Of a stretch of 64,000 nt of DNA, positions 1 through 64,000 are shown piece after piece; positions within the stretch are counted from its first letter, which is position 1; each line of letters opens with the position of its first letter. A program made the translations under genes and the position numbers. The stretch is from IMG/VR virus record IMGVR_UViG_3300045988_162656, one strand, 5' to 3'. Under the pieces are notes generated by a model. It worked only from the letters and a program-made list of their open reading frames with translations, made no database searches and had not been told where the DNA came from. The DNA comes from a virus. Taxonomy: Duplodnaviria; Heunggongvirae; Uroviricota; Caudoviricetes.

Positions 1-94
1 CCTGGATGTGCTCCAGCATATGGCCGAGGTGGATTGAGCCGTTAGCGTACGGCAGCGCGCACGTCACCAGAATTTTCTTCGCGACTTGGGTCAT
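1..94 (-). CDS. metG: methionyl-tRNA synthetase, N-terminal fragment (gene continues beyond window start)
   Basis: Reverse complement of 1-94 translates [31 protein letters not shown], the MetG N-terminus with HIGH-type motif; start codon at 92-94; divergent from mrp as in E. coli. Confidence 0.85.
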
Positions 95-251
95 AGTAGG
101 CATTACTTCTTTGTAGTGAAAAGGGGCTTGATAGTAACAAAATGGCCTTATGTCTGCCATGTGATAACAGCATTTCTCATAAATGATTAAATGTCGTAGC
201 TGGAGTACACTACAAGGCGACAATTGCGCAAATTAAAATAAAGGAGACGGG

Positions 252-1352
252 ATGAGCGAGTCCAAATCGCCGGATGCCCTGAGAGCAATGGTAGCCGGTA
301 CGCTGGCTAATTTTCAGCACCCAACCCTGAAACACAACCTGACTACGCTTAAAGCGTTACACCATGTTGCGTTGATGGATGACACACTGCATGTCGAACT
401 AATCATGCCTTTCGTGTGGAATAAGCCTTTTGAAGACCTGAAAGAGCAATGTAGTGGTGATCTGCTCCGTATCACTGGCGCAAAGGCTATTGACTGGAAG
501 CTGTCGTACAACATTGCCACGCTTAAGCGCGTCAAAAACCAACCAGGCATTAATGGCGTTAAGAACATTATCGCCGTCAGCTCAGGCAAGGGCGGCGTGG
601 GTAAATCCTCCACGGCGGTAAACCTGGCACTGGCGTTGGCTGCTGAAGGTGCGAAAGTTGGTATTTTGGATGCCGATATCTATGGTCCATCAATTCCAAC
701 CATGCTGGGCGCGGAAAACCAACGTCCAACCTCACCTGACGGTACTCACATGGCACCTATCATGTCTCATGGCCTGGCAACCAACTCTATTGGTTATCTG
801 GTCACCGACGACAATGCAATGGTGTGGCGTGGACCGATGGCCAGCAAGGCGCTGATGCAGATGTTGCAGGAAACTCTATGGCCTGATCTGGACTATCTCG
901 TTCTCGATATGCCGCCGGGCACTGGTGATATTCAGTTGACGCTGGCGCAGAACATTCCTGTAACTGGTGCGGTTGTGGTAACTACGCCGCAAGACATCGC
1001 GCTGATCGATGCGAAGAAAGGCATTGTGATGTTCGAAAAAGTCGAAGTGCCGGTACTGGGTATCGTCGAAAACATGAGTGTGCATATTTGCAGTAACTGC
1101 GGTCATCACGAGCCAATTTTTGGCACCGGTGGCGCACAGAAACTGGCCGAGAAATACAACACGCAGTTGTTAGGCCAAATGCCACTTCATATCTCTCTTC
1201 GTGAAGATCTGGATAACGGAACACCAACCGTTATTAGTCGTCCAGATAGCGAATTTACGGCTATTTATCGTGACCTCGCAGATCGCGTTGCTGCCCAAAT
1301 GTATTGGCAAGGTGAAGTAATACCTGGCGAAATCGCATTCCGCGCAGTGTGA
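252..1352 (+). CDS. apbC: Fe-S cluster carrier ATPase Mrp/ApbC
   Basis: 366-aa ORF with Walker A GKGGVGKSS and CxxC motif; near-identical to enterobacterial Mrp as recalled; SD aaggag upstream. Confidence 0.95.
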   Translation: MSESKSPDALRAMVAGTLANFQHPTLKHNLTTLKALHHVALMDDTLHVELIMPFVWNKPFEDLKEQCSGDLLRITGAKAIDWKLSYNIATLKRVKNQPGINGVKNIIAVSSGKGGVGKSSTAVNLALALAAEGAKVGILDADIYGPSIPTMLGAENQRPTSPDGTHMAPIMSHGLATNSIGYLVTDDNAMVWRGPMASKALMQMLQETLWPDLDYLVLDMPPGTGDIQLTLAQNIPVTGAVVVTTPQDIALIDAKKGIVMFEKVEVPVLGIVENMSVHICSNCGHHEPIFGTGGAQKLAEKYNTQLLGQMPLHISLREDLDNGTPTVISRPDSEFTAIYRDLADRVAAQMYWQGEVIPGEIAFRAV

Positions 1353-1357
1353 TAAAA

Positions 1358-1379
1358 AGGCGGTGCATTGCACCGCCTA
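1358..1379 (+). terminator. GC-rich hairpin directly after mrp stop (aggcggtgca / tgcaccgcct); no clear T-tract
   Basis: inverted repeat read directly from sequence. Confidence 0.4.
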
Positions 1380-1389
1380 ATCAGTTCTC

Positions 1390-1779
1390 CTACATCACAG
1401 GACAATCATCAAACTCGCCACTTCTTGCGTCGTTGATAATGTGAGTGATCACACCAAACACGGCATTGCTGCCCGTGCATCCATCGTCATCCTTTGGCAA
1501 TGCTTCCTTCTTACCGGTTCTTAAATCCTCCAGATGCTGACGTGGAGACTTCCGGTATCTTTTTACGCGATATTCCCCATCCAGAGCGCATACAAGCAGA
1601 GAACCATCAACCGGGGTAAGTGAGGAATCAACCACCAGCAATGCACCCTGTAATATTCCCTCACGATGATGACTATCAGCTGCTCTCATGAAGTAGGTCG
1701 CTGAAGGATGTCTAATTATCTGCTGATCAAGAGAAATACGGCTCTCAGCATAATCCGCCGCAGGAGAAGGGAAGCCCAT
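1390..1779 (-). CDS. UmuD-like S24 peptidase-domain protein (orphan, no umuC partner in window)
   Basis: 129 aa; GFPSPAADYAESRISLDQQIIRHPSATYF closely parallels UmuD; Ser and Lys of the catalytic dyad region retained (DSH ... VKRYRK). Confidence 0.6.
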   Translation of the reverse strand: MGFPSPAADYAESRISLDQQIIRHPSATYFMRAADSHHREGILQGALLVVDSSLTPVDGSLLVCALDGEYRVKRYRKSPRQHLEDLRTGKKEALPKDDDGCTGSNAVFGVITHIINDARSGEFDDCPVM

Positions 1780-1794
1780 AGCGTTTTGCCCTCA

Positions 1795-1814
1795 ATACTG
1801 TTCATTTACACAGT
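1795..1814 (-). promoter_or_regulatory. LexA (SOS) box upstream of the UmuD-like gene
   Basis: tactgttcatttacacagta fits CTGT-N8-ACAG with flanking TA; lies 16-35 nt upstream of the ORF start. Confidence 0.55.
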
Positions 1815-1951
1815 ATACATGAAAGAAGCTCACTCAGTGCAACTGATCGGTACATAGCACCAGACAAAGGAACGTTATTTTCTCGAACAAGAAAAGGTAG
1901 AAAACAAATTGTTTAAGGCCACAACTAGTGGCCTTAATGGAGAAGGGATGC

Positions 1952-2515
1952 TTATTGGCTATGGCTAAAAATCAAATGAGACACTTCATTTGGTTGTAGC
2001 TCGTCAAGATCCGGGGCCACAAAACCTTTTCCGAAAGACTTCACAAGTGATTCACCAGCCGCATCATTGTCACCTATTACGCGAAAGTCATACGGCAGCA
2101 TTGCCAGTTGACGACGTAATCCTGCTGAGAAAGTCGAACCTAACAGCGCCCACGAATTTCCGCCCGCGTTGTGCACTGCTGCACTTTTAAAAATCGACTC
2201 AGTTATCCATATCGGTCCATCTTTTAAAGGAAGATAGGTTCCCCATAGTAGCTGTCTGCCGTGCGCTCGTGTGAAATACCGGGCCATCTTCGGATTGCTA
2301 TGCTGCTTAGGAGCGCCTGGTCTGTATGTCTGATACCCGGCCAACATCCCATCAAACCTGTATAGAGGGAATGTAACAACTCCTTCGCTTTCATCGATCC
2401 ACTGTCTATATGGATGCACATCATAGCGGTAGTTACGAGTTAGCAAATGAGCTTCCAGCTTTCCAAATTTAGTCATAACTTCGCATCCCTCATAACACTT
2501 CCCATTTATCACCAT
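1952..2515 (-). CDS. hypothetical protein, possible TOPRIM-like acidic motif (VIGDNDAAGE)
   Basis: 187-aa ORF in the co-directional operon; motif call is by eye only. Confidence 0.4.
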   Translation of the reverse strand: MVINGKCYEGCEVMTKFGKLEAHLLTRNYRYDVHPYRQWIDESEGVVTFPLYRFDGMLAGYQTYRPGAPKQHSNPKMARYFTRAHGRQLLWGTYLPLKDGPIWITESIFKSAAVHNAGGNSWALLGSTFSAGLRRQLAMLPYDFRVIGDNDAAGESLVKSFGKGFVAPDLDELQPNEVSHLIFSHSQ

Positions 2516-3344
2516 ATTTCTCCATAGCTCTTAGCCAATAAACATGGCCACTAGGCATAGTGATGTGAGGCTCGCCAAACTCTTCTCCATGTACATCAAA
2601 GATGTCCCCAACAGAAAATTGGGGGATTTCTGTTCCGTTTTCACCTATATGTGTAATTCGTATACGTTTCGGTTGGGATTGTCCACCTTTGAGCGAGTTG
2701 TTCACTGCTCTGGCAATTTTCTCCCGCAATTGCTGCGTTCCGTGATACGTAACCGCAATATCCCGCAACTCATTCACTAGTTCTCGAATTTGGTGATCTT
2801 TAAGCTCATTATTTGGGTGATTGGTAACAACTCTGGTTAATTCCCCATTGTCTTTTGCTCTTACGTATGCAGCTCTTGTGCATTCGCCCCATGTATTACC
2901 GCCTACATTAACTTCGTAGATTAGGCTGGACTTATCTGTCAATTCGGAACAAATACGGGCCGTGGTCTGGCAACTAGAGCATTCGCAGTTATCGCGGAAA
3001 CCGTGGTCTACTGGCTTCGGTTTAACATCATCAACTTTTTCTACCCTATTGGAATTTAAATACTTCGAAGCCTTGCTATGCCAATCGCTGGTTTTAGGAT
3101 CTTGTCCATCCATCAAACGCCAGGCTTCAGCTATTAACTCATAACTAGTGACTGTAGCTTCCTGCGCATCACCAATAAGTCGTGTAATCTCTCTTTCAAG
3201 CCGACCGCCTAACTCCGTTTTAGTGCAATGTTCTGACCAATCGCCAGTCTCAAGAAGCGCGAGAATGCTTAAAATATCGTCCAATAGAACGGTAGTATTA
3301 TCGACTTCCTTCTGAAACTCACCGGCTACTGATTTATGCATCAT
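2490..3344 (-). CDS. hypothetical protein
   Basis: 284-aa ORF, co-directional with neighbours. Confidence 0.45.
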   Translation of the reverse strand: MMHKSVAGEFQKEVDNTTVLLDDILSILALLETGDWSEHCTKTELGGRLEREITRLIGDAQEATVTSYELIAEAWRLMDGQDPKTSDWHSKASKYLNSNRVEKVDDVKPKPVDHGFRDNCECSSCQTTARICSELTDKSSLIYEVNVGGNTWGECTRAAYVRAKDNGELTRVVTNHPNNELKDHQIRELVNELRDIAVTYHGTQQLREKIARAVNNSLKGGQSQPKRIRITHIGENGTEIPQFSVGDIFDVHGEEFGEPHITMPSGHVYWLRAMEKYGDKWEVL

Positions 3345-3568
3345 TCGTCATCCTCATCCGAGTCATCCTCATCACAGGATGAGAGTAGTGGGTTAGTCAT
3401 TCGCCCTACTTGAGTGGCGTAGCCACGCCGACAGAGATTGCGCAGCACACTGTATATTTCGAACATCTCGGTTCGTTCATCGCCAACATCAAGCTCAGAT
3501 GCTATAGCGTGGCATTCAGTCGCGAGAGCCGATATTTTCTGAAATAACTCTGCTTTATTCACTCTTCG
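3341..3568 (-). CDS. small hypothetical protein with acidic C-terminal tail (DEDDSDEDDE), probable GTG start
   Basis: ORF 3341-3622 overlaps upstream gene; in-frame GTG at 3566-3568 preceded by aggag overlaps the upstream stop. Confidence 0.3.
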   Translation of the reverse strand, partial: RRVNKAELFQKISALATECHAIASELDVGDERTEMFEIYSVLRNLCRRGYATQVGRMTNPLLSSCDEDDSDEDDE

Positions 3569-4130
3569 ACTCCTGCGGAGGTTCTGGTAGCGGCATCCAG
3601 TGAGTTGCTTGCTCAATACCATTACCCGGCTTAATCGTTACATCTCCGCGCCGAAAGGTGATTCCGGTATAGCGTGCGGAGCATATTAGCGGTTCAACCA
3701 GAGAGCTATCGAAATTCACCGAAATAAGCACGTTCTGGCCCTTTTCAGGCATTCGCTCACTACAGCTTATCCAACCATCCGGAGTTACCGGATGGGGTCC
3801 AGCGAACTCGGGAATGTCAGGACCTTTTCTGATAGCTTTAGCCAGATCCAGCGGGTCATCGTAAAGCCAGTCGCCAGTTTGTGGGTGATTTGCTTCTGCA
3901 AGCTGCGCAGCCCATTCAAGACCATCTTTTTGACCTTGGAGATAATCAAGCGGCAACTCTTCATGATTACTTGCAGGTTCTGCACTATCAGCTTCGCGCC
4001 GCTTCTGTAGCTCTGCTGCCATCGCTCTCACGACTTCAACTGGTGCCCTTGCAGCAAACTCTATGTTGGTGATCAGCTCATTAAGATATTGCTCGCCTGG
4101 ATACTGTTTCTTATCGGTTATAGTGGTCAT
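3555..4130 (-). CDS. hypothetical protein, C-terminal DUF551-like region (GWISCSERMPE...VLIS)
   Basis: ORF trimmed to internal start MTTITDKK directly after upstream stop; domain call by recollection. Confidence 0.4.
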   Translation of the reverse strand: MTTITDKKQYPGEQYLNELITNIEFAARAPVEVVRAMAAELQKRREADSAEPASNHEELPLDYLQGQKDGLEWAAQLAEANHPQTGDWLYDDPLDLAKAIRKGPDIPEFAGPHPVTPDGWISCSERMPEKGQNVLISVNFDSSLVEPLICSARYTGITFRRGDVTIKPGNGIEQATHWMPLPEPPQESKSE

Positions 4131-4131
4131 A

Positions 4132-4518
4132 TCACTCTCCTTTTCCCTGAAGCATAGCAGCGCGGCAGGCATTCCAGCCTCTCACCTCTGCAATAGCGGC
4201 AACAGCATCAACCGCGTACATGCTAAGAGGATTAGGCATTGGTTTTTCTTCCGGTACTACTGGAACGGGTGGAGCGGCGTAGACCTCAATAATTCCATTA
4301 TCAATAGGCCATTCTCCATCCTTGAGGTAGTCACTTGTGCCGTCAACTTGCTGTTCTGCAATGTGGAATGCACCTATTGGTTTTGCTTCCAGCGATGCCA
4401 GAGCAATTCGTGCCAGTTCTTCCGCTTCTTCTGCTGGCAGTACAACGTTGCTACCAGGTCCGTATGTTTCGCGCCACTGTTTGATTGTCAGTAGTCGCTC
4501 TTTGGTAATAGTGGTCAT
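4132..4518 (-). CDS. hypothetical protein
   Basis: 128 aa, begins MTTITKE, ends GKGE with stop abutting next start. Confidence 0.45.
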   Translation of the reverse strand: MTTITKERLLTIKQWRETYGPGSNVVLPAEEAEELARIALASLEAKPIGAFHIAEQQVDGTSDYLKDGEWPIDNGIIEVYAAPPVPVVPEEKPMPNPLSMYAVDAVAAIAEVRGWNACRAAMLQGKGE

Positions 4519-4528
4519 GTGTTACTCC

Positions 4529-4792
4529 TTAACCCGCAGTGCTTTCAACTGATGAGGGGAACAAAATCTTTTCATCAAACCCTGCATTCATATCATGAAC
4601 AGCAACACACCAATCCATCGACGAACGATTATCAAGAGCCTCCATGATTTCATCCATGCAGCGCAGGTCATACAGGTAAATGCTTTTATCGCCAATGGTG
4701 TAAAAACCAATTTTTTTCGGTGATGGGCAGCGATCAAGAACGTCCTGTAATTCGTTCAACCATGCCCGTTCTTTTTTTGTTAAAGTTGCCAT
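4529..4792 (-). CDS. hypothetical protein
   Basis: start MATLTKKE at 4790-4792 preceded by aaaggagag RBS. Confidence 0.45.
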   Translation of the reverse strand: MATLTKKERAWLNELQDVLDRCPSPKKIGFYTIGDKSIYLYDLRCMDEIMEALDNRSSMDWCVAVHDMNAGFDEKILFPSSVESTAG

Positions 4793-4793
4793 A

Positions 4794-5315
4794 TCACTCT
4801 CCTTTGATGCGAATGCCTGTTGCAATGCTGTTTATGATGCTGTCAGTGCATGGAGTAGAAAGCTGGGCATCTCCAGCAATTTTCATGACCTCAACATCCG
4901 CATATCGAATACCGAGGTGTATCAGACCGGCTATACCTGACTTAAGTCGAACATTTTCCATAAACAGATCTTTTTCCCGCTGTTTAGCGGCTTCCAACTC
5001 CATCGACAATTTTTCCAACTGCTCTTTATGCTTCTTGTATTCCTGATACGCGTGCCAAGACTGACCTTTGCGCACACTATCAGTGATATCAGCAACCTGC
5101 TCCGGTGTTAGCGTGGTCAGTGGCTGTGCTGGAAAAATCATCACTTTCCCGGCATCCCAATCAAAACCCGCCTGAATTGACTGAACCTCAACTGATGGTG
5201 TTGAACCGATGCGACCAGGCGAATGAACAACGATCGTTACATCCATATCGCGACGATGGCTGTGGTTGTTGGACAAAATACGATTCACCAACTCAGAAAA
5301 TTTGGAAAATTTCAT
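4794..5315 (-). CDS. hypothetical protein
   Basis: ORF trimmed to MKFSKF start overlapping upstream stop (ATGA); ends GIRIKGE. Confidence 0.45.
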
Positions 5316-5635
5316 GCTGATCCCTCTTTCTCTCCCCGGATAATTCTGTTGCACACATCCACACACTCGTCGCAGATGAAAACGGCGTCCCCAGCAATTA
5401 ACTTTTTGACGGCGTACTGGGATTTGTTGCAGAAGCTGCAACAAAGTGTTCGCCTGACTGATAAGGATGGAGCGCCAGATGTCAGCCGCTCCATATCGTT
5501 CTTGCGACGCAATATCACACGGCTGAACTCAACCAGTTTCTCCGGGGATATCTCCTCCTCCGTAGCAAGCGCCTCTAATCGTTCGAGTATGTGGAAGGCT
5601 TTTTTCTGGGTAATTGCAGAATGCGATGTGGTCAT
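5312..5635 (-). CDS. small protein with C-terminal ClpX-type C4 zinc-binding domain (no AAA+ module)
   Basis: C-terminus [40 protein letters not shown] closely parallels the ClpX N-domain ([39 protein letters not shown]); start MTTSHS coupled to upstream gene. Confidence 0.6.
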
Positions 5636-5636
5636 C

Positions 5637-6167
5637 TCACTCTCCTTTGATGCGAATGCCAGCGGCGCGGGAATCATTCCATCGCTTTACTTCTTCACGA
5701 ATTACGTCAATGCATTCTTTCGAATCCATTAGGTAATCTTCATCAAAAAGACGTTCCTGTTCGTTTTCTATCGCAACAATGATTGCTTCAACTAACTTTT
5801 GTGCCTGAGAATCACTTTCTAACTCTGCTATGCGCTTACTTCCATCCGAGATAACGCCCTCGTAATACTCACGCTGCTCGTTGAGTTTTGATTTTGCCAA
5901 CTCCAGTTGTTTTGTTAGTTCCGCAATACGGCAAACATCGTTGATACGCGTTTCCTCTAATGCGTTGATCTCATCCAGTAGTGCCAGCACGGTTTCTGGT
6001 CCGGCCAGAAATTTGAAGGCGTTGAGGGCATCAATATCAACACCGCTATCTTTAAGTTCCTGTTCACTTAACAAGTCATCATCAGCTGGCAACATTAACA
6101 GGCGTTCCATTGCTGGAATTGCACGTTCCGCCACCTCACGCAGTGCCTGGTAATTAATTTCGCTCAC
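5637..6167 (-). CDS. hypothetical coiled-coil protein
   Basis: 176 aa, ends GIRIKGE; ATGA overlap with upstream gene. Confidence 0.45.
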
Positions 6168-6706
6168 TGGTTGCCTCCTTTGCGAAGCTGGGCAGCAAAG
6201 TCAACTAACCACTCAGTCATTTCAACCTTCCCTACCAGGTCTGAACCAGGGTGCATACAGCAATCACTCTGCGCCGCTTTGAAATCCTTATACTCATATT
6301 CTTGGGCCACCAGATTTTTTGCAGCTTCTATAGCAGCATCCACCCCCTGCGCACGTACTTCAGCCAGAAAAGCATCGGTGGCTGGAGTCTCCGTTAATTC
6401 GCTAACCCAATTATCTCCGTGTTCCTCGGCACACATCGCATCGAATGCTCGCTCAGATTCTTTCAGGGCTGCATTCTCCGCCGCTAATGCGTCTCTCTGC
6501 GCCCGCAACTTCTCAATTTCGGCAGCCATGTAGTAACCAACCATAGCGAAGACGGCAAAAGAGTTGTCTGCCTCATCAGGCGACACTGAGGCCATTAGCA
6601 GACCATCGTAATAATCGTGACTCCCATTGGTGATCGCCACCGCATAGGAGTCGTGGTTCTCACGCTTGTGAATGAGAACTACGGGGTTTTCGATTTTGTT
6701 ACTCAT
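6164..6706 (-). CDS. hypothetical protein
   Basis: 180-aa ORF with the conserved aaaaacacatg initiation region. Confidence 0.45.
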   Translation of the reverse strand: MSNKIENPVVLIHKRENHDSYAVAITNGSHDYYDGLLMASVSPDEADNSFAVFAMVGYYMAAEIEKLRAQRDALAAENAALKESERAFDAMCAEEHGDNWVSELTETPATDAFLAEVRAQGVDAAIEAAKNLVAQEYEYKDFKAAQSDCCMHPGSDLVGKVEMTEWLVDFAAQLRKGGNQ

Positions 6707-6844
6707 GTGTTTTTCTCTTCTTTGCTGTTACATAAGCACTACCAAGTGCTGGTTTATTTTCACAAATAAGAAAATGTAGAAAACAATTTATTTAAGGCCA
6801 CAACTTATGGCCTTTATTTATTCATGCCGAAGGATTTGTAGCGT

Positions 6845-7225
6845 CTAATTGCCGTATAAAATGGGGTGAGGTGCTTGCCAGTAGGCTCCACCGGTCCATG
6901 TGAACCCCATGCGAATAAGAGTGTTTATTGCGGCTTTGGTAGACTCCGATTCGACACTGGCTTTACGAAACTCTTGAACCTCTTTCGCCAACCTGTATGT
7001 AATTGTGCAGGGGACGATTGCAGCCCAGCCTTTCTCATGACTGTTAATGACCATCTGGATGTGACCATCCAGAATAGGTTGATTAGACATGTTATTGAAA
7101 ATGTCTGCCTGTTTTTGAATGTGAAGAAAAAGCCTTGCCAGCTCCATTTGCTCACTACGAGACAAGGGATTATCAAGAGGGCTTTTTGCAAAAGCGGCTA
7201 TACGCTGTGCGTCAATGCCAAACAT
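6845..7225 (-). CDS. hypothetical protein
   Basis: 126-aa ORF; stop overlaps start of upstream gene region. Confidence 0.4.
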   Translation of the reverse strand: MFGIDAQRIAAFAKSPLDNPLSRSEQMELARLFLHIQKQADIFNNMSNQPILDGHIQMVINSHEKGWAAIVPCTITYRLAKEVQEFRKASVESESTKAAINTLIRMGFTWTGGAYWQAPHPILYGN

Positions 7226-7929
7226 CAGCGCACCTCACCATCTTTATGGCTGGAGTTAACTTCCGCCATTAAATGTCTGACGTAATCGACAAGAGAGCCA
7301 CCTGGTGGAATCTGGCATTCCTCAACTAACTGGAAGTAGATATCCGCAGCATTACGTGTATTGCTACCCGCGCATATTCTTTCTTCCCGAAGTGCATGAA
7401 GCTCGTTGATCAAACGGTCACACTCTCCGTTACGCTGATCCACAACAGCCTCAAGTTCTGCGACGCGTTCACCTGGCGTCTTACCTTCTTCGCGTTGGAT
7501 GGTAACGACGAAATCGCCAATTGCAGGGACGTTGTAATCCAGCTCAAGGTAGTTTTTGGCACCGCTGCGGACGAACTCACCCGCGAACATGGTGGCGAAC
7601 ATCTCAGAGGCCATTGTGCTGTTGAAAAGTGACTCCAGATCTAACGGAGTCCCGGCAGCCAGAGCCTCTTTTGCTGTATCCATTGTATCCATGAACCGAT
7701 CAAACTCATTAGCGCGCTTTTCCAGGTCTTTCCATTGCTCGCTCCAACGTTTGGCAATGAAGTCTATGAATGTTTTCGCGGATTCATCAAAATCCCCCTC
7801 AAACTTAACGATGCCTTTATCAATAATGATCTGGCCTACCGCATCCTCTGCATAACCTTTCAATGTAAACTTGAAAGGAAAATCAGAATGGCCTGTGACG
7901 TTAAAATGCTCTAACTGGAGGTTGTTCAT
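7225..7929 (-). CDS. hypothetical protein
   Basis: 234-aa ORF, first gene after a promoter-like palindrome at 7964-7984. Confidence 0.45.
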   Translation of the reverse strand: MNNLQLEHFNVTGHSDFPFKFTLKGYAEDAVGQIIIDKGIVKFEGDFDESAKTFIDFIAKRWSEQWKDLEKRANEFDRFMDTMDTAKEALAAGTPLDLESLFNSTMASEMFATMFAGEFVRSGAKNYLELDYNVPAIGDFVVTIQREEGKTPGERVAELEAVVDQRNGECDRLINELHALREERICAGSNTRNAADIYFQLVEECQIPPGGSLVDYVRHLMAEVNSSHKDGEVR

Positions 7930-7990
7930 ATGTTTTTCTCTTATCGTTTAGTTATTACATTCTTACACAAATTAAGTAAGTATTTACCTA

Positions 7991-9676
7991 TCATTTAACG
8001 CGTTTGAAAACGTATACGCTGACTGTGATCCCTGTGTCTTCAAACTCGTTGGTAAACGACTTCCCTCTGGCATAAACGTAATTATCCATCGTCATCCAGT
8101 CCAGTATTGGCGCAGTGCCCGGCAATACTGCTACAAGACGCCCGCCGACTTTCAGATGCCCCAGCGCAGCCAGCGTGTGCTCTCTATGACGACCAAGCGA
8201 GTACGGCGGGTTCATAACGATTTTGTCGAACTGATAACCTGCGTTGTCCTCAGACCACTTTATGAAGTCGCAGCAAATCGTGTTCGTATACCCTTTTCCA
8301 CGCAGGATATCAGCGAAGAGAGGTGCGATTTCTATGCAGGTAACATCTTCCAGATCGGCGTTAATATAGGCCAGAAGATCCCCACGTCCGGCTTGAGGCT
8401 CCAACAGCTTCTCACCAGGCTTCAATTCAGTGGCTCTGGCAACGTACTCAGCAATCAAGCGTGGGGTAGGGTAGAACTGGTGTGATTTTGTATCCGGTAT
8501 TAAACCGGTAGCCACAATCGTATTTAGCGTATGGCCGATCTCATACGGGAACTGCCAGTGCTTTTTCTCCTGCACGCCGCCAATGAAGCTCAGTGTGCGC
8601 TCAAGCTCTTCCACCTGCGACTTCTGGAGAGCTGAATCAGAGAAGTACCATACGCCTTTGTCTTTGCTCAATCGCCCGTCACGAAGCGCAGTGCGAACCG
8701 GCACGGAGATCGTCTTCTGGATTAACCCGAACTGCTTTGGTGCCCGTGTTTTTGGCGCAGTTCGGCATGGCGCGGGGATTGCAGCAGGCATACTGTAAGC
8801 CAGCACCTCATTCAACTTCCAGGCCACGTCAGGATGTATTTCAAAGTGAACGTTGCCGTTCTTGAACATCTTCACGCGCATCAGATTTCCATCGACGTTC
8901 ATCCAGTCACCGGTCTGGCAGTCGTTTGCCCGATACGCAGCTGATAGCACCTCAGCAGTGCGGTTGATGGTAATAAATTCTTTGTGCGCGAAGAAATGAA
9001 GCAAGACACGCAGATCGTCGATGTAGTCCTCTTTGCGATAGTTCACGCTAACGCTGTCACGCCAGAAATCAGAAATGCAGTCAGCGATTATCAGACGCTC
9101 GCTGAAACCGTTTGTCTTATTTGTCTTGTGCGCAGGACTCAGCGCCTTAAACAAGCCATACACGCGCTCAGAGAGATATTTGTGCCTGTCATTCAGCAAA
9201 TTAAGCATCGTTGGTATGACCGTTTCTGCTTTGAACTCCGGTACACCAACGAACTCTTTAACCTTCATCTGATAGCCGGTTCTGTCAGTTTTGATGACTT
9301 CCTGCTTGCCCTCGATAAATAGCTCACGCCACTCGTCGCGACGGGAAGCTGGCATGATCAGCAGAACGTTAGTCATATCCGTAACCTTCCTCCAGTACTC
9401 GGCCCAAATATTCTGTTTCACCCATTCCAGATCGACGTTATCCAGCCAGACTCGATTCAAACGTGAGCGATCTTCATCTGGTCGGTGGTTTAGTCGAAGC
9501 AGGCGATTAATCATGTTGTGGCGTTCATCGCCATAAACGAAGTCGTGTACCTGATACATGAAGGAGATCTCTTTCTCGCACTCGGCCACAATTTCGTGGA
9601 TGACGTTCATTTCCTGTCGATAGTCGATAGCAGTGTTTGAGCTGGCATCGCCCATGATGGAAAGGGCTGTATTCAT
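7991..9676 (-). CDS. DNA methyltransferase (amino-MTase, NPPY motif) with ~380-aa N-terminal domain of unknown function
   Basis: C-terminal FYPTP ... EPQAGRGDL ... NPPY motifs typical of N6-adenine/N4-cytosine MTases. Confidence 0.65.
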   Translation of the reverse strand: MNTALSIMGDASSNTAIDYRQEMNVIHEIVAECEKEISFMYQVHDFVYGDERHNMINRLLRLNHRPDEDRSRLNRVWLDNVDLEWVKQNIWAEYWRKVTDMTNVLLIMPASRRDEWRELFIEGKQEVIKTDRTGYQMKVKEFVGVPEFKAETVIPTMLNLLNDRHKYLSERVYGLFKALSPAHKTNKTNGFSERLIIADCISDFWRDSVSVNYRKEDYIDDLRVLLHFFAHKEFITINRTAEVLSAAYRANDCQTGDWMNVDGNLMRVKMFKNGNVHFEIHPDVAWKLNEVLAYSMPAAIPAPCRTAPKTRAPKQFGLIQKTISVPVRTALRDGRLSKDKGVWYFSDSALQKSQVEELERTLSFIGGVQEKKHWQFPYEIGHTLNTIVATGLIPDTKSHQFYPTPRLIAEYVARATELKPGEKLLEPQAGRGDLLAYINADLEDVTCIEIAPLFADILRGKGYTNTICCDFIKWSEDNAGYQFDKIVMNPPYSLGRHREHTLAALGHLKVGGRLVAVLPGTAPILDWMTMDNYVYARGKSFTNEFEDTGITVSVYVFKRVK

Positions 9677-9779
9677 AATTGCACCATTAAGAAATGATTT
9701 GTTTAATGATGCAATTATTTCAAAAATAAAAAGGTGCTAAATAGAAATTAACAGGCAATACTTAAAATAAAGGCATTGA

Positions 9780-10454
9780 CTAATCATACTTGGATGTATT
9801 TATAACCAGGACTTTATTTGTATATAGTTTTTTTACATTCCATGTAACATTACTTGAATACCATTCACCATTATATATTTGGTTTCCCGTTGCGCCTGTC
9901 ATTGTTACGTATACAGGTCTGTCGTAAGGTGTTCGTCTATAGTTATATACTCCAACCATTGCAGGCATTATCGCACACGGGTATCCCATATTTATGGTAA
10001 ATTGAGGATTTGTAATAGTGATAATCTCTGCATCAAGGGGCATCATCTCACCGTGATATACCATTTTACCTGCGCTATTATACATGGCAATACCATATCC
10101 TGAATGTGGTAACACCATATCAGAAAAAGCATAAACTGTTATCGTTCCGGGGTTTCCTCCAACCTGATTCAGTCTGAGAACATTATACCCATCTCTAAAT
10201 TCATGAACGAACATCATATTCGCCTTATTACTGCTTTTTATAAAGAAAAAACATGATTTGTTCGACGGTATTGAAGTCTTAAAAACAGAACCTTTAGACG
10301 TGGACATTGTCCCCCTATTAATCAAATTTTGCGGTGTAAATTCTGGACTCATCCACACATTACCATTTGACTGAGTAATTGACATCCCGAACATTATTGT
10401 TATCCCCAATATGTATATATATAAGATCCAAGTCCCTTGTATAAATTTGACCAA
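9780..10454 (-). CDS. hypothetical N/Y/T-rich protein with hydrophobic N-terminus, in an AT-rich island
   Basis: ORF in strongly AT-rich segment 9677-10700; atypical composition versus neighbours; start uncertain. Confidence 0.3.
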   Translation of the reverse strand: MVKFIQGTWILYIYILGITIMFGMSITQSNGNVWMSPEFTPQNLINRGTMSTSKGSVFKTSIPSNKSCFFFIKSSNKANMMFVHEFRDGYNVLRLNQVGGNPGTITVYAFSDMVLPHSGYGIAMYNSAGKMVYHGEMMPLDAEIITITNPQFTINMGYPCAIMPAMVGVYNYRRTPYDRPVYVTMTGATGNQIYNGEWYSSNVTWNVKKLYTNKVLVINTSKYD

Positions 10455-10735
10455 CTTACTGTATTGCCGTTAATAGTGATAGTTGGTGTAGGTATATTTA
10501 CATGGTTATCGTTATTTAAAGGCATCAATGAGCACACAGCATGTAATGATTTGCCAGGTGGTGGATTTGGGTAAGTCTTAGAGCCTGACGTGGTTGTAAA
10601 TCGATCAAGAAAAAAAATAGGAGTAAGGAAGCCGGTAACGTTAACTCCCTTATTATTGTAGATCCCTGTACCGTATGCCATTTTTCATCCTTGTTTTTAT
10701 CAACATAATATGGCCGATCATGCGGCCATATCAGA

Positions 10736-11305
10736 TCAATTAGAGCTTTGAAAGGCTTTGTGTGGCTGTGTTGCGAGGTTATGTCGATGGCTTAACTCAC
10801 GCATCATGTCTTCAAGGCGACTCTTTGTGTCGTCGAGTTGGTCAGCCATTGCTCCTAAAAGCTGACGAACTACCATCGGATCGTCGCTGTTTAGTGATGG
10901 CATTTTATAACCCGCCTGAGAAGACATCAGATTGAATGCTGACATCAACATCGTTAGAGAGGATTTAAGCCCGGCAATTTCACGATCTTTGCTGGCAATA
11001 ATCGTCTCACTTTTGTTACTGTCATGAGTTCCTTGAGTCTCGATCACCATATCCAAAGTCTCTTGCAACTTATCAGCTCTCTGTTTTTCAGCAAGATAAT
11101 GAACACCGAAATGATGTGCTAAAGCTACAACCTGAGTTGGCTCTTCAAAGGTGGACTCAAAATTAAGTGCTGTAACCACTCTCTCAAAAATGGAAACGTC
11201 TTCTATTCCTCGAAGAATGGCTAACATTTTGACAAGTTCATTAGCATCCATTTCTTCGAATAGGGCGTTTTGTTCATCAGCTATTGCTTTGCATTTCTCG
11301 CACAT
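10736..11305 (-). CDS. hypothetical protein
   Basis: 189-aa ORF with palindromic motif aaacaagttgttt 17 nt upstream. Confidence 0.4.
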   Translation of the reverse strand: MCEKCKAIADEQNALFEEMDANELVKMLAILRGIEDVSIFERVVTALNFESTFEEPTQVVALAHHFGVHYLAEKQRADKLQETLDMVIETQGTHDSNKSETIIASKDREIAGLKSSLTMLMSAFNLMSSQAGYKMPSLNSDDPMVVRQLLGAMADQLDDTKSRLEDMMRELSHRHNLATQPHKAFQSSN

Positions 11306-11602
11306 ATGTTTTCCTTAATGCTTAAACAAGTTGTTTTCTTATTGGCTTTATTGTGATGTGGCATAAAAGGGGAGCAAGCTAAACGTAAAGGTGCAAACTC
11401 TCTATTTCGGTCAACGAAACACAATGGCCATTTGACCCTTGTCATTAACACGTTGCTTTACGGACTAGCGGATAAGCGAAGTAGATCGCCAGACCAATGA
11501 GGACGCCATCAGAAATGACAGACATCATCTTTCCCGTAAAATCCACCAACACCGCCATCACCAGAAGAGCAATGACGGTCACAAGCCGGAATCTCTCAAG
11601 CA

Positions 11603-12028
11603 TTAGAGATAAACATCCAGTGACAACTGAAGCGCCTGGGCGATCTTTTTCAGCGCCTGCTCTTCTGGTTCATCAATGCCGTCTTGGTCGGCAATATCAA
11701 GGCACAGACAAAGTACATCTACTGCATCATCAGTCCCGGCCACATCCGCCAGCTCACGTAAAGCCTGGGCATTAGCACGGCGCGGTGAGGCTTCGTATTG
11801 AGCGCGGATATTGGCGCTCATCTGGGCAATCTCACCAGCAAAAGGAGAAAATGCAGGCAGAGCTGCAATTGTTTTCTCAAGAATGGAAATTTCTTTTGCA
11901 TCGCATGTACCGTTGGCATAGGAGATCATGTACCCACCCCACACGGTGGCTTCAACCGCATCACGGTTCTCCATTTTTTTGACTTCGATAACTGCTTTAC
12001 GAGTTTTCTTTTTGAAGAAACCTAACAT
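11603..12028 (-). CDS. hypothetical protein, possibly TerB-like
   Basis: 141-aa ORF; weak resemblance to TerB/DjlA-N type helical domain by eye; palindromic motif upstream. Confidence 0.3.
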   Translation of the reverse strand: MLGFFKKKTRKAVIEVKKMENRDAVEATVWGGYMISYANGTCDAKEISILEKTIAALPAFSPFAGEIAQMSANIRAQYEASPRRANAQALRELADVAGTDDAVDVLCLCLDIADQDGIDEPEEQALKKIAQALQLSLDVYL

Positions 12029-12121
12029 GTGTTTTCCTTTTGTTATTGGTCAAAACAAGTTGTTTTCTAGTTAAATAAATTGCTTACGCAAAGACGGTCA
12101 ATGCATATGCACTAACAACCG

Positions 12122-12310
12122 TCAGAAATAACCAAGTACCGAACCGACTGGAAAAATAAAAATCCCAACTACACGAGCCAAGGTCATGCCAGCCTGAAAC
12201 TGGAGATCGCCAGAGCAAACAAGTTTTATAATGTTCGATACCCAACCGGCGGCCATGAGGGCAAGAATTGCCAGCCAAATTTTTCCAAAGTGATTTGAAA
12301 ACCAGTTCAT
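12122..12310 (-). CDS. small membrane protein
   Basis: 62-aa ORF with two hydrophobic segments. Confidence 0.3.
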   Translation of the reverse strand: MNWFSNHFGKIWLAILALMAAGWVSNIIKLVCSGDLQFQAGMTLARVVGIFIFPVGSVLGYF

Positions 12311-12319
12311 ACAACCGCC

Positions 12320-12835
12320 TTAGTCACAGCATGATCCTGAGTAACTGGATGAACTTGAGGTATCGCATCCACCGTCATCCCATCCAGAGTGACAGGTCGC
12401 TCTACTGGAGTGGTGGTAATTGTCGTCGACGGAGGTGTGGTGATGGATGAATCCGGCATCAAAAGGCTCTGACCGGCTGGAACGGCTACCGTCGCCAGTG
12501 AAACTATAATGAGAACGTAGGCCATTGGTTTCAGCCTCTTTCTTTGAAAATTTTCCATTCGAACTGTCCTTGTTGTTTTTCTCCTTCACTAAAGGCCGTG
12601 CATTTTTCGCTTCGCGTGAAGAACCAGAGGCAACAATCGCCCACACGTTCGCAACAACTGACGCTTGATTATCTAAACGTTCATTCAGCAACCGAACGGT
12701 AGTCTCTAGTTCATCAAGGCGTGACATAACACGACCGCTAAATAATTCGGCCAAAATTTGACGTAAAGAACGAGGACGTTTAGTTACAGAAGTGAAATAG
12801 GTTTGACGTGCCATGTGGACTCCATCCAGTGTCAT
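12320..12835 (-). CDS. hypothetical protein with coiled-coil N-terminal region and Ser/Cys-rich C-terminus
   Basis: 171-aa ORF; overlaps alternative-frame ORF 12307-12558 encoding a hydrophobic-N-terminus Pro/Thr-rich peptide. Confidence 0.3.
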   Translation of the reverse strand: MTLDGVHMARQTYFTSVTKRPRSLRQILAELFSGRVMSRLDELETTVRLLNERLDNQASVVANVWAIVASGSSREAKNARPLVKEKNNKDSSNGKFSKKEAETNGLRSHYSFTGDGSRSSRSEPFDAGFIHHHTSVDDNYHHSSRATCHSGWDDGGCDTSSSSSYSGSCCD

Positions 12836-12959
12836 AAAGAGTTGCGGCTGGCAATCGCCAGCCGCCTTTCTCGTTCCATCCTGGAACTGTGTCTTACCGA
12901 CACATTGTCATCCTGACGCCGATAAGATACATGATTTATAATGATAGGTAAACACTTAC

Positions 12960-13553
12960 TTACTGTTTGTTATAAACAAAACCAATATCTTTCTTGTGAG
13001 GCATATCTGCTGCTGAAAAAGCTGCGATCTTCGCGAGTCGATCACATATTTCATTTTCACGATGCCCGGCGTGACCTTTAACCCACTTCCAGCGAACATT
13101 ATGTCGACTTGCGGCCTCATCCAGACGCTTCCACAGATCAACATTCTTTACCGGTTTTTTGTCAGAAGTCATCCATCCATTGCGTTTCCACCATTTCATC
13201 CACTGTGTCATGCCGTTTTTCAGATACTGGCTATCAGAGTGCAAAATAACGTTGCATGGATATTTCAAACGCTCCAGCCCGATAAGTGCCCCCATCATCT
13301 CCATGCGGTTATTGGTGGTGCTATGAAAACCATCTGAGAACTCGCGTTCCTCGCCACGATACTGGAGAACGATACCGTAACCGCCCGGGCCACCCGGATT
13401 TTTAAGGCAAGAGCCATCACTAAAGATTTTCACGGTTTTAAGCTGGGGATTGAACTCTACGACAGGCGTTGTGGGATTGGTGCGGGGAGAATTTTTGTTT
13501 TTGTCTTTTTTGCGAGTTTTTGCTTGCGGTCGGGCTGGTGTCTTCGTTGTCAT
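12960..13553 (-). CDS. rnhA: ribonuclease HI with basic N-terminal extension
   Basis: [42 protein letters not shown] motifs; start trimmed to MTTKTPARP with aggag RBS. Confidence 0.8.
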
Positions 13554-13649
13554 ATAAACTCCTGAATCAAGCGCCGCGCCGATTTTTCCTCGCGCGTGCG
13601 CACACGCGTGCGTGTTAATAATTATTAAAATAAACAAATTACTTCCCAG

Positions 13650-14030
13650 AACAGGTTTTTATAAACCTGAACTGAACGAACGAAGTGAGTGAAGTTCACC
13701 TCGAACGAAGTGAGAGGTTGTCTTTTCAGGTAATACTCTCCCAGGGAGGTGAGTATAAAATTCCTCACCAACCTGGTCGTTTCATAACCTGAAAAGCTAT
13801 GGTCTAAGTCTACTGCCAGCTTAGACTTGGGAAGTTATGGATGACAGCACCCCAGAACCGAGATCTTCCCACACTTTATGAAGGGGAGTACTGGATTCAA
13901 CCTCTCGAAACACCCCAGACTCGACAATCATAAAGTGACCCTTGTCTCCGCTCACTTTGGTTCCCCCTTCCCCGACACCTAAACGGCACCGGTTCTACGC
14001 TGGTAGTGAGCTTTTTTAAACCTGACGCCA
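13650..14030 (+). ncRNA. candidate structured non-coding RNA or cis element (orientation uncertain)
   Basis: 580 bp without ORFs >60 aa; nested inverted repeats (cttttcaggt/acctgaaaag enclosing two hairpins), direct repeat gaacgaagtgag x2, stem followed by tttttt at about 14030. Confidence 0.25.
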
Positions 14031-14134
14031 GTGACGCTTACCCCCACCCATCAGGTCGAGTCTCCAGTCTACGACTGGAAACTATCAGATCTTAGCACTT
14101 ACAATTCATCTTATGAATAGTTTGTACTTATCTA

Positions 14135-14389
14135 TCATTTCGATTGATTATTTTCTCGACCATGTAGTTGAACATTCAAGGCAAACACCTCGTTGATCAA
14201 CTCACCTAAAAGCTGTTCAACAAGTTCGCGATGCTCCCCAAGATGCAAGCACTTAATTGCCCACTCGTACAAGTTGAAAGCCTGCTCACGATCTTTCATC
14301 ATTTCACGAGCCTGGGCCAGAAAATCGCTGTCTACGAGCGCAACGACATTAGTCGGGTATGACATGTTGGTTTCCTTAAAGTGGTTCAT
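14135..14389 (-). CDS. hypothetical protein
   Basis: 84-aa ORF downstream of Dam-like gene. Confidence 0.35.
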   Translation of the reverse strand: MNHFKETNMSYPTNVVALVDSDFLAQAREMMKDREQAFNLYEWAIKCLHLGEHRELVEQLLGELINEVFALNVQLHGRENNQSK

Positions 14390-14552
14390 AAAATCGATTT
14401 TAAAGCGTCTGGGAAGGGGGTCTAGTGGATTCTGTAGTGATGTTCAGGTCTGGAGTCTCTGATACAAAACAGCCTGCTTCCGTATATTAATAATTAATAT
14501 GTAGTTATTTATATATATACAGAAGCAGGCTAATTACAGACGCCAGAACAAA

Positions 14553-15146
14553 CTAAGCAGCCTTCTTTGATGGTCTTTTTTTCCTGATCACATTCGCAGG
14601 ATCATACCCTCCCAGACTTTTCATGACGTCCAAAGGGATCTTGCTTATAGAGTGCCCAGCGTCCTGACAGAATCCTCGAAAAACAACGAGCATACTGCCA
14701 CCGGGGTTGATGTTTACTTCTACCTGACCCAAATTGACGTCAGGCTCGACAAACGCTACGCGGCCACCAGACAGAATAATCGTCTCATTCGCATACTCTG
14801 TTGCACGCTCATACCACTTTGTATCGAGGGATTGAGGAATTAGCATCACTGTAGTAACTCCGCGAGCCTGCTCACGTATAGCAGCATCAATCCAGGGGGA
14901 GATTTTGGAGTAGGGTGGATTGAGGAAGGCAATTGTACCTGGCTGTCCCCATTCAGATTTCAAAGCATCACGCTCAATGCCTATGAAATTAGGCAGCTTT
15001 GCGTTGTCCTTGTTGCAGGCAACGTCAACATCAAATGTCACTCCAAGATAACGTTGAATGGCAGAAAACAGCCAATCAGGTGTTCTCCAGAGGTCACGAA
15101 GAGAGTTGTCGCGCTTTCGCTGTTTGATTTTTTCGGCTGCAATCAT
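14553..15146 (-). CDS. phage-type Dam-like DNA N6-adenine methyltransferase
   Basis: DLWRTPDWLF and FLNPPYS motifs characteristic of small phage N6-adenine MTases. Confidence 0.75.
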   Translation of the reverse strand: MIAAEKIKQRKRDNSLRDLWRTPDWLFSAIQRYLGVTFDVDVACNKDNAKLPNFIGIERDALKSEWGQPGTIAFLNPPYSKISPWIDAAIREQARGVTTVMLIPQSLDTKWYERATEYANETIILSGGRVAFVEPDVNLGQVEVNINPGGSMLVVFRGFCQDAGHSISKIPLDVMKSLGGYDPANVIRKKRPSKKAA

Positions 15147-15328
15147 CTTCTTTCTCGATAGGTAAGCAAATACCTATTTTTGCATTTGATTTTATGTATG
15201 GCAATCAAATAAAACGCGCCAGAAATGCGAACAAGAAGCTCTCTGGCGCGTTTTTTTGGTGCTGGGTATGGGTTATCTTACCCAGCACTATAAAGCTCTC
15301 TATGGGCTTTATTTTCAGTAGGGGAACG

Positions 15329-16138
15329 TCATCCAATAGTGTACTCCGCGACAAACTTCTTAACGATCGGTGATTCTTCGTTCAATGTTAGATTTCCACC
15401 GTCTCTAACGGCAATTCCTGTAGCTGGAAATACAGCCATCATTTGCCCAGCCTGAGTTGACGCAGTGTTAAGCGGATACGGTTTTTCTGGATTGCTCATT
15501 AAAGCAATCTTAATACTATTACTTGTAGCCTTCTTTTCTGTAAGAAGGTGTCTCATGGAAATTACCGTGTAAACACTAATATCTGGACCTCCGCTAAACC
15601 AATTAAGAAGGTTTAATATCTTATCCTTCGCTTTGACAGGCGCGTTTTCGTAAGCGTCTAAGAAAATATCTTTTTCTAAGCCTGCTTTATTGAAAAACGA
15701 ATCATCTTTATCACTTAAAGTAAAACTAGGACCTCTTGCAGCACGAGTTTTTTTATTTGTATTGCTATCATTTGACTGTTGAACTTTTAATTCATCATTA
15801 ACCTCAACACAATCTTCAACCTCAATGATCCCCAACTGTTCTGGCTCATTTTCGGCAGCTTCACCACTTTCAGCGTTAATTACGTTTATAGGCTCATGCG
15901 CTAACTCCAACTCATTTAAAGCAGAGCTGAAATCACCTGCTTTTTCTTCATTGAACAGTTCTTCGGCAACATCATCAGAACTCATGGCTACGCCAGCATC
16001 GAGGCCGAGAAGCAGATCGTCAATATCATCAGTATTTTCAACCTGTGCAGCTTTTTTTACTGGTTCATCAAGTGATTGCAACATGGCTGTCAGCTCATCC
16101 AGATCATCATTTGTCATTACATTTTCAACCGAACTCAT
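15329..16138 (-). CDS. hypothetical acidic protein
   Basis: 269-aa ORF, highly acidic N-terminal half. Confidence 0.4.
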   Translation of the reverse strand: MSSVENVMTNDDLDELTAMLQSLDEPVKKAAQVENTDDIDDLLLGLDAGVAMSSDDVAEELFNEEKAGDFSSALNELELAHEPINVINAESGEAAENEPEQLGIIEVEDCVEVNDELKVQQSNDSNTNKKTRAARGPSFTLSDKDDSFFNKAGLEKDIFLDAYENAPVKAKDKILNLLNWFSGGPDISVYTVISMRHLLTEKKATSNSIKIALMSNPEKPYPLNTASTQAGQMMAVFPATGIAVRDGGNLTLNEESPIVKKFVAEYTIG

Positions 16139-16298
16139 GTAAGTCTCCTTCTGTTTAGTTGCATTTGCGTTTCGATGGCTACATTTTGACTAAACCTATC
16201 AGGCGGAAAAGTATTAAATACAGGCAGGAAATGATTGAAAGGCGACTGTTCTTTAAAAGAAAGCCTGCTTCAAACTCTCTTTAAAGCAGGCTTTTGTT

Positions 16299-16856
16299 TT
16301 ACACAGTTTCAGAGGGTAATTTAAAAAATCCGTATTTATTACGTGCCTTAAAGAAGCATTGCATCATTAAGTTTGTGTCATATAAGGCACTATGTGCTTT
16401 GGCATGATCGTATATAAAGCCAAGAGAGAAGGCCAATTCTTCAAGGCGAGGACGTTTACCGTCTTCTGTGGCCCACAATCCCGATAACATAGTATCTATA
16501 ACGGGAACGTCTGGCAGTCTTACTCCATACCCTGAAAACTCGTGTCTAATAAATGGTATATCAAACGCTTCGCCGTTATGAGCAACCCACGCACTACATG
16601 CCTCCATATAAGCGCCAATTTCGCTAGCATGATTTGACAACAAAGGTTCAGCTGCGAGCTGTTCTAATGAAATGCCATGAACGGCTTGAGCTTTCGGATC
16701 TATGTTTCTGCGAGGGTTAAAACGCATCTCCAGACTATCAATATGTCTCTGTGTCTCCAGTTCATAGCGGGTAATTGCGATTTCAATAATTTTATGACCA
16801 GCAAGGAAATCCAGTCCCGTAGACTCGATATCGATGCCTGCAACAATCGTTGTCAT
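16299..16856 (-). CDS. DnaQ-like 3'-5' exonuclease (DEDD family)
   Basis: GIDIESTG, HNGEAFDIPF, HSALYDT motifs. Confidence 0.65.
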   Translation of the reverse strand: MTTIVAGIDIESTGLDFLAGHKIIEIAITRYELETQRHIDSLEMRFNPRRNIDPKAQAVHGISLEQLAAEPLLSNHASEIGAYMEACSAWVAHNGEAFDIPFIRHEFSGYGVRLPDVPVIDTMLSGLWATEDGKRPRLEELAFSLGFIYDHAKAHSALYDTNLMMQCFFKARNKYGFFKLPSETV

Positions 16857-16865
16857 CAGAACTCC

Positions 16866-17285
16866 TTACAACTTCTTAGCGCCCTTAAGTAGTGCGCTAC
16901 GTACAAATTGAGCCGCTTTTTTCAAAGTTTCTTCACTGGTTTCACAGACAATCGGATCTTTCCACTTACCTGACGCAGTGTTGAGAATATTGATTTGGTT
17001 GCTATCCAGACAAACAGAGATATAAAGCACCGTGCCACCAGCCAGCATCAAATGCATAGGAAACAGAGGCTTTTTACTGTCCTCACTGAACTGAGACATG
17101 GCGATGTTAATGGCTTCACCTACTTGTGCGCCAACAAGCCCCTGCGCAGTTTCGAATATGGCACGAATAGCCAGACGAGCCTCTCGATCGCTCATAAGCG
17201 ACCGGGAATGTTCGTCCGCTACACGAATCAAAGCCTCTGTTGTTTTCCGATCCAGTTCATCTTCAAGCAACATTTCACTAAACAT
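16866..17285 (-). CDS. hypothetical protein
   Basis: 139-aa ORF between exonuclease and kinase. Confidence 0.4.
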   Translation of the reverse strand: MFSEMLLEDELDRKTTEALIRVADEHSRSLMSDREARLAIRAIFETAQGLVGAQVGEAINIAMSQFSEDSKKPLFPMHLMLAGGTVLYISVCLDSNQINILNTASGKWKDPIVCETSEETLKKAAQFVRSALLKGAKKL

Positions 17286-17346
17286 TTTTTATCCTTAACC
17301 CATTTTGAGAGTTTTATTGTCGCAATGTCGAAGAGGCGAACAATTT

Positions 17347-17991
17347 CTAATGAACGGTCACTCGACCACAGAACCGGTTTTCTATCTTTTCTACAGCGTT
17401 ATCTAGCATTCTCATCACTGATCTGGCTCTTGCTTCAACCGTGCGATATCGGTTGGAAACGACGAAGGTTTGCAGATCCCCCCTTTGCGGATGCAGGTGA
17501 ATTTTTGTCAGTTCCCCGCACATCAACGCATCAATACGAGCGACATACAGACGGTCTAATGATGCTCGTTGTGATCGCAAGTAATCTCGCTCTGAGAGAG
17601 CGACTCCCGGGCGTAGGCCAGCAATGGCGTTAAAGTTTGAAATAGCAGTTTTGTGGCAAAACTTTTCGATATCGAGGGCTAACTCAATACATCGATCTTC
17701 ATTGGTATGGCCGACCAAATCCAACGTGTAGGCCATAACATCAGCAGGTGTGCGATCGATAACAAAGCCTTCAACACCACGCGTAAGTAGCTCTATATGC
17801 TTTGCGATTTCCATTTGAATCTGAAGCCGCTCATATAGAGGCATAGACTCACCTACTCGAACACCGAGTCGGCTCATCAAACTTCCGACACCAGCATCCA
17901 CGTAAGGGATTCCGTAATGTTTGTCGATATATTTTGCCAGGGTTGTTTTCCCACTGCCCTGAGCACCAGTGATCCCAATCCGGTAATCCAT
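17347..17991 (-). CDS. P-loop nucleotide kinase (dNMP/deoxynucleoside kinase-like)
   Basis: Walker A GAQGSGKTT at N-terminus; position within dNTP-metabolism cluster. Confidence 0.5.
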   Translation of the reverse strand: MDYRIGITGAQGSGKTTLAKYIDKHYGIPYVDAGVGSLMSRLGVRVGESMPLYERLQIQMEIAKHIELLTRGVEGFVIDRTPADVMAYTLDLVGHTNEDRCIELALDIEKFCHKTAISNFNAIAGLRPGVALSERDYLRSQRASLDRLYVARIDALMCGELTKIHLHPQRGDLQTFVVSNRYRTVEARARSVMRMLDNAVEKIENRFCGRVTVH

Positions 17992-18467
17992 TACGACCTT
18001 CTGTATACGATCTGCGAAAAGCCAGGCTCTTCCTCGCTGGCTCGTTGGGTAAAAACTGTTTCAACAGGCACAAAGCCTAAATTACGCATCATGCTTGCCG
18101 GGAAGAATGCATCGGCGTTTGGCACATCAACGCCGATGTGGGAGAGCCAAATCTCTTCAACATGCGGCATGAATAGCGAGTAAATTTGTTCCCCGCCAAT
18201 CACCCACACAAGCTCTGGTAATCGCAACACATCATCCACACCAGCAGGGTAGAATCCATTTGGTACAAAGCCATGAGAGCGCGTCAAAACGAGGTTATGA
18301 CGCTCTGGAAGAGGGCGTTTGAGACTTTCCATCGTTTTACGCCCCATAACGACAGTGGCGTTTTTGGTGAGTCTCTTAAATAGCTTCAGATCGGTAGAAC
18401 AACGCCAGGGCAGTTCGTTCGCTATGCCGATCTCATAGTTACGGCCAACAGCAGCTATCATCTTCAT
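17991..18467 (-). CDS. folA: dihydrofolate reductase
   Basis: 158 aa; MIAAVGRNYEIG ... LPW ... VVMGRKTMESL ... VIGG pattern of DHFR. Confidence 0.8.
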   Translation of the reverse strand: MKMIAAVGRNYEIGIANELPWRCSTDLKLFKRLTKNATVVMGRKTMESLKRPLPERHNLVLTRSHGFVPNGFYPAGVDDVLRLPELVWVIGGEQIYSLFMPHVEEIWLSHIGVDVPNADAFFPASMMRNLGFVPVETVFTQRASEEEPGFSQIVYRRS

Positions 18468-18865
18468 TTGCTCACCTCATAGATGACCGGTCTATGATGA
18501 GAGTCAGCTAAAGCGGCACGGAGTCGAGGATCGTGCACCAGCGCAGCGATAAGCAGATCGCCTTTATGCTCCGCTAATGTGCGCTTAATATGCTTCTCAT
18601 AACTGGTGCCATTCGGTACGAGATGAAGCCAGTCGTAATCAACGCCAAAATCTTTCAGCCATCGTTTAGTGGGCGCTTCAAGAGTTTCAGAGCGGCTACT
18701 GATAAGCACCACTTCAGCCCCTGAGCGAGCAAAACCACGCAACATACGGCTGGTGGGGAAAATGAGTTCATCACCGGCAATGAGCTGGCCTGCATCCGTG
18801 TCAGGTACAGATTTACGATGGCTGGTATTTGCCAGCACACCTTCAATTTCGCATAAGACATACAT
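18464..18865 (-). CDS. hypothetical protein, possible HAD-like hydrolase with degenerate motif I
   Basis: ORF trimmed to internal start to avoid overlap with thyA; motif assignment weak. Confidence 0.3.
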   Translation of the reverse strand: MYVLCEIEGVLANTSHRKSVPDTDAGQLIAGDELIFPTSRMLRGFARSGAEVVLISSRSETLEAPTKRWLKDFGVDYDWLHLVPNGTSYEKHIKRTLAEHKGDLLIAALVHDPRLRAALADSHHRPVIYEVSK

Positions 18866-18878
18866 ACCTCTTGCCATA

Positions 18879-19982
18879 TCACACCGCCACTGGAACCTTG
18901 ATCCACGGTAGAGGGTCATAGCCAAGAATCAGAATATCGTCCCATTTGAAATCATCCAGCTCAGACCATTCATGAGGGAAAATAACGACCGGATCTGAAT
19001 GCTCTGGAGCCTGTCGTTTCATTAGCTCACACACACCTTCCATGTGGTTGTTGTACAAATGCACGTCAAAGCCAAAATGCACAAATGCACCGGCCATGTG
19101 ACCCGTAATCTTCGCGAGAAAATGAGTGAGAATGCCATAGCCAGCAATATTGAATGGCATACCAACAAAAGTGTCTACGCTACGCTGTACGAGGCAGGAG
19201 TTGAGGATGCGTTTGGGGATTCCAAGTTCATCCAGTTCAGTTTCAGTAACACTGCCGTCCATCTCCAGATCGTATAGCATCTTGGTGTAGATAGACTCAT
19301 AACCGAAGCGACTGTGTTGAAGACCAATGTCAGTTGCCATCGTTAAACGGGTTTCAAAATCAAGCTCACGACTCCACAAAGAGAAGACAAAGTGGCAAGG
19401 TGGCAGTTTCATATCCTCAAGCTCGCCTACGTTCCATGCGTTAAGCATGATGCGACGATCGGTAGGGTTCGTGCGCAGTGTGTCGACAATACGCTGTAGC
19501 TGATCGATTTCACGGGACAGCACTACGCGATCTTCACTGATACCCAGGTATCCCTCGACTTTGTACCCGCGTTCACGGAAAGTAGCGATCTTGCTCAGAT
19601 ATTCACTATGGCTCACGATGCGGGTATCTTCCCATCGACGCCACTGCTTACCGTAAACCGGCCCCAAATCGCCATTCTCATCGGCCCATGCATCCCAAAT
19701 CTTAACGCCGTTATCCTTAAGAAATTGGATGTTGCCCGTGCCTTTCAGATACCACTCAAGTTCGACAAGCAGTGGCTTAAGATTTACCGCCTTTCCAGAA
19801 ATAAGCGGCACAGTCCCACCAGTAAGCATGTAGTAAGAGGGAACGTAGCAGGTGCTTAAAGTACCAGTGCCTGTGCGATCATCAGTCTGCACGCCGCTTT
19901 TAAGCACCGTCTCAATAACTTTTGCATACGATGCGTTTGTTACCTGACCGTTCGTATGCTCACGATTCAAAAGGAGTGACAT
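18879..19982 (-). CDS. thyA: thymidylate synthase (with two insertions relative to E. coli ThyA)
   Basis: DRTGTGT, GPVYGKQWR, LPPCH, PFNIA, HLY motifs; 367 aa. Confidence 0.8.
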   Translation of the reverse strand: MSLLLNREHTNGQVTNASYAKVIETVLKSGVQTDDRTGTGTLSTCYVPSYYMLTGGTVPLISGKAVNLKPLLVELEWYLKGTGNIQFLKDNGVKIWDAWADENGDLGPVYGKQWRRWEDTRIVSHSEYLSKIATFRERGYKVEGYLGISEDRVVLSREIDQLQRIVDTLRTNPTDRRIMLNAWNVGELEDMKLPPCHFVFSLWSRELDFETRLTMATDIGLQHSRFGYESIYTKMLYDLEMDGSVTETELDELGIPKRILNSCLVQRSVDTFVGMPFNIAGYGILTHFLAKITGHMAGAFVHFGFDVHLYNNHMEGVCELMKRQAPEHSDPVVIFPHEWSELDDFKWDDILILGYDPLPWIKVPVAV

Positions 19983-20149
19983 AAAACCTCACGAAGATAA
20001 GTAATCAATTATTTATCACGTGAGTTTACATTCATTGATAAAACAAGACCAGATAGATAAAAAATGGTGGCCATAGGCCACCAAAAAGAATAGTCGTTCC
20101 AGAGTTTTATACGCAAATCAAATATACATTAGTAGATAATCACCTACAA

Positions 20150-21019
20150 TTATTTTTTGATCATTCCGTACATTGCTGAGGCTTTAGCTTGCTCAACAAA
20201 GGAGGATAAATCGACATCACTATAGGTTGGAGACTTCAGAATCTTTCCATCGGAAATTCGAAAACCGATCATCTTATCGGTGCCATCAGCATGGCGAAAT
20301 CCCAGGTCTGAAGAGTCGTATTTGCAGTTGGCCACAGCCTGGCGACGTTCCTCTACATCAGCAGGCCATAATTTTGTCATGTTAGACCGATGAATTTCGC
20401 CAACCAGCTCGACTACATTGATACCGAGGAAATCAGCCAGTCGATAGGTCATCATGCACGCCACATAGATTTTGTTCATGACACGGCGCAGTTCCTGAAT
20501 CAGCTCAGAATCCTTAACAGTCTTGTTCTCAAGTTTATCTGCCAGCTCTTCGAGCATACATGACGCCTCACGAGCTTCCTGAAATGGCATTGCCATATCA
20601 TCGAAAACAGTGTTACCGGGCACAAAAATTGTCTGCATAAAGCGATCAATGCTCTGTTCCTGCGTGTAATAGGTCATGCCGGTAGAAATACCACCTTTGA
20701 TGGCGACCATCGTACCAACACCAACGTATAAAAAGTCGGCCATTGCATCCAGCAGTTGCTCAATATCCCCATTCATTGCAGCTGGAATACCTTCCACTAC
20801 AGCTTCTTCATGAATCAGGCTTGCACGGAGACGAAGCAGCTCTGGTGTCGGCATAACGCGTCTCGGATGCTGGAAGAGTTCATGAAACTGATCGACCATC
20901 TTGTAAATACTTTCAGTAGCTACACCATGACCTTCATGCAACTCATATGGTTCTGGCTTAAATCCAATGAGACGATCGGTGGCAAGTTTCAGGTGGTCAG
21001 TCAGTTTGGTAAAGTTCAT
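20150..21019 (-). CDS. hypothetical protein, possibly MazG-like NTP pyrophosphohydrolase
   Basis: ORF trimmed to MNFTKL start; EE..E acidic motifs; assignment weak. Confidence 0.3.
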   Translation of the reverse strand: MNFTKLTDHLKLATDRLIGFKPEPYELHEGHGVATESIYKMVDQFHELFQHPRRVMPTPELLRLRASLIHEEAVVEGIPAAMNGDIEQLLDAMADFLYVGVGTMVAIKGGISTGMTYYTQEQSIDRFMQTIFVPGNTVFDDMAMPFQEAREASCMLEELADKLENKTVKDSELIQELRRVMNKIYVACMMTYRLADFLGINVVELVGEIHRSNMTKLWPADVEERRQAVANCKYDSSDLGFRHADGTDKMIGFRISDGKILKSPTYSDVDLSSFVEQAKASAMYGMIKK

Positions 21020-21096
21020 GCTAGTTTTGTTCCTTCTTAATTCTTGTGATCCATTGTGGCCCAGCGTTGCCAGGTCACATAATGCTTTGTATCGGT

Positions 21097-22239
21097 TCAC
21101 AGGTCTGCAAACTGGCTTAGAGAAGCCTTGTCCACGGTAGAATCGATCTGACCTACCAGATATGTGCTTTGCTCTGCCTCTTGTGGTGCAATTTGCAGTG
21201 TGTCGGTTAACAACCACTTGTTCATCCAGACCAGCGGATCGGTGGTAACCTCTGGAAATAAAGCCTTCAGGCCAAGACGATTCATAGCCAGATTGGTGCG
21301 GTATTTTACATAGGTCTTCAAAATATCCGCGTTTAAACCAATCATCGAACCGTCTTTGAAGAGATACTCGGCCCAGTTCATTTCTTGTTCGGCGACTGAT
21401 TTCATGGTGTCGTAAATGACGTTTTCTTCATCAGCAGCAATCTCTTTCCACAATAAACCTTCGCGACCGGTACGCATGAAGCGGATCATGCGTTCAGTTC
21501 CTTCGCAATGCAGAGCTTCATCACGGGCAATAAAGCGCATAATTTTGGTGTTACCCTCAAGCAACTTCCGTTCGCCAAAGGCAAACGTACATGCAAAACT
21601 TACATAGAAACGGATCGCCTCAAGCGCATTAATGGACACCAACGTGCGGAAAAGCTGACGGTGCAAAGGATATGGCTCCCAGCCATATTCATTTACGTAC
21701 AGACGCTCAAATTCCTTCTCGCCTAACGACTGGCGCTCGCAGGTCATCCCATAAAGCCTGTCATATTCAGCAGAGATACTGATCGCTCGGTTGATGATTT
21801 CTTCATCCGTAACAATACCGTCAAAAACAATGCTCGGATCGTCCACCATGCCACGAATAATGTGGGTGTAGCTGCGGCTATGGATAGTCTCAGAGAAAGA
21901 CCATGTTTCAACCCACGTTTCCAGTTCAGGAATAGAGATAAGCGGCAGCAGCGTTGCATTTGGGCTACGTCCCTGAACTGAATCGAGTAACGTTTGATAA
22001 CGGAGATTGCTCAGAAAAATGTGACGTTCGTGGTCCCGCAGCTTCGTGTTGAAGTCGATACGATCGCTCGAAATATCAACTTCTTCCGGCCGCCAGAAGA
22101 AAGACAATTGACGTTCAATCAACTTTTCAAAATCACGGTATTTTTGCTGATCGTAACGTGCCACGTTGACAGATTGTCCGAGGAACATAGGCTCTTTGGT
22201 TGCATCATTAGCACCCAAACGGAACGTTGAATATGACAT
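21097..22239 (-). CDS. nrdB: ribonucleotide reductase class Ia beta subunit
   Basis: diiron ligand pattern typical of NrdB; start trimmed to MSYSTF with conserved aaaaacacatg initiation region. Confidence 0.85.
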
Positions 22240-22344
22240 GTGTTTTTCCTTTTGCTTTTTGATGTGTTTAAACAAGTTGTTATCCTATTTGTTTAAACAA
22301 GGCTTACAAATCAAAGAGAAGGTGGGGATACACCCCACCATATG

Positions 22345-24660
22345 TCAGATTTTGCAGGCTCCGTCGCACTCATCTTCTGGCTCGACGGCTACAGCTTGCG
22401 TCAGTGGATTCTGCGGTTCGTCGTCATCACGCTTTCCTGCCCCATCTCTGGTGTTGTGGTAGTAAAGCGTTTTAACTCCCATCTTGTAGGCGAGAAGCAA
22501 ATCTGACAGTAGCGTCATCATTGGGACTTTATCGCCTTCAAAGCGAGAAGGGTCATAGTTGGTATTGGCCGAAATAGCCTGGTCAAAGAACTTCTGGATG
22601 ATCGCCACCTTTGTCAGATAGCCGCGGTTGTCCGGCATATCCCACAGGTATTCATACTGTTCCTTCAGTTTTTCAATCTCAGGCACGACCATCTTAACGA
22701 TGCCGTCCTTAGAAGATTTCACCGACACCGGTCCACGAGGCGGTTCGATGCCGTTTGTGGAATTAGTGATCTGGCTGGAAGTCTCGCATGGCATTTGTGC
22801 CGTCAGTGTGGAGTTGCGAAGACCGTATTTTGCAATACGTTCACGCAGTTCTTCCCACGGCATCTTTAACTCAAAGTTGGTTTCGCCACTTTCGTCTAAT
22901 GAAGAACGGTAATGGTCGATCGGCAACTGACCAATTGCGTACTTGGTCTGCTCAAACCAGTCACACTCACCTTTTGCTTCAGCAAGTTGGCAGCTGGCAT
23001 CAAGAAGGTAATACTGGATAGCTTCGAACGTTTCATGCACCAGTTTATTACCAGCGGTATCAGAATAACGAATGCCATTCTTTGCCAGGTAATAAGCAAA
23101 GTTGGTTACACCGATCCCCAGGCTACGACGAGCTTTGGCAGGCACTTCGGCTGCCTCCATCGGATAGTCTTGATAATCCAGTAACGAATCCAGTGCAGCA
23201 ACGGCATAGAACGCCACCTCTTTAAGAGACTCCAGTGAACGGATGGCTCCGAGGTTAAAAGCGGATAAAGTGCATAGCGCGATCTCACCGTTCGGGTCGT
23301 CGGTAAATGCCAGTGGACGGGTAGGTAGGGTGATCTCCATACACAGGTTTGACTGGCGGACAGGTGCAAGAGCAGGAATGAAAGCGCCATGCTCATTAAT
23401 ATGATCGACGTTCGCAATATAAATTCGGCCCGTGGACGCTCGTTCCTGCATCAGAGATGAGAACAGCTCAATGGCAGGTACTGACTTCTTGCGAATTGAA
23501 TCATCGGCTTCGTATTTATGGTACAGCTTTTCAAACAGCTCCTGGTCTGTGAAGAAGGCTTCGTACATATCAGGCACATCATGCGGGCTGAACAGAGTGA
23601 TGTTCTCGCTTCTGACGAGTCGACGGTACATTAGACGGTTACTCATGACGCCGTAATCAAGATGGCGAACGCGGTTTTCATCAATACCACGGTTATTTTT
23701 CACCACCAGCAGACTTTCAACTTCAAGATGCCAGATCGGGTAAAACGCTGTTGCTGCGCCACCACGAACACCACCTTGCGAACAAGATTTAACAGCCGTC
23801 TGGAAATGCTTCAGGAATGGAATAACTCCGGTATGGGTGGCTTCACCATTGCGGATCTCGCTGCCCAGCGCACGGATACGGCCAAAACCAATACCAATTC
23901 CAGCACGACGTGAAACGTAGTCGATAATTGCGGCTGAAGCTGCACTAATCCCTTTCAGACTATCGCCAGACTCAATCAGCACACAACTGGAGAACTGACG
24001 GGTTGGAGTACGGACGCCGGCCATGATTGGTGTGGGCAGAGACAGTTTGAACGTACTTGTAACGTCATAGAAACCTTTGACCATCTCCATACGTGTTTTG
24101 CCAGCGCAGTCGTCTTCCCAATTCTGGAACAGACACATGCCTACCAGCATATAGATATGTTGCGGCCCCTCATGAATCTCACCAGTAACACGGTTTTGAA
24201 CGAGGTATTTGCTTTGCAACTGCACCGTAGCTGCATAGCCAAAAAGATCGTCACGTTTCGGCTTAATGTAATTACCGAGTTCTTCGATCTCTTCAAACGA
24301 ATAATGTGTCAGCAAATCCTTGTCATAAACGCCCTTGTTAACGTTCTTGACAATGTGTTGGTAGAAGTTCGGATAGTCGTAACGACCGAAGGCATCTTTG
24401 CGGATTTTAAAAATGTTCAGGCGGGCAGCCACCTGTGAGTAATTTGGTGCTTCTGGTGAGATCAAATCAGCGGCAGATTTAACCAAAGCCTCATGCAACT
24501 GGCTGGTGGTCATCCCATCAAAAATGCTGGCCGCAGCTCCCATTGCTACAGCGGATGCGCTTACACCACGAATGCCTTCTACGCCATACATTACGACGCG
24601 GTTGTATTTTTCTTCGGATAACGGCTCTGTTTGGCCGTTACGTTTTACGATGCTTATCAT
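22345..24660 (-). CDS. nrdA: ribonucleotide reductase class Ia alpha subunit
   Basis: 771 aa, long stretches matching E. coli NrdA (FKLSLPTPIMAGVRTPTRQFSSCVLIESGDSL, C-terminal CxxC). Confidence 0.9.
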   Translation of the reverse strand: MISIVKRNGQTEPLSEEKYNRVVMYGVEGIRGVSASAVAMGAAASIFDGMTTSQLHEALVKSAADLISPEAPNYSQVAARLNIFKIRKDAFGRYDYPNFYQHIVKNVNKGVYDKDLLTHYSFEEIEELGNYIKPKRDDLFGYAATVQLQSKYLVQNRVTGEIHEGPQHIYMLVGMCLFQNWEDDCAGKTRMEMVKGFYDVTSTFKLSLPTPIMAGVRTPTRQFSSCVLIESGDSLKGISAASAAIIDYVSRRAGIGIGFGRIRALGSEIRNGEATHTGVIPFLKHFQTAVKSCSQGGVRGGAATAFYPIWHLEVESLLVVKNNRGIDENRVRHLDYGVMSNRLMYRRLVRSENITLFSPHDVPDMYEAFFTDQELFEKLYHKYEADDSIRKKSVPAIELFSSLMQERASTGRIYIANVDHINEHGAFIPALAPVRQSNLCMEITLPTRPLAFTDDPNGEIALCTLSAFNLGAIRSLESLKEVAFYAVAALDSLLDYQDYPMEAAEVPAKARRSLGIGVTNFAYYLAKNGIRYSDTAGNKLVHETFEAIQYYLLDASCQLAEAKGECDWFEQTKYAIGQLPIDHYRSSLDESGETNFELKMPWEELRERIAKYGLRNSTLTAQMPCETSSQITNSTNGIEPPRGPVSVKSSKDGIVKMVVPEIEKLKEQYEYLWDMPDNRGYLTKVAIIQKFFDQAISANTNYDPSRFEGDKVPMMTLLSDLLLAYKMGVKTLYYHNTRDGAGKRDDDEPQNPLTQAVAVEPEDECDGACKI

Positions 24661-24733
24661 GTATCACCAAATAAAGAGGGCCACTAAATATAGTGGCCCA
24701 TGTTAATAGATAAGCACTTACCTATCAATGAAA

Positions 24734-25303
24734 TCAAATGAGAGACTTAAGAACATCGCGCACCTGGCGGAACTGATCTGTTTGCATACCGGTATGGATG
24801 GCAGCCACCGCATCAGCCAAATGTTCGTTTTTGTTCACGAGAACATCCTGTCCAGATTGCTTACGACGCAGCCACGGTGCTTTAGAGTGTTTTTTCGTAG
24901 CCCACTGGATAATCTCTTCTTTCGATGTAGTAAGTTTATTGCCGACAAAATGCTTGATTTCGTTTGGAGTAACCTGGATCAATGGCTTATCCACACACGC
25001 AAGTACACCGATACAAATACCGTAAGACGTCTGCGAACGAGAGTTTTGGCTCCCAACCGGTAGCTCACAAAAAACCATATTTGCCTTATCAATGATTGGC
25101 TTCGCAACACGCCATATTTCACTGGCTCGGCGCAGATCGTCACTGTTCACACGAACGGTCTTTTTGTTACTCCCCGCTTTAGTCTCAACAAGAGTAAGGT
25201 CGTGAATCTCAAGTTCGTCCGTTTCAAGGTCTAAAGTGCCCACAGCAAGCCCAAAGTTGCTCATTGAGGGATCAACACCAACTACGCTGATTTTTTTACT
25301 CAT
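24734..25303 (-). CDS. RuvC-like Holliday junction resolvase
   Basis: N-terminal VVGVDPSMSNFGLAV typical of the RuvC/YqgF fold. Confidence 0.5.
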   Translation of the reverse strand: MSKKISVVGVDPSMSNFGLAVGTLDLETDELEIHDLTLVETKAGSNKKTVRVNSDDLRRASEIWRVAKPIIDKANMVFCELPVGSQNSRSQTSYGICIGVLACVDKPLIQVTPNEIKHFVGNKLTTSKEEIIQWATKKHSKAPWLRRKQSGQDVLVNKNEHLADAVAAIHTGMQTDQFRQVRDVLKSLI

Positions 25304-25312
25304 ATAGTCTCC

Positions 25313-26056
25313 TTACCATGTTCCCCATATAGGGTTTTCCAATAATCTCGCCTCCAACGAATTGGTTACTATTGCCGTTTGCAACGTTGGTTGGGGAGAG
25401 TTTGCAAAGTCTGAATACTCATTTTCCTGCGTGACACGTTTATCTACGGCATGTTTAACGCCACTTGCTATGAAATGACGCATGATGCCCAACAGCCTCC
25501 GACTGTCTGCACTATCGTTTGCTAAAACATGCGGGAGCTGAAGTTCGATTTCTACCATTTCTCCATACTTACCAACAAACTGTAGTTTGTCCGCACTGTA
25601 CTTTTTATCCCTCCTTTGGATAAGGAAACCAGTAAAAGCATCACCTGGCGATGCCAAACTATCCACCCGCTTATTGGCAAGTCGAATAAGGTTGGTGAAA
25701 GCCATACAGTGATGCGCACCCATTCCCCCAAAGAACCCTTCGCTATTAATGTTAAGATCTTCATTTTCATGGGATGCAATAAACCCAGGCCCGACGTTGG
25801 GAAGATATCCCCCCTCAACAAAAGGATTAATCAGGATCGGCGCAATACATCCAGGTGGTAGTGATTTCAAACTTTGCATCAATGGCGTCTCGGATATTAG
25901 ACCAAGCAACGCGGCAAATTGTACTCCGTCAATATTGTTGCTGCCCCACAGAATACGTGGAGCCGCACCATTGGAAGTATGCCCATTGATCAGTTTTATC
26001 GACTGCATCACTGCAAATACCTGCAAAAACTGCGAGCGGCTTAATTTAAACGACAT
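25313..26056 (-). CDS. hypothetical protein
   Basis: 247-aa ORF between resolvase and SbcC-like genes. Confidence 0.4.
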   Translation of the reverse strand: MSFKLSRSQFLQVFAVMQSIKLINGHTSNGAAPRILWGSNNIDGVQFAALLGLISETPLMQSLKSLPPGCIAPILINPFVEGGYLPNVGPGFIASHENEDLNINSEGFFGGMGAHHCMAFTNLIRLANKRVDSLASPGDAFTGFLIQRRDKKYSADKLQFVGKYGEMVEIELQLPHVLANDSADSRRLLGIMRHFIASGVKHAVDKRVTQENEYSDFANSPQPTLQTAIVTNSLEARLLENPIWGTW

Positions 26057-27962
26057 AGCTGCGCCCCTCTTTAACTTCCAGCGTAATAGTTTCCCGGAAC
26101 CATGACTTCATCTCTTTATGGGAGATAATCAGCACAGTACCTCGCTCGCGAGCTTTGGACTCCAGAATACCCATGAGGCGTTCAAGACCGGCTGTATCGA
26201 GTGCATCGTCAATTTCGTCGCCGATAAACAAATCGATGTTTTTACTCGCCCGGTTACTAACCAGATCCTGCAATGCCAAAGAACACGCAATGCGAACCTT
26301 CCGCTTCTCACCACCAGAGAGGGTCTGGAACGACTTACTTGAACCTTTCTTCTGCACACTAATGTTGAATTTGTCGCGATACTCACCTTTTTTGGTGACA
26401 TCCATCGTCGACCACTCAGCAGTAATATTCCCGTCAGACAACGTATTGAGATACTCGGCAGTGCGTGTATTCAGGAAAGGCGTAACAGACGTCAAAATAT
26501 GAGAACGCACCCCGGCAGGAGAGTAGACCTGACGAGCTTTTTCCAATAGCAACGTTTGTTCCTGAATAGCCTTCAACTCATCTTTTAAGGACTTGAAGGT
26601 AGACTTACTGGATACCAGGTTATCTTCGTGTCTGGCGATAAGAGCAATAAACGGATTAATCTCTTTTGATATACGATCGACCTCAGTACGAGCACGAGTC
26701 ACAAGAGACTCAATAGCAACAATCTCCTTCTCACGATGACGCAAAGATGAGAGTTGTTTCGTAAGCTCTTCAATCCGGGCAATGATAGCCGTTACATCAG
26801 GTGTCGTTTTAACAAGGGCAGACTCAATGCTTAACGCTTTCTCAAGATTCGTTTTGTGTTTAGCCATTGCCTCTGCAAGTGTCTTCGCCTGACCAATTTC
26901 CTGACGTGCTTGTTCAATGAAATTCTCCTTCACCGTTGATAGATCTTCTTCGCAGTAGGCTTTGCCACAAGTAGGGCATGGTGATCCCACTTTAGTACCA
27001 ACCTCTTCTGCTTTGGTCTTAAAATTACGCGCGCGGTTCATTGCATCAGCCTGACTATTTTCTGTAGCTTTGATGCTTGCCCGAATATCAGTTATCGCAC
27101 CACGAACTTTGAGCAACTTGGCGTCATGTTCTTCTTTTGAGGCTAACTTTTTGCGCTCACTTTCGATTGCCTTCTCGGTATCACGGATCTGTTCGGGAAG
27201 AGTGCGGATCTCAAGTTCAACTTCCGTTAACTCAACTTCGGCACTTGCCAGCCCAGCCAGGGCATCGTCATAACGTTTAGAACGCTCTTGTTCCCATGAT
27301 TCAGAGGAGGCTTTCGCGGACTCAATTTCTGACTGTGTTGCCTCAATGGTCGAGATTGTCGACTCCAATTTGGTTTTAACCACATCCATACGTGCGGCAG
27401 CTGCATTAGCTCGCTCACGAGCAATAGCGTAGGCGCGTGTCAGTCTGTCAACGCCAGCGGCTTCTTCTACGATGGTTTTGAGGTTTTTGTCGGACATTCC
27501 AGGTAAATCTGGCATAGCTTCTTGGCTCGCATAGATGGAAGCCATGAAAACCTCTTTAGATGCACCGATCAGACGCTCGACGAACTCTTGCGTCAGCGCA
27601 TCTTTGCCTTTCGTCATATCGCCGTCTTCACCACGAACGATAAGCCGATTTTTGAACTCTTTGTGTTTACGGTGACGAATGATCGCATATCTCTTGCCTT
27701 CATCCTCGATGGTTACTGCAACACGACAGTTCTTTTCATGGTCGGTAGACAACACATCGTCACCCTTCACACCATGAGCTGTTTCGCCATAAAGACACCA
27801 CATCAGGCTATTCATTAGCGTTGACTTTCCAGAGCCATTACTTGATGCGGAACTATCATCACTATTAACACCCTGAATGAGCACTAAACCACGCTGATCT
27901 AACTCGACCTCCGCGCTGGCGATAGCCATAAAATTCTCAACCTGGAGCTTTAAAAACTTCAT
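26046..27962 (-). CDS. SbcC/Rad50-like ATPase (gp46-like recombination nuclease subunit)
   Basis: Walker A GSGKST, central coiled coil with CPTC zinc hook, LSGGE signature, Walker B GDEID. Confidence 0.8.
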   Translation of the reverse strand: MKFLKLQVENFMAIASAEVELDQRGLVLIQGVNSDDSSASSNGSGKSTLMNSLMWCLYGETAHGVKGDDVLSTDHEKNCRVAVTIEDEGKRYAIIRHRKHKEFKNRLIVRGEDGDMTKGKDALTQEFVERLIGASKEVFMASIYASQEAMPDLPGMSDKNLKTIVEEAAGVDRLTRAYAIARERANAAAARMDVVKTKLESTISTIEATQSEIESAKASSESWEQERSKRYDDALAGLASAEVELTEVELEIRTLPEQIRDTEKAIESERKKLASKEEHDAKLLKVRGAITDIRASIKATENSQADAMNRARNFKTKAEEVGTKVGSPCPTCGKAYCEEDLSTVKENFIEQARQEIGQAKTLAEAMAKHKTNLEKALSIESALVKTTPDVTAIIARIEELTKQLSSLRHREKEIVAIESLVTRARTEVDRISKEINPFIALIARHEDNLVSSKSTFKSLKDELKAIQEQTLLLEKARQVYSPAGVRSHILTSVTPFLNTRTAEYLNTLSDGNITAEWSTMDVTKKGEYRDKFNISVQKKGSSKSFQTLSGGEKRKVRIACSLALQDLVSNRASKNIDLFIGDEIDDALDTAGLERLMGILESKARERGTVLIISHKEMKSWFRETITLEVKEGRSYVV

Positions 27963-28191
27963 ATAACACCTTTGATACCGTGTGTTAGCTTTTGACCTTC
28001 TTTCAATCAGAACTCCGTATGCGCCGGGAAGGATCTGCGCCTCAATACGCCTTTTCTGGTTAACCTTCCAAGATAAAACGCTACGGGATTTCCTTGTGGC
28101 GGGTAGGGCTTGTGAAACATCACCGTCTGGCCTCGTTCAAGTCTTTTCATCGTGATGGCAAAGTCTCGAAAGCTCCCATAACGACTTTGTC

Positions 28192-29277
28192 TCACACAGC
28201 CTCCGAACTCTCCGCTTCGGTGAGGATTTCCTGACACAAAATATCCAACTTGCTCAGATCAAATCCGCCGTCAGTATCGTGGACAATCTTGCAATAAGCA
28301 GATACCGACTCTCCCAGGCTATCGATTTTGCTGGTTTCAGTTGTGCTGGCTGTCCCTTCCATCATTGATGACTTACGGATGAAGTTGCACACGACACCTT
28401 TTGCGCCCATTGTTTTGAGGATGTTCTGGTACTTAATGCCTTCTTCATCGTTCTCAATTACGGCGCGGAAACGCACGTAGTTGCCGCGAATTTGGTCATC
28501 AGCAACATCATCTTCCAGGTTAATGAATTTAGGCGCACTGGTTTCGTAGTGACTGAAACTGCCGTCCGGGTTTACGATCATGTAACCAGCCAGAGATCCA
28601 ACATCTCCCCAATTTTGATGGGTCAGTGCACCGACACTGATAACTCCAGGAATGACCTCTTTGTGGTTGTGGTAATGCCCACTAAGCACGAGACGAAAGC
28701 CGATATCCTTTAACTCCTGCGCATCGATACCGACGTCAGGCATTGTTGGAATGGCTTTGTTAATGGATGTATGGATAACAACGTCATGATTATCACCTTC
28801 TACGCTCTTACGTAATGCTTTCAGATCGCTGATAAGCTCCGCATGATTGTTACGCCAGCTAATCAGGTGGACAGTCACATCACCAATTTTTATTGAGTGT
28901 GGGCGTTTGCCACATACGATTACCACGCCGATAGAACTCAGCGATGCTGCTGCGTTGGCGCTATATACTGAATCGTTGGTTTCAAGATCGTGATTACCGG
29001 CCAGCATTACTACTGTCAGATCAAGCTCGTTGATAATCCACTTGTACGTTTCAGTTACGTAATGCAAAACAGAAGGGGACACAGTTCCTCGGACGTGAAA
29101 TGTATCACCGGCAACCAACATGTACTTACAACCGGCCTTCTTCATGGCGATGGCTGCTTCTTTCGTTGCTTCCAACTGTATTTCAAGTCTGGAGTTAAGC
29201 CCCTCTGCGTTCGTCGTGGAGAACGCATCCCATTTGTGGTAGTGGCAGTCAGAAATGACGCCGTATGGCAAAGTCAT
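28192..29277 (-). CDS. SbcD/Mre11-like nuclease (gp47-like)
   Basis: calcineurin-like phosphoesterase motifs (DCHYH, GDTFH, GNHD). Confidence 0.8.
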   Translation of the reverse strand: MTLPYGVISDCHYHKWDAFSTTNAEGLNSRLEIQLEATKEAAIAMKKAGCKYMLVAGDTFHVRGTVSPSVLHYVTETYKWIINELDLTVVMLAGNHDLETNDSVYSANAAASLSSIGVVIVCGKRPHSIKIGDVTVHLISWRNNHAELISDLKALRKSVEGDNHDVVIHTSINKAIPTMPDVGIDAQELKDIGFRLVLSGHYHNHKEVIPGVISVGALTHQNWGDVGSLAGYMIVNPDGSFSHYETSAPKFINLEDDVADDQIRGNYVRFRAVIENDEEGIKYQNILKTMGAKGVVCNFIRKSSMMEGTASTTETSKIDSLGESVSAYCKIVHDTDGGFDLSKLDILCQEILTEAESSEAV

Positions 29278-29531
29278 GTGTTTTTCCTTTGTGGTTATTT
29301 TGATACAAATTTTAAGAGCAATGAGAAGGTAAACAACTATGCATAACGGTATGTTAGGAATGAAACGAGCGTCTTAATATACAAAATTTATAAGTAAGTA
29401 TATACCTATTTATTGTGGCGCAACTTTGCTTGTCTGTATGACTAAAAATAAGACAGGATCACTGTAGAACGCTATGAGAGCTATTTTGAGGAGGCGTAGA
29501 TTCTATCTACGCCAATATACGATCTGGAGGG

Positions 29532-30176
29532 TTACAGCGCGTCAGTGGGCTTTTTACGCGCTGCGTTTATGCTTATGACGCCAGCTTTTGGACGTGGGTC
29601 AACAAGGTTAAGCTCTTCTTCGCTGTGGTATTCGAGGTCGAACTCACGTTTTACATGTCTGATGTAGATTGCGGTGAGCAGGCTATCTTTGGTCAGAAAG
29701 TGTCCGTAGGATTTGCGGATCACTTCTTCTACCTTCTCGATTTTCTCACCACCCATACAGAGATGATTAAACCGGCTGTGTTTCCGCAACATTTCGTCTA
29801 CTGGGCCTGAGTAAACCTTGTCTACTTTCCCAAAACGGATGATTTTTCCTGTGTCTGCGGATACGAGGCAAATCAGCTTGTCTGGTGATAAACGATCTCG
29901 CCACGTCACACCTGAACGGAGTGTGTTGAAGTAGGGGGCATCCAATCCGATGATCGGTTTACGAAATGCGAGTAATGGAACGTACCTGATGCAACTGTTT
30001 AAATGAAAATTCACACCAGCCTTATCAAGTTTAATTCTGGTTTCGTAGATCTGGCACTTCGCCGCTATACCGCAGATGTCACAAAGCAACTTCTGCTTAT
30101 TCAGGTTGGAATTTGATTCGATAGTGTAGGAGCCGTCTTCAAGACGACGAACCCAGCGCGTGCGTTTTAGATCCAT
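29532..30176 (-). CDS. hypothetical protein
   Basis: 214-aa ORF next to the replication origin. Confidence 0.4.
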   Translation of the reverse strand: MDLKRTRWVRRLEDGSYTIESNSNLNKQKLLCDICGIAAKCQIYETRIKLDKAGVNFHLNSCIRYVPLLAFRKPIIGLDAPYFNTLRSGVTWRDRLSPDKLICLVSADTGKIIRFGKVDKVYSGPVDEMLRKHSRFNHLCMGGEKIEKVEEVIRKSYGHFLTKDSLLTAIYIRHVKREFDLEYHSEEELNLVDPRPKAGVISINAARKKPTDAL

Positions 30177-30259
30177 ATGTCATTTTTCTGTGATTGTTAG
30201 CCGAGGCAACGATAACCCACCAGGTGCGCCGAAGGTAGTAAATGCCTGTTTTAATTATT

Positions 30260-30497
30260 CACATATCCACAGGATAGATCCTAATAAAGAGATCCATAGA
30301 TAGATCCTTATATAGATCAAATAAGATCCCCGATCGCTGTAAGCCGCGCCACGACTGGTCTGAAGTCATGTTCATGTATGCTGTCAGCGGTAATTGATAG
30401 TCTGTCAGCGGTTCACCGTATGCTGCCAACTGTTTTTGGTATTCTGTCAGCGGCAAATCAAGTATGCTGTCAGCGGTTGAATGACAAAGGTGTCCAC
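30260..30497 (+). promoter_or_regulatory. plasmid-type replication origin region: DnaA-box-like atatccaca (30273-30281), six GATC sites (30287-30345), five 16-bp iterons (30376-30477)
   Basis: motifs read directly; arrangement parallels P1 oriR/incC upstream of repA. Confidence 0.65.
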
Positions 30498-31592
30498 ATG
30501 TCCACAAAAAATAAAAAAGGTAAAAATAACAAAGAAGTAGAAGATAACATCGACAACTTTGAAGAAGGTTCCCTTGAATTGTACACAGGGGAACTTGTCC
30601 CTAATAGCAACAATACAGTCCAACCAATTGCGTTGATGCGACTGGGGTTGTTCGTCCCCACGCTTAAGGGAACAAAATACAGTAAACGTAACAAGCCAAA
30701 TGAGATCGATGCTTCAAAGGAGCTTGTCCAGCTCGAAGTAGCCCGTTCTGAAGGCTATTCCGATATCAAGATAACCGGTCCTCGTCTCGACATGGATCAT
30801 GATTTCAAAACGTGGGTGGGCGTTGTGCGTTCGCTGGCAGAATACGGCGAACCTAACGGTCGTGTCGAGTTAAGCATCACGAAATTTGCTAAGTTTTGTG
30901 GCTATCCATCGTCACAGATCCGCAAAACACTCCGCGACCGGCTTACAAACAGTCTTTTGAAGATCATGCGTACAACTCTGTCTTTCCAGAGAACGTATGA
31001 AGAAAAGAACGTCGACGGCTCTAACAAGATCTCGCTTCTGATGGTGCACCTCATCAATAGCGTGGACTACAACGAGCAGAAAGATACGGTGGTGTTCTAT
31101 GCAGAACCGAAGCTGGCCGAACTATATCGCTTTGACCATAAGGTTCTTTTGCAGTTAAAGGTTATCAATAAGCTACCACGCAAAGAAACAGCACAGGCTC
31201 TGTACACCTTCATCGAAAGTCTTCCAACCAAGCCTGCGCCGGTATCGCTTGCTCGATTGCGTGCGCGACTCAATTTGAGTAGCAGGAATGTCAGCTCGCA
31301 GAATCAGACTATACGTAACGGCTTAAAAGCTCTCCAAGATTTGGGCTATCTCGAATACAGCGAGATTAAGCGTGGGCGGTCGATCTATATCCAGATTCAC
31401 AGCCGCAATCCAAAACTCAAAGTCGCACCGCCAAAACCTGAAGACATCGAACCCAAAAAACCAGATGAGAAAGCTGGGGAAATTGATGCCAAACAGAACA
31501 TTATCAACAAGATAACCGAACTTTCGCAGAATTTGACGCCTGAAAATATCAAGATGATTGAGATCCTTTCCAATAGTCTCAAACTGCTTTGA
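30498..31592 (+). CDS. repA: iteron-binding replication initiator RepA-like
   Basis: 365-aa ORF (in-frame start after iterons, RBS aaagg) flanked on both sides by iteron arrays; lone plus-strand gene. Confidence 0.7.
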   Translation: MSTKNKKGKNNKEVEDNIDNFEEGSLELYTGELVPNSNNTVQPIALMRLGLFVPTLKGTKYSKRNKPNEIDASKELVQLEVARSEGYSDIKITGPRLDMDHDFKTWVGVVRSLAEYGEPNGRVELSITKFAKFCGYPSSQIRKTLRDRLTNSLLKIMRTTLSFQRTYEEKNVDGSNKISLLMVHLINSVDYNEQKDTVVFYAEPKLAELYRFDHKVLLQLKVINKLPRKETAQALYTFIESLPTKPAPVSLARLRARLNLSSRNVSSQNQTIRNGLKALQDLGYLEYSEIKRGRSIYIQIHSRNPKLKVAPPKPEDIEPKKPDEKAGEIDAKQNIINKITELSQNLTPENIKMIEILSNSLKLL

Positions 31593-32124
31593 TATGCTGT
31601 CAGCGGTGAAATGTATGCTATCAGCGGCTATTTTTCTGAAAAGTATGCTGTGAACGGTTAAAGATATGCTACCAGCGGTATAGTGAGATGAACGTATGCT
31701 GTGAGCGGTAAATCATCTATCACCACTCAATGCTCTGTCATACCTCCCCAGTGGTTACTAACCTCGAAGAGTGCATTCCATATAGGTTTGCGCTCACTAA
31801 CATTCTATTGCTATTGCGCTGATTGCTTGTAGTGAAAGGCATTTATTGCCTGCTACTCCCTGATAGAACGTATGCTGTCAGCGGTGTTTTATTGAGGAAT
31901 TTTTGTTTGGATATGCTATCAGCGGTAATTAATGGCATATGTCAGACATTCGTATGCTGCCAGCGGTAATTTTGTTCTGGTTATACCCATACCGGTACAC
32001 ATTATTCATGCAATGTCTTAAGTATGCTGTCAGCGGTAAAAAATCGAGTAAAGTATGCTGTGAGCGGTGAGATAGACTCTCGATATGCTATCAGCGGTAG
32101 TTGATTGTGTATGCTGTCAGCGGT
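31593..32124 (+). repeat. incA-like array of 12 iterons, consensus GTATGCTGTCAGCGGT
   Basis: 12 near-identical 16-bp direct repeats with irregular spacing immediately downstream of repA. Confidence 0.8.
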
Positions 32125-32171
32125 GACGACTATGAAATATGACTGCGGAACGTGCCGCAGTCAGTTTGCAT

Positions 32172-32384
32172 TTAGTGTATTTTCTTTAACAGACCCCAAA
32201 GTGTTCCGGCTTTTGTAGTCAGTTTTCCTGTTTCTGGATCGTACATACGCCATTCACGCCGCTGGTGGACGATATACCCATCTTCACGTTCCAGACGCTC
32301 AAGAATGCCAGGCTGCTTGAAACCCTTAGCACGCCAGTAGCCGCTTGTTTTCTCGATTTCCAGACCTGCCAGTGTTAATGCCAT
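32172..32384 (-). CDS. hypothetical protein
   Basis: 70 aa; ATGA-coupled to upstream gene. Confidence 0.35.
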   Translation of the reverse strand: MALTLAGLEIEKTSGYWRAKGFKQPGILERLEREDGYIVHQRREWRMYDPETGKLTTKAGTLWGLLKKIH

Positions 32385-32719
32385 TACCCAACCTCCTTGC
32401 AGTCATCGAAAAGGTAGCTTTGCTGAGAAGCGTGAACGCCATAGAAGCCCTTGTATTTGTTGTATACGAAGTGGTCTTCTCCGACGCCGGTTAATTTGCC
32501 ATTACGATTTGTGAGATATGGGGATGACAACACTCGATCGTCACGCACAACATAGAACTGGTCGCCGCTGTCTACGACCATCGCTCCATATGGTGCTTTT
32601 ATGACGTCGGTAAGAGCGCCATTCTTAACGTCGGCTACAGACATTTCACACTGATAAACAGTGGTGTCGGCCACAACGATCGAAGAAAGAAACAACAGCG
32701 CGAATGGGATGGTCTTCAT
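32384..32719 (-). CDS. hypothetical secreted protein (signal peptide)
   Basis: N-terminus MKTIPFALLFLSSIVVA; ATGA coupling to upstream small membrane gene. Confidence 0.4.
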   Translation of the reverse strand: MKTIPFALLFLSSIVVADTTVYQCEMSVADVKNGALTDVIKAPYGAMVVDSGDQFYVVRDDRVLSSPYLTNRNGKLTGVGEDHFVYNKYKGFYGVHASQQSYLFDDCKEVG

Positions 32720-32895
32720 GCTGCCACCTCTTTGATTACATCAAATGCTGAATTAAATACGAGCACGATAGCCAAAGCGTTTATGACTACGTCGTGCACC
32801 GGGGAAAAGACTTTACGAATGACACCAGTGAAAATGCAGTCGATGACAAAAGCTATTGAAACGATGAGTAACAAGTATTCAATAAAAATCTTCAT
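32716..32895 (-). CDS. small two-TM membrane protein (58 aa; below the ORF-track size cut-off)
   Basis: translated by hand: MKIFIEYLLLIVSIAFVIDCIFTGVIRKVFSPVHDVVINALAIVLVFNSAFDVIKEVAA; stop overlaps next start. Confidence 0.35.
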   Translation of the reverse strand: MKIFIEYLLLIVSIAFVIDCIFTGVIRKVFSPVHDVVINALAIVLVFNSAFDVIKEVAA

Positions 32896-32934
32896 GATAG
32901 GTAGATACTAACTTATATAAACTTTACTGTAAAC

Positions 32935-33210
32935 TCACTCAAAAGTGCTGATGCTTAAAATACGCTCAAGATGTTCAGCATCTTCATTACTGATTTGTTG
33001 AGTCTCTTCTACGTACCAACAGTTGCCGTTATGCCAACAAACACCATCATCATCAACCATCACTGAATCAGCGTCATGACCTGTATATTCAACAAGAGTA
33101 CGCTGGATCAGCGCGTCAGTTTCTTCATCGTTAAGGCCATCGACTTTGACCATAAAAAGCGGAAACACGTCATAGACAGTGCTGGTAACGATTCGAACTA
33201 AAACTCTCAT
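32935..33210 (-). CDS. hypothetical protein
   Basis: 91-aa ORF with conserved initiation region. Confidence 0.35.
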   Translation of the reverse strand: MRVLVRIVTSTVYDVFPLFMVKVDGLNDEETDALIQRTLVEYTGHDADSVMVDDDGVCWHNGNCWYVEETQQISNEDAEHLERILSISTFE

Positions 33211-33265
33211 GTGTTTTTCCTTTTGTGGTTAGTGTTTACTTATTTTGTTAGTTATGAATAGGCGA

Positions 33266-33691
33266 TCAATCTTCTTGGTTAGGGAAAAACTGTTCAATAA
33301 CTCTGTCAACGGCTGTGTCTATATGGAGTAGATGCCACACAACCATATCTTTGCTTCCCATGCCTTGTGTGAATATCACGTCATACTTACGCCATGCGCA
33401 GTGGAACCAATATGCTGAGTCATCAATTGGTAAATCCTCTCCCGCCTCTTTGAAGTATTTCAGCAGCATTGCCTGCTCTGCCGTTGGCGTTGGACCTATT
33501 TCCTGAGCGTACATACGGATGAATCGCTGCCAGTCTGTCTCGTCGGGGGTTGGATCTGGTGGGGTCATTTCTGCGATAGCGTTTCGTAGCTGATGCGCCC
33601 AATCAGGTTCAGGAAAGCCTTTTGCTACTTCATCATCAATAACATCCAGAGCCACGTTTGCGGCATCGTAGAGTTTCTTAATTGCTGCCAT
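33266..33691 (-). CDS. hypothetical protein
   Basis: 141-aa ORF. Confidence 0.4.
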   Translation of the reverse strand: MAAIKKLYDAANVALDVIDDEVAKGFPEPDWAHQLRNAIAEMTPPDPTPDETDWQRFIRMYAQEIGPTPTAEQAMLLKYFKEAGEDLPIDDSAYWFHCAWRKYDVIFTQGMGSKDMVVWHLLHIDTAVDRVIEQFFPNQED

Positions 33692-33752
33692 GTTTACTTC
33701 TCCTTATAAATAGGAAAATAATCACCTTTGAAAAAATAAAGCAAAGATATAT

Positions 33753-34142
33753 TCACTCCGATACAAGACGTTTATATGCTTCGATGTCTCGACGTGCTTC
33801 ACCGAGTTTTCTTCTTAGGTCCATATTTTCTGATTCAAGTTTTTCAATGTTTTTTTGGTATCGGCCACGATGTTCTTCCCAGGCATCCTGATATGCCTTC
33901 ATATATGTCGTATTAGCCTTTCTTTTTGCCTGACGAACCGCGTGGTGATTTTCTACAAACCAGTCAGGGTCGTTAAATGCTGCTCTTGCGCATTTATACC
34001 AATAATCGGTTGACTCTCTGTTTAACCAATGAATGGTGATAAATGGTAATCGAATAGACAGAATTTTTCGTTTGGAATCTCGCTCACCAAACATATGCCC
34101 TTTTTTTATCTTTAAACCGAACCCAGGTTGAATTAAAAGCAT
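33753..34142 (-). CDS. hypothetical protein
   Basis: 129-aa ORF, C-terminal coiled coil. Confidence 0.35.
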   Translation of the reverse strand: MLLIQPGFGLKIKKGHMFGERDSKRKILSIRLPFITIHWLNRESTDYWYKCARAAFNDPDWFVENHHAVRQAKRKANTTYMKAYQDAWEEHRGRYQKNIEKLESENMDLRRKLGEARRDIEAYKRLVSE

Positions 34143-34162
34143 TGTCAGTACCTCAGATGCAT

Positions 34163-34903
34163 TTATGGCAGTAATTCTTTACCGCTTTCCATTTTGGTGA
34201 TAGAGACAGTAGGATCATCGTTAATGCATGATTCTGTGCCTAATGCTGCTAACCCTTTACGCATAACCGTGCCCGCAACATACGCCTCAATCTCCGCCTT
34301 TCCAGATGAGACAATTTCATCCATTTGTTCCTGCATTAATTCGGTAGCAAAGCACAGATTTTCAGGAAGGTTAGCTACAGCAGATGCTAGTTTTCTATAT
34401 AGTTCTTCAAGGTCACGTTTTCCAGCTCTTCCTTTTTTCACAAGTTCACCTAGCTCTGAAACTTGCTGATTAAGTCGATCAATCTCACTATTCGTAGCGG
34501 CCTTTATTTGATCGTTGAATTTTTGCCGAATACTTTTTTGCTCGGCAATATCATGAACTCTAATTGAGTCTCCAATGGTTTTATATGAAATAGTGCATGG
34601 CACACCTTCGCCCACTCCAAAACTGCTAACCATAGCAGCCCATTGTGCCTGGCTAAGTCTAATTTCAACTAAAGGCCGTCTATTGCAACTTCTTTGTGGG
34701 CGGGTTCGTTCATTGTCTAAGGACAGTTCCGCCTCGTAAACGCCTATTTCAATATAGTCTCTATGTTCCAGTTCTGAATCAAATAGGCGAATGCCAGTTG
34801 TGCTAACACGGCTTGTTTTCACAAGACCGAACGCTGGATGTGTTTGAATTTTTTCCCCATGTTTATTAAGGGTCGTTTTTGGTTCTTCAATTTTTCTTTT
34901 CAT
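34163..34903 (-). CDS. hypothetical protein
   Basis: 246-aa ORF. Confidence 0.4.
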   Translation of the reverse strand: MKRKIEEPKTTLNKHGEKIQTHPAFGLVKTSRVSTTGIRLFDSELEHRDYIEIGVYEAELSLDNERTRPQRSCNRRPLVEIRLSQAQWAAMVSSFGVGEGVPCTISYKTIGDSIRVHDIAEQKSIRQKFNDQIKAATNSEIDRLNQQVSELGELVKKGRAGKRDLEELYRKLASAVANLPENLCFATELMQEQMDEIVSSGKAEIEAYVAGTVMRKGLAALGTESCINDDPTVSITKMESGKELLP

Positions 34904-34950
34904 CTTATTAACCTCTATGCTTCATGCGTAAAGCTAAATGACAATTTTTT

Positions 34951-35775
34951 TTAATATCCGGCGTATTCGTATTCTTCATTTAGACCGTATTCTTGTGGAG
35001 TGATACCAGGACAACATAACTCAAAGGCGAACTTGCGCCATTTGATTTTTTCTTCTGACGATTGTTTGTTATTCGCCGGTGCAATGTAGTCATATTCCCA
35101 TTTGCCGTTGCGAAGTAAAATGAATCCGCAGTTATTGCCGAAGTCTTCGTCTGCATAACGTATTACAAACTCAAGGTGCGGGAACTTTCTAGCCATCGCT
35201 TGATAAATTGGTTTTGGCATAGACCAGGCTGTTTCAAAGCGAATCACCAACTCACCACCAGTTGCGGCATGTCTTGCAAGACGTTTTTTATAGATTCGTT
35301 TTGCATATGCTCGAACGTGTGTATGGCGGAAATTATGGCCGTACTTAATACGTGTAGGGATACGTTTTACGGGCATTTCGATGTTGTAGGCATTCCATTT
35401 TGTTCCCCAATTAGCTCGCGACCAGTCAAACCATGAGTAATAGCCATAGCGACGATAATTCTCAAGCCGCATAAGAGCCTGCTCTTTGATTTTGCGAATT
35501 TCCTTGCGTGTCATTCCTGATTCACGCATAGCTAATTCGACCTGTTCTGGAGTCTTTAATTCACCGAACATGTGGTCGTAAACTGTTTCGCCCGCCATTG
35601 CAGAGGCCATGCGCCTGATATGATTGTTTTCTTCCATTTCTATACTTTTCGGACGTCTGCAAATGGTATTAAAGTCAATTAGACCTTTTTTGTTAGTTAT
35701 GGCACGTATGAAATCTAAGCGTTGTTTATTTGTACCACCTATGACTCGGATTTCGTTTGTAATGTGGTTGGGCAT
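34951..35775 (-). CDS. hypothetical protein
   Basis: 274-aa ORF; palindromic motif 16 nt upstream. Confidence 0.4.
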   Translation of the reverse strand: MPNHITNEIRVIGGTNKQRLDFIRAITNKKGLIDFNTICRRPKSIEMEENNHIRRMASAMAGETVYDHMFGELKTPEQVELAMRESGMTRKEIRKIKEQALMRLENYRRYGYYSWFDWSRANWGTKWNAYNIEMPVKRIPTRIKYGHNFRHTHVRAYAKRIYKKRLARHAATGGELVIRFETAWSMPKPIYQAMARKFPHLEFVIRYADEDFGNNCGFILLRNGKWEYDYIAPANNKQSSEEKIKWRKFAFELCCPGITPQEYGLNEEYEYAGY

Positions 35776-35870
35776 AATTAACTTAACCTTTTAACAAATT
35801 GTTTTCTTGTGTGTGATAATAACGAGAATAAAACGGCGTCCAACTGGACGCCTGATCTTCTTAATGAGAG

Positions 35871-36701
35871 TTATTTCACTGTAATGAAAGGAGTGTTAGC
35901 CCCTTGAGTCATGTACTGCGGTAACTGGCCATTCCATTTATTGATGGCTTCCAGTTCCATAACGTTCGGGTTTTGACGCAGAGCTTCACCGCGCAGACGA
36001 ATGGCGTCTGCTTCTGCTTGCGCACGAGCACGGATAGCATCAGCTTCACCATTAGCCTGTTCACGTAGCATATTCGCCTCAGCTTTACGTTGTTCAACTT
36101 CCTGCTGACGTTGCAGAGTACGCTGGTTAGCCGTTACTTTGGCGTTGATAGATTCAATGACGGTTTTTGGGTAATCAGGCTTTCCAACCCATGACAGGCT
36201 CAGTACCTCAATACCAACCGGAGACATCTCTTTCTGAATATCTTTCAGTGCGTTGTCCAGCAATTGCGCCTTACCACCGTCGATAAATGAGTCAGTGGTC
36301 ATACGGCTGGCCAAACGGTTTAGAGAGTCGGCAATTTTCTGACGCAGATCTGATTCGGTGATATCGTCTACGCCTTTGCGATAGGTCTGGAACACCGTCG
36401 TTACCTTGTCACGATTAACCAGATACGCAACGCCAATTTTGTGACCAATAGCAGTACCGTCACTCATCTGGAATGTGAACGGTTCGTCGTAGGTCTTCAT
36501 TTGTTTGAAGGTCGGGAATACGTAAAGTTCGGTGTTAAGACCTGTCCATTGGCGACCAACGCCAACCACTTCACCGATCCCTTTGTCTTCACCTAATTTG
36601 TTTACTTTGATGCCAACGTATCCAGGCTCCACGCGATCACAGCCAGTAAGACCCATTGTGCAAATAGCCGCCAGAGCAACTGCAAGTAAACCTTTCTTCA
36701 T
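35871..36701 (-). CDS. SPFH/band-7 domain lipoprotein
   Basis: lipobox LTGC after signal peptide; prohibitin-like core followed by Ala/Glu-rich coiled coil. Confidence 0.65.
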   Translation of the reverse strand: MKKGLLAVALAAICTMGLTGCDRVEPGYVGIKVNKLGEDKGIGEVVGVGRQWTGLNTELYVFPTFKQMKTYDEPFTFQMSDGTAIGHKIGVAYLVNRDKVTTVFQTYRKGVDDITESDLRQKIADSLNRLASRMTTDSFIDGGKAQLLDNALKDIQKEMSPVGIEVLSLSWVGKPDYPKTVIESINAKVTANQRTLQRQQEVEQRKAEANMLREQANGEADAIRARAQAEADAIRLRGEALRQNPNVMELEAINKWNGQLPQYMTQGANTPFITVK

Positions 36702-36704
36702 TAC

Positions 36705-36905
36705 TTATTTCCCCTTTGCTTTGATTAATGAGTTGATAAACTTACGACCAGCAATAAGACCGATTACAGGAGCACCAAAACCAACGATAACTCCAAACAT
36801 GACGGCTAAATCACTCTTGGTAGAAATCAGCGACGGAACCAGTAAACTGTAGATGAGAGCCACTGAAACGCCTGTGGCTACTGCCAATAGATAGATTTTG
36901 ATCAT
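36705..36905 (-). CDS. small membrane protein upstream of and coupled to the SPFH gene (NfeD-like partner candidate)
   Basis: 66 aa, two hydrophobic helices; 3-nt gap to SPFH gene. Confidence 0.4.
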   Translation of the reverse strand: MIKIYLLAVATGVSVALIYSLLVPSLISTKSDLAVMFGVIVGFGAPVIGLIAGRKFINSLIKAKGK

Positions 36906-36967
36906 GTGTTTTCCTATGTGGTTGTTATGCGAAAATAATAAGTAAGTACTTATATATTTTCAAGAGA

Positions 36968-36995
36968 TAAAAAAGGCGTCCTGTGGACGCCTTGT
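36968..36995 (-). terminator. rho-independent terminator after the RecA-like gene
   Basis: minus-strand hairpin aaggcgtcc-aca-ggacgcctt followed by tttttt. Confidence 0.7.
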
Positions 36996-36997
36996 GT

Positions 36998-38071
36998 TTA
37001 CTCTTCTACTGACTCGGTGGGGTTGTCTTTTGCTCTTCGGTCGTCGATTGCCTGCAAAGCCGCAATGATTTCAGCCAGTGGCTTCTCCCGATACATCTCG
37101 ACGATCTGCGATTTGGTGTATTTCTTGTCACCAATTTCAACTCGCCCGCTGGCGTTCTTTGGCAGGTATCCTTCTTCCAGCATGTACTCGACGAGCGATT
37201 CGATAACGTCGAGGCCACGAGTAGGATCGAAGTAGAATTTCCAGGTGCATTTGCCATACGGTGGTGCAACTTTGTTTTTGATGCATTCTGCGCCTACGTC
37301 CTGGCCGATCTTCTCTTTACCATCCTTCATCACCGATGCACCAAGACGGATACGTACAGAAGCGTAGAACTTCGGTGAATCTCCACCTGGAGACGTAGTA
37401 GGGTCGCCAAACATTACACCGATTTTTGTGCGAACCTGATTCAAGAAGATGATGCAGGCGTTGTATTTGCGTGCCCACAAAGCCAGAGTAGGGAAGTTCG
37501 CACTTGTCGCACGAGCCAGTGCCGTATTGTCGTTCATGTTTAGCTGATCTTTGTCTTTGGCAGTGCCTTCAGCCATCTTTTCGAACTTCTCGGCTTTGGA
37601 GTTCGGAACCATAGACGCAAGTGAGTCAGCCACGATACAGATAGGTGCTGATTCAGGAATAAGCTCTTCATCACGTACCAATTTAAGAATTGTGCCGATC
37701 AACTCTACAGAGTCTTCGAAGGTATCAGGCTGCTTGTATACCCACTGACCGTCATCCTCATCTGCATTCAAACCATTGGCTACAGCCAGGCCAACGTCAA
37801 AACTGTTCTCATGATCGAGGAATACCGCCAGACCATCTTGTTTCTGTGCGGAGATCATTGCTGCCGTTGCCAAAAAGGTTTTCCCCGCGCTTGGTGGCCC
37901 GAATACTTCTACGATACGACCACATGGGAAACCGCCATCGTAACGACCGGAAATCGCTTTGTTTAACGGAGGAAAGCCTGTGTCAATCCAATGAGTTACT
38001 TTCTGAATTTCGTCGTTGCTACCGATTTTCTTTTTCAGAGCAAGTGCCAGTGCGGATTTTCCTTTTGCCAT
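36998..38071 (-). CDS. RecA/UvsX-like recombinase
   Basis: Walker A GPPSAGKT and RecA-fold core; 357 aa. Confidence 0.8.
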   Translation of the reverse strand: MAKGKSALALALKKKIGSNDEIQKVTHWIDTGFPPLNKAISGRYDGGFPCGRIVEVFGPPSAGKTFLATAAMISAQKQDGLAVFLDHENSFDVGLAVANGLNADEDDGQWVYKQPDTFEDSVELIGTILKLVRDEELIPESAPICIVADSLASMVPNSKAEKFEKMAEGTAKDKDQLNMNDNTALARATSANFPTLALWARKYNACIIFLNQVRTKIGVMFGDPTTSPGGDSPKFYASVRIRLGASVMKDGKEKIGQDVGAECIKNKVAPPYGKCTWKFYFDPTRGLDVIESLVEYMLEEGYLPKNASGRVEIGDKKYTKSQIVEMYREKPLAEIIAALQAIDDRRAKDNPTESVEE

Positions 38072-38073
38072 GA

Positions 38074-38346
38074 TCAGGCTCCTTTTGTTTCGTTGATTCG
38101 TTTTAAAGCGGCGGATTCGTCGAATACAATCGCATCGTGGTTAAGGAGTCTGGATACACGAGCGAGGATTTTTACGACCTGCTCGCTGACTAATCCAAAC
38201 TCGCGATCTGTCGCTTTCATTCCGGCAGCGCCTAGAATTGACGGCAGTGCGATGACAGCGTACTCACCGTGATAAAAGACAATCTCTTTTGCCAGTTGGG
38301 TAGGGGTGGTTGTAGCGCCATTAATAATCGATTTAAGCATTAGCAA
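38074..38346 (-). CDS. hypothetical protein
   Basis: 90-aa ORF between FEN and recombinase. Confidence 0.35.
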   Translation of the reverse strand: MLMLKSIINGATTTPTQLAKEIVFYHGEYAVIALPSILGAAGMKATDREFGLVSEQVVKILARVSRLLNHDAIVFDESAALKRINETKGA

Positions 38347-39335
38347 TACCTTTCGAATGGAAGAACAAACACTTCAAGGTCTTCAAGGAACGAACGGAAA
38401 TTCAGCTCGTAGCACAGTTGCTCGAATGCTTTCACGTCACGATTGCCTTTGATTGTTTCGATTTCGGTAGGCGGAAACTTCGTCTCAATCAGGTTCATTA
38501 GCGTGATGTTTCTCTTGAACGCTTCGAGCATTCGACAGCCTGTTTTCTCGTTGAAGGCATTCTTCGCTAGTTTGTTGAAGGCGGTCTTATGGCGTCCTTT
38601 GTCAACCACGATTGAGCCGTCGTTGATGCCGCGTACCATCGTTGCGACACTTCCCCATTCATGCAGCAGCTCTTTCGCACCGCCAGCACCAATGCCACCA
38701 ACACCGCTAATGTTGTCCGATTTATCGCCTTGTAATGCTTTTGCTTCCAAAAATGCGCGAGGAGTAGCGAATCCTGTCAGCTCCGCAAATTGCTCAAAAT
38801 TAACCTGCTTGTTTTTGGCGTCTTCGCGCAGGCTTACCCAGCTTACGTTTTCGCGAACTAACTGAAGCCAGTCGCTATCGCCTGTTAACAGATAGATGTG
38901 TTCAACAATTGGCTGCGGTGCAATGCTGGCTACCAGCAGCCCGGCCAGATCATCCGCTTCTGCATCTTTTGCAATGAGTTGGGTAACTCCAAGCGCGGTC
39001 ATCATTTTGAGGATGTATGGCTTCTGGATAGCAAAGCCTTCCTTCATCTTTTTCATATCAGGATCGTCGTCGCGATTTGCTTTGTAGTCCGGGTAAAAGT
39101 CGCGACGCTTGTCACTAAATCCATCCCAAAGAATCATAGGTCGGGCATGGAGGATGGAGGCATAACGACGGACGTTCTTAACAAAGCCGAAAGCAGCCTG
39201 TACTTCCATTTCGCCGTTGTGCAATTTGTCAGATTGTTGGTGGTAATAACCCAGGCTATTGCCATCTACGAAGAGATAATTCACCGGTACATTCCTTCCA
39301 AAAAGTAAGGCGTCCGTAGACGCCTTACTGGTCAC
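38340..39335 (-). CDS. 5'-3' exonuclease / flap endonuclease (T4 RNase H / T5 D15-like)
   Basis: N-terminal acidic clusters and helix-hairpin-helix region typical of FEN family. Confidence 0.7.
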   Translation of the reverse strand: MTSKASTDALLFGRNVPVNYLFVDGNSLGYYHQQSDKLHNGEMEVQAAFGFVKNVRRYASILHARPMILWDGFSDKRRDFYPDYKANRDDDPDMKKMKEGFAIQKPYILKMMTALGVTQLIAKDAEADDLAGLLVASIAPQPIVEHIYLLTGDSDWLQLVRENVSWVSLREDAKNKQVNFEQFAELTGFATPRAFLEAKALQGDKSDNISGVGGIGAGGAKELLHEWGSVATMVRGINDGSIVVDKGRHKTAFNKLAKNAFNEKTGCRMLEAFKRNITLMNLIETKFPPTEIETIKGNRDVKAFEQLCYELNFRSFLEDLEVFVLPFERYC

Positions 39336-39344
39336 GTAATGGGA

Positions 39345-40373
39345 TTACAGAGAGTCCAGCTCTCTCAGTAGGTCATCCAGACCTTCATCTTCCGTCGCAG
39401 ATGCGGCTGCTACAGATGTCGCTGCGACTGCTTCAGACTCTTTGACTGATACTGCAACGGCAGCGGAACTTGCTTCTGGTTTAAATTCAGTTTCAACGGC
39501 ACGGAGGATTTCTTCATCAACCAGACTGGTTGGTTCAGAAGCTGGGGTGTGAGCGGTAGCTACAGCAGTCGCACCCTCCGTATGACCAGTGACAGAGCCA
39601 AATCCAGGCAGTGCCGCGGCCGATGTTTTCGCGGTAGAGGAAATTGCTGGTGCCGATGCAGAGGCAGTTGGTGCTGCGATGCCAATCAGACGACCCATAG
39701 TGCGAACTGTCGAGAGAAGACGAGTTTCATCAGCCTGATTTGCGTATGCGATCAGATCATGCTGGGTATTCCAGAATTTATCTTCGATATCGCCTTTGTA
39801 GACTTTACGCTTAGGCGAGACGTCATATTTGGTATCGCGACCAGAGCCAGTACGTTTAATCAGGAATGCGTAGCCTTCCTCTTTGCTCAGTGGATTGCCG
39901 ATATCATCAGCGATGTCTTCGGTGATTGCTTTGCAGATATCATCGAATACAGTAGACGGCAGCTCGATTAACTGGCATTTCTCAGCATCTGCGAAATCCT
40001 CACGAGCAGAAAGAATGCCGTTGACCAGATAGCGAGGAGTGGCACGCATTTGACCGATGCGTTCTTCCATTGCTTTGTTACCCTTGTGACGAGCGCGACC
40101 TTCCATCACCATTTCGCATAGCTGACAAGCGCGACCGTGAGTATGTTGCTCACAAATATAAGCGTTGGTTGCTTCTTTACCTTCCTCGTTCTGATACTTA
40201 ACGTAGTGCATACCGAAAGTCTGGAAGAACTTACCGTTTGGGTCGTCTTTATTCGGGAAGATGCGGATATAGTTGACGCCGTCTTTTAAGCGAGTCAGAT
40301 CAACGTTGTTACCACGTTTGGCGGCAATGTCTTCACGAGTTTTGTTAAGCAAATCAAGTAATGTCTTAGACAT
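39345..40373 (-). CDS. gp32-like single-stranded DNA-binding protein
   Basis: Cys/His cluster CEQHTHGRACQLC, Ala/Ser-rich linker and acidic C-terminal tail. Confidence 0.5.
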   Translation of the reverse strand: MSKTLLDLLNKTREDIAAKRGNNVDLTRLKDGVNYIRIFPNKDDPNGKFFQTFGMHYVKYQNEEGKEATNAYICEQHTHGRACQLCEMVMEGRARHKGNKAMEERIGQMRATPRYLVNGILSAREDFADAEKCQLIELPSTVFDDICKAITEDIADDIGNPLSKEEGYAFLIKRTGSGRDTKYDVSPKRKVYKGDIEDKFWNTQHDLIAYANQADETRLLSTVRTMGRLIGIAAPTASASAPAISSTAKTSAAALPGFGSVTGHTEGATAVATAHTPASEPTSLVDEEILRAVETEFKPEASSAAVAVSVKESEAVAATSVAAASATEDEGLDDLLRELDSL

Positions 40374-40490
40374 GTGTTTCTCCTTGTTGTGATTTGGCCG
40401 ATGGCGCTATGCGCGTTGGGCTTTCGTTCATTCGTGGCTCTTTCGAGCTGTTAAATGATAGATCAGTACTTACTTATTATCTATCAAAAA

Positions 40491-40922
40491 TCAACGGGGA
40501 GTAATAAAGCGTTCAGAGCCTAATCGCTCTAATTCAACGATGGCCATCTTTGACGCCTGAACGATCATGTCTCGGCGATGCGAAAAGGCGGCGACAGCAT
40601 GTTTGTATATGTCTGCGATGTGCCGTGCTTCATCCAACTTCTGCCGTTTAGACAGATACTGTGGGTTTGTTTTAACCTTAGCGTCCAGTACAGACTCGTT
40701 GAACTTAATGCCGTTCATACTCAAGTTCTTACGCTCTGTGTCGTATAGCTTTGCTTCAACAGCTTCAAGGTTAAGTTTTGCCTCTGCGACACTTCTTTCT
40801 GCATGAGCGAGTTTTGAGCCATACTCCATTAAAAGGCGGGGTTGTCTACGCCAGACTTCCTCCAGATTGTCTCGGTCAAACTCGAGATCAGACATTATTT
40901 TCTCGTAAATATCGGTGATCAT
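40491..40922 (-). CDS. hypothetical protein, possibly UvsY-like recombination mediator
   Basis: 143 aa, pattern resemblance to T4 UvsY; sits between SSB and polymerase. Confidence 0.35.
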   Translation of the reverse strand: MITDIYEKIMSDLEFDRDNLEEVWRRQPRLLMEYGSKLAHAERSVAEAKLNLEAVEAKLYDTERKNLSMNGIKFNESVLDAKVKTNPQYLSKRQKLDEARHIADIYKHAVAAFSHRRDMIVQASKMAIVELERLGSERFITPR

Positions 40923-41047
40923 GTGCTTTCCTTTTTACTTATCATTTTATATTGATTATATCATTGTGATGATAAGGCAAGGAGTTCGAGGATAGGGGAT
41001 ATGAGGGGATAAGGGAAAACATGGCCATAGAGGCCATGTTTATGGGA

Positions 41048-44000
41048 TCACGTCTTAATGGTTTCTGCTACGTCGGCTAATATCGCTTCTAGTCGTTCTC
41101 CCTCTTCAGGTCTGAAGTAAAGAATGTTGGGGTTAAACCCGTAAAAGACAGTAACGTCAAGGTCTGGAAGGTACTCCTTCCTGCCGACCAAATCGGATGG
41201 CTTGTTTTTGTTGTTAAACAATGCCGTTGCCCGGCTGCCACACGTCAGCACATAGGTCGGACGCACCAGATTGATCTCTTCACGTATAAAGTCGGTGAAC
41301 TGGCCGATCTCGTCTTTGGTGTAGTCTTTTTCTTTGTCTTTAACCTTCTTGCAAACGCCTGTGACATAGAGATCGCCCATGCGTAAATCTCCAGCCGTCA
41401 ATAGCTTGGCCTTAAAGTCGTCGTATCCGTTCTCCATAAAGTAACCGGTTCGAGCATCATTGCCGTTCGCATTGTCCAGAATGATCATGATTTTCGGCTT
41501 AATGCCAATGCTAGGGCGGATTAGTTCATCACCTAATCCCATTTCAGCCGCCATCCGTGTCATGAGCACGTTAATCTCAGCCGAACGTTTGGGGTTCATC
41601 TCAAACGGACGTGAGGCTTTAACTGCGTCTATGACAAGGTTTCCCATCAATTCAGCCTGGTCGCGGAGACGCTCTGGATCAGTTGCTGGCAGACTACCTG
41701 GCTCGATGGATGCAAACGCACCTACTTTTTGCAGTGATTCGCGCACTCGACTATTACAGGCACGTTTCTCGACAGCTTCTTCGAATTGCGCCAGTGACTC
41801 GAATTTGCCGCCAACTTTTTCTCGCGCTCTCATGATGGCTTGGCAGCCATTCTCAGAACACCCTTTCACAGCAGAGAAGGGCGCATACAGCACCTGGCTG
41901 CCATCTTCAAGCGTGCGGATCTCGATTCGGTTAGATGACACGTTAACGTCTGGTGGCAATACGCGAATACCATAGGTCAGCGCATCTTTAACCAGCCCCT
42001 GGTGTTTATCTTCGCCAAGAATAGTGAGAGCAGCAGCGAAGAACTCCGCGGGATAATGAGTTTTCAACCACATAGATTGATAACTGATTAAGGAGTAAGC
42101 AACAGAGTGTGATTTGTTGAACTGGTAGGCACCATTCTTTTCGAATGCGGTCCAGATCTCCTTCGCTTTCATCTCTGATAGCCCTGGATGTGACGCTGTA
42201 ACGCGTACTGCGTTTATAGGTAGTTTTGCGCCGTACTCAAGTGCCTCTTCGACAGTTTTCAGAGTTCCGTCTTCGCATTTAAAATGTTCCGCACGGTGAA
42301 TGCGCTGTGTAGTGCCATCTTCCAGCTCAACGTCTATCCAGCCAGCTTGAGCCTGAACGATGAACTTCTCGCCCATGCTCTTCATTTTTTCCATGTCTTT
42401 TTTGCCGATCGCTTTACGAACGCCGTCAGCTTCAGCCATTGTGAAGCCAGCAAGCAATCGAGTCGCGTTCATCGTCTGTTCCTGATAGAGAATCACGCCA
42501 TTTGTTTCTGCGGTAAGTTCATCAAGAACGGGGTGTAATGATTCCGGCGTCATAAAGCCTTTGGCTACAGAAACATAGTCATCCAACATGCCTGACTGAA
42601 TTGGCCCCGGCCGGAAGAGCGCAGTCGTAGCAACAACCGTTTTAAAGCTCATTGGCTCAATTCCACCACCTAAATCTTTAAGCAGCTTGCGCATTGGGCC
42701 TGATTCAAGCTGGAAAACACCTTGAGTGTACCCAGCAGCAAAACCATCCAGCACCTTGCGATCTTCAAGAGAAATGGCATCAAGATTGATATCTTCACCT
42801 GTGTTCTCTTTTATGTAGCGTTTTGCACTATCGAGCAAATCGAGAGTTGCCAGACCAAGTACGTCCAGCTTAATTAGGCCCATAGCCTCGCAGTAACGCT
42901 TGTCAAATGCGATACAACGCGCGTCACCACGGCGTTCAACCGGTGTACGTTCTGTCAGAGGAACACCTGCTACGATCATCCCTGCCGCATGTCTACCAAA
43001 GCCACGCATAAGACTTTGTAACTTGCAGGCAGCATTGAATGCATCAGGGTATTTTGTCGCGTATTTGTCGAGACTTGCCAGTTGTTCGCGCAGCTCCTCC
43101 AATGGAAGGCTATCATCCTCGACGTTCTTCAGCTCTTTTGATACCGCCATATCTGCGGACTCCACACCATAAATACGAGCGGTATCACGTAGTGCTGAGG
43201 CTGCGCCCAGGTAGGTGAAGTTCGGAATGCCTGCAACGTAATCTTCGCCGTAGCGTTCATTCAGATACTCGATCACCTCATGGCGACGTGCCTGGCTGAA
43301 GTCCAAGTCCGCATCCGGCAAGTCGAGACGCTCAGGGTTGATGAAACGCTCAAACAGAAGACCGTGACGGATTGGGTCGACGTTGGTTATGCCTATGCAC
43401 CACGCCACCAGAGAACCGGCAGAGGAACCACGACCAGGCCCGACAGGAATGCCAGTTTCACGGCTGTGATTCATCAGATCGCGTACCATCAGGAAGTAAC
43501 CACAAAATCCCAGGCGAGTCAGCGTGTCCATTTCGTACTTTAGCCGCTCAACATAAACCCTGTTCTCAGAAGCAGGTGGTGTGTAGCCAAACTCTTTTGT
43601 GGTAAGACGTTTACGCAGCCCTGCAACAGCCAGTTTCATAAGCGTTGCAGGCTCGTCGTCTGCCATCTTTGGCAGTGCTGGTGGCAATTCATGCCAGCGC
43701 CATGTGCAGGCATCGATAATGGTATCCTGCGTTGTTGAGGCCATTGCAGCTGTTACCGGCACATCCATGCGAACGGAGAAGGTTTTCAGCGCCTCAAGGA
43801 GATGGCGGCGACCATTGACGGCGTTATCTCGCTGGTGGGGGATACGCAGACGATGCGGCTGGTCGATTTTGATGTTGTTCGTAACCATGTGCGCAATGTC
43901 TTTAATGTCTGCATCGTCGATCGATTCGTAATAAGCGGGATAGAACGCCACTGGCTCTATTTTCAATGCGCTGGCGACTTTCATCGCCCGGACGTTAATC

Positions 44001-44566
44001 TGGTCGTAGAATGGGGTAGGGTGCGGATAAACCACACTATAGAAGTTGTCTTTTCCACCCGCTGTAATCAGTGTGCTTATGATTTTTGCAAAATCGTTGC
44101 GTTGGAACACGCTACCGATGTCGGAAGTGAGCAGGATGATGTTGCCTTTGGCATATGTAGAAACCAACTGTTCGAGCGAGAGACGCGGTACAAAGTAGAA
44201 CTGTTCTCGTGTGTTGGCCACCGTCATTAGTTCGCAGATGTCGCGATATCCTTGCTCATTTTTAATTAGAGCGGTAAACGAGTAGTTACGTCCTCGCTCT
44301 AATGATTCCATACATCCCTTAGACTCTTTAGCAATTTTAGCCCGGTACTCGTATGTGGGATCATCAACAATGTTTAGTTTCACACCACAAATAACCGCCA
44401 TGTCGTCACCAGCGGCACGTTGTAGTGGAATAACACTCGCAATATTCATGCTATCTGCCGAAATTACAGCGGTGTAGCCAGCTTCTCTGGCAATCTTCAC
44501 CGCGTTTTCTGCTTTTAGAGCCGACTCCCCAAGAGAGAAGTCAGTTCGAACCATCAGAGCCTTCAT
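41048..44566 (-). CDS. dnaE: DNA polymerase III alpha-type (DnaE-like, PHP domain) replicative polymerase
   Basis: 1172 aa; N-terminal PHP domain, polymerase core motifs, length typical of DnaE. Confidence 0.8.
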   Translation of the reverse strand: MKALMVRTDFSLGESALKAENAVKIAREAGYTAVISADSMNIASVIPLQRAAGDDMAVICGVKLNIVDDPTYEYRAKIAKESKGCMESLERGRNYSFTALIKNEQGYRDICELMTVANTREQFYFVPRLSLEQLVSTYAKGNIILLTSDIGSVFQRNDFAKIISTLITAGGKDNFYSVVYPHPTPFYDQINVRAMKVASALKIEPVAFYPAYYESIDDADIKDIAHMVTNNIKIDQPHRLRIPHQRDNAVNGRRHLLEALKTFSVRMDVPVTAAMASTTQDTIIDACTWRWHELPPALPKMADDEPATLMKLAVAGLRKRLTTKEFGYTPPASENRVYVERLKYEMDTLTRLGFCGYFLMVRDLMNHSRETGIPVGPGRGSSAGSLVAWCIGITNVDPIRHGLLFERFINPERLDLPDADLDFSQARRHEVIEYLNERYGEDYVAGIPNFTYLGAASALRDTARIYGVESADMAVSKELKNVEDDSLPLEELREQLASLDKYATKYPDAFNAACKLQSLMRGFGRHAAGMIVAGVPLTERTPVERRGDARCIAFDKRYCEAMGLIKLDVLGLATLDLLDSAKRYIKENTGEDINLDAISLEDRKVLDGFAAGYTQGVFQLESGPMRKLLKDLGGGIEPMSFKTVVATTALFRPGPIQSGMLDDYVSVAKGFMTPESLHPVLDELTAETNGVILYQEQTMNATRLLAGFTMAEADGVRKAIGKKDMEKMKSMGEKFIVQAQAGWIDVELEDGTTQRIHRAEHFKCEDGTLKTVEEALEYGAKLPINAVRVTASHPGLSEMKAKEIWTAFEKNGAYQFNKSHSVAYSLISYQSMWLKTHYPAEFFAAALTILGEDKHQGLVKDALTYGIRVLPPDVNVSSNRIEIRTLEDGSQVLYAPFSAVKGCSENGCQAIMRAREKVGGKFESLAQFEEAVEKRACNSRVRESLQKVGAFASIEPGSLPATDPERLRDQAELMGNLVIDAVKASRPFEMNPKRSAEINVLMTRMAAEMGLGDELIRPSIGIKPKIMIILDNANGNDARTGYFMENGYDDFKAKLLTAGDLRMGDLYVTGVCKKVKDKEKDYTKDEIGQFTDFIREEINLVRPTYVLTCGSRATALFNNKNKPSDLVGRKEYLPDLDVTVFYGFNPNILYFRPEEGERLEAILADVAETIKT

Positions 44567-44744
44567 GTGTTTTTACCTTTCTGGTTTTTTTGATTTTGTC
44601 ATTGGGGAAGCCTACGAACTTCCCATACATCGAAATCGCAACTTCTTTTGCTGATTGGTGACAATCGGGCTTGTCTGGACACACCAGGCAAGCCTTGCCA
44701 GTTTCAGAAGCAGCGATAAGAGAGCCGAAACATCCTTTACGCAC
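44541..44744 (-). CDS. small Cys-rich protein (possible zinc ribbon)
   Basis: 67 aa with CxxC ... C ... C spacing; between AAA+ gene and dnaE. Confidence 0.3.
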   Translation of the reverse strand: MRKGCFGSLIAASETGKACLVCPDKPDCHQSAKEVAISMYGKFVGFPNDKIKKTRKVKTHEGSDGSN

Positions 44745-44746
44745 GA

Positions 44747-45982
44747 TTAACCAAATATTTTTTGAACAACTTCACGTGCCGCTTGCGCAGAAGCTGAAGG
44801 GAGTTTGTTAATGAAAGAACGCTCAATACCTGTCACAAAGTCGCCTCGCATCATTCCAATCTTGGCCGACAACAAAAGTTCACGAGGGCCAATCGGCTGA
44901 CTGATCAGGTGTTCTTCGTATCCATCGCGAACGATACCGGCAAACTTAACCATCTTTTCAGCGTATTCATCCACGATGCCAGCATTTATCAACATGCTGA
45001 TCTCTGCCTCTTTGCTCATGTATTTCACATTCGAAACGATGCCAAAACGCGAAAAGTTAGCGGCGTTCTGGATGTTTGTACCCTGGTACAAGCCGGTTTC
45101 ATCACCAGATCCGTTCGTGTTGCCAGTGCCAATGAAAGCAAACCGTTCATGCGGAGTAATGCGACGCCATTCTGGAGTCGCCTCTTTGATGACCAACGCT
45201 TCACCTTCCAGCACTGGCTGATACACGCCAAGAATCTGTGGAAACGCAAAGTCGTATTCATCCGCGAGGTAAACCCAGCCATGCTTCATTGCGAGCGCAA
45301 GCAAGCCAGGCTCGAAATACGTAGAGCCATCACGCGCCAGAATTTGTCCCGTAACATGAGCCTCTTCCATTGATGCTGTATGTTGGGCACGGATTAACGG
45401 ACGATTGAGCAAAGCACATAGTTGTGTAGGCAATGAAGATTTGCCTGTTCCTGCATGACCCCACAAATAGCCTGGTATGCCAAGTTCAAGCATCATGAAA
45501 ATGTCTTTGATCAGTTCGAAGTCGCCATATACGTATCCCTTCTTCACTTCTGGAACGAACTCTGGAAACGGCGTATTGACGTTGACGCTAACCATGAGCG
45601 GCGTCCCACGTTTTGTTCCGAGTTCTTCCACCGTTACGTTTAGCAGTTCGTGAGCTGCGACCAGATCTGTCTTGTACTCAACTGTGCCTGTGTAGCCAGG
45701 GCTACTGGTCAAGCCAGAAGATTTGGCCATTTCGCTTTTTTGCTCGGCACGTTTAGCTTGAATTGCATCAAGTGCCTTTTTCGATAGCGTTGGTTCATCT
45801 GGAAACTGCGTTGTGTACATTTTCAGTACGGTGTCAGGATCGGCATCTTTTACTGACTCAGGAATGCCCTCGCAATTACCATTGGCTACATGGGACTTAA
45901 AATAGTGAAATGATTTGCCGCACCACTTGCAAACAAGGTAATCAGAAGGATTTTTTTCATTTTGCAGTGCAGTAGTCGTCAT
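44747..45982 (-). CDS. MoxR/CobS-like AAA+ ATPase
   Basis: Walker A GHAGTGKSS, Walker B VYLADEYDFA; N-terminal Cys cluster. Confidence 0.7.
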   Translation of the reverse strand: MTTTALQNEKNPSDYLVCKWCGKSFHYFKSHVANGNCEGIPESVKDADPDTVLKMYTTQFPDEPTLSKKALDAIQAKRAEQKSEMAKSSGLTSSPGYTGTVEYKTDLVAAHELLNVTVEELGTKRGTPLMVSVNVNTPFPEFVPEVKKGYVYGDFELIKDIFMMLELGIPGYLWGHAGTGKSSLPTQLCALLNRPLIRAQHTASMEEAHVTGQILARDGSTYFEPGLLALAMKHGWVYLADEYDFAFPQILGVYQPVLEGEALVIKEATPEWRRITPHERFAFIGTGNTNGSGDETGLYQGTNIQNAANFSRFGIVSNVKYMSKEAEISMLINAGIVDEYAEKMVKFAGIVRDGYEEHLISQPIGPRELLLSAKIGMMRGDFVTGIERSFINKLPSASAQAAREVVQKIFG

Positions 45983-46077
45983 GCGTTTTTCCTTTGTTCT
46001 CTAATGAGCGTTCAACTTCTTATATAAATATACCATTAACTATCGTAAGTGGTTACTTATCATTAAGGCTGTTTTAT

Positions 46078-48186
46078 TCACTTCAAAATGATACGAGATA
46101 GTTCAGTAACTACAGATGAACCAAGACTATCAACGCTCGTTACCAGGGCATGATTTGAGTAAAATCTCTCCGGTGCGTCAGTCATGATGCCAATTGCCAT
46201 CAAATCAATGTCAGTCTGCGTTTCAATTTGCTTCGCAACCGAACGCAAATGAGCGTCAAAATCTCTCCCAACAGCCCACGGCGCGCCATCGCTCAGAACA
46301 AGCATGATCTTCCTGTCCTCCAAGCGACCGGAAAATAACGATGCAAGGCTGGCTATGCTTTCACCATCCACGTTATTAAGAAGTGGGAATGTGTAGCCTA
46401 CGCACCCCATACGTGAGCGAACTTCGCGAGAATTTACCTTTTCATTCCAATTTTTGATGATAGGTAGCATTAAAGATTCAAAGCGAGAGAACTCATACTT
46501 GACAGCCTTAAGTTCTCCTGCCGCCATATGACTACCAAATGTAGTGAAGCCGGTGATAATGTTGGGAACATTTATTCGATCAAGAGCATCGGCGATGGTA
46601 TATGCACTTGCAAGAGCCAATTGTATCGTTATACCACTCATTGAACCTGATAAATCAATAACTTGTTGAACACAGGCGTTAACGGCTTTAGATTCTTCTT
46701 TTTTACGAAACACGCGATCATCATTCATTGCTAATCTGTAGATACTAGAACCATGAATGCGCCCCCGACGCTGGCCCGGTATAAACTGAACTCTGTTTCT
46801 GCTTGCTATTGCTCGCTCCAGGTCTTTTGCCAGCGTCGACGAAACACCTGACGAAAGATGCTTTTCAATATATTTGTCGAAGAGCTGGTTGCCTTCAGGA
46901 ACGATGCGATAGCGGCTGATTGGATATCCTCCTAAATCAATATCGGAGAATGTTTTAATAAGCCGTTTGATATGGGCTTCTGCCTGATCAATCGAGCCGA
47001 TGAAGTCGTATGAGCGATTGTATGGCCTGTATTCGCTTTTCGAGCTTTCTGTTAACTCGCTTTTAATCGTTTCGGATAGAGCATCTTCTGTCATGCCTCC
47101 GACTTCATCTTCTATGCTATCCAGCTCCTCTAAAGCCTCTTCCAGACTTATTTTTGACGGAGTTGGAATATCTGAAGAGCCGTCTTCTGTCGTTTTTCTT
47201 TTTTCGTGGTCAGCGGTTAATGATTCTGACGCCGCGTTATCAGAAGCATCAGAATCTGATACCTCTTTATCATTTTCTGTATCATCGAATATTGTTTCTG
47301 ATGATTCAGAATTATCTGAATCATCACTGTCGTTAATATCATGTTTGTGCTTACTGTGTGATTCAGATTTGATAGATTTGTGGCTATCTAACGCTTCGGG
47401 TGTCTCATGATCTCCGTTGTCTTCATTGTTTTCTCCAGAGGCATCCGTCTGGTCAGCGTCTGAAGGATCGGGTGTTTTTCCCGGAGCTGACTCCTTACCT
47501 TTGCTTTCACTTTCAGTGTCTTTGAGGATCTTAGCTATGGTCGCAGCCACCTTTACACAATCCTCGGTGCAGGACATGTTACGCACGGCCACATCGATAC
47601 CATGTTCTTTTAATAATGAAATTGGTTTCTCAATGACAGGCCAGTATTCATCCATGAAATCTACGAACGGTGCTTGGCCATCCCAGGCTCTTACAACCGG
47701 ACAGAGAAAGAAGTTTAGAAAAAGCGCGCGCTGATCTTTGCCACAATAAGCAATAGCCTCTGAAGCCTTTGGTTTAAAGACTTTTTCGATTATAAGGCGC
47801 TGAGTTGCCATCAGATTACGTCTCGTTCCGTTAAAGACCTGCCCCATTTTTCGCTCGATGAACACGTCTTCTAATGCATTCCATAGTGACCGGGAAGGAA
47901 CGCGTCCTTTTTCTCTCATTTTGTTGGACACACGAATATCGGTAAACAAAATGTGAGCAACCTCATGATCGAGAAATCCGCGCACAGCATTCATCAATGC
48001 CGGTGTTGCGTTATCCGGAATTGATGGGATGTTTACGAGAATTGGCTCTCCATCATCGTTATAGCGTACATAAGCGTCGTCTCCTCGTTCTGCAACAGGG
48101 ATGTTTTTACCTGAAAGGAGAGCGACTACTCGTTTTACACTGTCACGGAAGTCCTGAACCTCTTTGATGGAACGTTTTTTAGACAT
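46078..48186 (-). CDS. CobT-like protein with C-terminal von Willebrand A domain and acidic Ser/Asp-rich repeat linker
   Basis: MIDAS motif DLSGSMSG; central low-complexity acidic region. Confidence 0.7.
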   Translation of the reverse strand: MSKKRSIKEVQDFRDSVKRVVALLSGKNIPVAERGDDAYVRYNDDGEPILVNIPSIPDNATPALMNAVRGFLDHEVAHILFTDIRVSNKMREKGRVPSRSLWNALEDVFIERKMGQVFNGTRRNLMATQRLIIEKVFKPKASEAIAYCGKDQRALFLNFFLCPVVRAWDGQAPFVDFMDEYWPVIEKPISLLKEHGIDVAVRNMSCTEDCVKVAATIAKILKDTESESKGKESAPGKTPDPSDADQTDASGENNEDNGDHETPEALDSHKSIKSESHSKHKHDINDSDDSDNSESSETIFDDTENDKEVSDSDASDNAASESLTADHEKRKTTEDGSSDIPTPSKISLEEALEELDSIEDEVGGMTEDALSETIKSELTESSKSEYRPYNRSYDFIGSIDQAEAHIKRLIKTFSDIDLGGYPISRYRIVPEGNQLFDKYIEKHLSSGVSSTLAKDLERAIASRNRVQFIPGQRRGRIHGSSIYRLAMNDDRVFRKKEESKAVNACVQQVIDLSGSMSGITIQLALASAYTIADALDRINVPNIITGFTTFGSHMAAGELKAVKYEFSRFESLMLPIIKNWNEKVNSREVRSRMGCVGYTFPLLNNVDGESIASLASLFSGRLEDRKIMLVLSDGAPWAVGRDFDAHLRSVAKQIETQTDIDLMAIGIMTDAPERFYSNHALVTSVDSLGSSVVTELSRIILK

Positions 48187-48286
48187 GGCTAATCCTTTGT
48201 TATGAAAACAAATTATTTACTAGTGTGTTTAATGTAGCACTGCGCGAACAGGGAACTAAGCCATTCGCGCAGGTAGCAGAGAGGGG

Positions 48287-48499
48287 TTAACAGGTTCTGA
48301 CGGCTAAAGAGCCAGAGCCGGTATTGATAAGCGTGAAGCGTTTGTTATTAAGTAGGAATATAAAGGCTGTTGCGTCATGCATACCAACCTGAATCTGCTC
48401 ATTTGGTAATTCGGTGAGAATGTCAGCTACACATTCATCAGCTAATTTTTCAACGTGTCCGATCTCAAGAGTGATTAGGCTGGAAATAGTTGTTTTCAT
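48287..48499 (-). CDS. hypothetical protein
   Basis: 70-aa ORF. Confidence 0.3.
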   Translation of the reverse strand: MKTTISSLITLEIGHVEKLADECVADILTELPNEQIQVGMHDATAFIFLLNNKRFTLINTGSGSLAVRTC

Positions 48500-48746
48500 T
48501 CAATCAATCCATTCTAACTTAAAGTATGGTAGGGAGTACTATTAAATCTTATATCATAATTGAACTTATCTATATCATATCTGAGTTAGTTTTGTTACAT
48601 GTTATTAGTCGTTTTTCTCCATTAATGAATGCTGATTGGTTAATATTTGTGCCTGTAGAAAAAATGATTATATCTTTACAACCCTAACCTTTGATGTAAT
48701 ATCGGTAAGCACTTACCAGAGAGTTTAACGCGCAAAGGTCGCAATA

Positions 48747-49133
48747 ATGTCTGACAAAAACATTGAATTTATAGAAAGTCGCTATGCTGCTTTTATCGCA
48801 GGGCTGATTGAATCCTCACCTATGAGTCAGGCCCAAATAGCCAGACTTATTGGTTATAAAAATGCCAACAACCTTTCTTTAATTAAAAGTGGTAAAATTC
48901 CTTTGCCTATCGATAAGGTTCGTCCGCTGGCGTTGGCGCTGGGTATTGAGCCAAGTCGTCTTATGATGATGGTGCTGGAAGAACGCCAACCTGAACTCGC
49001 AGCATTTTTATACAAAGAAGGCACCGCTCCTCTTAACGAGGACGAAAAACAGGTTCTTGCTGCATATAACGAGCGATTCGGTAAAGAGAAAGGCGCATCA
49101 CAAAAGGTTGTTGAGGCCATAAAGTCTCTATGA
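48747..49133 (+). CDS. XRE-family helix-turn-helix transcriptional regulator
   Basis: HTH segment SQAQIARLIGYKNANNLSLIKSG; convergent with integrase; AT-rich promoter region upstream. Confidence 0.55.
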   Translation: MSDKNIEFIESRYAAFIAGLIESSPMSQAQIARLIGYKNANNLSLIKSGKIPLPIDKVRPLALALGIEPSRLMMMVLEERQPELAAFLYKEGTAPLNEDEKQVLAAYNERFGKEKGASQKVVEAIKSL

Positions 49134-50231
49134 AAAATTTAGACGAATAAGCTCTGTTGATAGACGATCTCCCTTGAATTTGTGGTCAATTTCGTCTAAA
49201 TCCGGTTGCTCTACGATTGATGCGATGTACGTTGAGAAACTTTCTAAGGCGTCTCGCATCTCGTCCATATAATCGTGCCGGTCGTAGACCCGATCTATCC
49301 CCTCAAGACTGTGGTTCATTATTTTGCGTGATACCTCCTGGCTTATACCTAATGCTGGGAAGTAACTACGCGCAGTACGACGCAAATCTCGAGGTGTAAA
49401 TGGCGCAAGCTCCATCAGTTCTGGTCGTTCCAGAATACGACGTAATGCCTGGGCTATTGCCACTTTAGACATAGGAAGGTCTTTCCCGATTTTTTTATTC
49501 GAAGGCACGAGCCACTGGCTGTCTTTACCGTATTCGAACAACTCTTCAATGCATGTGCGCATTAATGTGCTTAAAGGCAGCGAATGCTCACGTGCTGACT
49601 TGTTTCTCTTGCCTTGATTCCAAACTCCACGCTTAAGATTGAACTCACTTTTTTTAGCCCTCAGTACTTCGTCAGGTCGTCTTGCTGATACAAGACACAG
49701 CCTGGCCGCCCATTTTGTACCAGCGCACACATTGAAGTAGTCCCATATATTCCAGAACACCCATACCTCTGCGTCGGTCAGCTTCCGCTCGCGAGGTGTG
49801 GGCTTTGCGCCACCGGCAACTTTGTTTAGTGACATATCGTTTAACGGTGACACGTCTATCATCCCCTGGAAGGCGCACCAGCTAAGGAACTGCTTCATCA
49901 GAGAGAAAACGCGGCGGCCCATAACAATTTTGCCATCCAATATTAGAGGGTTGACCAGTTGGTTAACCATGAACCTATTAATGTCACTTACTTTTACATC
50001 AGCAATGTGCGGCAAAACATGTATCAAAATACAATGAACAGCGATCTCTGGCCGACGTCTGGTTATCAGCAGAGATAAGCGAGTGAATAACATGAATGCG
50101 TCCGAGAATATCATGTTATTGTTGATCTGTGAGATCATAATGGCCTGCATTTGAGATGCTCTTTCGAGATACTCAATTGCCTCTTTTGAGGTGTTTTCTG
50201 CTGCGCGTGCTCTGTCAAAGCTATTTTTCAT
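49128..50231 (-). CDS. tyrosine site-specific recombinase / integrase
   Basis: C-terminal catalytic region with TPRDLRRT and HSLEGIDRVYDRHDY motifs. Confidence 0.8.
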   Translation of the reverse strand: MKNSFDRARAAENTSKEAIEYLERASQMQAIMISQINNNMIFSDAFMLFTRLSLLITRRRPEIAVHCILIHVLPHIADVKVSDINRFMVNQLVNPLILDGKIVMGRRVFSLMKQFLSWCAFQGMIDVSPLNDMSLNKVAGGAKPTPRERKLTDAEVWVFWNIWDYFNVCAGTKWAARLCLVSARRPDEVLRAKKSEFNLKRGVWNQGKRNKSAREHSLPLSTLMRTCIEELFEYGKDSQWLVPSNKKIGKDLPMSKVAIAQALRRILERPELMELAPFTPRDLRRTARSYFPALGISQEVSRKIMNHSLEGIDRVYDRHDYMDEMRDALESFSTYIASIVEQPDLDEIDHKFKGDRLSTELIRLNFS

Positions 50232-50438
50232 TTATTGGCATTCACCTAGTTACGCTGATCACCTGTATAAGTAACCAGTATATTAGGCATTGATTCTTTT
50301 GGAATCAAGCTAAAATCTTTCATGCGGAAAATGATTCCATACCTAAAGAGTATGGAATCATTTTTTTCTGTAGAGCTAGTTTTAAATATTTGATTCGATA
50401 TGAAGCCAGGCAATTTCATGCCTGGCTGTTACTTTGTG

Positions 50439-52352
50439 TTAGGTTGGGTTGTTGATGCTAATGGTAAGTGTTTCGATAGCAAGATCATGAGTTTGGTTGT
50501 TTGTTATATCTGTTAAAACAAAAGCCTCATCACCAAGAGCAATATTGTCTTTAACCAGCTTGAATTTACTCCCCGCCTTGCCATCGAGAACGGGAATTAC
50601 AGTTCCTGTGCCTTTCTCATATTGCAACTCAAGAGTGTGCCAATTGTTGTCGTAGTCACCATATGAGTCTATCTGAACATTTCGATTATTGCCTGTCCTG
50701 TGCATCATAATGTTCAACTTGCCTCCAATTGTTTGAAGGAAGAAGTTAGCCAGAAACAGGCTCCCAGTACCGTCGAATGATATATCGTCAGCAACAGGTT
50801 TACTGGTTTTGTAATATATACCAAAGCCAAACTTAGCTTTTTTTGGATCAGGGTTTCCAGATAATTTAAACTTACAAAGTAATTTACCTCCATTCTCAAG
50901 AAGAGTCTGTGCTATGTCAGTAGCTTTACTGATCGTCCAAGTTTCGTTGGAAACCGCTTTAGTTAAAGCAATTGCTTTTCCGTTTTCAACTGACTGAATA
51001 TTTGCACCAGTTACAGTCCATCCTTGTTCAGTAGCGACATCACCACCAGCTCCAGTTAAGGAAATAACCGTTCGCGGGGTTGGAGTTGTGACAATGTTGT
51101 CATTTTTAGGTTGAGTAGGTTGTTCTTGTTTAATAATCTCACCTGTAACGCCATTCACAAAAGCAGATGATTTCGCTGAATGTGCAAGCAGCGCAGTTGC
51201 GAGACGATCAGATATTATTCCGCGTCGCTGCCATGAACCAAAATGACTCTCTCTACTCTCGGAAGTCCATGTTTTATTATCCTTGCGATGACCGGAACCA
51301 TAATAGCCAATAGATGTGATGTCTGGATCATCTGTAGGGCTATTGGTTAATACGTTATTATCATTCTCATCTTTCATGAATGGAACGAAATAAATTGCTT
51401 GTGAGGTTTTTCCCTTATAACCACCATAAACAATTTCGTACTGTTTTGGATATTTGTTTTTCCACCAGTGGGTCGTATCGCCACAAATCCAGGGTACATT
51501 TGCAGCACTTCCGAAAACACATTGTGCGTCGTATTGAGATAGCTCTTTTCTGAAACCTTCGACCATCTTGAGGAACAGTTCGTTATGCTGCGAGTACTTG
51601 CCAGTTGCCAAATCAGCTTCGCCTTGCATCCAGACAACACCAAGAAATACATTCTTTTTGTTTTTACTTAAGGCCGCTTTTGTTCTGGCTACAATATCCT
51701 TATACAAAGGAGTATTTAATCCCCATTTTAAAGATGATTCGATTGCACCTGACTCTTCATAATATTGGCCTTCAGAGCCTGTAACAGTGAAACCAGAACC
51801 ACCTCTTCCGCAAGGAACGAGCAAAATACCTGCGTTTGCTGGAATGAATGGTAATAGTTTTTTGCCAATGTGTAGTCCCTGACCAACACATCCATATTCA
51901 GAGTCGTTTGCTTTTGGATGCTTGAATTTAGTCATGTCTTGTACATCATGAAGACAGTGATCAGCGGGAATTATTTCATTGTACTTACAGGCAAAACCAC
52001 CAGGTTTAATATTGCTGCGTCGAGCTAACTGTTTTACGCGAGGATGTGGCCGATCAAAAGTTTTTGGCATAGGCAGTCCTTCGCCGTATGACATTGAGTT
52101 GGATTGACCTGCGATAGTAACTACATAATAATAGTCAGGCTCTTCATCTTCATTTGATACCGGTGTGGGCAATTGTGATAAATCACCAGATCGCACAATT
52201 GCTTGATTGTACGCATTTGGTCCGCCCTTACTTGGTTCAACAATGTTTGGTGACTCGAAAGGTTGCCAACCCTCTGCGATTTTCTTCGCAAGTTTTTCTC
52301 TAAGCTCTTTGCTTGATGATGCTGACAAAATATCATAGTCAATGAATGACAT
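50439..52352 (-). CDS. SGNH/SASA-family (sialate O-acetylesterase-like) esterase domain protein with C-terminal beta-rich domain
   Basis: GQSN motif (IAGQSNSMSYG) near N-terminus; 637 aa. Confidence 0.55.
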   Translation of the reverse strand: MSFIDYDILSASSSKELREKLAKKIAEGWQPFESPNIVEPSKGGPNAYNQAIVRSGDLSQLPTPVSNEDEEPDYYYVVTIAGQSNSMSYGEGLPMPKTFDRPHPRVKQLARRSNIKPGGFACKYNEIIPADHCLHDVQDMTKFKHPKANDSEYGCVGQGLHIGKKLLPFIPANAGILLVPCGRGGSGFTVTGSEGQYYEESGAIESSLKWGLNTPLYKDIVARTKAALSKNKKNVFLGVVWMQGEADLATGKYSQHNELFLKMVEGFRKELSQYDAQCVFGSAANVPWICGDTTHWWKNKYPKQYEIVYGGYKGKTSQAIYFVPFMKDENDNNVLTNSPTDDPDITSIGYYGSGHRKDNKTWTSESRESHFGSWQRRGIISDRLATALLAHSAKSSAFVNGVTGEIIKQEQPTQPKNDNIVTTPTPRTVISLTGAGGDVATEQGWTVTGANIQSVENGKAIALTKAVSNETWTISKATDIAQTLLENGGKLLCKFKLSGNPDPKKAKFGFGIYYKTSKPVADDISFDGTGSLFLANFFLQTIGGKLNIMMHRTGNNRNVQIDSYGDYDNNWHTLELQYEKGTGTVIPVLDGKAGSKFKLVKDNIALGDEAFVLTDITNNQTHDLAIETLTISINNPT

Positions 52353-52577
52353 AATCGTTACTCCTTTAACGATAAACTTTAGCTAAAATCGATACGATTT
52401 TAGCAGTTAAAAAACGACAATAAAATATAAGAGTAATGTATGAAAGAACAATAAAAATTGCGTAAATGGATATGTGTAAAATATGTGGAATTTCACACAC
52501 AGCGTTGAGCGGTCTGGTTTATGTTAGCGGAGTCTTAATCGAGTTGATTAAAAGGCCAAACCGCTCAACGCTGTGTC

Positions 52578-52664
52578 TGGCGGAGAGTAATGGAATCGAA
52601 CCATCATCGCTTGCGCAATGGGACGGTTTTCAAGACCGCTTGAGCACCATGCTCCCTACTCTCC
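52578..52664 (-). tRNA. tRNA-Ser (anticodon TGA), type II with long variable arm
   Basis: hand-folded: acceptor GGAGAGT/ACTCTCC, anticodon loop CTTGAAA, T-loop TTCGATT, 3' CCA encoded. Confidence 0.8.
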
Positions 52665-52888
52665 GGCCGTTGTGGTGGCCGGTACTGAATCTCCGGCATA
52701 CGGTGCAGCCAATTAGGACTACGGACGATCACCGCTCGCGAAAGGGAAGATTTGCGGCCGCATTTCCCTAACATCCAAGAAAGCTATCGCATTAGTCTGC
52801 GAATCCACCACAACGGTAAGATCACTACCTTTCGACCAGTCATTGTGCACATGAACGACGATTAACCGTAATGATCTTATCGTTGTAT

Positions 52889-52964
52889 TGGTGCCGGTTA
52901 GCGGACTCGAACCGCTGACATCCTGCTTACAAGGCAGGCGCTCTACCAACTGAGCTAAACCGGC
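52889..52964 (-). tRNA. tRNA-Thr (anticodon TGT)
   Basis: acceptor GCCGGTT/AACCGGC, D-arm AGCTCAGTTGGTAGAGC, anticodon loop CTTGTAA, T-loop TTCGAGT, CCA encoded. Confidence 0.85.
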
Positions 52965-52968
52965 AATT

Positions 52969-53055
52969 TGGTGGGGAGTGATGGAGTCGAACCACCCGAG
53001 TTGCAATGACAGTAGATTTACAGTCTACCCAGCTGCCCCTACGGACTAACTCCCC
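52969..53055 (-). tRNA. tRNA-Tyr (anticodon GTA), type II
   Basis: acceptor GGGGAGT/ACTCCCC, anticodon loop ACTGTAAATCT, long variable arm, CCA encoded. Confidence 0.8.
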
Positions 53056-53060
53056 TAAAT

Positions 53061-53135
53061 TGGCGATGGTGGGTGGATTCGAACCACCGACCAGTTGGTT
53101 AACAGCCAACTGCTCTACCGCTGAGCTACACCATC
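53061..53135 (-). tRNA. tRNA-Asn (anticodon GTT)
   Basis: acceptor GATGGTG/CACCATC, anticodon loop CTGTTAA, T-loop TTCGAAT, CCA encoded. Confidence 0.85.
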
Positions 53136-53895
53136 AATTCAGCACTGCCAGTATTTATTACTCAACAGTGCCAATCGCGGCGGTGTTAGTTTCTGCCAGG
53201 AAACGCACCGCTACTTGCACTTTTTCGTTAGTGTCAGACGCTTTCGACTTCTCTCAATAGAAGGCAAAATCTTTAAGTAGATGATGTTTCTGAGGACAGC
53301 ACCTACTTTGTAATTTATACAATGTGATGTATGGAATCATTTGTTGTGGAAAAGTGGTTAAACCTACACAACAATCCTGTCTTCACAACGTTGAGGCCAC
53401 TACTCCGATTGAATGTTTGCCCAACATGTTACATATCAACGCTCGCCGGTATCTCTGTGAATAGAACCTTAGAATTGATAAAAATGTAATGGCCTCAACG
53501 TTGTGTGCTGGCTAACCATACCAGCCGGGCTACGTCGCCGCTTTTTAACCCAGTATAAACGACATAATTGAACAAAATGACGTAACAGAATGGGCGGTCA
53601 GTGGCTAAGAATCCGGGAGTCATATGGAGTTGAAAATATACCGACCGCCCATTCTGTTACTTCATCGGAGGGAACATGAGTGTTCCCTCCTGCGTTCTGC
53701 AATCACACTCGCTCAGTGTGTCCCATTTCGGTAACGAGGCTGGAAACTGACCTCGCTGGTGTTTGGCTTATTAGGCTACTGCCAGATAGACTTCTTCGTT
53801 TGCACTTGTATTTAAGTTCAAACAGTCGCATCTCAACGAAAACAAAGTCATCTTATACACAAAGGATAAGTAAGTAAATACTTATCGATATGTTT

Positions 53896-54186
53896 TTATT
53901 CGGTTGTGACTTTTTTGATCAAGGCCACTCTACGACTAGGTGTTCTTGTGATGGTGGCAGTGAATCGTTTCGCTTGGATAGTAATGGTTTCGTTCTCCTT
54001 AAGTTGCCCGTAGCGAGTTTCCACCAGGGTGCCAAGACGCCACAGACCATCATCGATACGTTTATGACTAGCAAATTTAATCAGCAACAGTTTTACGACT
54101 AACTGACCTACGTAAAAGGCGAATGCGACTCCGACCGCTAAGAAATAGGTGGCCAACCACCAGTCCCAAGAAGTTAAATTGCTCAT
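53896..54186 (-). CDS. small membrane protein
   Basis: 96 aa, one N-terminal TM helix; ATGA-coupled. Confidence 0.35.
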   Translation of the reverse strand: MSNLTSWDWWLATYFLAVGVAFAFYVGQLVVKLLLIKFASHKRIDDGLWRLGTLVETRYGQLKENETITIQAKRFTATITRTPSRRVALIKKVTTE

Positions 54187-54335
54187 TTTCTAACCTTTGT
54201 TTCATGAACTACCCGATACACACGCTTTCCGATGCACAGTGTTTTGGTTTTAAGTTCCTGCTTAATTAAATCACGACAGATGCCGAAGCCGATAAGGAAG
54301 CCACCAATAAAAGCTAATGAGATGTATGGAATCAT
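54183..54335 (-). CDS. small membrane protein (50 aa; below ORF-track cut-off)
   Basis: hand translation MIPYISLAFIGGFLIGFGICRDLIKQELKTKTLCIGKRVYRVVHETKVRK; stop/start overlaps on both sides. Confidence 0.3.
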   Translation of the reverse strand: MIPYISLAFIGGFLIGFGICRDLIKQELKTKTLCIGKRVYRVVHETKVRK

Positions 54336-54547
54336 TTTAACACTCCTGATTCTACTAATTGCTGTAGCAATACTTTCCCTTTATCAGTTAACTGGTAGTT
54401 GGCTGAGCACCACGTTTCCGAAATGTTTGCAACCAACCCTAAACGCTCTAAATTAGCTCGCGTTTTAGGCTTCCAGTACTGAGGGAACTCCGGCCACTTA
54501 CTTATTTCATGAAGCGTTTCTTTCTCCCGTTTACTTAATACGATCAT
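54332..54547 (-). CDS. hypothetical protein
   Basis: 71 aa, coupled downstream of ligase gene. Confidence 0.35.
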   Translation of the reverse strand: MIVLSKREKETLHEISKWPEFPQYWKPKTRANLERLGLVANISETWCSANYQLTDKGKVLLQQLVESGVLK

Positions 54548-55866
54548 TCTTTATCTCCGATTCGATCTTCGGTATCGCGTAAGCAACGCGGCCATTTCAG
54601 TCGTGGGTGGCGTAAGCTGCCATCAGGTGTTTTCTCGTGACAATGAACCTCGACAATACGACCACGGTACTTCTCTTTGTTGTTCCAGATCTCGTCCAGA
54701 TATTTATGCTTAATGCCGCTCGCACGAACGATGACGCCGTTTTCAAGACGAATAACTATTTTTCCAAGCGTGTTGGCAAAACCAGAGTCCGGGTCGCCCG
54801 GCTCAAAATCGATAATTTCACCATCTTCTGAATCTTCGTCTTTTAACTTCCACCAGCTGCGGGTACGTTTAAACTCGTAAACAGAGTTCGGATCTTTGCC
54901 CATCTCCCCTTCTTCGTTATCGTCCAGGCGTTTCATGAAGCGTTCGATGAAGTCTTCGTGGCTATGGATGATATAGAACGGATGCAGGTGAATGTCTTGT
55001 GTGTAGCCTTCACTGCGATCGTTTTTAAACAACGCCACCAGCATAGCCAGGCGCTCTTTCAGCTTCATACCTGTCTTTGCATACTCTTTGGATTTAGCCT
55101 GTGCTCGCCATTCCGGTAGGAAGAAGTCGAAAACATGATAAATAGCGCCAATTGCCTGCACGTTCTTTTTGCGCAATGCAGATACGGACTGGTTAAATGA
55201 ACCGGCAGTTCCTTCACCATCGAAGAAGATGTGTTTGTGGCCTGAAAGTTTGCCTAATTCTAGCATTGCTGGCTTTAGGTGATCGAGAGACGTGATTGGA
55301 TTACCAGTACGAGAAAGGAAGTTAACCTCTTCCTCGTCAACAATAACCTCGCAAATTACTCGCAAACCATCGAGCTTAAGACTGCCAATCATCGGCCATT
55401 TTGCTTTAGGATTTGGCTTGAAGGGGTATTTGTCGCCTTTTTCTTTATACGGTGACGCCAGCTGCACCTCGAATTTCGGAATGGGATTTTCAAAAACCTT
55501 GTTGCATAGGCTAATCCCAACACCTGCTTTCGGGTCTTTTAAGAGGAAACGACGGAACACGTCCTGCCCATCGGCGCACATTGACGCCACGATAGACTCA
55601 ACAGCTGCTATTGCTGCGTTCCCCGTTAGCTCGCGAGAGGCCAGCTTATTCAGTACATCAATGGCTTTTTCGTCACTTGGGATGGACTCACTAAGCGGCT
55701 CTGCCACTTTGTATTTCTTTACCCCAAAACGGATGAAAGGGTTGAGCATCAATGAAACCATGCTTTGCTCGAAGTCATCCATGTTGGCCAATGCCTCTTT
55801 TTTTGCATTGGTTCCCATAGCTTTCATTTCGTCCAGCTTATGCTTAAGTGCGATCAACTTTTTCAT
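54544..55866 (-). CDS. ATP-dependent DNA ligase
   Basis: adenylation motif KLDGLR and OB-fold region; 440 aa. Confidence 0.8.
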   Translation of the reverse strand: MKKLIALKHKLDEMKAMGTNAKKEALANMDDFEQSMVSLMLNPFIRFGVKKYKVAEPLSESIPSDEKAIDVLNKLASRELTGNAAIAAVESIVASMCADGQDVFRRFLLKDPKAGVGISLCNKVFENPIPKFEVQLASPYKEKGDKYPFKPNPKAKWPMIGSLKLDGLRVICEVIVDEEEVNFLSRTGNPITSLDHLKPAMLELGKLSGHKHIFFDGEGTAGSFNQSVSALRKKNVQAIGAIYHVFDFFLPEWRAQAKSKEYAKTGMKLKERLAMLVALFKNDRSEGYTQDIHLHPFYIIHSHEDFIERFMKRLDDNEEGEMGKDPNSVYEFKRTRSWWKLKDEDSEDGEIIDFEPGDPDSGFANTLGKIVIRLENGVIVRASGIKHKYLDEIWNNKEKYRGRIVEVHCHEKTPDGSLRHPRLKWPRCLRDTEDRIGDKE

Positions 55867-56345
55867 TGTTGTTTTACCTCCATATGTTGATCGATTTGCT
55901 CATGTGTTTCTTTTGTTGTTTCTTCAAGCAACGCCGCATACACGTCAGTGATCGCTGTTTGTGATGTGGTGCTCTTCTTAACCATGCTATTAATCGTTAC
56001 ACTGTCACGTTTTCGTTTTAAAGTTCTGGCTTGTTTATTCCGTTCTTCAACCTCCTTAATGAGCGCGGTCATATCTTCGAAATACAGAGATTCTCCTTTA
56101 CGAATCTCTTCAACCATCATTTTTAACGCCTTGCATTTGCCTGCTTTGATAGCGGTTGCGCACGACTGGAATGAAGTTCGAGGAAGACGGTTTTCTTTGA
56201 AGGCAAGAATGGTGTGCTGGCAAACGGAGTAGCTGCAATATGCCGACTCACCGTTTATCTTTACTTCCTCACAACGAAGTGAATAACCATTATTTCCTGA
56301 AATAGAGGGGATTTTTGACAAATCAGCTTTCACAACTACCGCCAT
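55863..56345 (-). CDS. hypothetical protein
   Basis: 160-aa ORF overlapping ligase start by 4 nt. Confidence 0.4.
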   Translation of the reverse strand: MAVVVKADLSKIPSISGNNGYSLRCEEVKINGESAYCSYSVCQHTILAFKENRLPRTSFQSCATAIKAGKCKALKMMVEEIRKGESLYFEDMTALIKEVEERNKQARTLKRKRDSVTINSMVKKSTTSQTAITDVYAALLEETTKETHEQIDQHMEVKQQ

Positions 56346-56400
56346 AAATAATCTTGTACTTACCTATCGTTATTTGCGTAAAAAACGACGCGCGGAGAGA

Positions 56401-57177
56401 TTACCAACTTCCCCAGCTAATCATCTTGCGCTGATTGCTTTCTAAGCGATAGGGGGCAAGAAGCTCTGTGACATGATTGGTGGCGTATGATTTAGCCTCT
56501 TGCTCTATCATCGGTAATTCGTTAGCAATCCTGACCACCTTCCAAGCAAATTCCGCCATTACGCCATCACATGCCTTCCCAGCATCAATAACGATATGCA
56601 CCAGATCCAACTGGCTTTTGCACATGTCGCAAAGAGACGCATACTCACTCTCTCTGATTACATTTACGGCATCATTAGCCCCTTTATTAAGCAAGACTTC
56701 CAACAGATTTTTCGGGGTAACGAAATCTGCTTTCAGAGATAATGTCTTTTCACCACTTATCGAACGCAAGTACTCTTCGTAGTTATTCTTCATCAAACCG
56801 CTGCTGCGCATTGCTAGAACTGCTTCTTGAATGGCCGCTTCAATAGTTTCGTCGTTTGAAAGACAAAAAACGGTATTTGTGTAGATCACTCTGCCATCAA
56901 GCCATGCTCCAACCTGCACTTTAAGACTGAGCGGGTTTTCTTTGCTAATAAAAACAACTAATGCAGAACGTCGTGCACAAGAAGGTTCACCCCATACGTG
57001 TAACTTAACCTTCAGATAAGGTAGCCCCGGTAGCGGGATCTCGACCAAACGAGTGGCGATATGATCCATTGCTGTTTTTACCGCTTTTTCAATGATGTCT
57101 AGTCGATTGCTCTCGCTGATTTCTAAACCAGTTTTATCAATGATGTCGCAGGCTAATTTCTGAATTTCGTCTTTCAT
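56401..57177 (-). CDS. hypothetical protein
   Basis: 258-aa ORF with promoter-like palindrome upstream (57218-57238). Confidence 0.4.
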   Translation of the reverse strand: MKDEIQKLACDIIDKTGLEISESNRLDIIEKAVKTAMDHIATRLVEIPLPGLPYLKVKLHVWGEPSCARRSALVVFISKENPLSLKVQVGAWLDGRVIYTNTVFCLSNDETIEAAIQEAVLAMRSSGLMKNNYEEYLRSISGEKTLSLKADFVTPKNLLEVLLNKGANDAVNVIRESEYASLCDMCKSQLDLVHIVIDAGKACDGVMAEFAWKVVRIANELPMIEQEAKSYATNHVTELLAPYRLESNQRKMISWGSW

Positions 57178-57252
57178 ACCAACTCCTAGCTAACAGATGA
57201 AAGTATTCTCACAGAAAGATAAGTAATCATCTACTTATTTTAAAGGTGATTG

Positions 57253-58506
57253 TTATGATAGAGCCTTAATGCCCAAAACCTTGCTTTGCAACTCCAACTG
57301 TTTGGTATACGGTTTTGCCCGATAATAGGCTTTGATAATTTGTTCTGGCGTTGCACCGCCCGGGTCGAGTCCTTCCTCACCCAAACACGCAACTTTGACA
57401 TTAAGACCGATACTGGTCAGTCGCCTGGCTGCGGCCATCGTGTTGCGTATAGCTTGCTTTTCACTATCCCACATCATGATCACATTACGTAATCCACGCG
57501 CCTTGAGCGTCAGGAACGCGCCCAACTGATCTTCTGCATCCTGAGTGGTGTTGCCAGATAGATGCATCCCGAACGTTCCTATTGGCTCCACGTAATCACG
57601 TAATGTTTCTTCGTCGAAAATAGCTCGTTTGACCCCCATAACATCGAACGCACCCTCACAGACAACTACAGTCTGTTTGCCGACTGCATTATGGCCGTTG
57701 TAGAGAAATTTACCTGAAGCTGGAAGCTGCATAGGAAAGAGGTAGCGGCGTTCTGCTGTACCGGTAATGTCTCGTCCCTGAAATGTCTTCATTACCCCAT
57801 CCAGATCGTAAACCGGTATCAGTATTCGCATATCGAATATCTGCCCTTTTACCTGATCTGTATACGGATCTACATAAGCGTGCTTGCCTTCGACGCAGTA
57901 TCGTAGGTCAAAATACTTTGCCATTTCAGGTGATATGTTTCGTTCAACCAGATAATCTGGAAGACGGCCATCTATAGGAAGCTCGTAATGACGAGGGAGT
58001 GCAACTGGCCCCTCTAACTCGACTGTGCTTGCAAGCACTAGCTCTTCTTTCTTTGGTGCCCACCCCTGGGAAAGAAGAGCGTTCTGCACATATTCCTCGA
58101 ACTGTCGTCGTGATTTACCGCTGTAGTGCTTGAGGAAGACCAGCTTATTGAACTGAATCTCTTCGGGATGATCACCAGCGAAGCATTTGCCGACGCCACT
58201 GGTCAGATTGAAATATACCTTCCAGTTGGAGCTGCCGCATACCGGACACTCCTTGATATTCACTTCACGACCGCGAGTACTCACGCCTCCACGTCGATAA
58301 ACGATACCTTCAGTATCCAACCATTGTTCAAAATCTAATTCGGCAATTAGCTCTTTCAGCTCGCTCACGATAATTCCACTTTTAACAGGCAATATTGTGA
58401 CCAATCTAAATGTTGATATAACATAAAGGCTCATGTGTTTTTCTTTTGTGGTTTGGCAAAAGAAAAGTTGTTTCACCAATGAATCAAGCGTGGAGGTGTT
58501 CTCCAC
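57253..58506 (-). CDS. DNA primase (zinc-ribbon + TOPRIM)
   Basis: CPVCGSSNW...CFAGDHP zinc-binding region and VVVCEGAFDVMG TOPRIM motif. Confidence 0.7.
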   Translation of the reverse strand: MENTSTLDSLVKQLFFCQTTKEKHMSLYVISTFRLVTILPVKSGIIVSELKELIAELDFEQWLDTEGIVYRRGGVSTRGREVNIKECPVCGSSNWKVYFNLTSGVGKCFAGDHPEEIQFNKLVFLKHYSGKSRRQFEEYVQNALLSQGWAPKKEELVLASTVELEGPVALPRHYELPIDGRLPDYLVERNISPEMAKYFDLRYCVEGKHAYVDPYTDQVKGQIFDMRILIPVYDLDGVMKTFQGRDITGTAERRYLFPMQLPASGKFLYNGHNAVGKQTVVVCEGAFDVMGVKRAIFDEETLRDYVEPIGTFGMHLSGNTTQDAEDQLGAFLTLKARGLRNVIMMWDSEKQAIRNTMAAARRLTSIGLNVKVACLGEEGLDPGGATPEQIIKAYYRAKPYTKQLELQSKVLGIKALS

Positions 58507-58515
58507 GCTTATTTT

Positions 58516-59856
58516 TTAGGTAACGTCTAAGATTCGCTCAATGAAGCGCATTTGTTCGAGGTTTTGTTTAACGCGAATGCTGATCCCTCCCTGCTGGTTA
58601 CGTGAACCAGCAAAGTAGAGACGAGCCTCTCCTTTCGCTTCTTCTTCTTCGGTTTTGTTGATCGTTATTACCAGGTCAGCAATACGTACTTTTTCGATGT
58701 TGTCGGCAGCGTGCATCATTGTGGCAACTTCTGACGCGCCACCTTCACGGTTTGTCTGCGATGCCGTGATCCCAGCAACGTTATGCTTGTCATAAAGAGC
58801 ACGTAAATCGGTGTAGATACTACGAATGTTGGCGCGATCATCACGAAGGTCATAACTGGCACGCATCAAATCTGCGTAGTCGACAACAACCATGTCAGGC
58901 ACCATGCCGTTGGCTTTCATGCTGTTAAGCATACGGTCCAGATCTGCCGGTGACATACTTCCTGACGGACGCTCAACCACCCACAAACTACCAATCCCCT
59001 TCGTGGCTCCCAACTCTGCCAACTTACGATGAACCTCATCGCGCCGTTCCACCAGCTTGGACATTTCTGTCTCCGACAATCTTGCATCAAAACGGTCGGA
59101 TAAAATGGTGGTGTGAACCTCCAGCGAGAGATACAGAACATTGTAGCCAGCAAGCGTTGCGTTTATGGAAAACTCACCCATTGCGGTCGATTTACCGGAT
59201 TTAGCGAACCCCATGAAGAGCACCATTTCACGCTTCGCCCAGCCTTTTTGGTACAGCAACCTATCGAGCAGAGGGAGTCCAGTTGTAATGCTGTTTGGCA
59301 CATACTCCTCTGAAGCCTCATATTCACGCGCTTTCAATCGCTCACTTGCGGAGGTGTAGTAGTCATAGATTCCGGTCGCTTCGTTCGATCCAATCTGCTG
59401 AACCTTAGCCATGATTGCCATCGCTCCCTGAAAGTCGCCTTTCTCTTTCAGTTCAGCAGCCTTAATCAGAGCATCATCAAACGCTACACTTTTTGCGAAG
59501 GTTGATACCTGGTCAACCATGTACGAGGTATCGGACAATTTTTCTGCAAGAATGCGCTTAAACGCAGCAACAACATCGGCGAATAGTTCCTCACGGATAG
59601 TCTTATCGCGTTTCGCACGCTTAAGCATATCCAGAATTGCAGATGAAGAGGGCGCGCTCTTGTACATACGGTAATAGCCCGAAACCATATTAACCAATAT
59701 GGCATTGGCCGCATTGGCAAATTGGCTAGGCACAACCAGATCTCCCGCACGAGTAAGAAACTCGTGATCACGACAAAAATATGCCGTCAGTCTGTTCTGG
59801 AAATCTTCATCAAACTCTTCGGACAGCCCGCGTCCTGTATGGCAAAGTTCTGTCAT
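58516..59856 (-). CDS. DnaB-like replicative DNA helicase
   Basis: Walker A GFAKSGKST, Walker B VVVDYADL, RecA-like C-terminal domain. Confidence 0.8.
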   Translation of the reverse strand: MTELCHTGRGLSEEFDEDFQNRLTAYFCRDHEFLTRAGDLVVPSQFANAANAILVNMVSGYYRMYKSAPSSSAILDMLKRAKRDKTIREELFADVVAAFKRILAEKLSDTSYMVDQVSTFAKSVAFDDALIKAAELKEKGDFQGAMAIMAKVQQIGSNEATGIYDYYTSASERLKAREYEASEEYVPNSITTGLPLLDRLLYQKGWAKREMVLFMGFAKSGKSTAMGEFSINATLAGYNVLYLSLEVHTTILSDRFDARLSETEMSKLVERRDEVHRKLAELGATKGIGSLWVVERPSGSMSPADLDRMLNSMKANGMVPDMVVVDYADLMRASYDLRDDRANIRSIYTDLRALYDKHNVAGITASQTNREGGASEVATMMHAADNIEKVRIADLVITINKTEEEEAKGEARLYFAGSRNQQGGISIRVKQNLEQMRFIERILDVT

Positions 59857-59899
59857 GTGCTTTCCTTTGTTTTTTAAACAAATTGTTTTCTAGTATTAG

Positions 59900-60649
59900 T
59901 TAATTAGATAGGGGATCAATAAACCGCCGTGCTTCTTCCAGTTCTTCTGGAAAGTGGGCGGAAATAAGGCGCTCTGGAACGATTTCCATTAGCCAGATAG
60001 CGGAGAAAATTGCGCGTATGCGCTTGCTGCGAGGGATGGTGCGCAAACACTCCAGAATCCACTCAAAATAGCTTTCCTGAATCGGGTTGAACTGCATGTC
60101 TCCCATATGCTTAAAGCTAACAAGAGAGTCATCCAGACGGGTTGTTGCGCGTCTGGCTAATTTCTCTTCGAATATCTCAACCAGCTCTGGCTGCCACAAA
60201 TGCTGTGGGCGCGGCAGCTTGTCCCACAGCCGTCGTGCAGCTGCGGAAAGAACGGTGGAGATAAAGTAGTCGTATGAGCAGCAATAGCGGTCAGCAAACT
60301 GGCGTGCTTTCCATAGAGACGTTTTATTGGCAGTCGACAACTCCTGATAAGGCAGGCGTTTTAACCCGGTGGTGAACGGAGCTGTTTCAAAGTGTTCGCG
60401 ACCGTGCGTCAGCATGATATTTGAGTACTGACGTTTGTATGCCTCCGTAAACAGACAGGTGGCCATAAGAGGATGCATGTCTCGGTAATCAAACCACTTC
60501 GTCTCGAAGAGTTCAGCCTCGTCTTTACAGCGCGACAAACCAATGTTTTCAGCGACCCACTTGTCCATAACAGCGGTATTCCACTCTGTCATGAAGTCGT
60601 ACTGGTCGTTGTCGATGGTATCGAAAAAGATTTGGCTCATGTGGCTCAC
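59900..60649 (-). CDS. hypothetical protein
   Basis: 249-aa ORF. Confidence 0.4.
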   Translation of the reverse strand: MSHMSQIFFDTIDNDQYDFMTEWNTAVMDKWVAENIGLSRCKDEAELFETKWFDYRDMHPLMATCLFTEAYKRQYSNIMLTHGREHFETAPFTTGLKRLPYQELSTANKTSLWKARQFADRYCCSYDYFISTVLSAAARRLWDKLPRPQHLWQPELVEIFEEKLARRATTRLDDSLVSFKHMGDMQFNPIQESYFEWILECLRTIPRSKRIRAIFSAIWLMEIVPERLISAHFPEELEEARRFIDPLSN

Positions 60650-60914
60650 CTGGTAGGTAGTTACTTACTTATCACAATGGACGGATGATAGCGACTGGTG
60701 TCAGTTTTTGGAAGTGAAAACGGAAGGGAGTTGTTCTGGTGGTGTCTTTTAAAAGACCTGCTTCCGTATATATTTAATAAGTTACTTATTATTTATATAC
60801 AGAAACAGGCTCCTAATGGATACCAAGAACAACATAATTTGACTCCAACTCCAGATGCTATGTCATTGACAGATTTATCAAGGGAGATCATGTTAGAATT
60901 AGTGTTTTAGCCTC

Positions 60915-61988
60915 GTGGATATTGTCACCATGCGCATGAATAGACTTCCAGGATATGGCCTTCCCGAACTGGCTTTTTGGCCTCAGCCTAAATATGAACG
61001 GAATAAATGGTCGATGTTCTGTCTGAAACTCCGTAATGATGGAACCCTTGCTTGGTATCGGCGATATGTTGATCGTGGTATGCCAAACCACGCTGTTGAT
61101 GACGACTACGATAACTATCCTGAAGCAAGAAAAGCGGCATTAGAGCTGAATAAAAACGTGAGCTTTGACATTGAAAAACTTCCTCTATCTATGTTTCAAA
61201 AGAAGTCATTGCGTTTGAAAGTTGACAAAGCACTCAAAGCCAAATCACGTCTCATGGATGAAGAGTATATAATGCTCAACGAAGCAATTAAGGCACACGC
61301 CAACGATCCGCGAGTGACATTAAATGAGTTAATAATTAACCCAGATTACGAAACTTTGCGTCAACCCCTTTTTGACGTGCTAAGCGAGATGCCTTACTTA
61401 CATTTTGTTTTTCTTCCCAAATTCCAAGTTTCACTTCAACTCGTTGCTCCTAACACTTGGGAATGTTCATATAACAACAAAGCTAAGACAGCGAAGATCT
61501 GCTACCAAGAACGCATAGCCAGAGGTTTTGGTTTATCAGGTGCTGCACATTGGGGAAAAACAAAAGCGACTATTCGCTCAATGCTTCTGCCGCGTGCTAA
61601 CCGGTTACTGCAACTCGCCAGCGTAAAAAGAATGCTGGATGAAGCTCTCAGGAATGGGCAAAAGGTACTGGTTGTTGGCAACTTTGTTTTCTGGTTTGAG
61701 GACAAAAATCAGGTAGGTTGGAGTGTTAAAGTTGCTAGCGAAAGCGAAACCACCTCAAGAGGCAATACGCTCTGGAAAGAAGGAACTATCATTTCAAAAA
61801 ATCACGGTCGAATTGTCGTGCTGCCGTATACAAAAGAAAACGGTAAACATGTAAAAGGTTATACCAAGAATGCCCCTAACGACGGCAATGCAATTCCGAG
61901 ACATAAGGATGAGTATGTTGAGTTGCCCTTTGAAATTTTGGATGGTGACTTGATGTTCAGTCTGTTCGGTGAGCTTAACTACGAATAG
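60915..61988 (+). CDS. hypothetical protein (isolated plus-strand gene)
   Basis: 357-aa ORF on the opposite strand from neighbours, downstream of inverted-repeat element at 60755-60812. Confidence 0.4.
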   Translation: MDIVTMRMNRLPGYGLPELAFWPQPKYERNKWSMFCLKLRNDGTLAWYRRYVDRGMPNHAVDDDYDNYPEARKAALELNKNVSFDIEKLPLSMFQKKSLRLKVDKALKAKSRLMDEEYIMLNEAIKAHANDPRVTLNELIINPDYETLRQPLFDVLSEMPYLHFVFLPKFQVSLQLVAPNTWECSYNNKAKTAKICYQERIARGFGLSGAAHWGKTKATIRSMLLPRANRLLQLASVKRMLDEALRNGQKVLVVGNFVFWFEDKNQVGWSVKVASESETTSRGNTLWKEGTIISKNHGRIVVLPYTKENGKHVKGYTKNAPNDGNAIPRHKDEYVELPFEILDGDLMFSLFGELNYE

Positions 61989-62048
61989 CTTTCATAGAAC
62001 GAAATATTTCTAAGGCTGTCCAATGCAGACCAGCCTTAGAGATTTATA

Positions 62049-62408
62049 TCAACCTTTCTTCATTAACTCGCGTTTAATTTCATCGGTACGCATCGTGACA
62101 TCGGCAGCAGTGATCGCCTCGTTAAGCTTCACGATGTCCTCGATTTCCTGCGGTGACTTCTCTGCCAGATGGAAAATAGCAGCACGAATCACATCAGAGC
62201 GGGTGAATTTCTCGAAGCGAGGGATGAACTTCATCATCTCCAGCAGTTCGAAGTATTCGTCCTCCAGTGACATTGTGCGGCTTTTAATTTTCTCTTTGCC
62301 ACGAGTCGGGCGTCCCTGTGGTCTGACTGGTTGGCGCAAAGGAGTTGTGTTCTTAGCCGGTGCATCAGACTCTTTGCGCTTTGCTAGGTCACCCATTTTC
62401 ATGGACAT
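62049..62408 (-). CDS. small basic DNA-binding partition protein candidate (ParG/ParB-like)
   Basis: 119 aa, basic N-terminus; stop overlaps nothing, start abuts parA stop; classic parA-small-gene operon layout. Confidence 0.4.
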   Translation of the reverse strand: MSMKMGDLAKRKESDAPAKNTTPLRQPVRPQGRPTRGKEKIKSRTMSLEDEYFELLEMMKFIPRFEKFTRSDVIRAAIFHLAEKSPQEIEDIVKLNEAITAADVTMRTDEIKRELMKKG

Positions 62409-63076
62409 TATTCTTCTTCCTCCAGACTCAACAGATAATCTACAAATTCTTCAAACTCGGCTTCCGCCTTTTTGTCGCGCTCGCTACCGGTCATTTCAAA
62501 GATAGAACGACCAGACTCTTCCGCATCATCATAGACGTTGCGGTTATATAGATTGACTGGCGCAGACTCGATGCCAAACGTCTCAACAATCTCTTTAGCC
62601 GCCAGAATGCGAGACACTTGTGATGGCAAAGCCGGGCACTGGTTCATGACCGCGCGGACCTTCACTTTATCGTTTACATTGCGAACATTGTCGATAATAG
62701 GATCGATGTCACGTAAAGATTTCAAATCACGACGCTTAGGACGCAGCGGGATAATGATAACGTCAGCCATCAGCATCGCTTGTCGCTGAATTTCGGAGTC
62801 GAAGCCACCAGCATCTACCACTACAAACTCAGCTCTACCCTGAAGCGATTTTAGGTGCTTAATGATGTCATCCTGAACGTATGCAAAAGGAATCAGCTCA
62901 AGGTCTTCGTTCTGTCGACGGTCTTCACACCAGCTCGTTGTCGTGCGCTGAATATCTATATCGGTAATATAAACCTTCTTCTTCTTTTTGACTTTCAGGC
63001 AAACGGCAATTTGCTGGGCAACGGTGGATTTGCCAGGCCCGCCCTTTGTGCCGCCAACCACAAAGATCTTGGTCAT
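62408..63076 (-). CDS. parA: ParA-family partition ATPase
   Basis: deviant Walker A GGTKGGPGKST; 222 aa. Confidence 0.8.
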   Translation of the reverse strand: MTKIFVVGGTKGGPGKSTVAQQIAVCLKVKKKKKVYITDIDIQRTTTSWCEDRRQNEDLELIPFAYVQDDIIKHLKSLQGRAEFVVVDAGGFDSEIQRQAMLMADVIIIPLRPKRRDLKSLRDIDPIIDNVRNVNDKVKVRAVMNQCPALPSQVSRILAAKEIVETFGIESAPVNLYNRNVYDDAEESGRSIFEMTGSERDKKAEAEFEEFVDYLLSLEEEE

Positions 63077-63238
63077 TGGAGAGTTTCCTTTGCGTCTATT
63101 ATTATTGTCTGAAACAACTTGTTTTCTTATATGTGATATAGCCTAAATGCCTACGGCTGCTGTGTAAAGGTTTAATGATAGGTACATAGATTTGGTAAGG
63201 ACTTAATAACAAAAAACCCGCCGTAGCGGGTTTAGGAA

Positions 63239-63928
63239 TTAGTGGTTGGTAGACCTGGCATCAAATGTTGTAACGCCCACTTCAATGTGGCGGTCTTCTT
63301 TGGAGATGATGGTGAGAATCTGACTAGATGGGTCTATGCTGACAGCCATAGGGTTCCAGTGACGTAACTGAGCCTCGCTGTTCAATAGCAGCGCATCCCA
63401 CGGTTTGACGCCATTCTGCCCAATACCACCTTCAACAAGGACATCTATAAATTCTTTATTTAAATTGTCATAGATTTGGACACGACCGACCAAAAGCATA
63501 CCTACAGCCCAAATTCTGGCACCGTAAACCGTCTGATGGTCATCACATACTACATGGTCATGCCAATTGAGAAGAAAATTGTAAACTCTTCTAGCAAGTC
63601 CCTTTTGTTCCTTTGAAGGGGTTACAAATGCCCCTTTAATCTGGACCCCAAGGTGAGAGCCTTTTTGTGAGCGAAACTGGAATCGTTTGTAGACGAACCT
63701 GGCGATCTGAATGCCGTCATCATCTTCTTGCTCATCACCAACTAATTCACGAACACTATGAACTATCTCTTCTTCTGAATGCCCCTGCTCGTCAAGATCC
63801 ATTGCATGTTCTTGAAGCCAATCTGCATCAGGGTCGCCTACAAATGACACTGTCAAACAGTAATCATAATTAGACCCGATCAAGGACCACTCTGTGAGCC
63901 GTAAAACAGAAAAATCAGAGTTAACCAT
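63239..63928 (-). CDS. hypothetical protein
   Basis: 229-aa ORF after a GC-rich terminator-like hairpin at 63213-63232. Confidence 0.4.
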   Translation of the reverse strand: MVNSDFSVLRLTEWSLIGSNYDYCLTVSFVGDPDADWLQEHAMDLDEQGHSEEEIVHSVRELVGDEQEDDDGIQIARFVYKRFQFRSQKGSHLGVQIKGAFVTPSKEQKGLARRVYNFLLNWHDHVVCDDHQTVYGARIWAVGMLLVGRVQIYDNLNKEFIDVLVEGGIGQNGVKPWDALLLNSEAQLRHWNPMAVSIDPSSQILTIISKEDRHIEVGVTTFDARSTNH

Positions 63929-64000
63929 GTAGCCAACTCTGATTTTCTCTCTTGCTTCACATTCAGGGAAATCAGACAGTACTTTTGAATACTCTGCTAT

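Follow-up and report, generated by a model that had tools for sequence, protein, structure and literature searches.

A DUF4942-methyltransferase fusion and a Dam-family methyltransferase encoded by an SSU5-type phage-plasmid of E. coli

We analysed a window of 64,000 nucleotides (the whole stretch of IMG/VR record IMGVR_UViG_3300045988_162656), which is an SSU5/pHCM2/pLF82-type phage-plasmid of E. coli. The larger of its two adenine methyltransferase (MTase) genes encodes a 561-aa protein, which we take, with a probability of about 55%, to be an orphan DNA m6A MTase with a self-protective role, whose DUF4942 domain acts as the nucleic-acid-binding or target module. Both adenine MTase genes claimed by the initial annotation were recovered as ORFs with precisely the ends it gave, at 7991..9676 and 14553..15146 on the minus strand.

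In the mechanism that we propose, the 561-aa protein would work as a stand-alone, SAM-dependent adenine-N6 MTase, most probably on DNA. Its C-terminal 165 residues are a bare Rossmann core of the M.TaqI lineage without the usual C-terminal recognition domain, and the basic DUF4942 domain would most likely provide the missing function, binding and positioning the nucleic-acid substrate as a recognition module placed N-terminally. The enzyme, expressed from the phage-plasmid, would methylate the element's own DNA and leave it less exposed to host restriction enzymes.

Phages and plasmids are helped across restriction barriers by orphan MTases, and phage-plasmids of the SSU5 type are found widely in E. 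coli, Salmonella and Klebsiella. As a finding, this one is not unusual: public records already list both genes, under the names “DNA methyltransferase” or “DUF4942 domain-containing protein”, and two orphan MTases on a temperate phage are a familiar pattern. Knowledge of the role of DUF4942 and of the target of the enzyme would explain a frequent accessory gene of enterobacterial mobile elements, and the domain could reveal a new mode of substrate presentation to a minimal MTase core.

Domain architecture of the 561-aa protein

The gene at 7991..9676 is the orthologue of SSU5_095 and Cyrano CYRAN_90. Its product is matched by PHROG 6263 along the whole length (residues 1-561, 2e-298) and is 100% identical to database proteins, with a CP054387 match also at 100%. 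The gene is under purifying selection, the SSU5 copy having 90% nucleotide identity and an overall dN/dS of 0.10. The identical database proteins and the conservation in SSU5 indicate that the ORF is not a chance one.

The N-terminal region (residues 1-122; 9311..9676, minus strand) is variable, acidic and helical. The AF2 model has helices at residues 20-48, 52-62, 83-102 and 110-121 and disorder at 1-16; across the family the region has a median charge of -3 and 20% identity to the query, and its dN/dS is 0.20. Short fragments of this region exist as separate database entries. The DUF4942 core (PF13708; residues 123-310; 8747..9310, minus strand) follows, which is the most conserved and the sole basic segment. 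A Pfam search of the 561-aa protein returned DUF4942 alone (residues 140-295; 71.3 bits, cut-off 25; E 1e-19). Next comes a small alpha/beta connector (residues 311-395; 8492..8746, minus strand), seen in the AF2 secondary structure, with 26% identity to the query across the family. It accompanies the MTase core in some other architectures, and PHROG 9133, a profile with a length of 1259, covers residues 328-560 in its alignment. The remaining part (residues 396-561; 7994..8491, minus strand) was recognised by motifs and profiles as a minimal gamma-type adenine-N6 MTase core without a C-terminal target-recognition domain. Because the MTase motifs are confined to the C-terminus and Pfam finds only DUF4942 upstream, about 395 residues precede the core. 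The large N-terminal region described in the initial annotation is thus real, and the length given there (~380 aa) was close to this figure.

For the family as a whole, we searched with the N-terminal domain (E <= 1e-3) and obtained 611 clusters at 50% identity. Among the matches listed (149 of the 611 clusters), the N-terminal domain precedes the core in every full-length representative (133 of 133), the reverse order occurs in none, and 16 representatives are short or truncated. Apparent stand-alone copies of the N-terminal domain are mostly short fragments, and one that was checked lies 68 bp from a contig end. Full-length homologues were found in about 2,100 of 72,556 PLSDB plasmids and in many prophages. 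There are at least 558 relatives in IMG/VR; those listed are close SSU5-like copies only and therefore add no diversity of context. It turned out that the DUF4942-MTase fusion is the fixed architecture of a large catalogued family (PHROG 6263, Pfam DUF4942), which is very common. No experimental or functional work on this family was found in the literature searched, including SSU5/pHCM2 methylation and the ST131 and Salmonella methylomes, and in PMC6980539 DUF4942 appears merely as a gene-table entry.

The MTase core and its relatives

The catalytic motifs are intact and all lie at the C-terminus: QFYPTP (residues 400-405), LEPQAGRG (425-432), E449, D470-F471 and NPPY (489-492). Across the 133 representatives, Q400, E426, G430, D470, N489 and P491 are invariant. 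The arrangement is that of the gamma class, with motif I (LEPQAGRG) N-terminal to motif IV (NPPY) and an FYTP-like motif X (QFYPTP) about 20 residues ahead of motif I. The protein stops about 45 residues past the VAVLP strand, directly behind the last Rossmann strands, which leaves no room for the C-terminal target-recognition domain of the gamma class; this domain is absent, and the sole extra region is N-terminal.

When the core profile was compared with the PDB, the best match was M.TaqI (3e-8), and the type I protein EcoR124 HsdM (1e-5) and 7vru (5e-5) were matched too. M.TaqI and HsdM share with the core the order of FYTP-like motif, motif I and NPPY as well as Rossmann fold matches. However, M.TaqI carries a C-terminal recognition domain, whereas the core in the window has none and is preceded instead by the region of about 395 residues containing DUF4942.

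The same searches bear on the nature of the substrate. An RNA (rRNA or tRNA adenine) or a protein, rather than DNA, might be methylated, and several matches point in this direction: Erm rRNA enzymes rank second in the PDB profile search, the rRNA adenine MTases Erm and KsgA trailing M.TaqI by merely two to three orders of magnitude; NCBIfam gives weak matches of the 561-aa protein to Erm and KsgA; and Foldseek with the whole model against the PDB returns Rossmann MTases alone, topped by TrmN, PH1948 and KsgA/Erm-type RNA enzymes. The NPPY motif is also known from HemK and RNA m6A/m2G enzymes. Nevertheless, we consider such a substrate very unlikely, as the best profile match is the DNA enzyme M.TaqI, with HsdM also matched, and QFYPTP is positioned as in M.TaqI/HsdM-type DNA enzymes. 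Besides, PADLOC DNA-MTase models match the core at 1e-15 to 1e-7 (mad2 1e-15, MTase_II 2e-10), and other DNA MTases occur in the gene neighbourhoods. DNA is accordingly the substrate that we favour.

A relative without the N-terminal domain is YdcA (187 aa), which is encoded in the leading region of F-like plasmids and is thus a mobile-element orphan too. YdcA can be aligned over its full length with residues ~396-561 at about 25-31% identity, sharing LEPSAG.G, DF, NPPFS.G....H and the C-terminal strands; unlike the window protein, it has no N-terminal domain. Its upstream neighbour YdbA is a DUF3560 protein with no DUF4942 homology, and the PF01555 enzyme of the F plasmid is a gene separate from YdcA. 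YdbA-YdcA was considered as a split form of the fusion and rejected: YdcA corresponds to the core, and similarity between YdbA and the N-terminal domain is absent (BLASTP; hhalign probability 0.5%). A likeness of the core to DarB of P1 was also rejected, since a tblastn search of 50,697 phage records with residues 328-561 matched no P1-type phage; all matching Escherichia records in this search (4 of 4) were SSU5-like.

The database name “YdiA” suggested homology with M.EcoGIX, which we rejected as well. M.EcoGIX is a beta-class enzyme with a DPPY motif and Pfam PF01555 (PMC7736820); in the window protein, the motif is NPPY, the order is gamma and PF01555 gives no match. M.EcoGIX and M.BceJIII, which are single-strand-specific plasmid anti-restriction MTases (PMC7736820), offer a functional analogy for the possible role of this protein: they occupy the same niche, being orphan m6A enzymes on mobile elements, and protect entering DNA.

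Conservation and fold of the DUF4942 domain

Across the family, DUF4942 has a median charge of +5 and is the sole consistently positive segment. Its identity to the query is 38%, against 36% for the MTase core, and its dN/dS against SSU5 is the lowest in the gene (0.04, against 0.10 for the core). Within the domain, the polar residues S180, H183, T185, N186, H277 and N289, together with W258, are invariant in the 133 representatives. The whole N-terminal region holds eight invariant residues across these representatives (50% identity clusters), five of which fall within S-x2-H-x-T-N and H-x-E.

The initial annotation had raised a match to a known target-recognition domain as the result that would speak against it, and none was obtained. 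Foldseek of the N-terminal domain against the PDB gave no significant solved fold (best E 0.17, TM <= 0.14), a profile search of the PDB gave no match, and lenient Pfam scans of 13 family members detected no domain besides DUF4942. Against BFVD, matches were limited to uncharacterised proteins and family members. The domain was rightly called uncharacterised, in that databases do not explain it beyond DUF4942; it is not peculiar to this protein, being invariant in a large catalogued family.

Target-recognition domains are usually variable between family members. DUF4942 is instead strongly conserved and has polar positions that never vary, a pattern which a catalytic or ligand-binding site would explain no less well than a DNA reader with a fixed target. 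Since YdcA exists with no such N-terminal domain in its sequence, the core may not strictly need DUF4942. One alternative is that DUF4942 is an independent module, which either performs a second nucleic-acid catalysis or directs a nonspecific core to a DNA form or machine. The eight invariant residues with their two motifs, the lowest dN/dS in the gene and the missing fold match to solved DNA-binding or recognition domains are in line with it, and so is the existence of a like core as the stand-alone YdcA of plasmid leading regions. Stand-alone phage proteins with a length of about 250-300 aa also have DUF4942-like folds (BFVD; PHROG 38825), and the example of M.EcoGIX demonstrates that a mobile-element enzyme can be specific for strand and replication mode (PMC7736820). 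By analogy with M.EcoGIX, candidate targets would be single-stranded or replicating DNA, or a partner in the replisome or in packaging. We regard an independent module as unlikely, because the searches gave neither a known catalytic signature nor a Pfam family or fold, the positive charge suits plain DNA binding, and the fusion with the core, which 133 of 133 representatives show, is what is expected of a subunit that the core needs.

A related and tentative idea, which we also judge to be unlikely, is that DUF4942 has an undescribed fold in which the six invariant polar residues form a site giving unusual selectivity or a second enzymatic activity. An example of such selectivity would be single-stranded or replicating DNA while the mobile element enters. 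If this were true, the family would represent a separate type of counter-defence factor, and not simply another site-specific orphan MTase.

A nuclease in the N-terminal domain would lead to a different role. The 561-aa protein would then be a Type IIG-like single-chain restriction-modification enzyme, used for defence or exclusion and not for self-protection. The layout, with a gamma-type MTase behind an N-terminal domain, is reminiscent of Type IIG, the invariant D262, H277 and E279 sit on a beta-hairpin ahead of a helix, and homologues are named “RE endonuclease” in a phage record and “Type I restriction enzyme” in BFVD, these being free-text names alone. However, neither a nuclease family (Pfam) nor a PDB fold match was found, though a very divergent nuclease could escape sequence search; the invariant lysine of a PD-(D/E)xK site and the C-terminal recognition domain are absent; and the PADLOC Type IIG model covers the MTase part only, and weakly (1e-3). 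Moreover, the gene adjoins other orphan MTases in phage early operons. A restriction-modification enzyme is thus the least credible of the explanations, and we retain the orphan DNA MTase with DUF4942 as its binding or recognition module.

Gene neighbourhood of the fusion

We surveyed the neighbourhood in 80 diverse bacterial loci, and no neighbouring family was present in more than 9 of them. The recurrent neighbours are prophage genes, such as a CI-like repressor, integrases, YqaJ, DUF932 and a recombination directionality factor-like protein; other MTases (PF01555, PF00145) are found repeatedly as well. Beside the fusion gene, the 80 loci and the SSU5, Cyrano and IncHI2 contexts show neither a gene for a restriction endonuclease nor one for a specificity subunit. 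With neither a conserved neighbour nor an adjacent restriction enzyme, the fusion has the appearance of an orphan enzyme carried by mobile elements.

Homologues were located in various contexts, all on mobile elements: SSU5-type phage-plasmids; IncHI2 plasmids, where the gene adjoins a Dam gene a few kb from repHI2; prophage early operons, next to other orphan MTases; and a conjugative plasmid, where it is flanked by a DUF945 gene and parAB/mobC-nickase. Plasmid leading regions are enriched in orphan MTases thought to protect entering DNA (PMC11541004). The orphan status, the location on mobile elements only and the core relatives in plasmid leading regions make anti-restriction protection a plausible role for the 561-aa enzyme.

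The Dam-family gene and the origin of replication

The second gene (14553..15146, minus strand) encodes a 197-aa adenine MTase of the phage Dam family (PF05869, TIGR01712, PHROG 111) with NPPY at residues 76-79. It clears the curated cut-offs of both family models, scoring 130.8 bits against Pfam Dam PF05869 (cut-off 28.1, E 5e-38) and 113.6 bits against NCBIfam TIGR01712 (cut-off 97.05, E 6e-33), and judged by its sequence it is a conventional enzyme of this family, to which M.EcoVT2Dam also belongs. No solved structure was found for the family. GATC is the reported target of the Stx-phage enzyme M.EcoVT2Dam (PMC6602927), and the 197-aa protein is 39% identical to MTase genes of Stx phages, which are not established as M.EcoVT2Dam itself; on these two grounds it is probably GATC-specific, and it would add to host Dam methylation. 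The nonspecific enzymes Hia5 and Hin1523 were considered as PF05869 members and rejected, as they are published with the Dam/DpnM/T4 Dam-type DPPY enzymes and so have nothing to say about the 197-aa protein.

Both MTase genes share the minus strand within a block of DNA-metabolism and early genes, which also holds RNase H, a DnaQ-like exonuclease, DHFR and thymidylate synthase. Around the MTase genes, promoter-like sites were not above shuffled sequence, and terminator-like sites (14, against 8.2 ± 3.3 in shuffles) are uninformative for these genes. The window shows no depletion of GATC (observed/expected 0.89), and its sequence gives no signature of a particular restriction pressure.

Belonging to neither MTase gene, an oriR of P1/P7 type followed by a rep gene is located at 30263..30476 on the plus strand. 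It shows a DnaA-box-like ATATCCACA at 30263, six GATC sites (30277, 30291, 30303, 30315, 30325 and 30332) and five iteron-like repeats at 30379-30476 with a spacing of 20-22 bp. The assignment follows from the DnaA box, the clustered GATC heptamers, the iterons directly upstream of the initiator gene and the sequence similarity. The six-GATC origin of the initial annotation is therefore upheld: 30277-30335 is the sole spot in the window with six GATC per 150 bp, and the DnaA-box and GATC part has 78-82% DNA identity to the oriR of P1/P7.

This origin raises the question of whether the enzyme serves epigenetic self-regulation (replication control at oriR, packaging or lysis-lysogeny) rather than protection from restriction. 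The idea that methylation times replication, put forward in the initial annotation, is included here. The six GATC sites correspond to the P7 stretch annotated as Dam sites, both MTase genes are co-stranded within the early block, and the IncHI2 homologue with its Dam gene lies a few kb from repHI2. Enterobacterial hosts, however, already carry their own Dam, which would serve the GATC sites of oriR, and the family is also present in integrated prophages without a plasmid origin. Such regulation is hence improbable as the role of the enzyme, and self-protection remains our preferred reading.

In comparison with the oriR of P1/P7, which is a Dam-dependent plasmid origin, the order of elements is the same, running from a DnaA box through a series of GATC heptamers and five iterons to the rep gene; the P7 record annotates a DnaA box, five Dam sites, RepA iterons and repA in the matching stretch. 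The differences lie in the number of GATC sites (six in the window, five in P1/P7), in the iteron sequence (TGCTGTCAGCGG in the window and GTGTGCTGGCGGG in P1/P7) and in the initiator, which is annotated as RepB family in records related to the window and as repA in P7.

Two methyltransferase genes of an SSU5-type phage-plasmid

The window is an E. coli phage-plasmid of the SSU5/pHCM2/pLF82 type, and its early/DNA-metabolism block carries two methyltransferase genes on the minus strand, together with Ea22/Eaa-like, RNase H, DnaQ-like exonuclease, DHFR and thymidylate synthase genes. Both ORFs of the initial annotation were recovered with exactly the same coordinates and lengths, namely 7991-9676 (-), encoding 561 aa, and 14553-15146 (-), encoding 197 aa. 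The 1,686-bp interval 7991-9676 shares 100% identity with 'Escherichia phage CMS-2020a' (CP054387), 97.6% with phage Cyrano, 90% with Salmonella phage SSU5 and about 82% with Klebsiella phage-plasmids, and the E. coli LF82 plasmid NC_011917.1 encodes a protein match of 97.9%. Each of the two genes falls into a catalogued family and already carries an annotation in public records: the larger is SSU5_095 'DNA methyltransferase' in SSU5 and 'DUF4942 domain-containing protein' in Cyrano, and the smaller is SSU5_088 'DNA methyltransferase' and 'Adenine methyltransferase', respectively. The initial observation is confirmed, and its interpretation finds partial support.

Catalytic core of the 561-aa protein

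The methyltransferase motifs are intact and all lie within residues ~396-561: QFYPTP (400-405), LEPQAGRG (425-432), E449, D470-F471 and NPPY (489-492), followed by G-R-x3-H. Their order is that of the gamma class (M.TaqI/HsdM). In the profile search M.TaqI was the best solved relative of the core (E 3e-8), followed by the ErmAM/ErmC' rRNA adenine methyltransferases, EcoR124 HsdM and another DNA adenine methyltransferase. With M.TaqI best and Erm close behind, the substrate would be DNA rather than RNA. The PADLOC DNA-methyltransferase models mad2 (1e-15) and MTase_II (2e-10) also matched the core, and Foldseek with the AF2 model of the full protein (pLDDT 82.8, pTM 0.70) returned only Rossmann methyltransferases, RNA and DNA enzymes alike. 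The protein stops directly after the Rossmann fold and therefore has no C-terminal recognition domain, unlike typical gamma-class enzymes.

YdcA (187 aa; 'putative adenine-specific DNA methylase'), from the leading regions of F-like plasmids, aligns end to end with the core alone, and weaker core matches lie inside very large phage/plasmid proteins (PHROG profiles of 1,200-3,900 positions; a 'strawberry notch' protein). Leading regions are rich in orphan methyltransferases thought to protect entering DNA (PMC11541004). The best-studied enzyme of this type, M.EcoGIX, is beta-class with a DPPY motif and PF01555, hence a member of another family and an analogy only (PMC7736820). F-like leading regions carry two unrelated orphan methyltransferases, as in locus L004 (OZ026784.1; 506-1189 and 5506-7477), where an M.EcoGIX-like PF01555 enzyme occurs with YdcA, the equivalent of the 561-aa protein reduced to its bare core. 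YdcA always follows the 453-aa YdbA in these regions; YdbA is a DUF3560 protein, unrelated to DUF4942, and was rejected as a counterpart of the N-terminal domain.

N-terminal domain

About 395 residues precede the core, and the only Pfam match in them is DUF4942 (residues 140-295, E 1e-19); even at lenient settings, Pfam revealed nothing else in 13 diverse members. In the AF2 model (pLDDT 81) this domain appears to fall into three pieces, of which the first (20-121) is helical, the second (124-305) alpha/beta and the third (320-394) a small alpha/beta connector. Against 350,542 PDB chains the lowest Foldseek E was 0.17 and no TM score exceeded 0.14, and the profile search of PDB sequences found no match below E 0.4. 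From the viral structure library came two uncharacterised proteins, of 247 aa and 271 aa, as well as one of 531 aa resembling a family member. The initial description of this region as lacking an assigned function stands, and across PDB, Pfam and the viral structure library it matched no known target-recognition domain.

Among 133 representatives, W95, S180, H183, T185, N186, W258, H277 and N289 are invariant in the N-terminal domain, and E426, G430, N489, P491 and H500 in the core. The DUF4942 part (123-310) equals the core in conservation, the median identities to the query being 38% and 36%. Its net charge is consistently positive (median +5), as in no other segment; residues 1-122 are variable and acidic. 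Against the SSU5 orthologue, the gene is under purifying selection, with dN/dS of 0.10 overall, 0.10 in the core, 0.04 in DUF4942 and 0.20 in residues 1-122. The N-terminal domain is therefore functional and strongly constrained.

Most likely, and in the simplest reading, a minimal adenine-N6 methyltransferase core, with no recognition domain of its own, would receive nucleic acid bound and presented by the basic, conserved DUF4942, and the enzyme would mark the DNA of the element, making the restriction systems of new hosts less effective. Both the binding function of DUF4942 and the protective role are what we infer. Alternatively, DUF4942 may serve in catalysis or in structure-specific targeting, and the core would then be intrinsically nonspecific; the domain's very high conservation and invariant polar residues fit this, and the existence of stand-alone YdcA suggests that the core is nonspecific by itself. 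A Type IIG-like nuclease is an unlikely reading. The finding would gain interest if DUF4942 had a second activity or made the enzyme select its substrate in an unusual way.

Distribution and gene neighbourhoods

Residues 1-395, searched exhaustively with HMMER through 1.84 billion cluster representatives, matched 611 clusters at E <= 1e-3. Among the 149 representatives listed, 133 have the N-terminal domain before the core, none has the reverse order and 16 are short or truncated; thus the fusion is an old, obligate architecture and no peculiarity of this element. Full-length homologues were found by tblastn in 2,136 of 72,556 PLSDB plasmids, which are either SSU5-like elements, at 80-100% identity, or large conjugative plasmids of the IncHI2 type, at about 30%. 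The IMG/VR scan gave at least 558 relatives, and the GTDB species-representative scan gave 280. The family is one of very common, uncharacterised orphan methyltransferases.

Some short ORFs, annotated as separate hypothetical proteins, cover only the first 60-130 residues (66-95% identity), such as 4001-4216 of L009 (Klebsiella plasmid NZ_CP138785.1) and those in records P0121, P0123, P0124, P0209 and P0227. They are probably gene remnants; one adjoins IS elements and a type I hsdR/hsdS pair.

Diverse Proteobacteria, with a few other phyla, supplied 80 loci for a comparison of neighbourhoods; when the ORFs lying up to 7 kb away were grouped by BLAST, no neighbouring family occurred in more than 9 loci. 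The commonest neighbours were CI-like S24 repressors, integrases, DUF932 and YqaJ exonuclease, together with a recombination directionality factor-like protein, LPD29/30 domains and other methyltransferases (PF01555, PF00145). Of 61 well-flanked loci, at least 12 contained a second recognisable methyltransferase. Individual contexts agree. The homologue adjoins PF01555 and PF00145 enzymes in prophage early-right operons, and another methylase and an integrase in a temperate Pseudomonas phage. IncHI2 plasmids show the same pairing as the window; in L003 (NZ_AP027680.1, 3561-7845) a Dam-family gene lies within 2 kb of the full-length, 30% identical homologue, a few kilobases from repHI2. In a Cereibacter conjugative plasmid the homologue has a DUF945 gene on one side and parAB/mobC-nickase on the other. 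The neighbourhoods examined contained no accompanying restriction endonuclease or specificity subunit; confined to mobile elements, the 561-aa enzyme behaves as an orphan. At L138 (10398-11249) and similar loci, prophage homologues lie near LPD29/LPD30-domain genes, 'large polyvalent protein' modules typical of phage/plasmid conflict-system proteins.

Dam-family enzyme and GATC-rich origin

The 197-aa protein, an ordinary phage Dam-family member, scores 130.8 bits with Pfam Dam PF05869 and 113.6 bits with NCBIfam TIGR01712 'phage N-6-adenine-methyltransferase', in each case above the curated threshold, and matches about 2,000 phage records. Stx-converting phage methyltransferase genes show 39% identity to it; these are not equated with M.EcoVT2Dam, a Stx-phage enzyme with the reported target GATC (PMC6602927). 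By homology, the 197-aa enzyme is probably GATC-specific.

The six-GATC origin noticed initially is real. This P1/P7-type plasmid origin (30263-30476) contains a DnaA-box-like ATATCCACA, six GATC heptamers within 60 bp as (A)GATCC repeats and five iteron-like repeats (TGCTGTCAGCGG-like) spaced 20-22 bp apart, followed by the initiator (rep) ORF (ATG 30499, listed to 31592). Over the DnaA box and the GATC sites, identity to P1/P7 oriR is 78-82%, and in the P7 record a DnaA box is followed by five Dam methylation sites, then RepA iterons, then repA. In the alignment the GATC heptamers are shared, but the iterons differ, as does the initiator (RepB family in related records). The origin therefore resembles a mosaic in which a P1-like opening region is combined with another iteron/Rep specificity. 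Because P1 oriR requires Dam-methylated GATC, the proposed link of methylation to replication is reasonable, for the origin only; no observation ties either enzyme of the phage-plasmid to origin control, and enterobacterial hosts already provide Dam.

The window shows no depletion of GATC, with 274 sites against 308 expected, and like GATC the majority of 4-bp palindromes occur at 0.7-1.2 times expectation. CTAG falls far below it (37 against 98; ratio 0.38). Finally, an inverted repeat with perfect, GC-rich arms of 9 bp (GCGGCTGGC...GCCAGCCGC) at 12844-12865, just upstream of the minus-strand ORF 12320-12835 and with ORF 12960-13637 on its other side, could form a hairpin that scores as terminator-like in either orientation.

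Follow-up and report, generated by a model that had tools for sequence, protein, structure and literature searches.

The DNA analysed here (64,000 nucleotides in all, referred to as the window) is that of an SSU5-like phage-plasmid with a 100% match to Escherichia phage CMS-2020a. Between positions 13554 and 14134 it poses a simple question: what is encoded by a segment that holds no gene and is better conserved than the genes on either side of it? A first-pass annotation had described the segment as gene-free, and so it proved, the longest open reading frame (ORF) being 49 aa once a TTG-started upstream extension of the rnhA frame, which reaches 13637 and was judged spurious, is set aside. 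The element is ultraconserved: its core, taken as about 13640-14060, is 92-100% identical among relatives with flanking genes at 65-80%, and, taken as 13650-14045, 88-100% identical among relatives with flanking genes at just 47-83%.

Distribution and gene neighborhood

A sensitive blastn search of 72,556 plasmids found the element in 687 records from at least eight enterobacterial genera. Nearly all of these plasmids are non-mobilizable (677/687), consistent with phage-plasmids, and the carriers are SSU5-type phage-plasmids of E. coli, Klebsiella, Salmonella and relatives. It is also present in 12 phage records and, among the 5,426 complete E. coli genomes searched, in 232. In pHCM2 of S. Typhi CT18 the locus is at 86,255-86,760. 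A host origin of the sequence was rejected, as those 5,426 genomes contain no chromosomal homologue except in two chromosomal places, presumably integrated copies. Across the collections searched there are two clades only, about 67% identical to each other; searches for divergent homologues in genome, metagenome and viral collections, using patterns and a protein query, returned these two clades and unrelated chance matches. An apparent third lineage (L158) was left out as a G-to-A converted, bisulfite-like assembly. None of the records annotates an RNA at the element and our literature search found no description of one; in full-text term counts of a 2026 heteroresistance preprint, neither RNase H nor non-coding RNA occurs. 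The family is previously undescribed.

The element lies within a DNA-metabolism module and adjoins rnhA in most genomes. In some relatives rnhA is replaced by other cargo, including convergent OLD/UvrD-like genes, and the element is retained; the 3' flank of the element is a recombination hot spot for cargo insertion. A few genes downstream of the element, SSU5, pHCM2 and others encode an Ant/Rha antirepressor that is read in the same direction. Inspected plasmid records are typed IncFIB (RepA replicon) or rep_cluster_488, and no rep gene adjoins the element in the window. On the other side, the 76-aa protein belongs to a family that homologue searches confined to element-bearing phage-plasmids. 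It matches no Pfam family, its AlphaFold model is three-helix (pLDDT 76.5), a PDB structure search gave no match (best E=3.1) and, counted from the translation, it is net acidic. An RNA-binding or Rop-like role is unsupported for such an acidic three-helix protein with no PDB match.

Indels of 1 and 2 nt at about 13760, 13910-13914 and 13987 hit every candidate ORF, and no ORF of at least 8 aa keeps its start and stop in both clades on either strand; the element is therefore non-coding. The conserved short ORF that could have explained the region is thus absent, and substitutions follow base pairing rather than codon positions. Phage Cyrano is nevertheless annotated with a 44-aa CDS inside the element, CYRAN_81 (135 nt), listed as an expressed "hypothetical protein." With this pattern of indels and substitutions, there is hardly any chance that CYRAN_81 or another micro-ORF accounts for the conservation and expression of the locus.

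Covariation, strand and architecture

Folding of the element, scored against dinucleotide shuffles, gave z values of -3.4 and -3.7 for the two strands, with 0/100 shuffles folding as well, so that both strands are more structured than chance. An alignment of 50 distinct sequences from both clades yielded a consensus fold of 99 pairs, in which 99.3% of cells are paired. Compensatory changes occur at 37/99 pairs, compared to 19±2.5 in shuffles (0/500) and 4-7 in slid controls, although with only two clades most of these "compensatory" counts derive from one deep split plus some within-clade changes. Three-state pairs are also present (e.g., UA 20 / UG 12 / CG 18). Structural constraint is accompanied by strand specificity: the minus strand has 561 G·U cells and the plus strand 9, and the mirrored plus-strand structure is only 88% paired. 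The G·U signature, the promoter motif and the 5' hairpin together place the RNA on the minus (gene) strand.

The predicted RNA comprises about 15 helices and at least one pseudoknot (Table 1). The stop codon that ends the 76-aa gene is immediately followed by an extended -10 motif, kept as TGCTAAGAT, TGATAAAAT, TTGTAGAAT or TGCTAACAT in all subclades amid variable surroundings, which we infer to be a sigma-70 promoter. The RNA would then begin at about 14083-14081 with hairpin P1, of which there are at least seven unrelated sequence versions, each forming a hairpin at the same offset; for promoter and P1 it is position that is conserved, not sequence. The 3' end would fall somewhere in 13615-13645. 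A terminator scan found no canonical intrinsic terminator after the RNA, so that read-through or a role in cis may occur. Beyond it, a 24-bp alternating purine-pyrimidine tract accompanies the module even where rnhA has been replaced; this tract may be part of the RNA. Within the fold, the invariant GAGAGGUUG is a perfect complement of CAACCUCUC (13712-13720), also invariant, and the two may form a tertiary pairing.

Table 1. Coordinates of the predicted RNA, its parts and the flanking genes
Feature	Position	Strand	Remarks
76-aa gene	14135-14365	minus	One flank of gap 13554-14134
Extended -10 promoter motif TGCTAAGAT (TGnTAnnAT)	14089-14097	minus	Putative; weak -35
Whole predicted ncRNA	13620-14083	minus	About 445-465 nt, an estimated 150 kDa; conservation, alignment, covariation, strand test, Cyrano RNA-seq
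P1, 5'-terminal hairpin	14059-14083	minus	11 bp in window; 6 nt past -10 hexamer
P2 helix	14020-14056	minus	13 pairs, 4 compensatory (AU 34 / GC 15; CG 29 / UA 11); interior has invariant G-rich UGGGUGGGGG, 14041-14049
P3 junction domain	13951-14010	minus	Encloses short helices P4-P6; helix 3, 3/5 pairs compensatory (one pair UA 20 / CG 18 / UG 12); helix 4, GU/AU/GC three-state pairs; invariant G-tract GGGGAAGGGGG, 13963-13973
P8-P10 domain	13872-13937	minus	9-bp stem (13929-13937 with 13872-13880), inner stem, apical region with invariant GAGAGGUUG, 13898-13906; compensatory pairs 6/9 in helix 8, 3/5 in helix 9
P11-P12 domain	13828-13871	minus	Invariant GAUCU and UUCUGGGGU; helix 11, 3/7 pairs compensatory, 100% paired; helix 12, 1 compensatory pair plus GU/GC/AU
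P13 hairpin	13802-13826	minus	10 pairs, 5 compensatory, 100% paired
P14 hairpin	13783-13801	minus	Loop CUUUUCAGG is pseudoknot 5' strand; stem CAUAA/UUAUG in main clade, CAUAG/CUAUG in distant clade
P15 long hairpin	13738-13779	minus	Inside pseudoknot; 11 pairs, 3 compensatory
Pseudoknot 3' strand CCUGAAAAG	13722-13730	minus	Pairs with P14 loop, 13788-13796; main clade CUUUUCAGG/CCUGAAAAG, 9 bp; distant clade UUUCUGG/CCAGAA(A), 6-7 bp, A-U to U-A swap
P16 hairpin	13699-13717	minus	Helix 16 invariant
P17 hairpin	13668-13698	minus	3/6 pairs compensatory
3' region	13615-13667	minus	Alternative small hairpins (CAGGUUU/AAACCUG, or CCUG-UUC-UGGG), then U-rich, AT-rich variable spacer; RNA 3' end probably here
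Alternating purine-pyrimidine tract CACGCACGCGTGTGCGCACGCGCG (minus strand), 24 bp, and CGCGCGAGGAAAAATCG box	13575-13612		
rnhA	12960-13556	minus	Other flank of gap

Most of what the first-pass annotation had observed was borne out. Its long-range inverted repeat is present (13722-13734 with 13784-13796; 13 nt, 92% complementary), and the 10-bp pairing it singled out is one stem of the covarying pseudoknot. The agtcta-N9-tagact hairpin covaries and corresponds to P13, and the reported density of hairpins is reflected in many further inverted repeats, in the comparison with dinucleotide shuffles and in strong covariation; the check it had proposed, for compensatory changes in relatives, is answered by the 37 pairs. 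The direct repeat CGAACGAAGTGAG exists as two exact copies (13677-13689 and 13702-13714), but the pair is not kept across the clades: in the distant clade, copy two has a 7-nt deletion. On the minus strand, each copy falls as (C/A)UUCGUUCG in the loop of P16 or P17, and the UUCGUUCG core is present in both loops in both clades. The proposed plus-strand terminator near 14030 did not appear in a terminator scan; the T-run (14012-14017) corresponds, in the minus-strand RNA, to an A-rich linker that is unpaired. The idea of a structured RNA is thus strongly upheld by ultraconservation, covariation, the conserved promoter motif and published expression data, but that of a transcript running opposite to the genes is contradicted by the G·U asymmetry, the promoter motif and the 5' hairpin.

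An alternative hypothesis is that the element acts purely as DNA (an iteron-type lytic origin, a pac or cos site, or a recombination site) and that its hairpins are incidental or form in single-stranded DNA. The direct repeat with its 25-bp spacing, the many inverted repeats, the cargo hot spot in the adjacent flank and one phage record that begins 305 bp away would fit such a site. However, the repeat pair is not conserved in the distant clade, and its motif recurs elsewhere in the 64-kb window no more often than chance allows. Of the multiple phased direct repeats that an iteron or DnaA-type origin would have, the element shows two copies only, the second disrupted in the distant clade. The SSU5 and Cyrano records start elsewhere, and 687 records opened at arbitrary points would give about a dozen starts within 1 kb by chance; no consistent starts or ends of phage records, skew change or other origin signature was found at the element. 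Strand-specific G·U covariation, the conserved promoter motif and RNA abundance all indicate RNA, making a DNA-level site, suggested in the first-pass annotation and lacking positive support, very unlikely.

Expression and rival accounts of the RNA

Published transcriptomes of E. coli LF82 carrying Cyrano, whose sequence is 97% identical to the window at the element, give CYRAN_81 117 normalized reads, compared to 9.5 for the 76-aa gene and 8.4 for rnhA (PMC9928086 Table 1, S1 Table). The spot is about 12-fold above both neighbors, the reads covering only the central 135 nt of the element, and the RNA is abundant in lysogens independently of its neighbors. On the log2 scale, CYRAN_81 stood at 6.8-6.9 (LB, overnight), 9.0-9.3 (medium, 1 h) and 10.3 (macrophages, 6 h), a rise of about 10-fold (PMC9928086).

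These data bear on whether the RNA is instead a cis-acting leader that controls rnhA and the variable cargo through processive antitermination or attenuation, in the manner of put in phage HK022. The element and the genes downstream of it are read in one direction with no canonical terminator to separate them, mutually exclusive 3' helices could form a switch, and the cargo immediately beyond is exchanged in the manner of a moron expression site. In LF82, however, reads drop about 14-fold from element to rnhA, so that most transcripts must end or be processed before rnhA. The genes downstream of the element in one relative (L157) are convergently oriented, and about 450 nt with about 15 helices far exceeds known leaders of this type. 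We consider a leader improbable.

About equally improbable is a precursor of an immunity-type antisense RNA, which, like P1 c4 or P4 CI, would be processed into small RNAs; by base pairing with the phage-plasmid's lytic or antirepressor transcripts these would maintain lysogeny. Expression in the lysogen near that of the putative repressor (12x compared to 10x background), the downstream Ant/Rha gene in SSU5, pHCM2 and others, and a motif repeated in two hairpin loops are what such a precursor might show. Like the element, P1/P7 c4 and P4 CI are non-coding RNAs of phage-plasmids or satellites, expressed in the prophage or plasmid state from their own promoters, upstream of antirepressor-containing operons. 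In contrast, they are processed antisense RNAs of 70-80 nt with identified targets, and the element is about 6 times larger and conserved over the whole 400 nt rather than in a short seed. Complementary targets in the 64-kb window, which covers the genome but for about 45 kb, were at chance level only (best 12 nt at E=1.4; motif search, 3 matches compared to 1.5 expected), no Rfam family, C4 among them, was matched, and the window version has no downstream ant gene. A 10-nt match of a G-tract to the promoter region of the 76-aa gene (14411-14420) was discarded as a target, not being conserved.

A further possibility, unlikely but ahead of the two just described, is an RNA-primed replication origin similar to that of ColE1. 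Here the folded G-rich transcript would form a lasting hybrid with its C-rich template, at or close to the AT-rich stretch and alternating CG/CA tract that follow downstream, and RNase HI, often encoded just downstream, would cut the hybrid into a leading-strand primer. The resemblance to RNA II of ColE1 lies in size (about 0.5 kb), several stem-loops, constitutive expression in the plasmid state, an AT-rich region that follows and the link to RNase HI. The transcript is rich in G (GC skew on the plus strand of -0.22 to -0.33 over 13800-14100) with invariant G-tracts, the AT-rich spacer and the conserved 24-bp tract follow the module and move with it, and rnhA is frequently adjacent, within a DNA-metabolism module. 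The G-rich transcript and the adjacency of rnhA would suit an R-loop role as well as they suit the favored reading; G-richness and the AT-rich stretch agree with a hybrid and a DNA synthesis start there but are not diagnostic. However, the element survives where rnhA is not adjacent, and the plasmids are already typed as IncFIB/RepA replicons. Plasmid matches are to enterobacterial phage-plasmid-type records only, with no relatedness to ColE1-family origins in blastn of the 72,556 plasmids and no Rfam match, RNA I included. One consensus promoter scan, run on the window sequence, found no antisense promoter of the RNA I type, which would be expected within the first ~110 nt of the RNA, and none pointing inward over its 5' part; the lone plus-strand promoter-like site nearby (14076-14105) is level with the inferred start or upstream of it and is directed away from the RNA. 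Invariant loops and a pseudoknot also suggest more than hybrid formation.

Comparison with known RNAs and a possible role

A cmscan search against Rfam 15 (E-value mode, 12500-15500, both strands) gave chance-level matches only in the element, namely HCV_SL2531 (21.5 bits; gathering threshold 56) and mir-375 (15.1; 46.7). The families covered include C4, RNAI, 6S, CsrB, tmRNA, RNase P, OLE, GOLLD, ROOL, HEARO and group I/II introns, and ARAGORN found no tRNA or tmRNA at the element. No hok/sok-like type I toxin ORF is conserved in both clades on either strand, and for a ToxI-like type III array there is one 13-nt repeat pair only, not in tandem, beside a neighbor without a Pfam family. Like the protein-sponge RNAs CsrB and RsmZ, the element is a stable RNA with a short motif repeated in its loops, but with two copies of UUCGUUCG only, a motif unrelated to GGA and conserved mass mostly outside the repeats. 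There is also a likeness to the large "ornate" RNAs OLE, GOLLD, ROOL and raiA, whose functions are at most partly known. These are abundant non-coding RNAs of several hundred nucleotides with pseudoknots, many covarying helices and unpaired nucleotides that do not vary; phages or mobile elements often carry them, and they were discovered as conserved "empty" intergenic regions. Those classes occur mainly in Gram-positive bacteria and the element in Enterobacterales phage-plasmids; it has no Rfam sequence or structure match and no flanking tRNAs, and we do not claim membership in any of these classes.

We therefore favor, at a probability of roughly 60%, a new family of large structured non-coding RNA that has its own promoter and most likely acts in trans. 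In this family, minus-strand transcription from the sigma-70 extended -10 promoter would yield an RNA whose 5' end is protected by a hairpin and whose remainder folds into the other helices and the pseudoknot; it would be made constitutively for as long as the phage-plasmid persists in its plasmid form. The stable RNA, neither a leader of rnhA nor a DNA site, would bind a host or phage-plasmid protein, or another RNA. Its binding surfaces would be the invariant unpaired elements, namely the two UUCGUUCG loops, the G-tracts UGGGUGGGGG and GGGGAAGGGGG, and GAGAGGUUG. We speculate further, at somewhat less than even odds, that the element is the founding member of a class of large pseudoknotted RNAs specific to SSU5-type phage-plasmids, a stable, stress-responsive machine or scaffold made in the carrier state rather than a conventional base-pairing small RNA, leader or origin. 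As a scaffold it might sequester or re-program a conserved host factor, counter or provide defense, or set copy number.

SSU5-type phage-plasmids, among them pHCM2 of S. Typhi, pLF82/Cyrano and many "IncFIB" plasmids of Klebsiella and Enterobacter, are frequent in clinical Enterobacterales, bring resistance and defense cargo with them and have a biology that is for the most part unexplored. In this part of their genome, the 400 bp that are conserved best encode an abundant, intricately folded RNA that has gone unannotated, the locus being mis-annotated as a hypothetical protein or an over-long rnhA. It is a proteobacterial addition to the very few large structured bacterial RNAs that have no known function. 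The element is directly testable, with tractable hosts and with induction and transcriptome data in existence for LF82/Cyrano, and the rise of its RNA in macrophages provides a concrete handle on phage-plasmid maintenance or host manipulation.

Conservation and distribution of the intergenic element

Across 13400-14300, Escherichia phage CMS-2020a matches the window at 100% identity, phages PhiR41_1 and Cyrano at 97-98%, and Salmonella phage SSU5 and Klebsiella relatives at ~81-85%. These matches identify the window as an SSU5-type phage-plasmid. Genes around the 580-bp gap (13554-14134) lie on the minus strand throughout. The first-pass annotation had described this gap as gene-free, and its longest ORF is indeed ≤49 aa, except where the rnhA frame is read from an upstream TTG start unused in curated records. 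Existing annotations, where there are any, call the element a hypothetical protein or absorb it into an over-long rnhA call.

When ten diverse loci were aligned, identity was 88-100% in the core of the element (13650-14045), compared to 47-83% in the flanking rnhA and 76-aa genes. Indels of 1 and 2 nt hit every small ORF, and no ORF on either strand was conserved in both clades of the element, leaving a conserved short ORF without support as an explanation. Together, these alignment features indicate that the element is non-coding and constrained more strongly than the adjoining proteins.

Sensitive blastn placed the segment in 12 phage records and 687 plasmid records (Klebsiella 310, Escherichia 195, Enterobacter 88, Salmonella 49, with Citrobacter, Cronobacter, Shigella, Raoultella and Kluyvera also represented), including pHCM2 of S. 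Typhi CT18. It was present in 232 of 5,426 complete E. coli genomes, nearly always plasmid-borne; none of the 232 annotates an RNA there, and no chromosomal counterpart was found in the 5,426. The 76-aa protein family is restricted to these elements, and tracing its most divergent members revealed a second clade (plasmids of Enterobacter sp. CP102 and Cronobacter sp. JZ38, and metagenome contigs) only ~67% identical to the window element. Pattern scans of viral, genome and metagenome collections gave no third clade. One apparent variant (Logan SRR8137545 contig, L158) was discarded: A stands in place of G at almost all positions over hundreds of bases, which suggests that bisulfite-type converted reads were assembled and that this is not a true variant. 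A truncated module in a Buttiauxella gaviniae contig (L163; window-equivalent 13627-13959 only, 95.5% identity) is missing ~100 nt on the promoter side and runs into unrelated sequence, and is therefore probably a decayed phage-plasmid remnant.

The gene downstream is exchangeable. rnhA is absent or replaced in pSC7 (two hypothetical genes instead), pECL-90-1 (betT and a DUF2254 gene) and a Buttiauxella plasmid (OLD-family ATPase/TOPRIM and UvrD-like helicase genes in convergent orientation, similar to a Gabija defence system). As all three keep the element joined to the 76-aa gene, it is not simply an rnhA leader. Cargo junctions lie just past a CGCGCGAG(G/A)AAA box conserved in both clades, also where rnhA is replaced. 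Flanks of loci L006, L009 and L157, around window 13540-13580, mark the 3' side of the module as a cargo-exchange hot spot. The phage-plasmid RNase HI of the window carries a ~40-residue lysine/arginine/proline-rich N-terminal extension before its Pfam RNase_H domain (residues 41-179); in SSU5 and some RefSeq records the N-terminus is annotated longer still, reaching into the conserved non-coding module.

Features of the element and its surroundings (window coordinates)
Feature	Position	Strand	Remark
DnaQ-like exonuclease		minus	first in transcription order
Hypothetical gene		minus	after DnaQ-like exonuclease
Dam-family methyltransferase	14553..15146	minus	third in transcription order; ~450 bp upstream of RNA
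Long near-perfect hairpin	14466-14536		between Dam and 76-aa genes; AGCCTGCTTC...GAAGCAGGCT, AT-rich loop, then GUUUUGUAU on minus strand; probably Dam operon terminator; chance miRNA-like Rfam matches only
Promoter-like site, 76-aa gene	14424-14397		after the hairpin
76-aa protein (phrog_5343)	14135..14365	minus	function unassigned; directly before gap
AGATCT, first copy	14087-14098		E. coli subclade only: overlaps -10/start region of RNA promoter
Predicted transcription start	~14083-14081	minus	
Closing helix, 3 bp	13940-13942 with 13728-13730	minus	
Candidate tertiary contact	13898-13906 with 13712-13720	minus	GAGAGGUUG with CAACCUCUC
AGATCT, second copy	13861-13872		inside RNA; GAUCU there invariant in both clades
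Long-range pairing	13722-13734 with 13784-13796		
Pseudoknot hairpin	13783-13801	minus	
Direct repeat	13677-13689 and 13702-13714		exact, 13 nt
Alternating pyrimidine-purine tract	13589-13612		CACGCACGCGTGTGCGCACGCGCG on minus strand; perfect, 24 bp, Z-DNA-prone; beyond AT-rich spacer
RNase HI (rnhA)	12960..13556	minus	directly after gap; further small genes then
Partial CsrB/RsmB covariance-model match	12818-12918	minus	intergenic, just downstream of rnhA; weak, 17.6 bits, E=0.044 (gathering score 71); probably chance
Four-tRNA cluster	52578-53135	minus	Ser-tga, Thr-tgt, Tyr-gta, Asn-gtt

Fold, strand and pseudoknot

The long-range pairing, direct repeat and agtcta...tagact hairpin picked out in the first pass are all present, with many further inverted repeats, and the impression of structure beyond chance was borne out, as both strands out-fold dinucleotide shuffles (z -3.4 and -3.7). 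From 92 unique sequences, RNAalifold predicted structures for either strand, but the great majority of non-Watson-Crick intermediates were A·C in the plus-strand reading, equivalent to G·U on the minus strand (typical three-state pairs, plus-strand reading: TA 41 / CG 33 / CA 18; AC 59 / GC 21 / AT 12).

Fifty distinct sequences aligned in RNA sense (set A1) yielded a consensus fold of 101 pairs, 37 with compensatory changes; one spurious long-range helix was dropped, and the figures that follow rest on the remaining 99. Standard pairs filled 99.3% of cells, against 94.7% in shuffles and 32-50% with partners slid 1-3 columns. Compensatory changes affected 37 pairs, against 19±2.5 in shuffles (0 of 500 reached 37) and 4-7 after sliding, and the covariation score was 0.221 against 0.128 in shuffles. 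Read on the plus strand, the 99 pairs were only 88% paired, and G·U cells numbered 561 on minus and 9 on plus, which argues against a plus-strand RNA. A purely DNA site (lytic origin, pac or recombination site), as suggested in the first pass, is essentially excluded, as is a micro-protein. Because the sequences fall into just two deep clades, a single split accounts for many of the compensatory cells, and short helices taken one by one are therefore insecure (the closing helix, P5, P6 and P10 among helices P1-P17, numbered 5' to 3'); the long helices P2, P3, P8, P9, P11, P13, P15 and P17 are secure. Unpaired elements are invariant in two loops with UUCGUUCG, two G-tracts, GAUCU/UUCUGGGGU and CUGGCA.

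Covariation identifies the long-range pairing as a pseudoknot. The hairpin stem changes from CAUAA/UUAUG in the main, window-type clade to CAUAG/CUAUG in the distant clade, and its loop CUUUUCAGG pairs with CCUGAAAAG at 13722-13730; the distant clade has loop UUUCUGG and partner CCAGAA(A), with an A-U to U-A swap. Both sides of a second, candidate tertiary contact are invariant, placing it beyond the reach of covariation.

Predicted ends and expression

Directly 3' of the 76-aa gene stop codon, an extended -10 motif (TGCTAAGAT, TGATAAAAT, TTGTAGAAT or TGCTAACAT) is kept in every subclade amid variable sequence, and exactly 6 nt past it in every subclade lies a hairpin with at least seven versions of unrelated sequence. 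Such an arrangement is what a transcription start would be expected to show if the RNA opened with a stabilising stem-loop. AGATCT contains a Dam GATC site, and Dam methylation could conceivably modulate the E. coli-subclade promoter. Conservation ends at ...CUGGGAAGUAA (~13640), past which lie small hairpins that cannot form together and a variable spacer, U-rich and AT-rich. Beyond the spacer is a CGCGCGAGGAAAAA box; CGCGCGAGGAAAAATCG follows the 24-bp tract, the box running to ~13575, and tract and box both remain with the module when the downstream gene changes. The terminator scan of the window found neither a canonical terminator after the RNA nor the plus-strand terminator proposed near 14030.

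In Cyrano, a phage-plasmid of E. coli LF82, the annotated 44-aa ORF CYRAN_81 (record 78657-78791) corresponds to ~13821-13955 on the window minus strand, within the element. In LB overnight culture it had 117 normalised reads, compared to 9.5 for the 76-aa gene CYRAN_80, 8.4 for rnhA (CYRAN_82) and 6.0 for the Dam gene CYRAN_79 (Misson et al. S1 Table, PMC9928086). Its log2 values were 6.8-6.9 in LB overnight, 9.0-9.3 and 6.9 after 1 h and 6 h in medium, and 8.2-9.0 and 10.3 after 1 h and 6 h in macrophages (PMC9928086). Since both neighbors stayed at 2.6-5.8 across all conditions (PMC9928086), the element, judged from reads over this 135-nt ORF, appears to be an independent, abundant, condition-responsive carrier-state transcript.

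Identity and putative function

Taken together, conservation, covariation, the conserved promoter motif and 5' hairpin, and the published Cyrano expression strongly support the structured ncRNA proposed in the first pass: a new, multi-domain, pseudoknotted RNA of ~450 nt with a predicted promoter of its own. The element matched no Rfam family and contained no tRNA or tmRNA; neither Rfam 15 nor the searchable literature describes the RNA. Most likely, it would be a stable RNA acting in trans, bound to a conserved partner. With this fit its abundance by itself, with reads falling ~14-fold before rnhA, its persistence when downstream cargo is exchanged or convergent, its predicted protective 5' hairpin and its invariant unpaired elements. 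Complementary targets within the 64-kb window were at chance level only. The 76-aa protein is an unlikely RNA binder, being acidic and three-helix with no informative match in structural comparison.

The most attractive alternative, by analogy, is that the transcript could be an R-loop primer like ColE1 RNA II. It is G-rich, with an AT-rich stretch and Z-DNA-prone tract downstream, rnhA often adjoining and a DNA-metabolism gene context; however, it lacks homology to ColE1 RNA II, a consensus scan of the window showed no antisense partner promoter, adjacent rnhA is not required, and RepA replicons are already present on the plasmids. A leader or antitermination RNA acting in cis, or an immunity-RNA precursor, is a less probable reading than such a primer. 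As a trans-acting RNA or otherwise, the element represents a new RNA family, carried by a phage-plasmid group that is clinically widespread; it is directly testable, with published evidence of strong, regulated expression.

What the first reader, a model, noticed from the sequence alone, without database searches (positions are those of the whole stretch)
14471..14531. Duplicated ~60-bp inverted-repeat element (second copy 60755-60812)
Arms cctgcttccgtatat / atatacagaagcagg flank an AT-rich ~25-bp core at 14471-14531 (just downstream of the Dam-like gene) and again at 60755-60812 (upstream of the lone plus-strand gene). The arms are nearly identical between copies while the cores differ; the second core contains the ATAAGT/TACTTAT palindrome. 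Candidates: recombinase target site (lox/dif-like), bidirectional terminator, or late promoter.
Basis: seen in the sequence. Interest (0 to 1): 0.5.

Follow-up and report, generated by a model that had tools for sequence, protein, structure and literature searches.

The report
Conserved boundary hairpin of SSU5-like phage-plasmids
The duplicated inverted repeat is real: it is two of the three copies of a long hairpin that marks the borders between gene blocks in SSU5-like phage-plasmids, and it most likely stops transcription from running into the next block, although its unusually fixed sequence hints at a further, unidentified role.

Summary
The window is about 60% of an E. coli SSU5-like phage-plasmid. 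The two copies (14473-14529, 60757-60809) belong to a family of exactly three per genome. The third copy lies outside the window, about 115 nt upstream of the small terminase gene.

Each copy is larger than reported. A 15-16 bp arm pair and an AT-rich apex are nested in an outer imperfect inverted repeat, about 103 bp in all. The three copies sit in fixed intergenic gaps that divide the co-oriented genome into late/partition, replication and regulatory modules.

On the gene-sense (minus) strand, sites 1 and 2 are followed by a U-rich tract. Published RNA-seq of the 97%-identical phage-plasmid Cyrano shows a drop of more than 100-fold, to the assay floor, across the site-2 gap. The best explanation is a strong transcription terminator or insulator.

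Four features remain unexplained:
- The arms are nearly invariant where flanks are only 75-80% identical.
- The arms evolve in concert among the three sites.
- Site 3 has no U-tract.
- Distant relatives carry half-copies and an inside-out arrangement.

These suggest sequence-specific recognition by an unknown factor. No evidence supports lox/dif-type recombination or a promoter.

The parts
14473..14529 (-). Site 1 inner hairpin: arms at 14473-14487 and 14515-14529, AT-rich apex at 14488-14514. It lies between the Dam methyltransferase gene and the next small gene.
   Evidence: As minus-strand RNA it forms an uninterrupted 18-bp stem, -28.6 kcal/mol, z = -5.2. Covariance-model hit of 75.9 bits.
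14447..14549 (-). Site 1 full element, including the outer imperfect inverted repeat (GGTCTGGAG 14447-14455 / CGCCAGAAC 14541-14549).
   Evidence: The outer motif GGTCTGGGAG...CTCCCAGACC recurs at all three sites and in all lineages. The extended fold is -44.7 kcal/mol.
14460..14471 (-). U-rich tail after the site 1 stem on the sense strand (CUGUUUUGUAUC).
   Evidence: At least 5 T in 9 nt in 17 of 21 distinct site-1 variants.
60757..60809 (-). Site 2 inner hairpin: arms at 60757-60771 and 60795-60809, apex containing AATAAGTTACTTATT. It lies between the variable cassette slot downstream of the par operon and the 249-aa/helicase/primase replication genes.
   Evidence: As minus-strand RNA it forms a 23-bp stem with two G.U pairs, -31.8 kcal/mol, against -22.2 on the plus strand. 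Covariance-model hit of 83.6 bits. The orthologous gap in Cyrano shows a 6-7.9 log2 drop in RNA.
60730..60833 (-). Site 2 full element with the outer inverted repeat (GTTGTTCTGGT 60730-60740 / CCAAGAACAAC 60823-60833).
   Evidence: -48.5 kcal/mol, z = -8.0.
60745..60756 (-). U-rich tail after the site 2 stem on the sense strand (UCUUUUAAAAGA).
   Evidence: At least 5 T in 9 nt in 25 of 27 distinct site-2 variants.
60810..62048 (.). Variable cassette slot between the par operon (ParA 62408..63076 and its 119-aa partner 62049..62408, both minus strand) and the site 2 hairpin. In this window it holds a plus-strand 357-aa ORF of unknown function.
   Evidence: Close relatives match only 56% of this region. 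At least 10 different cassettes occupy the slot, in both orientations, and one relative has none. No Pfam, NCBIfam or PADLOC match.
16255..16299 (-). Ordinary-looking intrinsic terminator whose stem base (GCCTGCTT/AAGCAGGC) matches the base of the large hairpin. It may be a short relative of the family.
   Evidence: I4. Weak covariance-model hit, E = 0.34. SSU5 has an unrelated hairpin at the orthologous position.

Best explanation
The two repeats are members of a three-copy family of long stem-loops found in SSU5-like phage-plasmids. Nearly all genes in these genomes point the same way. The three copies lie in the intergenic gaps that separate:
- the late/lysis/partition block,
- the DNA-replication and nucleotide-metabolism block,
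- the regulatory block.

Proposed mechanism:
1. The element is transcribed on the gene-sense strand (the minus strand of the window).
2. It folds into an 18-23 bp hairpin with a GC-rich base and an AU-rich top.
3. At sites 1 and 2 a U-rich tract follows the stem.
4. RNA polymerase terminates there.

Consequences at each site:
- Site 2 ends the partition operon, which is expressed in the lysogen, together with whatever cassette gene sits behind it. This keeps that transcription out of the lytic replication genes.
- Site 1 ends the Dam methylase unit.
- Site 3 lies in front of the terminase operon.

What is shown:
- the structure and its positions,
- the U-tracts at sites 1 and 2,
- the collapse of transcript level across site 2 in a 97%-identical relative.

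What is inferred:
- that the hairpin itself causes that collapse,
- that site 1 works the same way,
- that the window's copies behave like Cyrano's.

The near-invariant arm sequence suggests a second, sequence-specific layer, such as a protein that reads the element as RNA or DNA. That layer is not identified.
For: **Identity of the replicon.** The window is 99.9% identical to Escherichia phage CMS-2020a and 97.5% identical to Cyrano, and is related to SSU5.

**Number and position of copies.**
- There are three copies per complete genome, at the same three intergenic positions, in CMS-2020a and in SSU5.
- All 120 IMG/VR loci that contain the element map to one of the three sites.
- A covariance-model search finds no further strong copies.

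**Fold.** The minus-strand RNA folds better than the plus-strand RNA because both arm mismatches in the window become G.U pairs: -28.6 and -31.8 against -26.6 and -22.2 kcal/mol.

**U-rich tails.** A T-rich tail follows the stem on the sense strand in 17 of 21 site-1 variants and 25 of 27 site-2 variants.

**Cassette geometry.**
- Sense-oriented cassette ORFs stop 5-35 nt before the hairpin.
- In a relative with no cassette, the par partner gene ends 30 nt before the hairpin.

**RNA-seq of Cyrano** (PMC9928086, S1 Table, values in log2(FPKM+5)).
- CYRAN_28, 29 and 30 read 5.2-10.8.
- CYRAN_31, the first gene after the hairpin on the same strand, reads 2.3-4.2, where the floor is 2.32.
- Across site 3 the drop is about 1-1.9 log2 units.

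**Distant relatives** (OW968253, pCAV1752-111).
- Sites 1 and 2 hold an ordinary terminator with a GC stem and a U-tract, immediately after or inside the remains of the element.
- Site 3 has a run of eight T.
- So the need for termination at these positions is conserved.
Against: - **Site 3 has no U-tract.** None of 25 distinct variants in the main lineages has a sense-strand U-tract.
- **The arms do not evolve like a terminator stem.** They are invariant, with no compensatory pairs, across relatives whose flanks are 75-80% identical. By contrast, an ordinary terminator at an orthologous position was replaced entirely between this phage and SSU5.
- **The arm sequence changes by lineage but is shared by the three sites within a genome.** This is concerted evolution.
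- **Distant relatives carry forms that cannot be simple terminator hairpins.** Site 1 holds a lone half-element that cannot form the hairpin, and site 2 holds an inside-out arrangement.
- **The G.U strand bias is not universal.** Some site-1 lineages carry the C.A state on the sense strand.
- **The RNA-seq evidence has limits.** It is resolved only to genes, comes from a relative, and cannot separate termination from a protein roadblock or from cleavage followed by decay.
- **In this window the cassette gene is antisense.** Site 2 therefore lies upstream of it, not at the end of it.
Confidence: 0.55

Rival explanations
1. The element is a DNA site for a protein encoded by the phage-plasmid. 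Candidates are the RHH-like 119-aa partner of ParA, the 88-aa winged-helix protein next to site 3, and a ParB-like protein. Binding at three dispersed boundary sites would either act as a centromere or block RNA polymerase as a roadblock during lysogeny.
For: - The arms are nearly invariant, without covariation, while the flanks diverge.
- The arm sequence is lineage-specific but shared by the three sites of a genome.
- A lone half-element and an inverted (inside-out) pair occur in distant relatives. This is how protein half-sites behave, not hairpins.
- On the sense strand the 3' arm is more constant than the 5' arm.
- Site 2 lies downstream of the par operon in every lineage.
- No iterated repeats are seen upstream of parA that could serve as the centromere.
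- Site 3 has no U-tract, yet RNA still drops about 3-fold across it.
- From general knowledge, dispersed palindromic sites of this kind are known: RK2 KorB operators, the four N15 centromere repeats, and the three parS sites of pSM19035.
Against: - No binding data exist and no protein has been linked to the site.
- The arms are 38-42 bp apart centre to centre, which is unusual for a dimer operator.
- Type Ib centromeres are normally arrays of short repeats, and none is present.
- The apex tends to be self-complementary: 15 of 36 distinct apexes have p <= 0.05 against shuffles. A spacer in duplex DNA would not need this.
- The U-tracts at sites 1 and 2 are conserved on the sense strand only.
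Confidence: 0.2
2. The element is an RNA processing or stability signal. The duplex of about 20 bp or more would be cut by RNase III, or would protect the upstream mRNA from 3' exonucleases. This would separate the module transcripts without true termination.
For: - The minus-strand RNA forms near-perfect duplexes of 18-23 bp.
- The hairpin is present at site 3 without a U-tract.
- A transcript drop across site 2 would also follow from cleavage plus decay of the downstream fragment.
- From general knowledge, the T7 RNase III sites are likewise repeated, similar in sequence and intergenic.
Against: - The drop across site 2, which reaches the assay floor, is larger than processing usually gives.
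- The U-tracts at sites 1 and 2 are not needed for processing.
- The half-element in distant relatives cannot form double-stranded RNA.
Confidence: 0.1
3. The element is a lytic replication origin or a programmed DNA-break site. An AT-rich centre that unwinds easily is flanked by inverted sites. The palindrome would extrude as a cruciform or hairpin, either to load the phage helicase or to be cut by the phage SbcCD-like nuclease and start recombination-dependent replication.
For: - AT-rich apex between GC-rich arms within a nested palindrome of 100-140 bp.
- Site 2 lies directly upstream of the 249-aa/helicase/primase cluster.
- The genome encodes SbcC/SbcD-like, RecA-like and exonuclease genes.
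- There is no consistent strand bias in the arm mismatches.
Against: - No initiator protein has been linked to the site.
- Three spaced origins of identical sequence would be unusual.
- The plasmid RepA replicon is elsewhere (30378..31592).
- This reading does not explain the sense-strand U-tracts or the transcript drop.
Confidence: 0.07
4. The element is a site-specific recombination target (lox/dif/attC-like), or a late promoter. These are the first reader's other two candidates.
For: - It has an inverted-repeat architecture.
- Site 2 borders a slot where gene cassettes differ between relatives.
- Cassette breakpoints in OW968253 fall inside the element.
Against: - The spacer is 25-27 bp.
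- No recombinase gene lies adjacent to any site.
- Module order and orientation are identical in five complete genomes.
- None of 120 loci has chimeric flanks.
- There are no cassette arrays with repeated elements.
- There are no attC R/L boxes.
- There is no promoter match at site 2.
Confidence: 0.04

Closest known systems
Intrinsic (Rho-independent) transcription terminators
   Same: - RNA hairpin with a GC-rich base followed by a U-rich tract on the transcribed strand (sites 1 and 2).
- Placed 5-35 nt after stop codons.
- Transcript level collapses across site 2 in Cyrano.
   Different: - The stem is two to three times longer than usual.
- It is nested in an outer inverted repeat.
- The same arm sequence is kept at three sites and across diverged lineages, instead of stems drifting by covariation.
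- Site 3 has no U-tract.
PeSL (promoter-early stem-loop) cassettes of T4-type phages
   Same: - A repeated, conserved intergenic stem-loop.
- It borders a hyperplastic slot where unrelated ORFs are swapped.
- Conserved sequence at the junction provides homology for exchange.
   Different: - No conserved promoter is attached.
- There are only three copies, at fixed module borders.
- Only one of the three borders a variable slot.
- No excision circles or arrays are seen.
Dispersed palindromic partition or regulator sites: RK2 KorB operators, N15 sopC-like inverted repeats, pSM19035 parS1-3 (general knowledge)
   Same: - A few identical palindromic sites scattered over a plasmid or phage-plasmid.
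- They lie at operon borders.
- One lies next to the par operon.
- The sequence, rather than the structure, is conserved.
   Different: - Those sites are 13-16 bp palindromes or heptad arrays. Here 15-bp arms are separated by a 25-nt AT-rich apex.
- No binding protein has been shown.
Phage lambda nut sites, HK022 put sites and T7 RNase III sites (general knowledge)
   Same: Repeated RNA hairpins of similar sequence, placed at the starts or junctions of long co-oriented operons and read by a specific factor.
   Different: No cognate factor is known here, and there is no boxA-like partner. The hairpin is much longer than boxB.

Membership tests
Intrinsic terminator | Stable stem-loop in the RNA of the transcribed strand | tested here: met
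   Minus-strand folds of -28.6 and -31.8 kcal/mol, z = -5.2 and -7.3.
Intrinsic terminator | U-rich tract directly 3' of the stem on the transcribed strand | tested here: met
   Both window copies have one (CUGUUUUGU, UCUUUUAAA). It is present in 17 of 21 site-1 variants and 25 of 27 site-2 variants. It is absent from the out-of-window site 3, 0 of 25 variants.
Intrinsic terminator | Transcript abundance falls across the element | tested here: met
   Tested for site 2 in a 97%-identical relative only: CYRAN_30 reads 5.7-10.4 and CYRAN_31 reads 2.3-4.2 in log2(FPKM+5). Site 1 is uninformative because Dam is at background. Site 3 shows a drop of about 1-1.9 log2 units.
Intrinsic terminator | Usual evolutionary behaviour: structure is kept and sequence is free to change | tested here: not met
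   The arms are invariant, and none of 9 pairs shows a compensatory change. This is typical behaviour rather than a strictly defining feature.
lox/dif-type tyrosine-recombinase core site | Inverted arms of 11-13 bp around a 6-8 bp spacer | tested here: not met
   The arms are 15-16 bp and the spacer is 25-27 bp.
lox/dif-type tyrosine-recombinase core site | Rearrangement (inversion or deletion) between copies | tested here: not met
   Five complete genomes have the same order and orientation. None of 120 loci has chimeric flanks. Rare isomers within a population cannot be tested here.
Integron attC | R''/L''-L'/R' boxes (RYYYAAC / GTTRRRY), cassette arrays, and an IntI integrase | tested here: not met
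   The arms have no such boxes. There is never more than one element per slot.
Sigma-70 or late promoter | -35 and -10 hexamers at the correct spacing, pointing into a gene | tested here: not met
   There is no match at site 2. At site 1 there is one plus-strand match of 9/12, which points away from any plus-strand gene. Promoters of non-sigma-70 type are not covered by the scan.
Plasmid centromere (parS/parC) | Specific binding by the partition protein, and a requirement for plasmid stability | not testable with these tools
   Only position can be assessed: site 2 is downstream of the par operon in all lineages. The partner protein gives a weak RHH-like hit.
Any Rfam RNA family | Score at or above the gathering threshold | tested here: not met
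   Only two tRNAs in the window pass threshold. At the two sites only miRNA-precursor models match, at 13-27 bits against cut-offs of 37-211.

The most novel reading that the evidence does not exclude
The three hairpins form a sequence-specific boundary system. A factor encoded by the phage-plasmid would read the invariant arm, as RNA or as DNA, at all three module borders.

The factor could act in either of two ways:
- It enforces the block in the plasmid state, as a roadblock or centromere-like complex.
- It lifts the block during lytic growth, as an antiterminator, so that one co-oriented 100-kb genome is switched between three insulated units and continuous read-through.

This would explain four observations:
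- the concerted evolution of the arms,
- the half-sites,
- the inside-out arrangement,
- the absence of a U-tract at site 3.
Probability: 0.25. Interest if true: 0.65.

Novelty: new variant of a known kind. Interest (0 to 1): 0.42.

Why it matters
SSU5-like phage-plasmids are common in clinical E. coli, Klebsiella, Salmonella and Enterobacter. A search with the small terminase protein found 955 PLSDB plasmids.

These elements must keep lytic genes silent while plasmid-maintenance genes run. The hairpin at site 2 appears to be the barrier between those two programmes.

Site 2 also defines the slot where accessory cassettes are inserted, and in Cyrano the cassette gene is transcribed at par-operon levels in the lysogen.

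If the element also binds a specific factor, it would be a compact and testable example of genome-wide insulation in a phage-plasmid. It would also be a useful strong terminator part.

Tried and rejected
- **G.U versus C.A strand asymmetry as proof of an RNA function.** It holds in the window and in most lineages. It is reversed in some site-1 lineages (L011, L033, L041, L078, SSU5) and mixed in L015, so it is suggestive only.
- **Covariation in the stem.** None was found because the arms are invariant. Self-pairing of the apex is significant for only 15 of 36 distinct apexes.
- **Rfam.** No family matches.
- **A general host or mobile repeat (REP/MITE).** Rejected. A scan of species-representative genomes found 8 stretches: seven on Enterobacterales contigs (four of them 92-109 kb) and two on contigs of one Bacillota-labelled MAG. 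Their contexts were not examined.
- **Cassette arrays of integron type.** Rejected.
- **Record ends as physical termini.**
  - The SSU5 linear record is cut inside site 3.
  - The Cyrano record starts next to site 3, with terS at position 135.
  - The p4727 record starts at the ATG of the gene after site 1.
  - These look like choices made by annotators or assemblers, so they are not evidence of termini.
- **pMT1 as a test of the par-partner link.** It is uninformative because pMT1 has lost the regions that hold sites 1 and 2.
- **The outer motif CTCCCAGACC as a genome-wide signal.** It is not enriched: 38 hits against 32 expected.
- **Literature.** Two full-text searches and two papers found no description of the element. 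One 2026 preprint could not be opened.

Full report
**What the window is.** The regions around both copies are 99.9% identical to Escherichia phage CMS-2020a (CP054387.1) and 97.5% identical to phage-plasmid Cyrano of E. coli LF82. They are about 78% identical to Salmonella phage SSU5. The window is therefore about 60% of an SSU5-like phage-plasmid. It maps to CMS-2020a positions 78534-109272 and then 1 to about 34000. Nearly all genes lie on the minus strand.

**The observation.** Both copies are present as described.
- Copy 1: arms CCTGCTTCCGTATAT at 14473-14487 and ATATACAGAAGCAGG at 14515-14529.
- Copy 2: arms CCTGCTTCCGTATAT at 60757-60771 and ATATACAGAAACAGG at 60795-60809.
- An arm scan allowing up to 3 mismatches gives 6 hits against 1.45 expected. 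Four of the six are these arms.
- A covariance model built from 36 distinct relatives finds exactly two strong hits in the window, at 83.6 and 75.9 bits.
- Copy 1 follows the Dam gene on the minus strand (Pfam Dam). Copy 2 lies 105 nt upstream of the plus-strand ORF 60915..61988.

**The element is larger than reported, and there are three copies.**
- The complete genome of CMS-2020a holds three copies, at 30712-30764 (window site 2), 61734-61788 (site 3, outside the window) and 93248-93304 (window site 1).
- SSU5 also holds three copies at the same relative positions. One of them is split by the ends of the linear record.
- A scan of IMG/VR returned 120 loci. Every one maps to one of these three sites.
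- Aligning the loci in gene-sense orientation shows that the inner hairpin is nested in an outer imperfect inverted repeat, GGTCTGGGAG ... CTCCCAGACC, 12-20 nt away on each side.
  - In the window these outer arms are 14447-14455 / 14541-14549 and 60730-60740 / 60823-60833.
  - The extended regions fold at -44 to -50 kcal/mol on either strand.

**Position in the genome.** The sites cut the co-oriented circle into three modules.
- Site 3 to site 2: terS, terL, portal, capsid, tail, lysis, a toxin-antitoxin pair, ParA and its 119-aa partner, and a variable cassette.
- Site 2 to site 1: a 249-aa protein, DnaB-type helicase, primase, ligase, tRNAs, DNA polymerase, SSB, exonuclease, recombinase, RepA, SbcCD-like genes, Nrd, ThyA, DHFR and Dam.
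- Site 1 to site 3: small genes, RNase H, regulators, UvsW-like helicase, two ParB-like proteins, ATPases and an 88-aa protein.

**Evidence for termination.**
- Fold: as minus-strand RNA the window copies form uninterrupted stems of 18 and 23 bp, because the arm mismatches become G.U pairs. The plus-strand RNA has C.A mismatches instead. The energies are -28.6 and -31.8 against -26.6 and -22.2 kcal/mol.
- U-rich tails: on the sense strand the stem is followed by a T-rich tail in 17 of 21 distinct site-1 variants and 25 of 27 site-2 variants.
- Cassette geometry: cassette ORFs in the sense orientation stop 5-35 nt before the site-2 hairpin. In one relative without a cassette the par partner gene ends 30 nt before it.
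- RNA-seq: the strongest evidence comes from Cyrano (PMC9928086, S1 Table).
  - In ten samples, ParA, its partner and the cassette gene CYRAN_30 read 5.2-10.8 in log2(FPKM+5).
  - CYRAN_31, the next gene on the same strand, reads 2.3-4.2, where the floor of the measure is 2.32.
  - The two genes are separated by a 193-nt gap that holds the hairpin (Cyrano 31159-31211).
  - That is a drop of more than 100-fold in most samples, down to the assay floor.
- Other sites: across site 3 the drop is about 1-1.9 log2 units. Site 1 cannot be judged because Dam is at background.
- Distant relatives: in OW968253.1 and pCAV1752-111 an ordinary terminator with a GC stem and a U-tract stands at sites 1 and 2, and site 3 has a run of eight T. 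Termination at these borders is therefore conserved even where the element has changed.

**What a plain terminator does not explain.**
- Arm invariance: within the main lineages the arms are invariant, with no compensatory change, while the 12-nt flanks and the spacers vary freely. Pair 9 alone shows C-G, U.G, U-A and C.A states.
- Contrast with an ordinary terminator: the one at 16255-16299 has been replaced by an unrelated hairpin at the orthologous place in SSU5.
- Site 3: it never has a sense-strand U-tract in the main lineages (0 of 25).
- Concerted evolution: in the distant lineage the arm sequence differs but is shared by all three sites of a genome.
  - Main lineages: ACGGAAGCAGGC.
  - OW968253: ..GAGCCAGGC.
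  - pCAV1752-111: CCAGAGCA[A/C]GGC.
- Half and inside-out forms: in the distant lineage site 1 has only the AT-rich part plus the 3' arm, which cannot form the hairpin. Site 2 is inside-out, in the order AT-rich part, 3' arm, outer arm, ordinary terminator, outer arm, 5' arm, AT-rich part. The whole forms a palindrome of about 215 bp.
- Apex: it is significantly self-complementary in only 15 of 36 distinct versions.
- Strand bias: the G.U bias is reversed in some site-1 lineages.

Together these points suggest an added sequence-specific constraint. It could be a factor that reads the arm, or repeated gene conversion between the copies.

**The recombination and promoter readings.**
- Module order and orientation are the same in CMS-2020a, SSU5, OW968253 and pCAV1752-111, and in the parts of Cyrano that were examined.
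- No locus joins the flanks of different sites.
- The single odd locus, L072, is a deletion that begins about 180 nt beyond the hairpin.
- The slot beside site 2 holds at least ten different cassettes, but never more than one element.
- Each cassette brings its own version of the outer left arm. This fits homologous exchange within the conserved inner hairpin rather than site-specific recombination.
- Promoter scans find nothing at site 2 and one weak plus-strand match at site 1.

**Distribution.**
- The exact pattern occurs in eight stretches among the species-representative genomes.
  - Seven are on Enterobacterales contigs: Kluyvera, Buttiauxella and Y. pestis.
  - Two are on contigs of one Bacillota-labelled MAG, which may be misbinned.
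  - I did not examine their gene context.
- Acinetobacter and Aeromonas relatives, whose terS is about 30% identical, lack the element and have ordinary terminators upstream of terS.
- No Rfam family matches.
- Two literature searches and the papers I opened do not describe the element.

**Verdict.** The finding is a real, conserved, three-copy boundary hairpin. The best-supported function is strong transcription termination or insulation at module borders (confidence 0.55). The evidence is direct for site 2 in a near-identical relative and inferred for the window. A sequence-specific second role remains plausible and untested.

Noticed in passing
window 7972, 29390, 32906, 36938, 40467, 53866, 54495, 56357, 60662 (11-nt hits): The motif ATAAGTAAGTA, allowing up to 1 mismatch, occurs 9 times against 0.95 expected. 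Most hits are intergenic, in either orientation, and lie within about 15-110 nt upstream of minus-strand gene starts. The extended form is a palindrome, roughly TGATARGTAAGTA-n-TACTTACYTATCA, and it overlaps sigma-70-like hexamers. It is probably an operator or promoter-associated site of the prophage. One copy lies about 85 nt downstream of hairpin site 2.
   Followed up: partly
window 11327, 12056, 35795, 59879, 63115 (minus strand); also L124 about 11650-11700, between site 3 and terS: A third repeated motif, AGAAAACAAnTTG, is often palindromic (AAAACAAnTTGTTTT). It has 11 hits against 3.2 expected. It lies 20-40 nt upstream of several start codons, including those of the helicase and ParA.
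   Followed up: partly
window 60810-62048: This is a hyper-variable cassette slot between the par operon and hairpin site 2. Relatives carry at least 10 unrelated cassettes in either orientation. Here it holds a 357-aa plus-strand ORF with no Pfam, NCBIfam or PADLOC match (PHROG 22329, unknown function). In Cyrano the cassette gene in this slot is transcribed at par-operon level in the lysogen.
   Followed up: partly
window 16255-16299: An ordinary bidirectional-looking terminator, AAGCCTGCTTTAAAGATAATTTGAAGCAGGCTT, uses the same stem base as the large hairpin. SSU5 has an unrelated hairpin at the same position.
   Followed up: partly
window 52494-52579 and 53577-53665: Two long inverted repeats (24-nt and 26-nt arms, 92% complementary, 37-38 nt loops) flank the two tRNA genes at 52892-52964 and 53064-53135. 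A similar one is present in SSU5 at 42004-42090.
   Followed up: no
L165 24830-25045 (pCAV1752-111); L134 about 21150-21330 (OW968253.1 71150-71330): In a distant lineage the site-2 element is turned inside-out around an ordinary terminator, giving a palindrome of about 215 bp bounded by GTACCCC/GGGGTAC. Site 1 in the same genomes keeps only half of the element.
   Followed up: partly
L124 about 11625-11660 (CMS-2020a, outside the window): A small hairpin with a U-tract, AGAGCGCATGGACGCGCTCTGTGTGTTTT, lies between site 3 and the terS start codon. It could be an attenuator of the late operon.
   Followed up: no
L128 3263-3299 and L126 1-18 (SSU5 record ends): The linear GenBank record of SSU5 is cut inside the site-3 palindrome. 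The Cyrano record also starts next to site 3. This is probably an assembly or annotation choice and not a physical end.
   Followed up: partly
window 62049-62408 (minus strand): The 119-aa gene after ParA is annotated as a RelE/ParE toxin in Cyrano. It gives only a weak ribbon-helix-helix-like hit (aCcr1 family, E = 2e-4), so it is more likely the centromere-binding partner of the type Ib ParA.
   Followed up: partly
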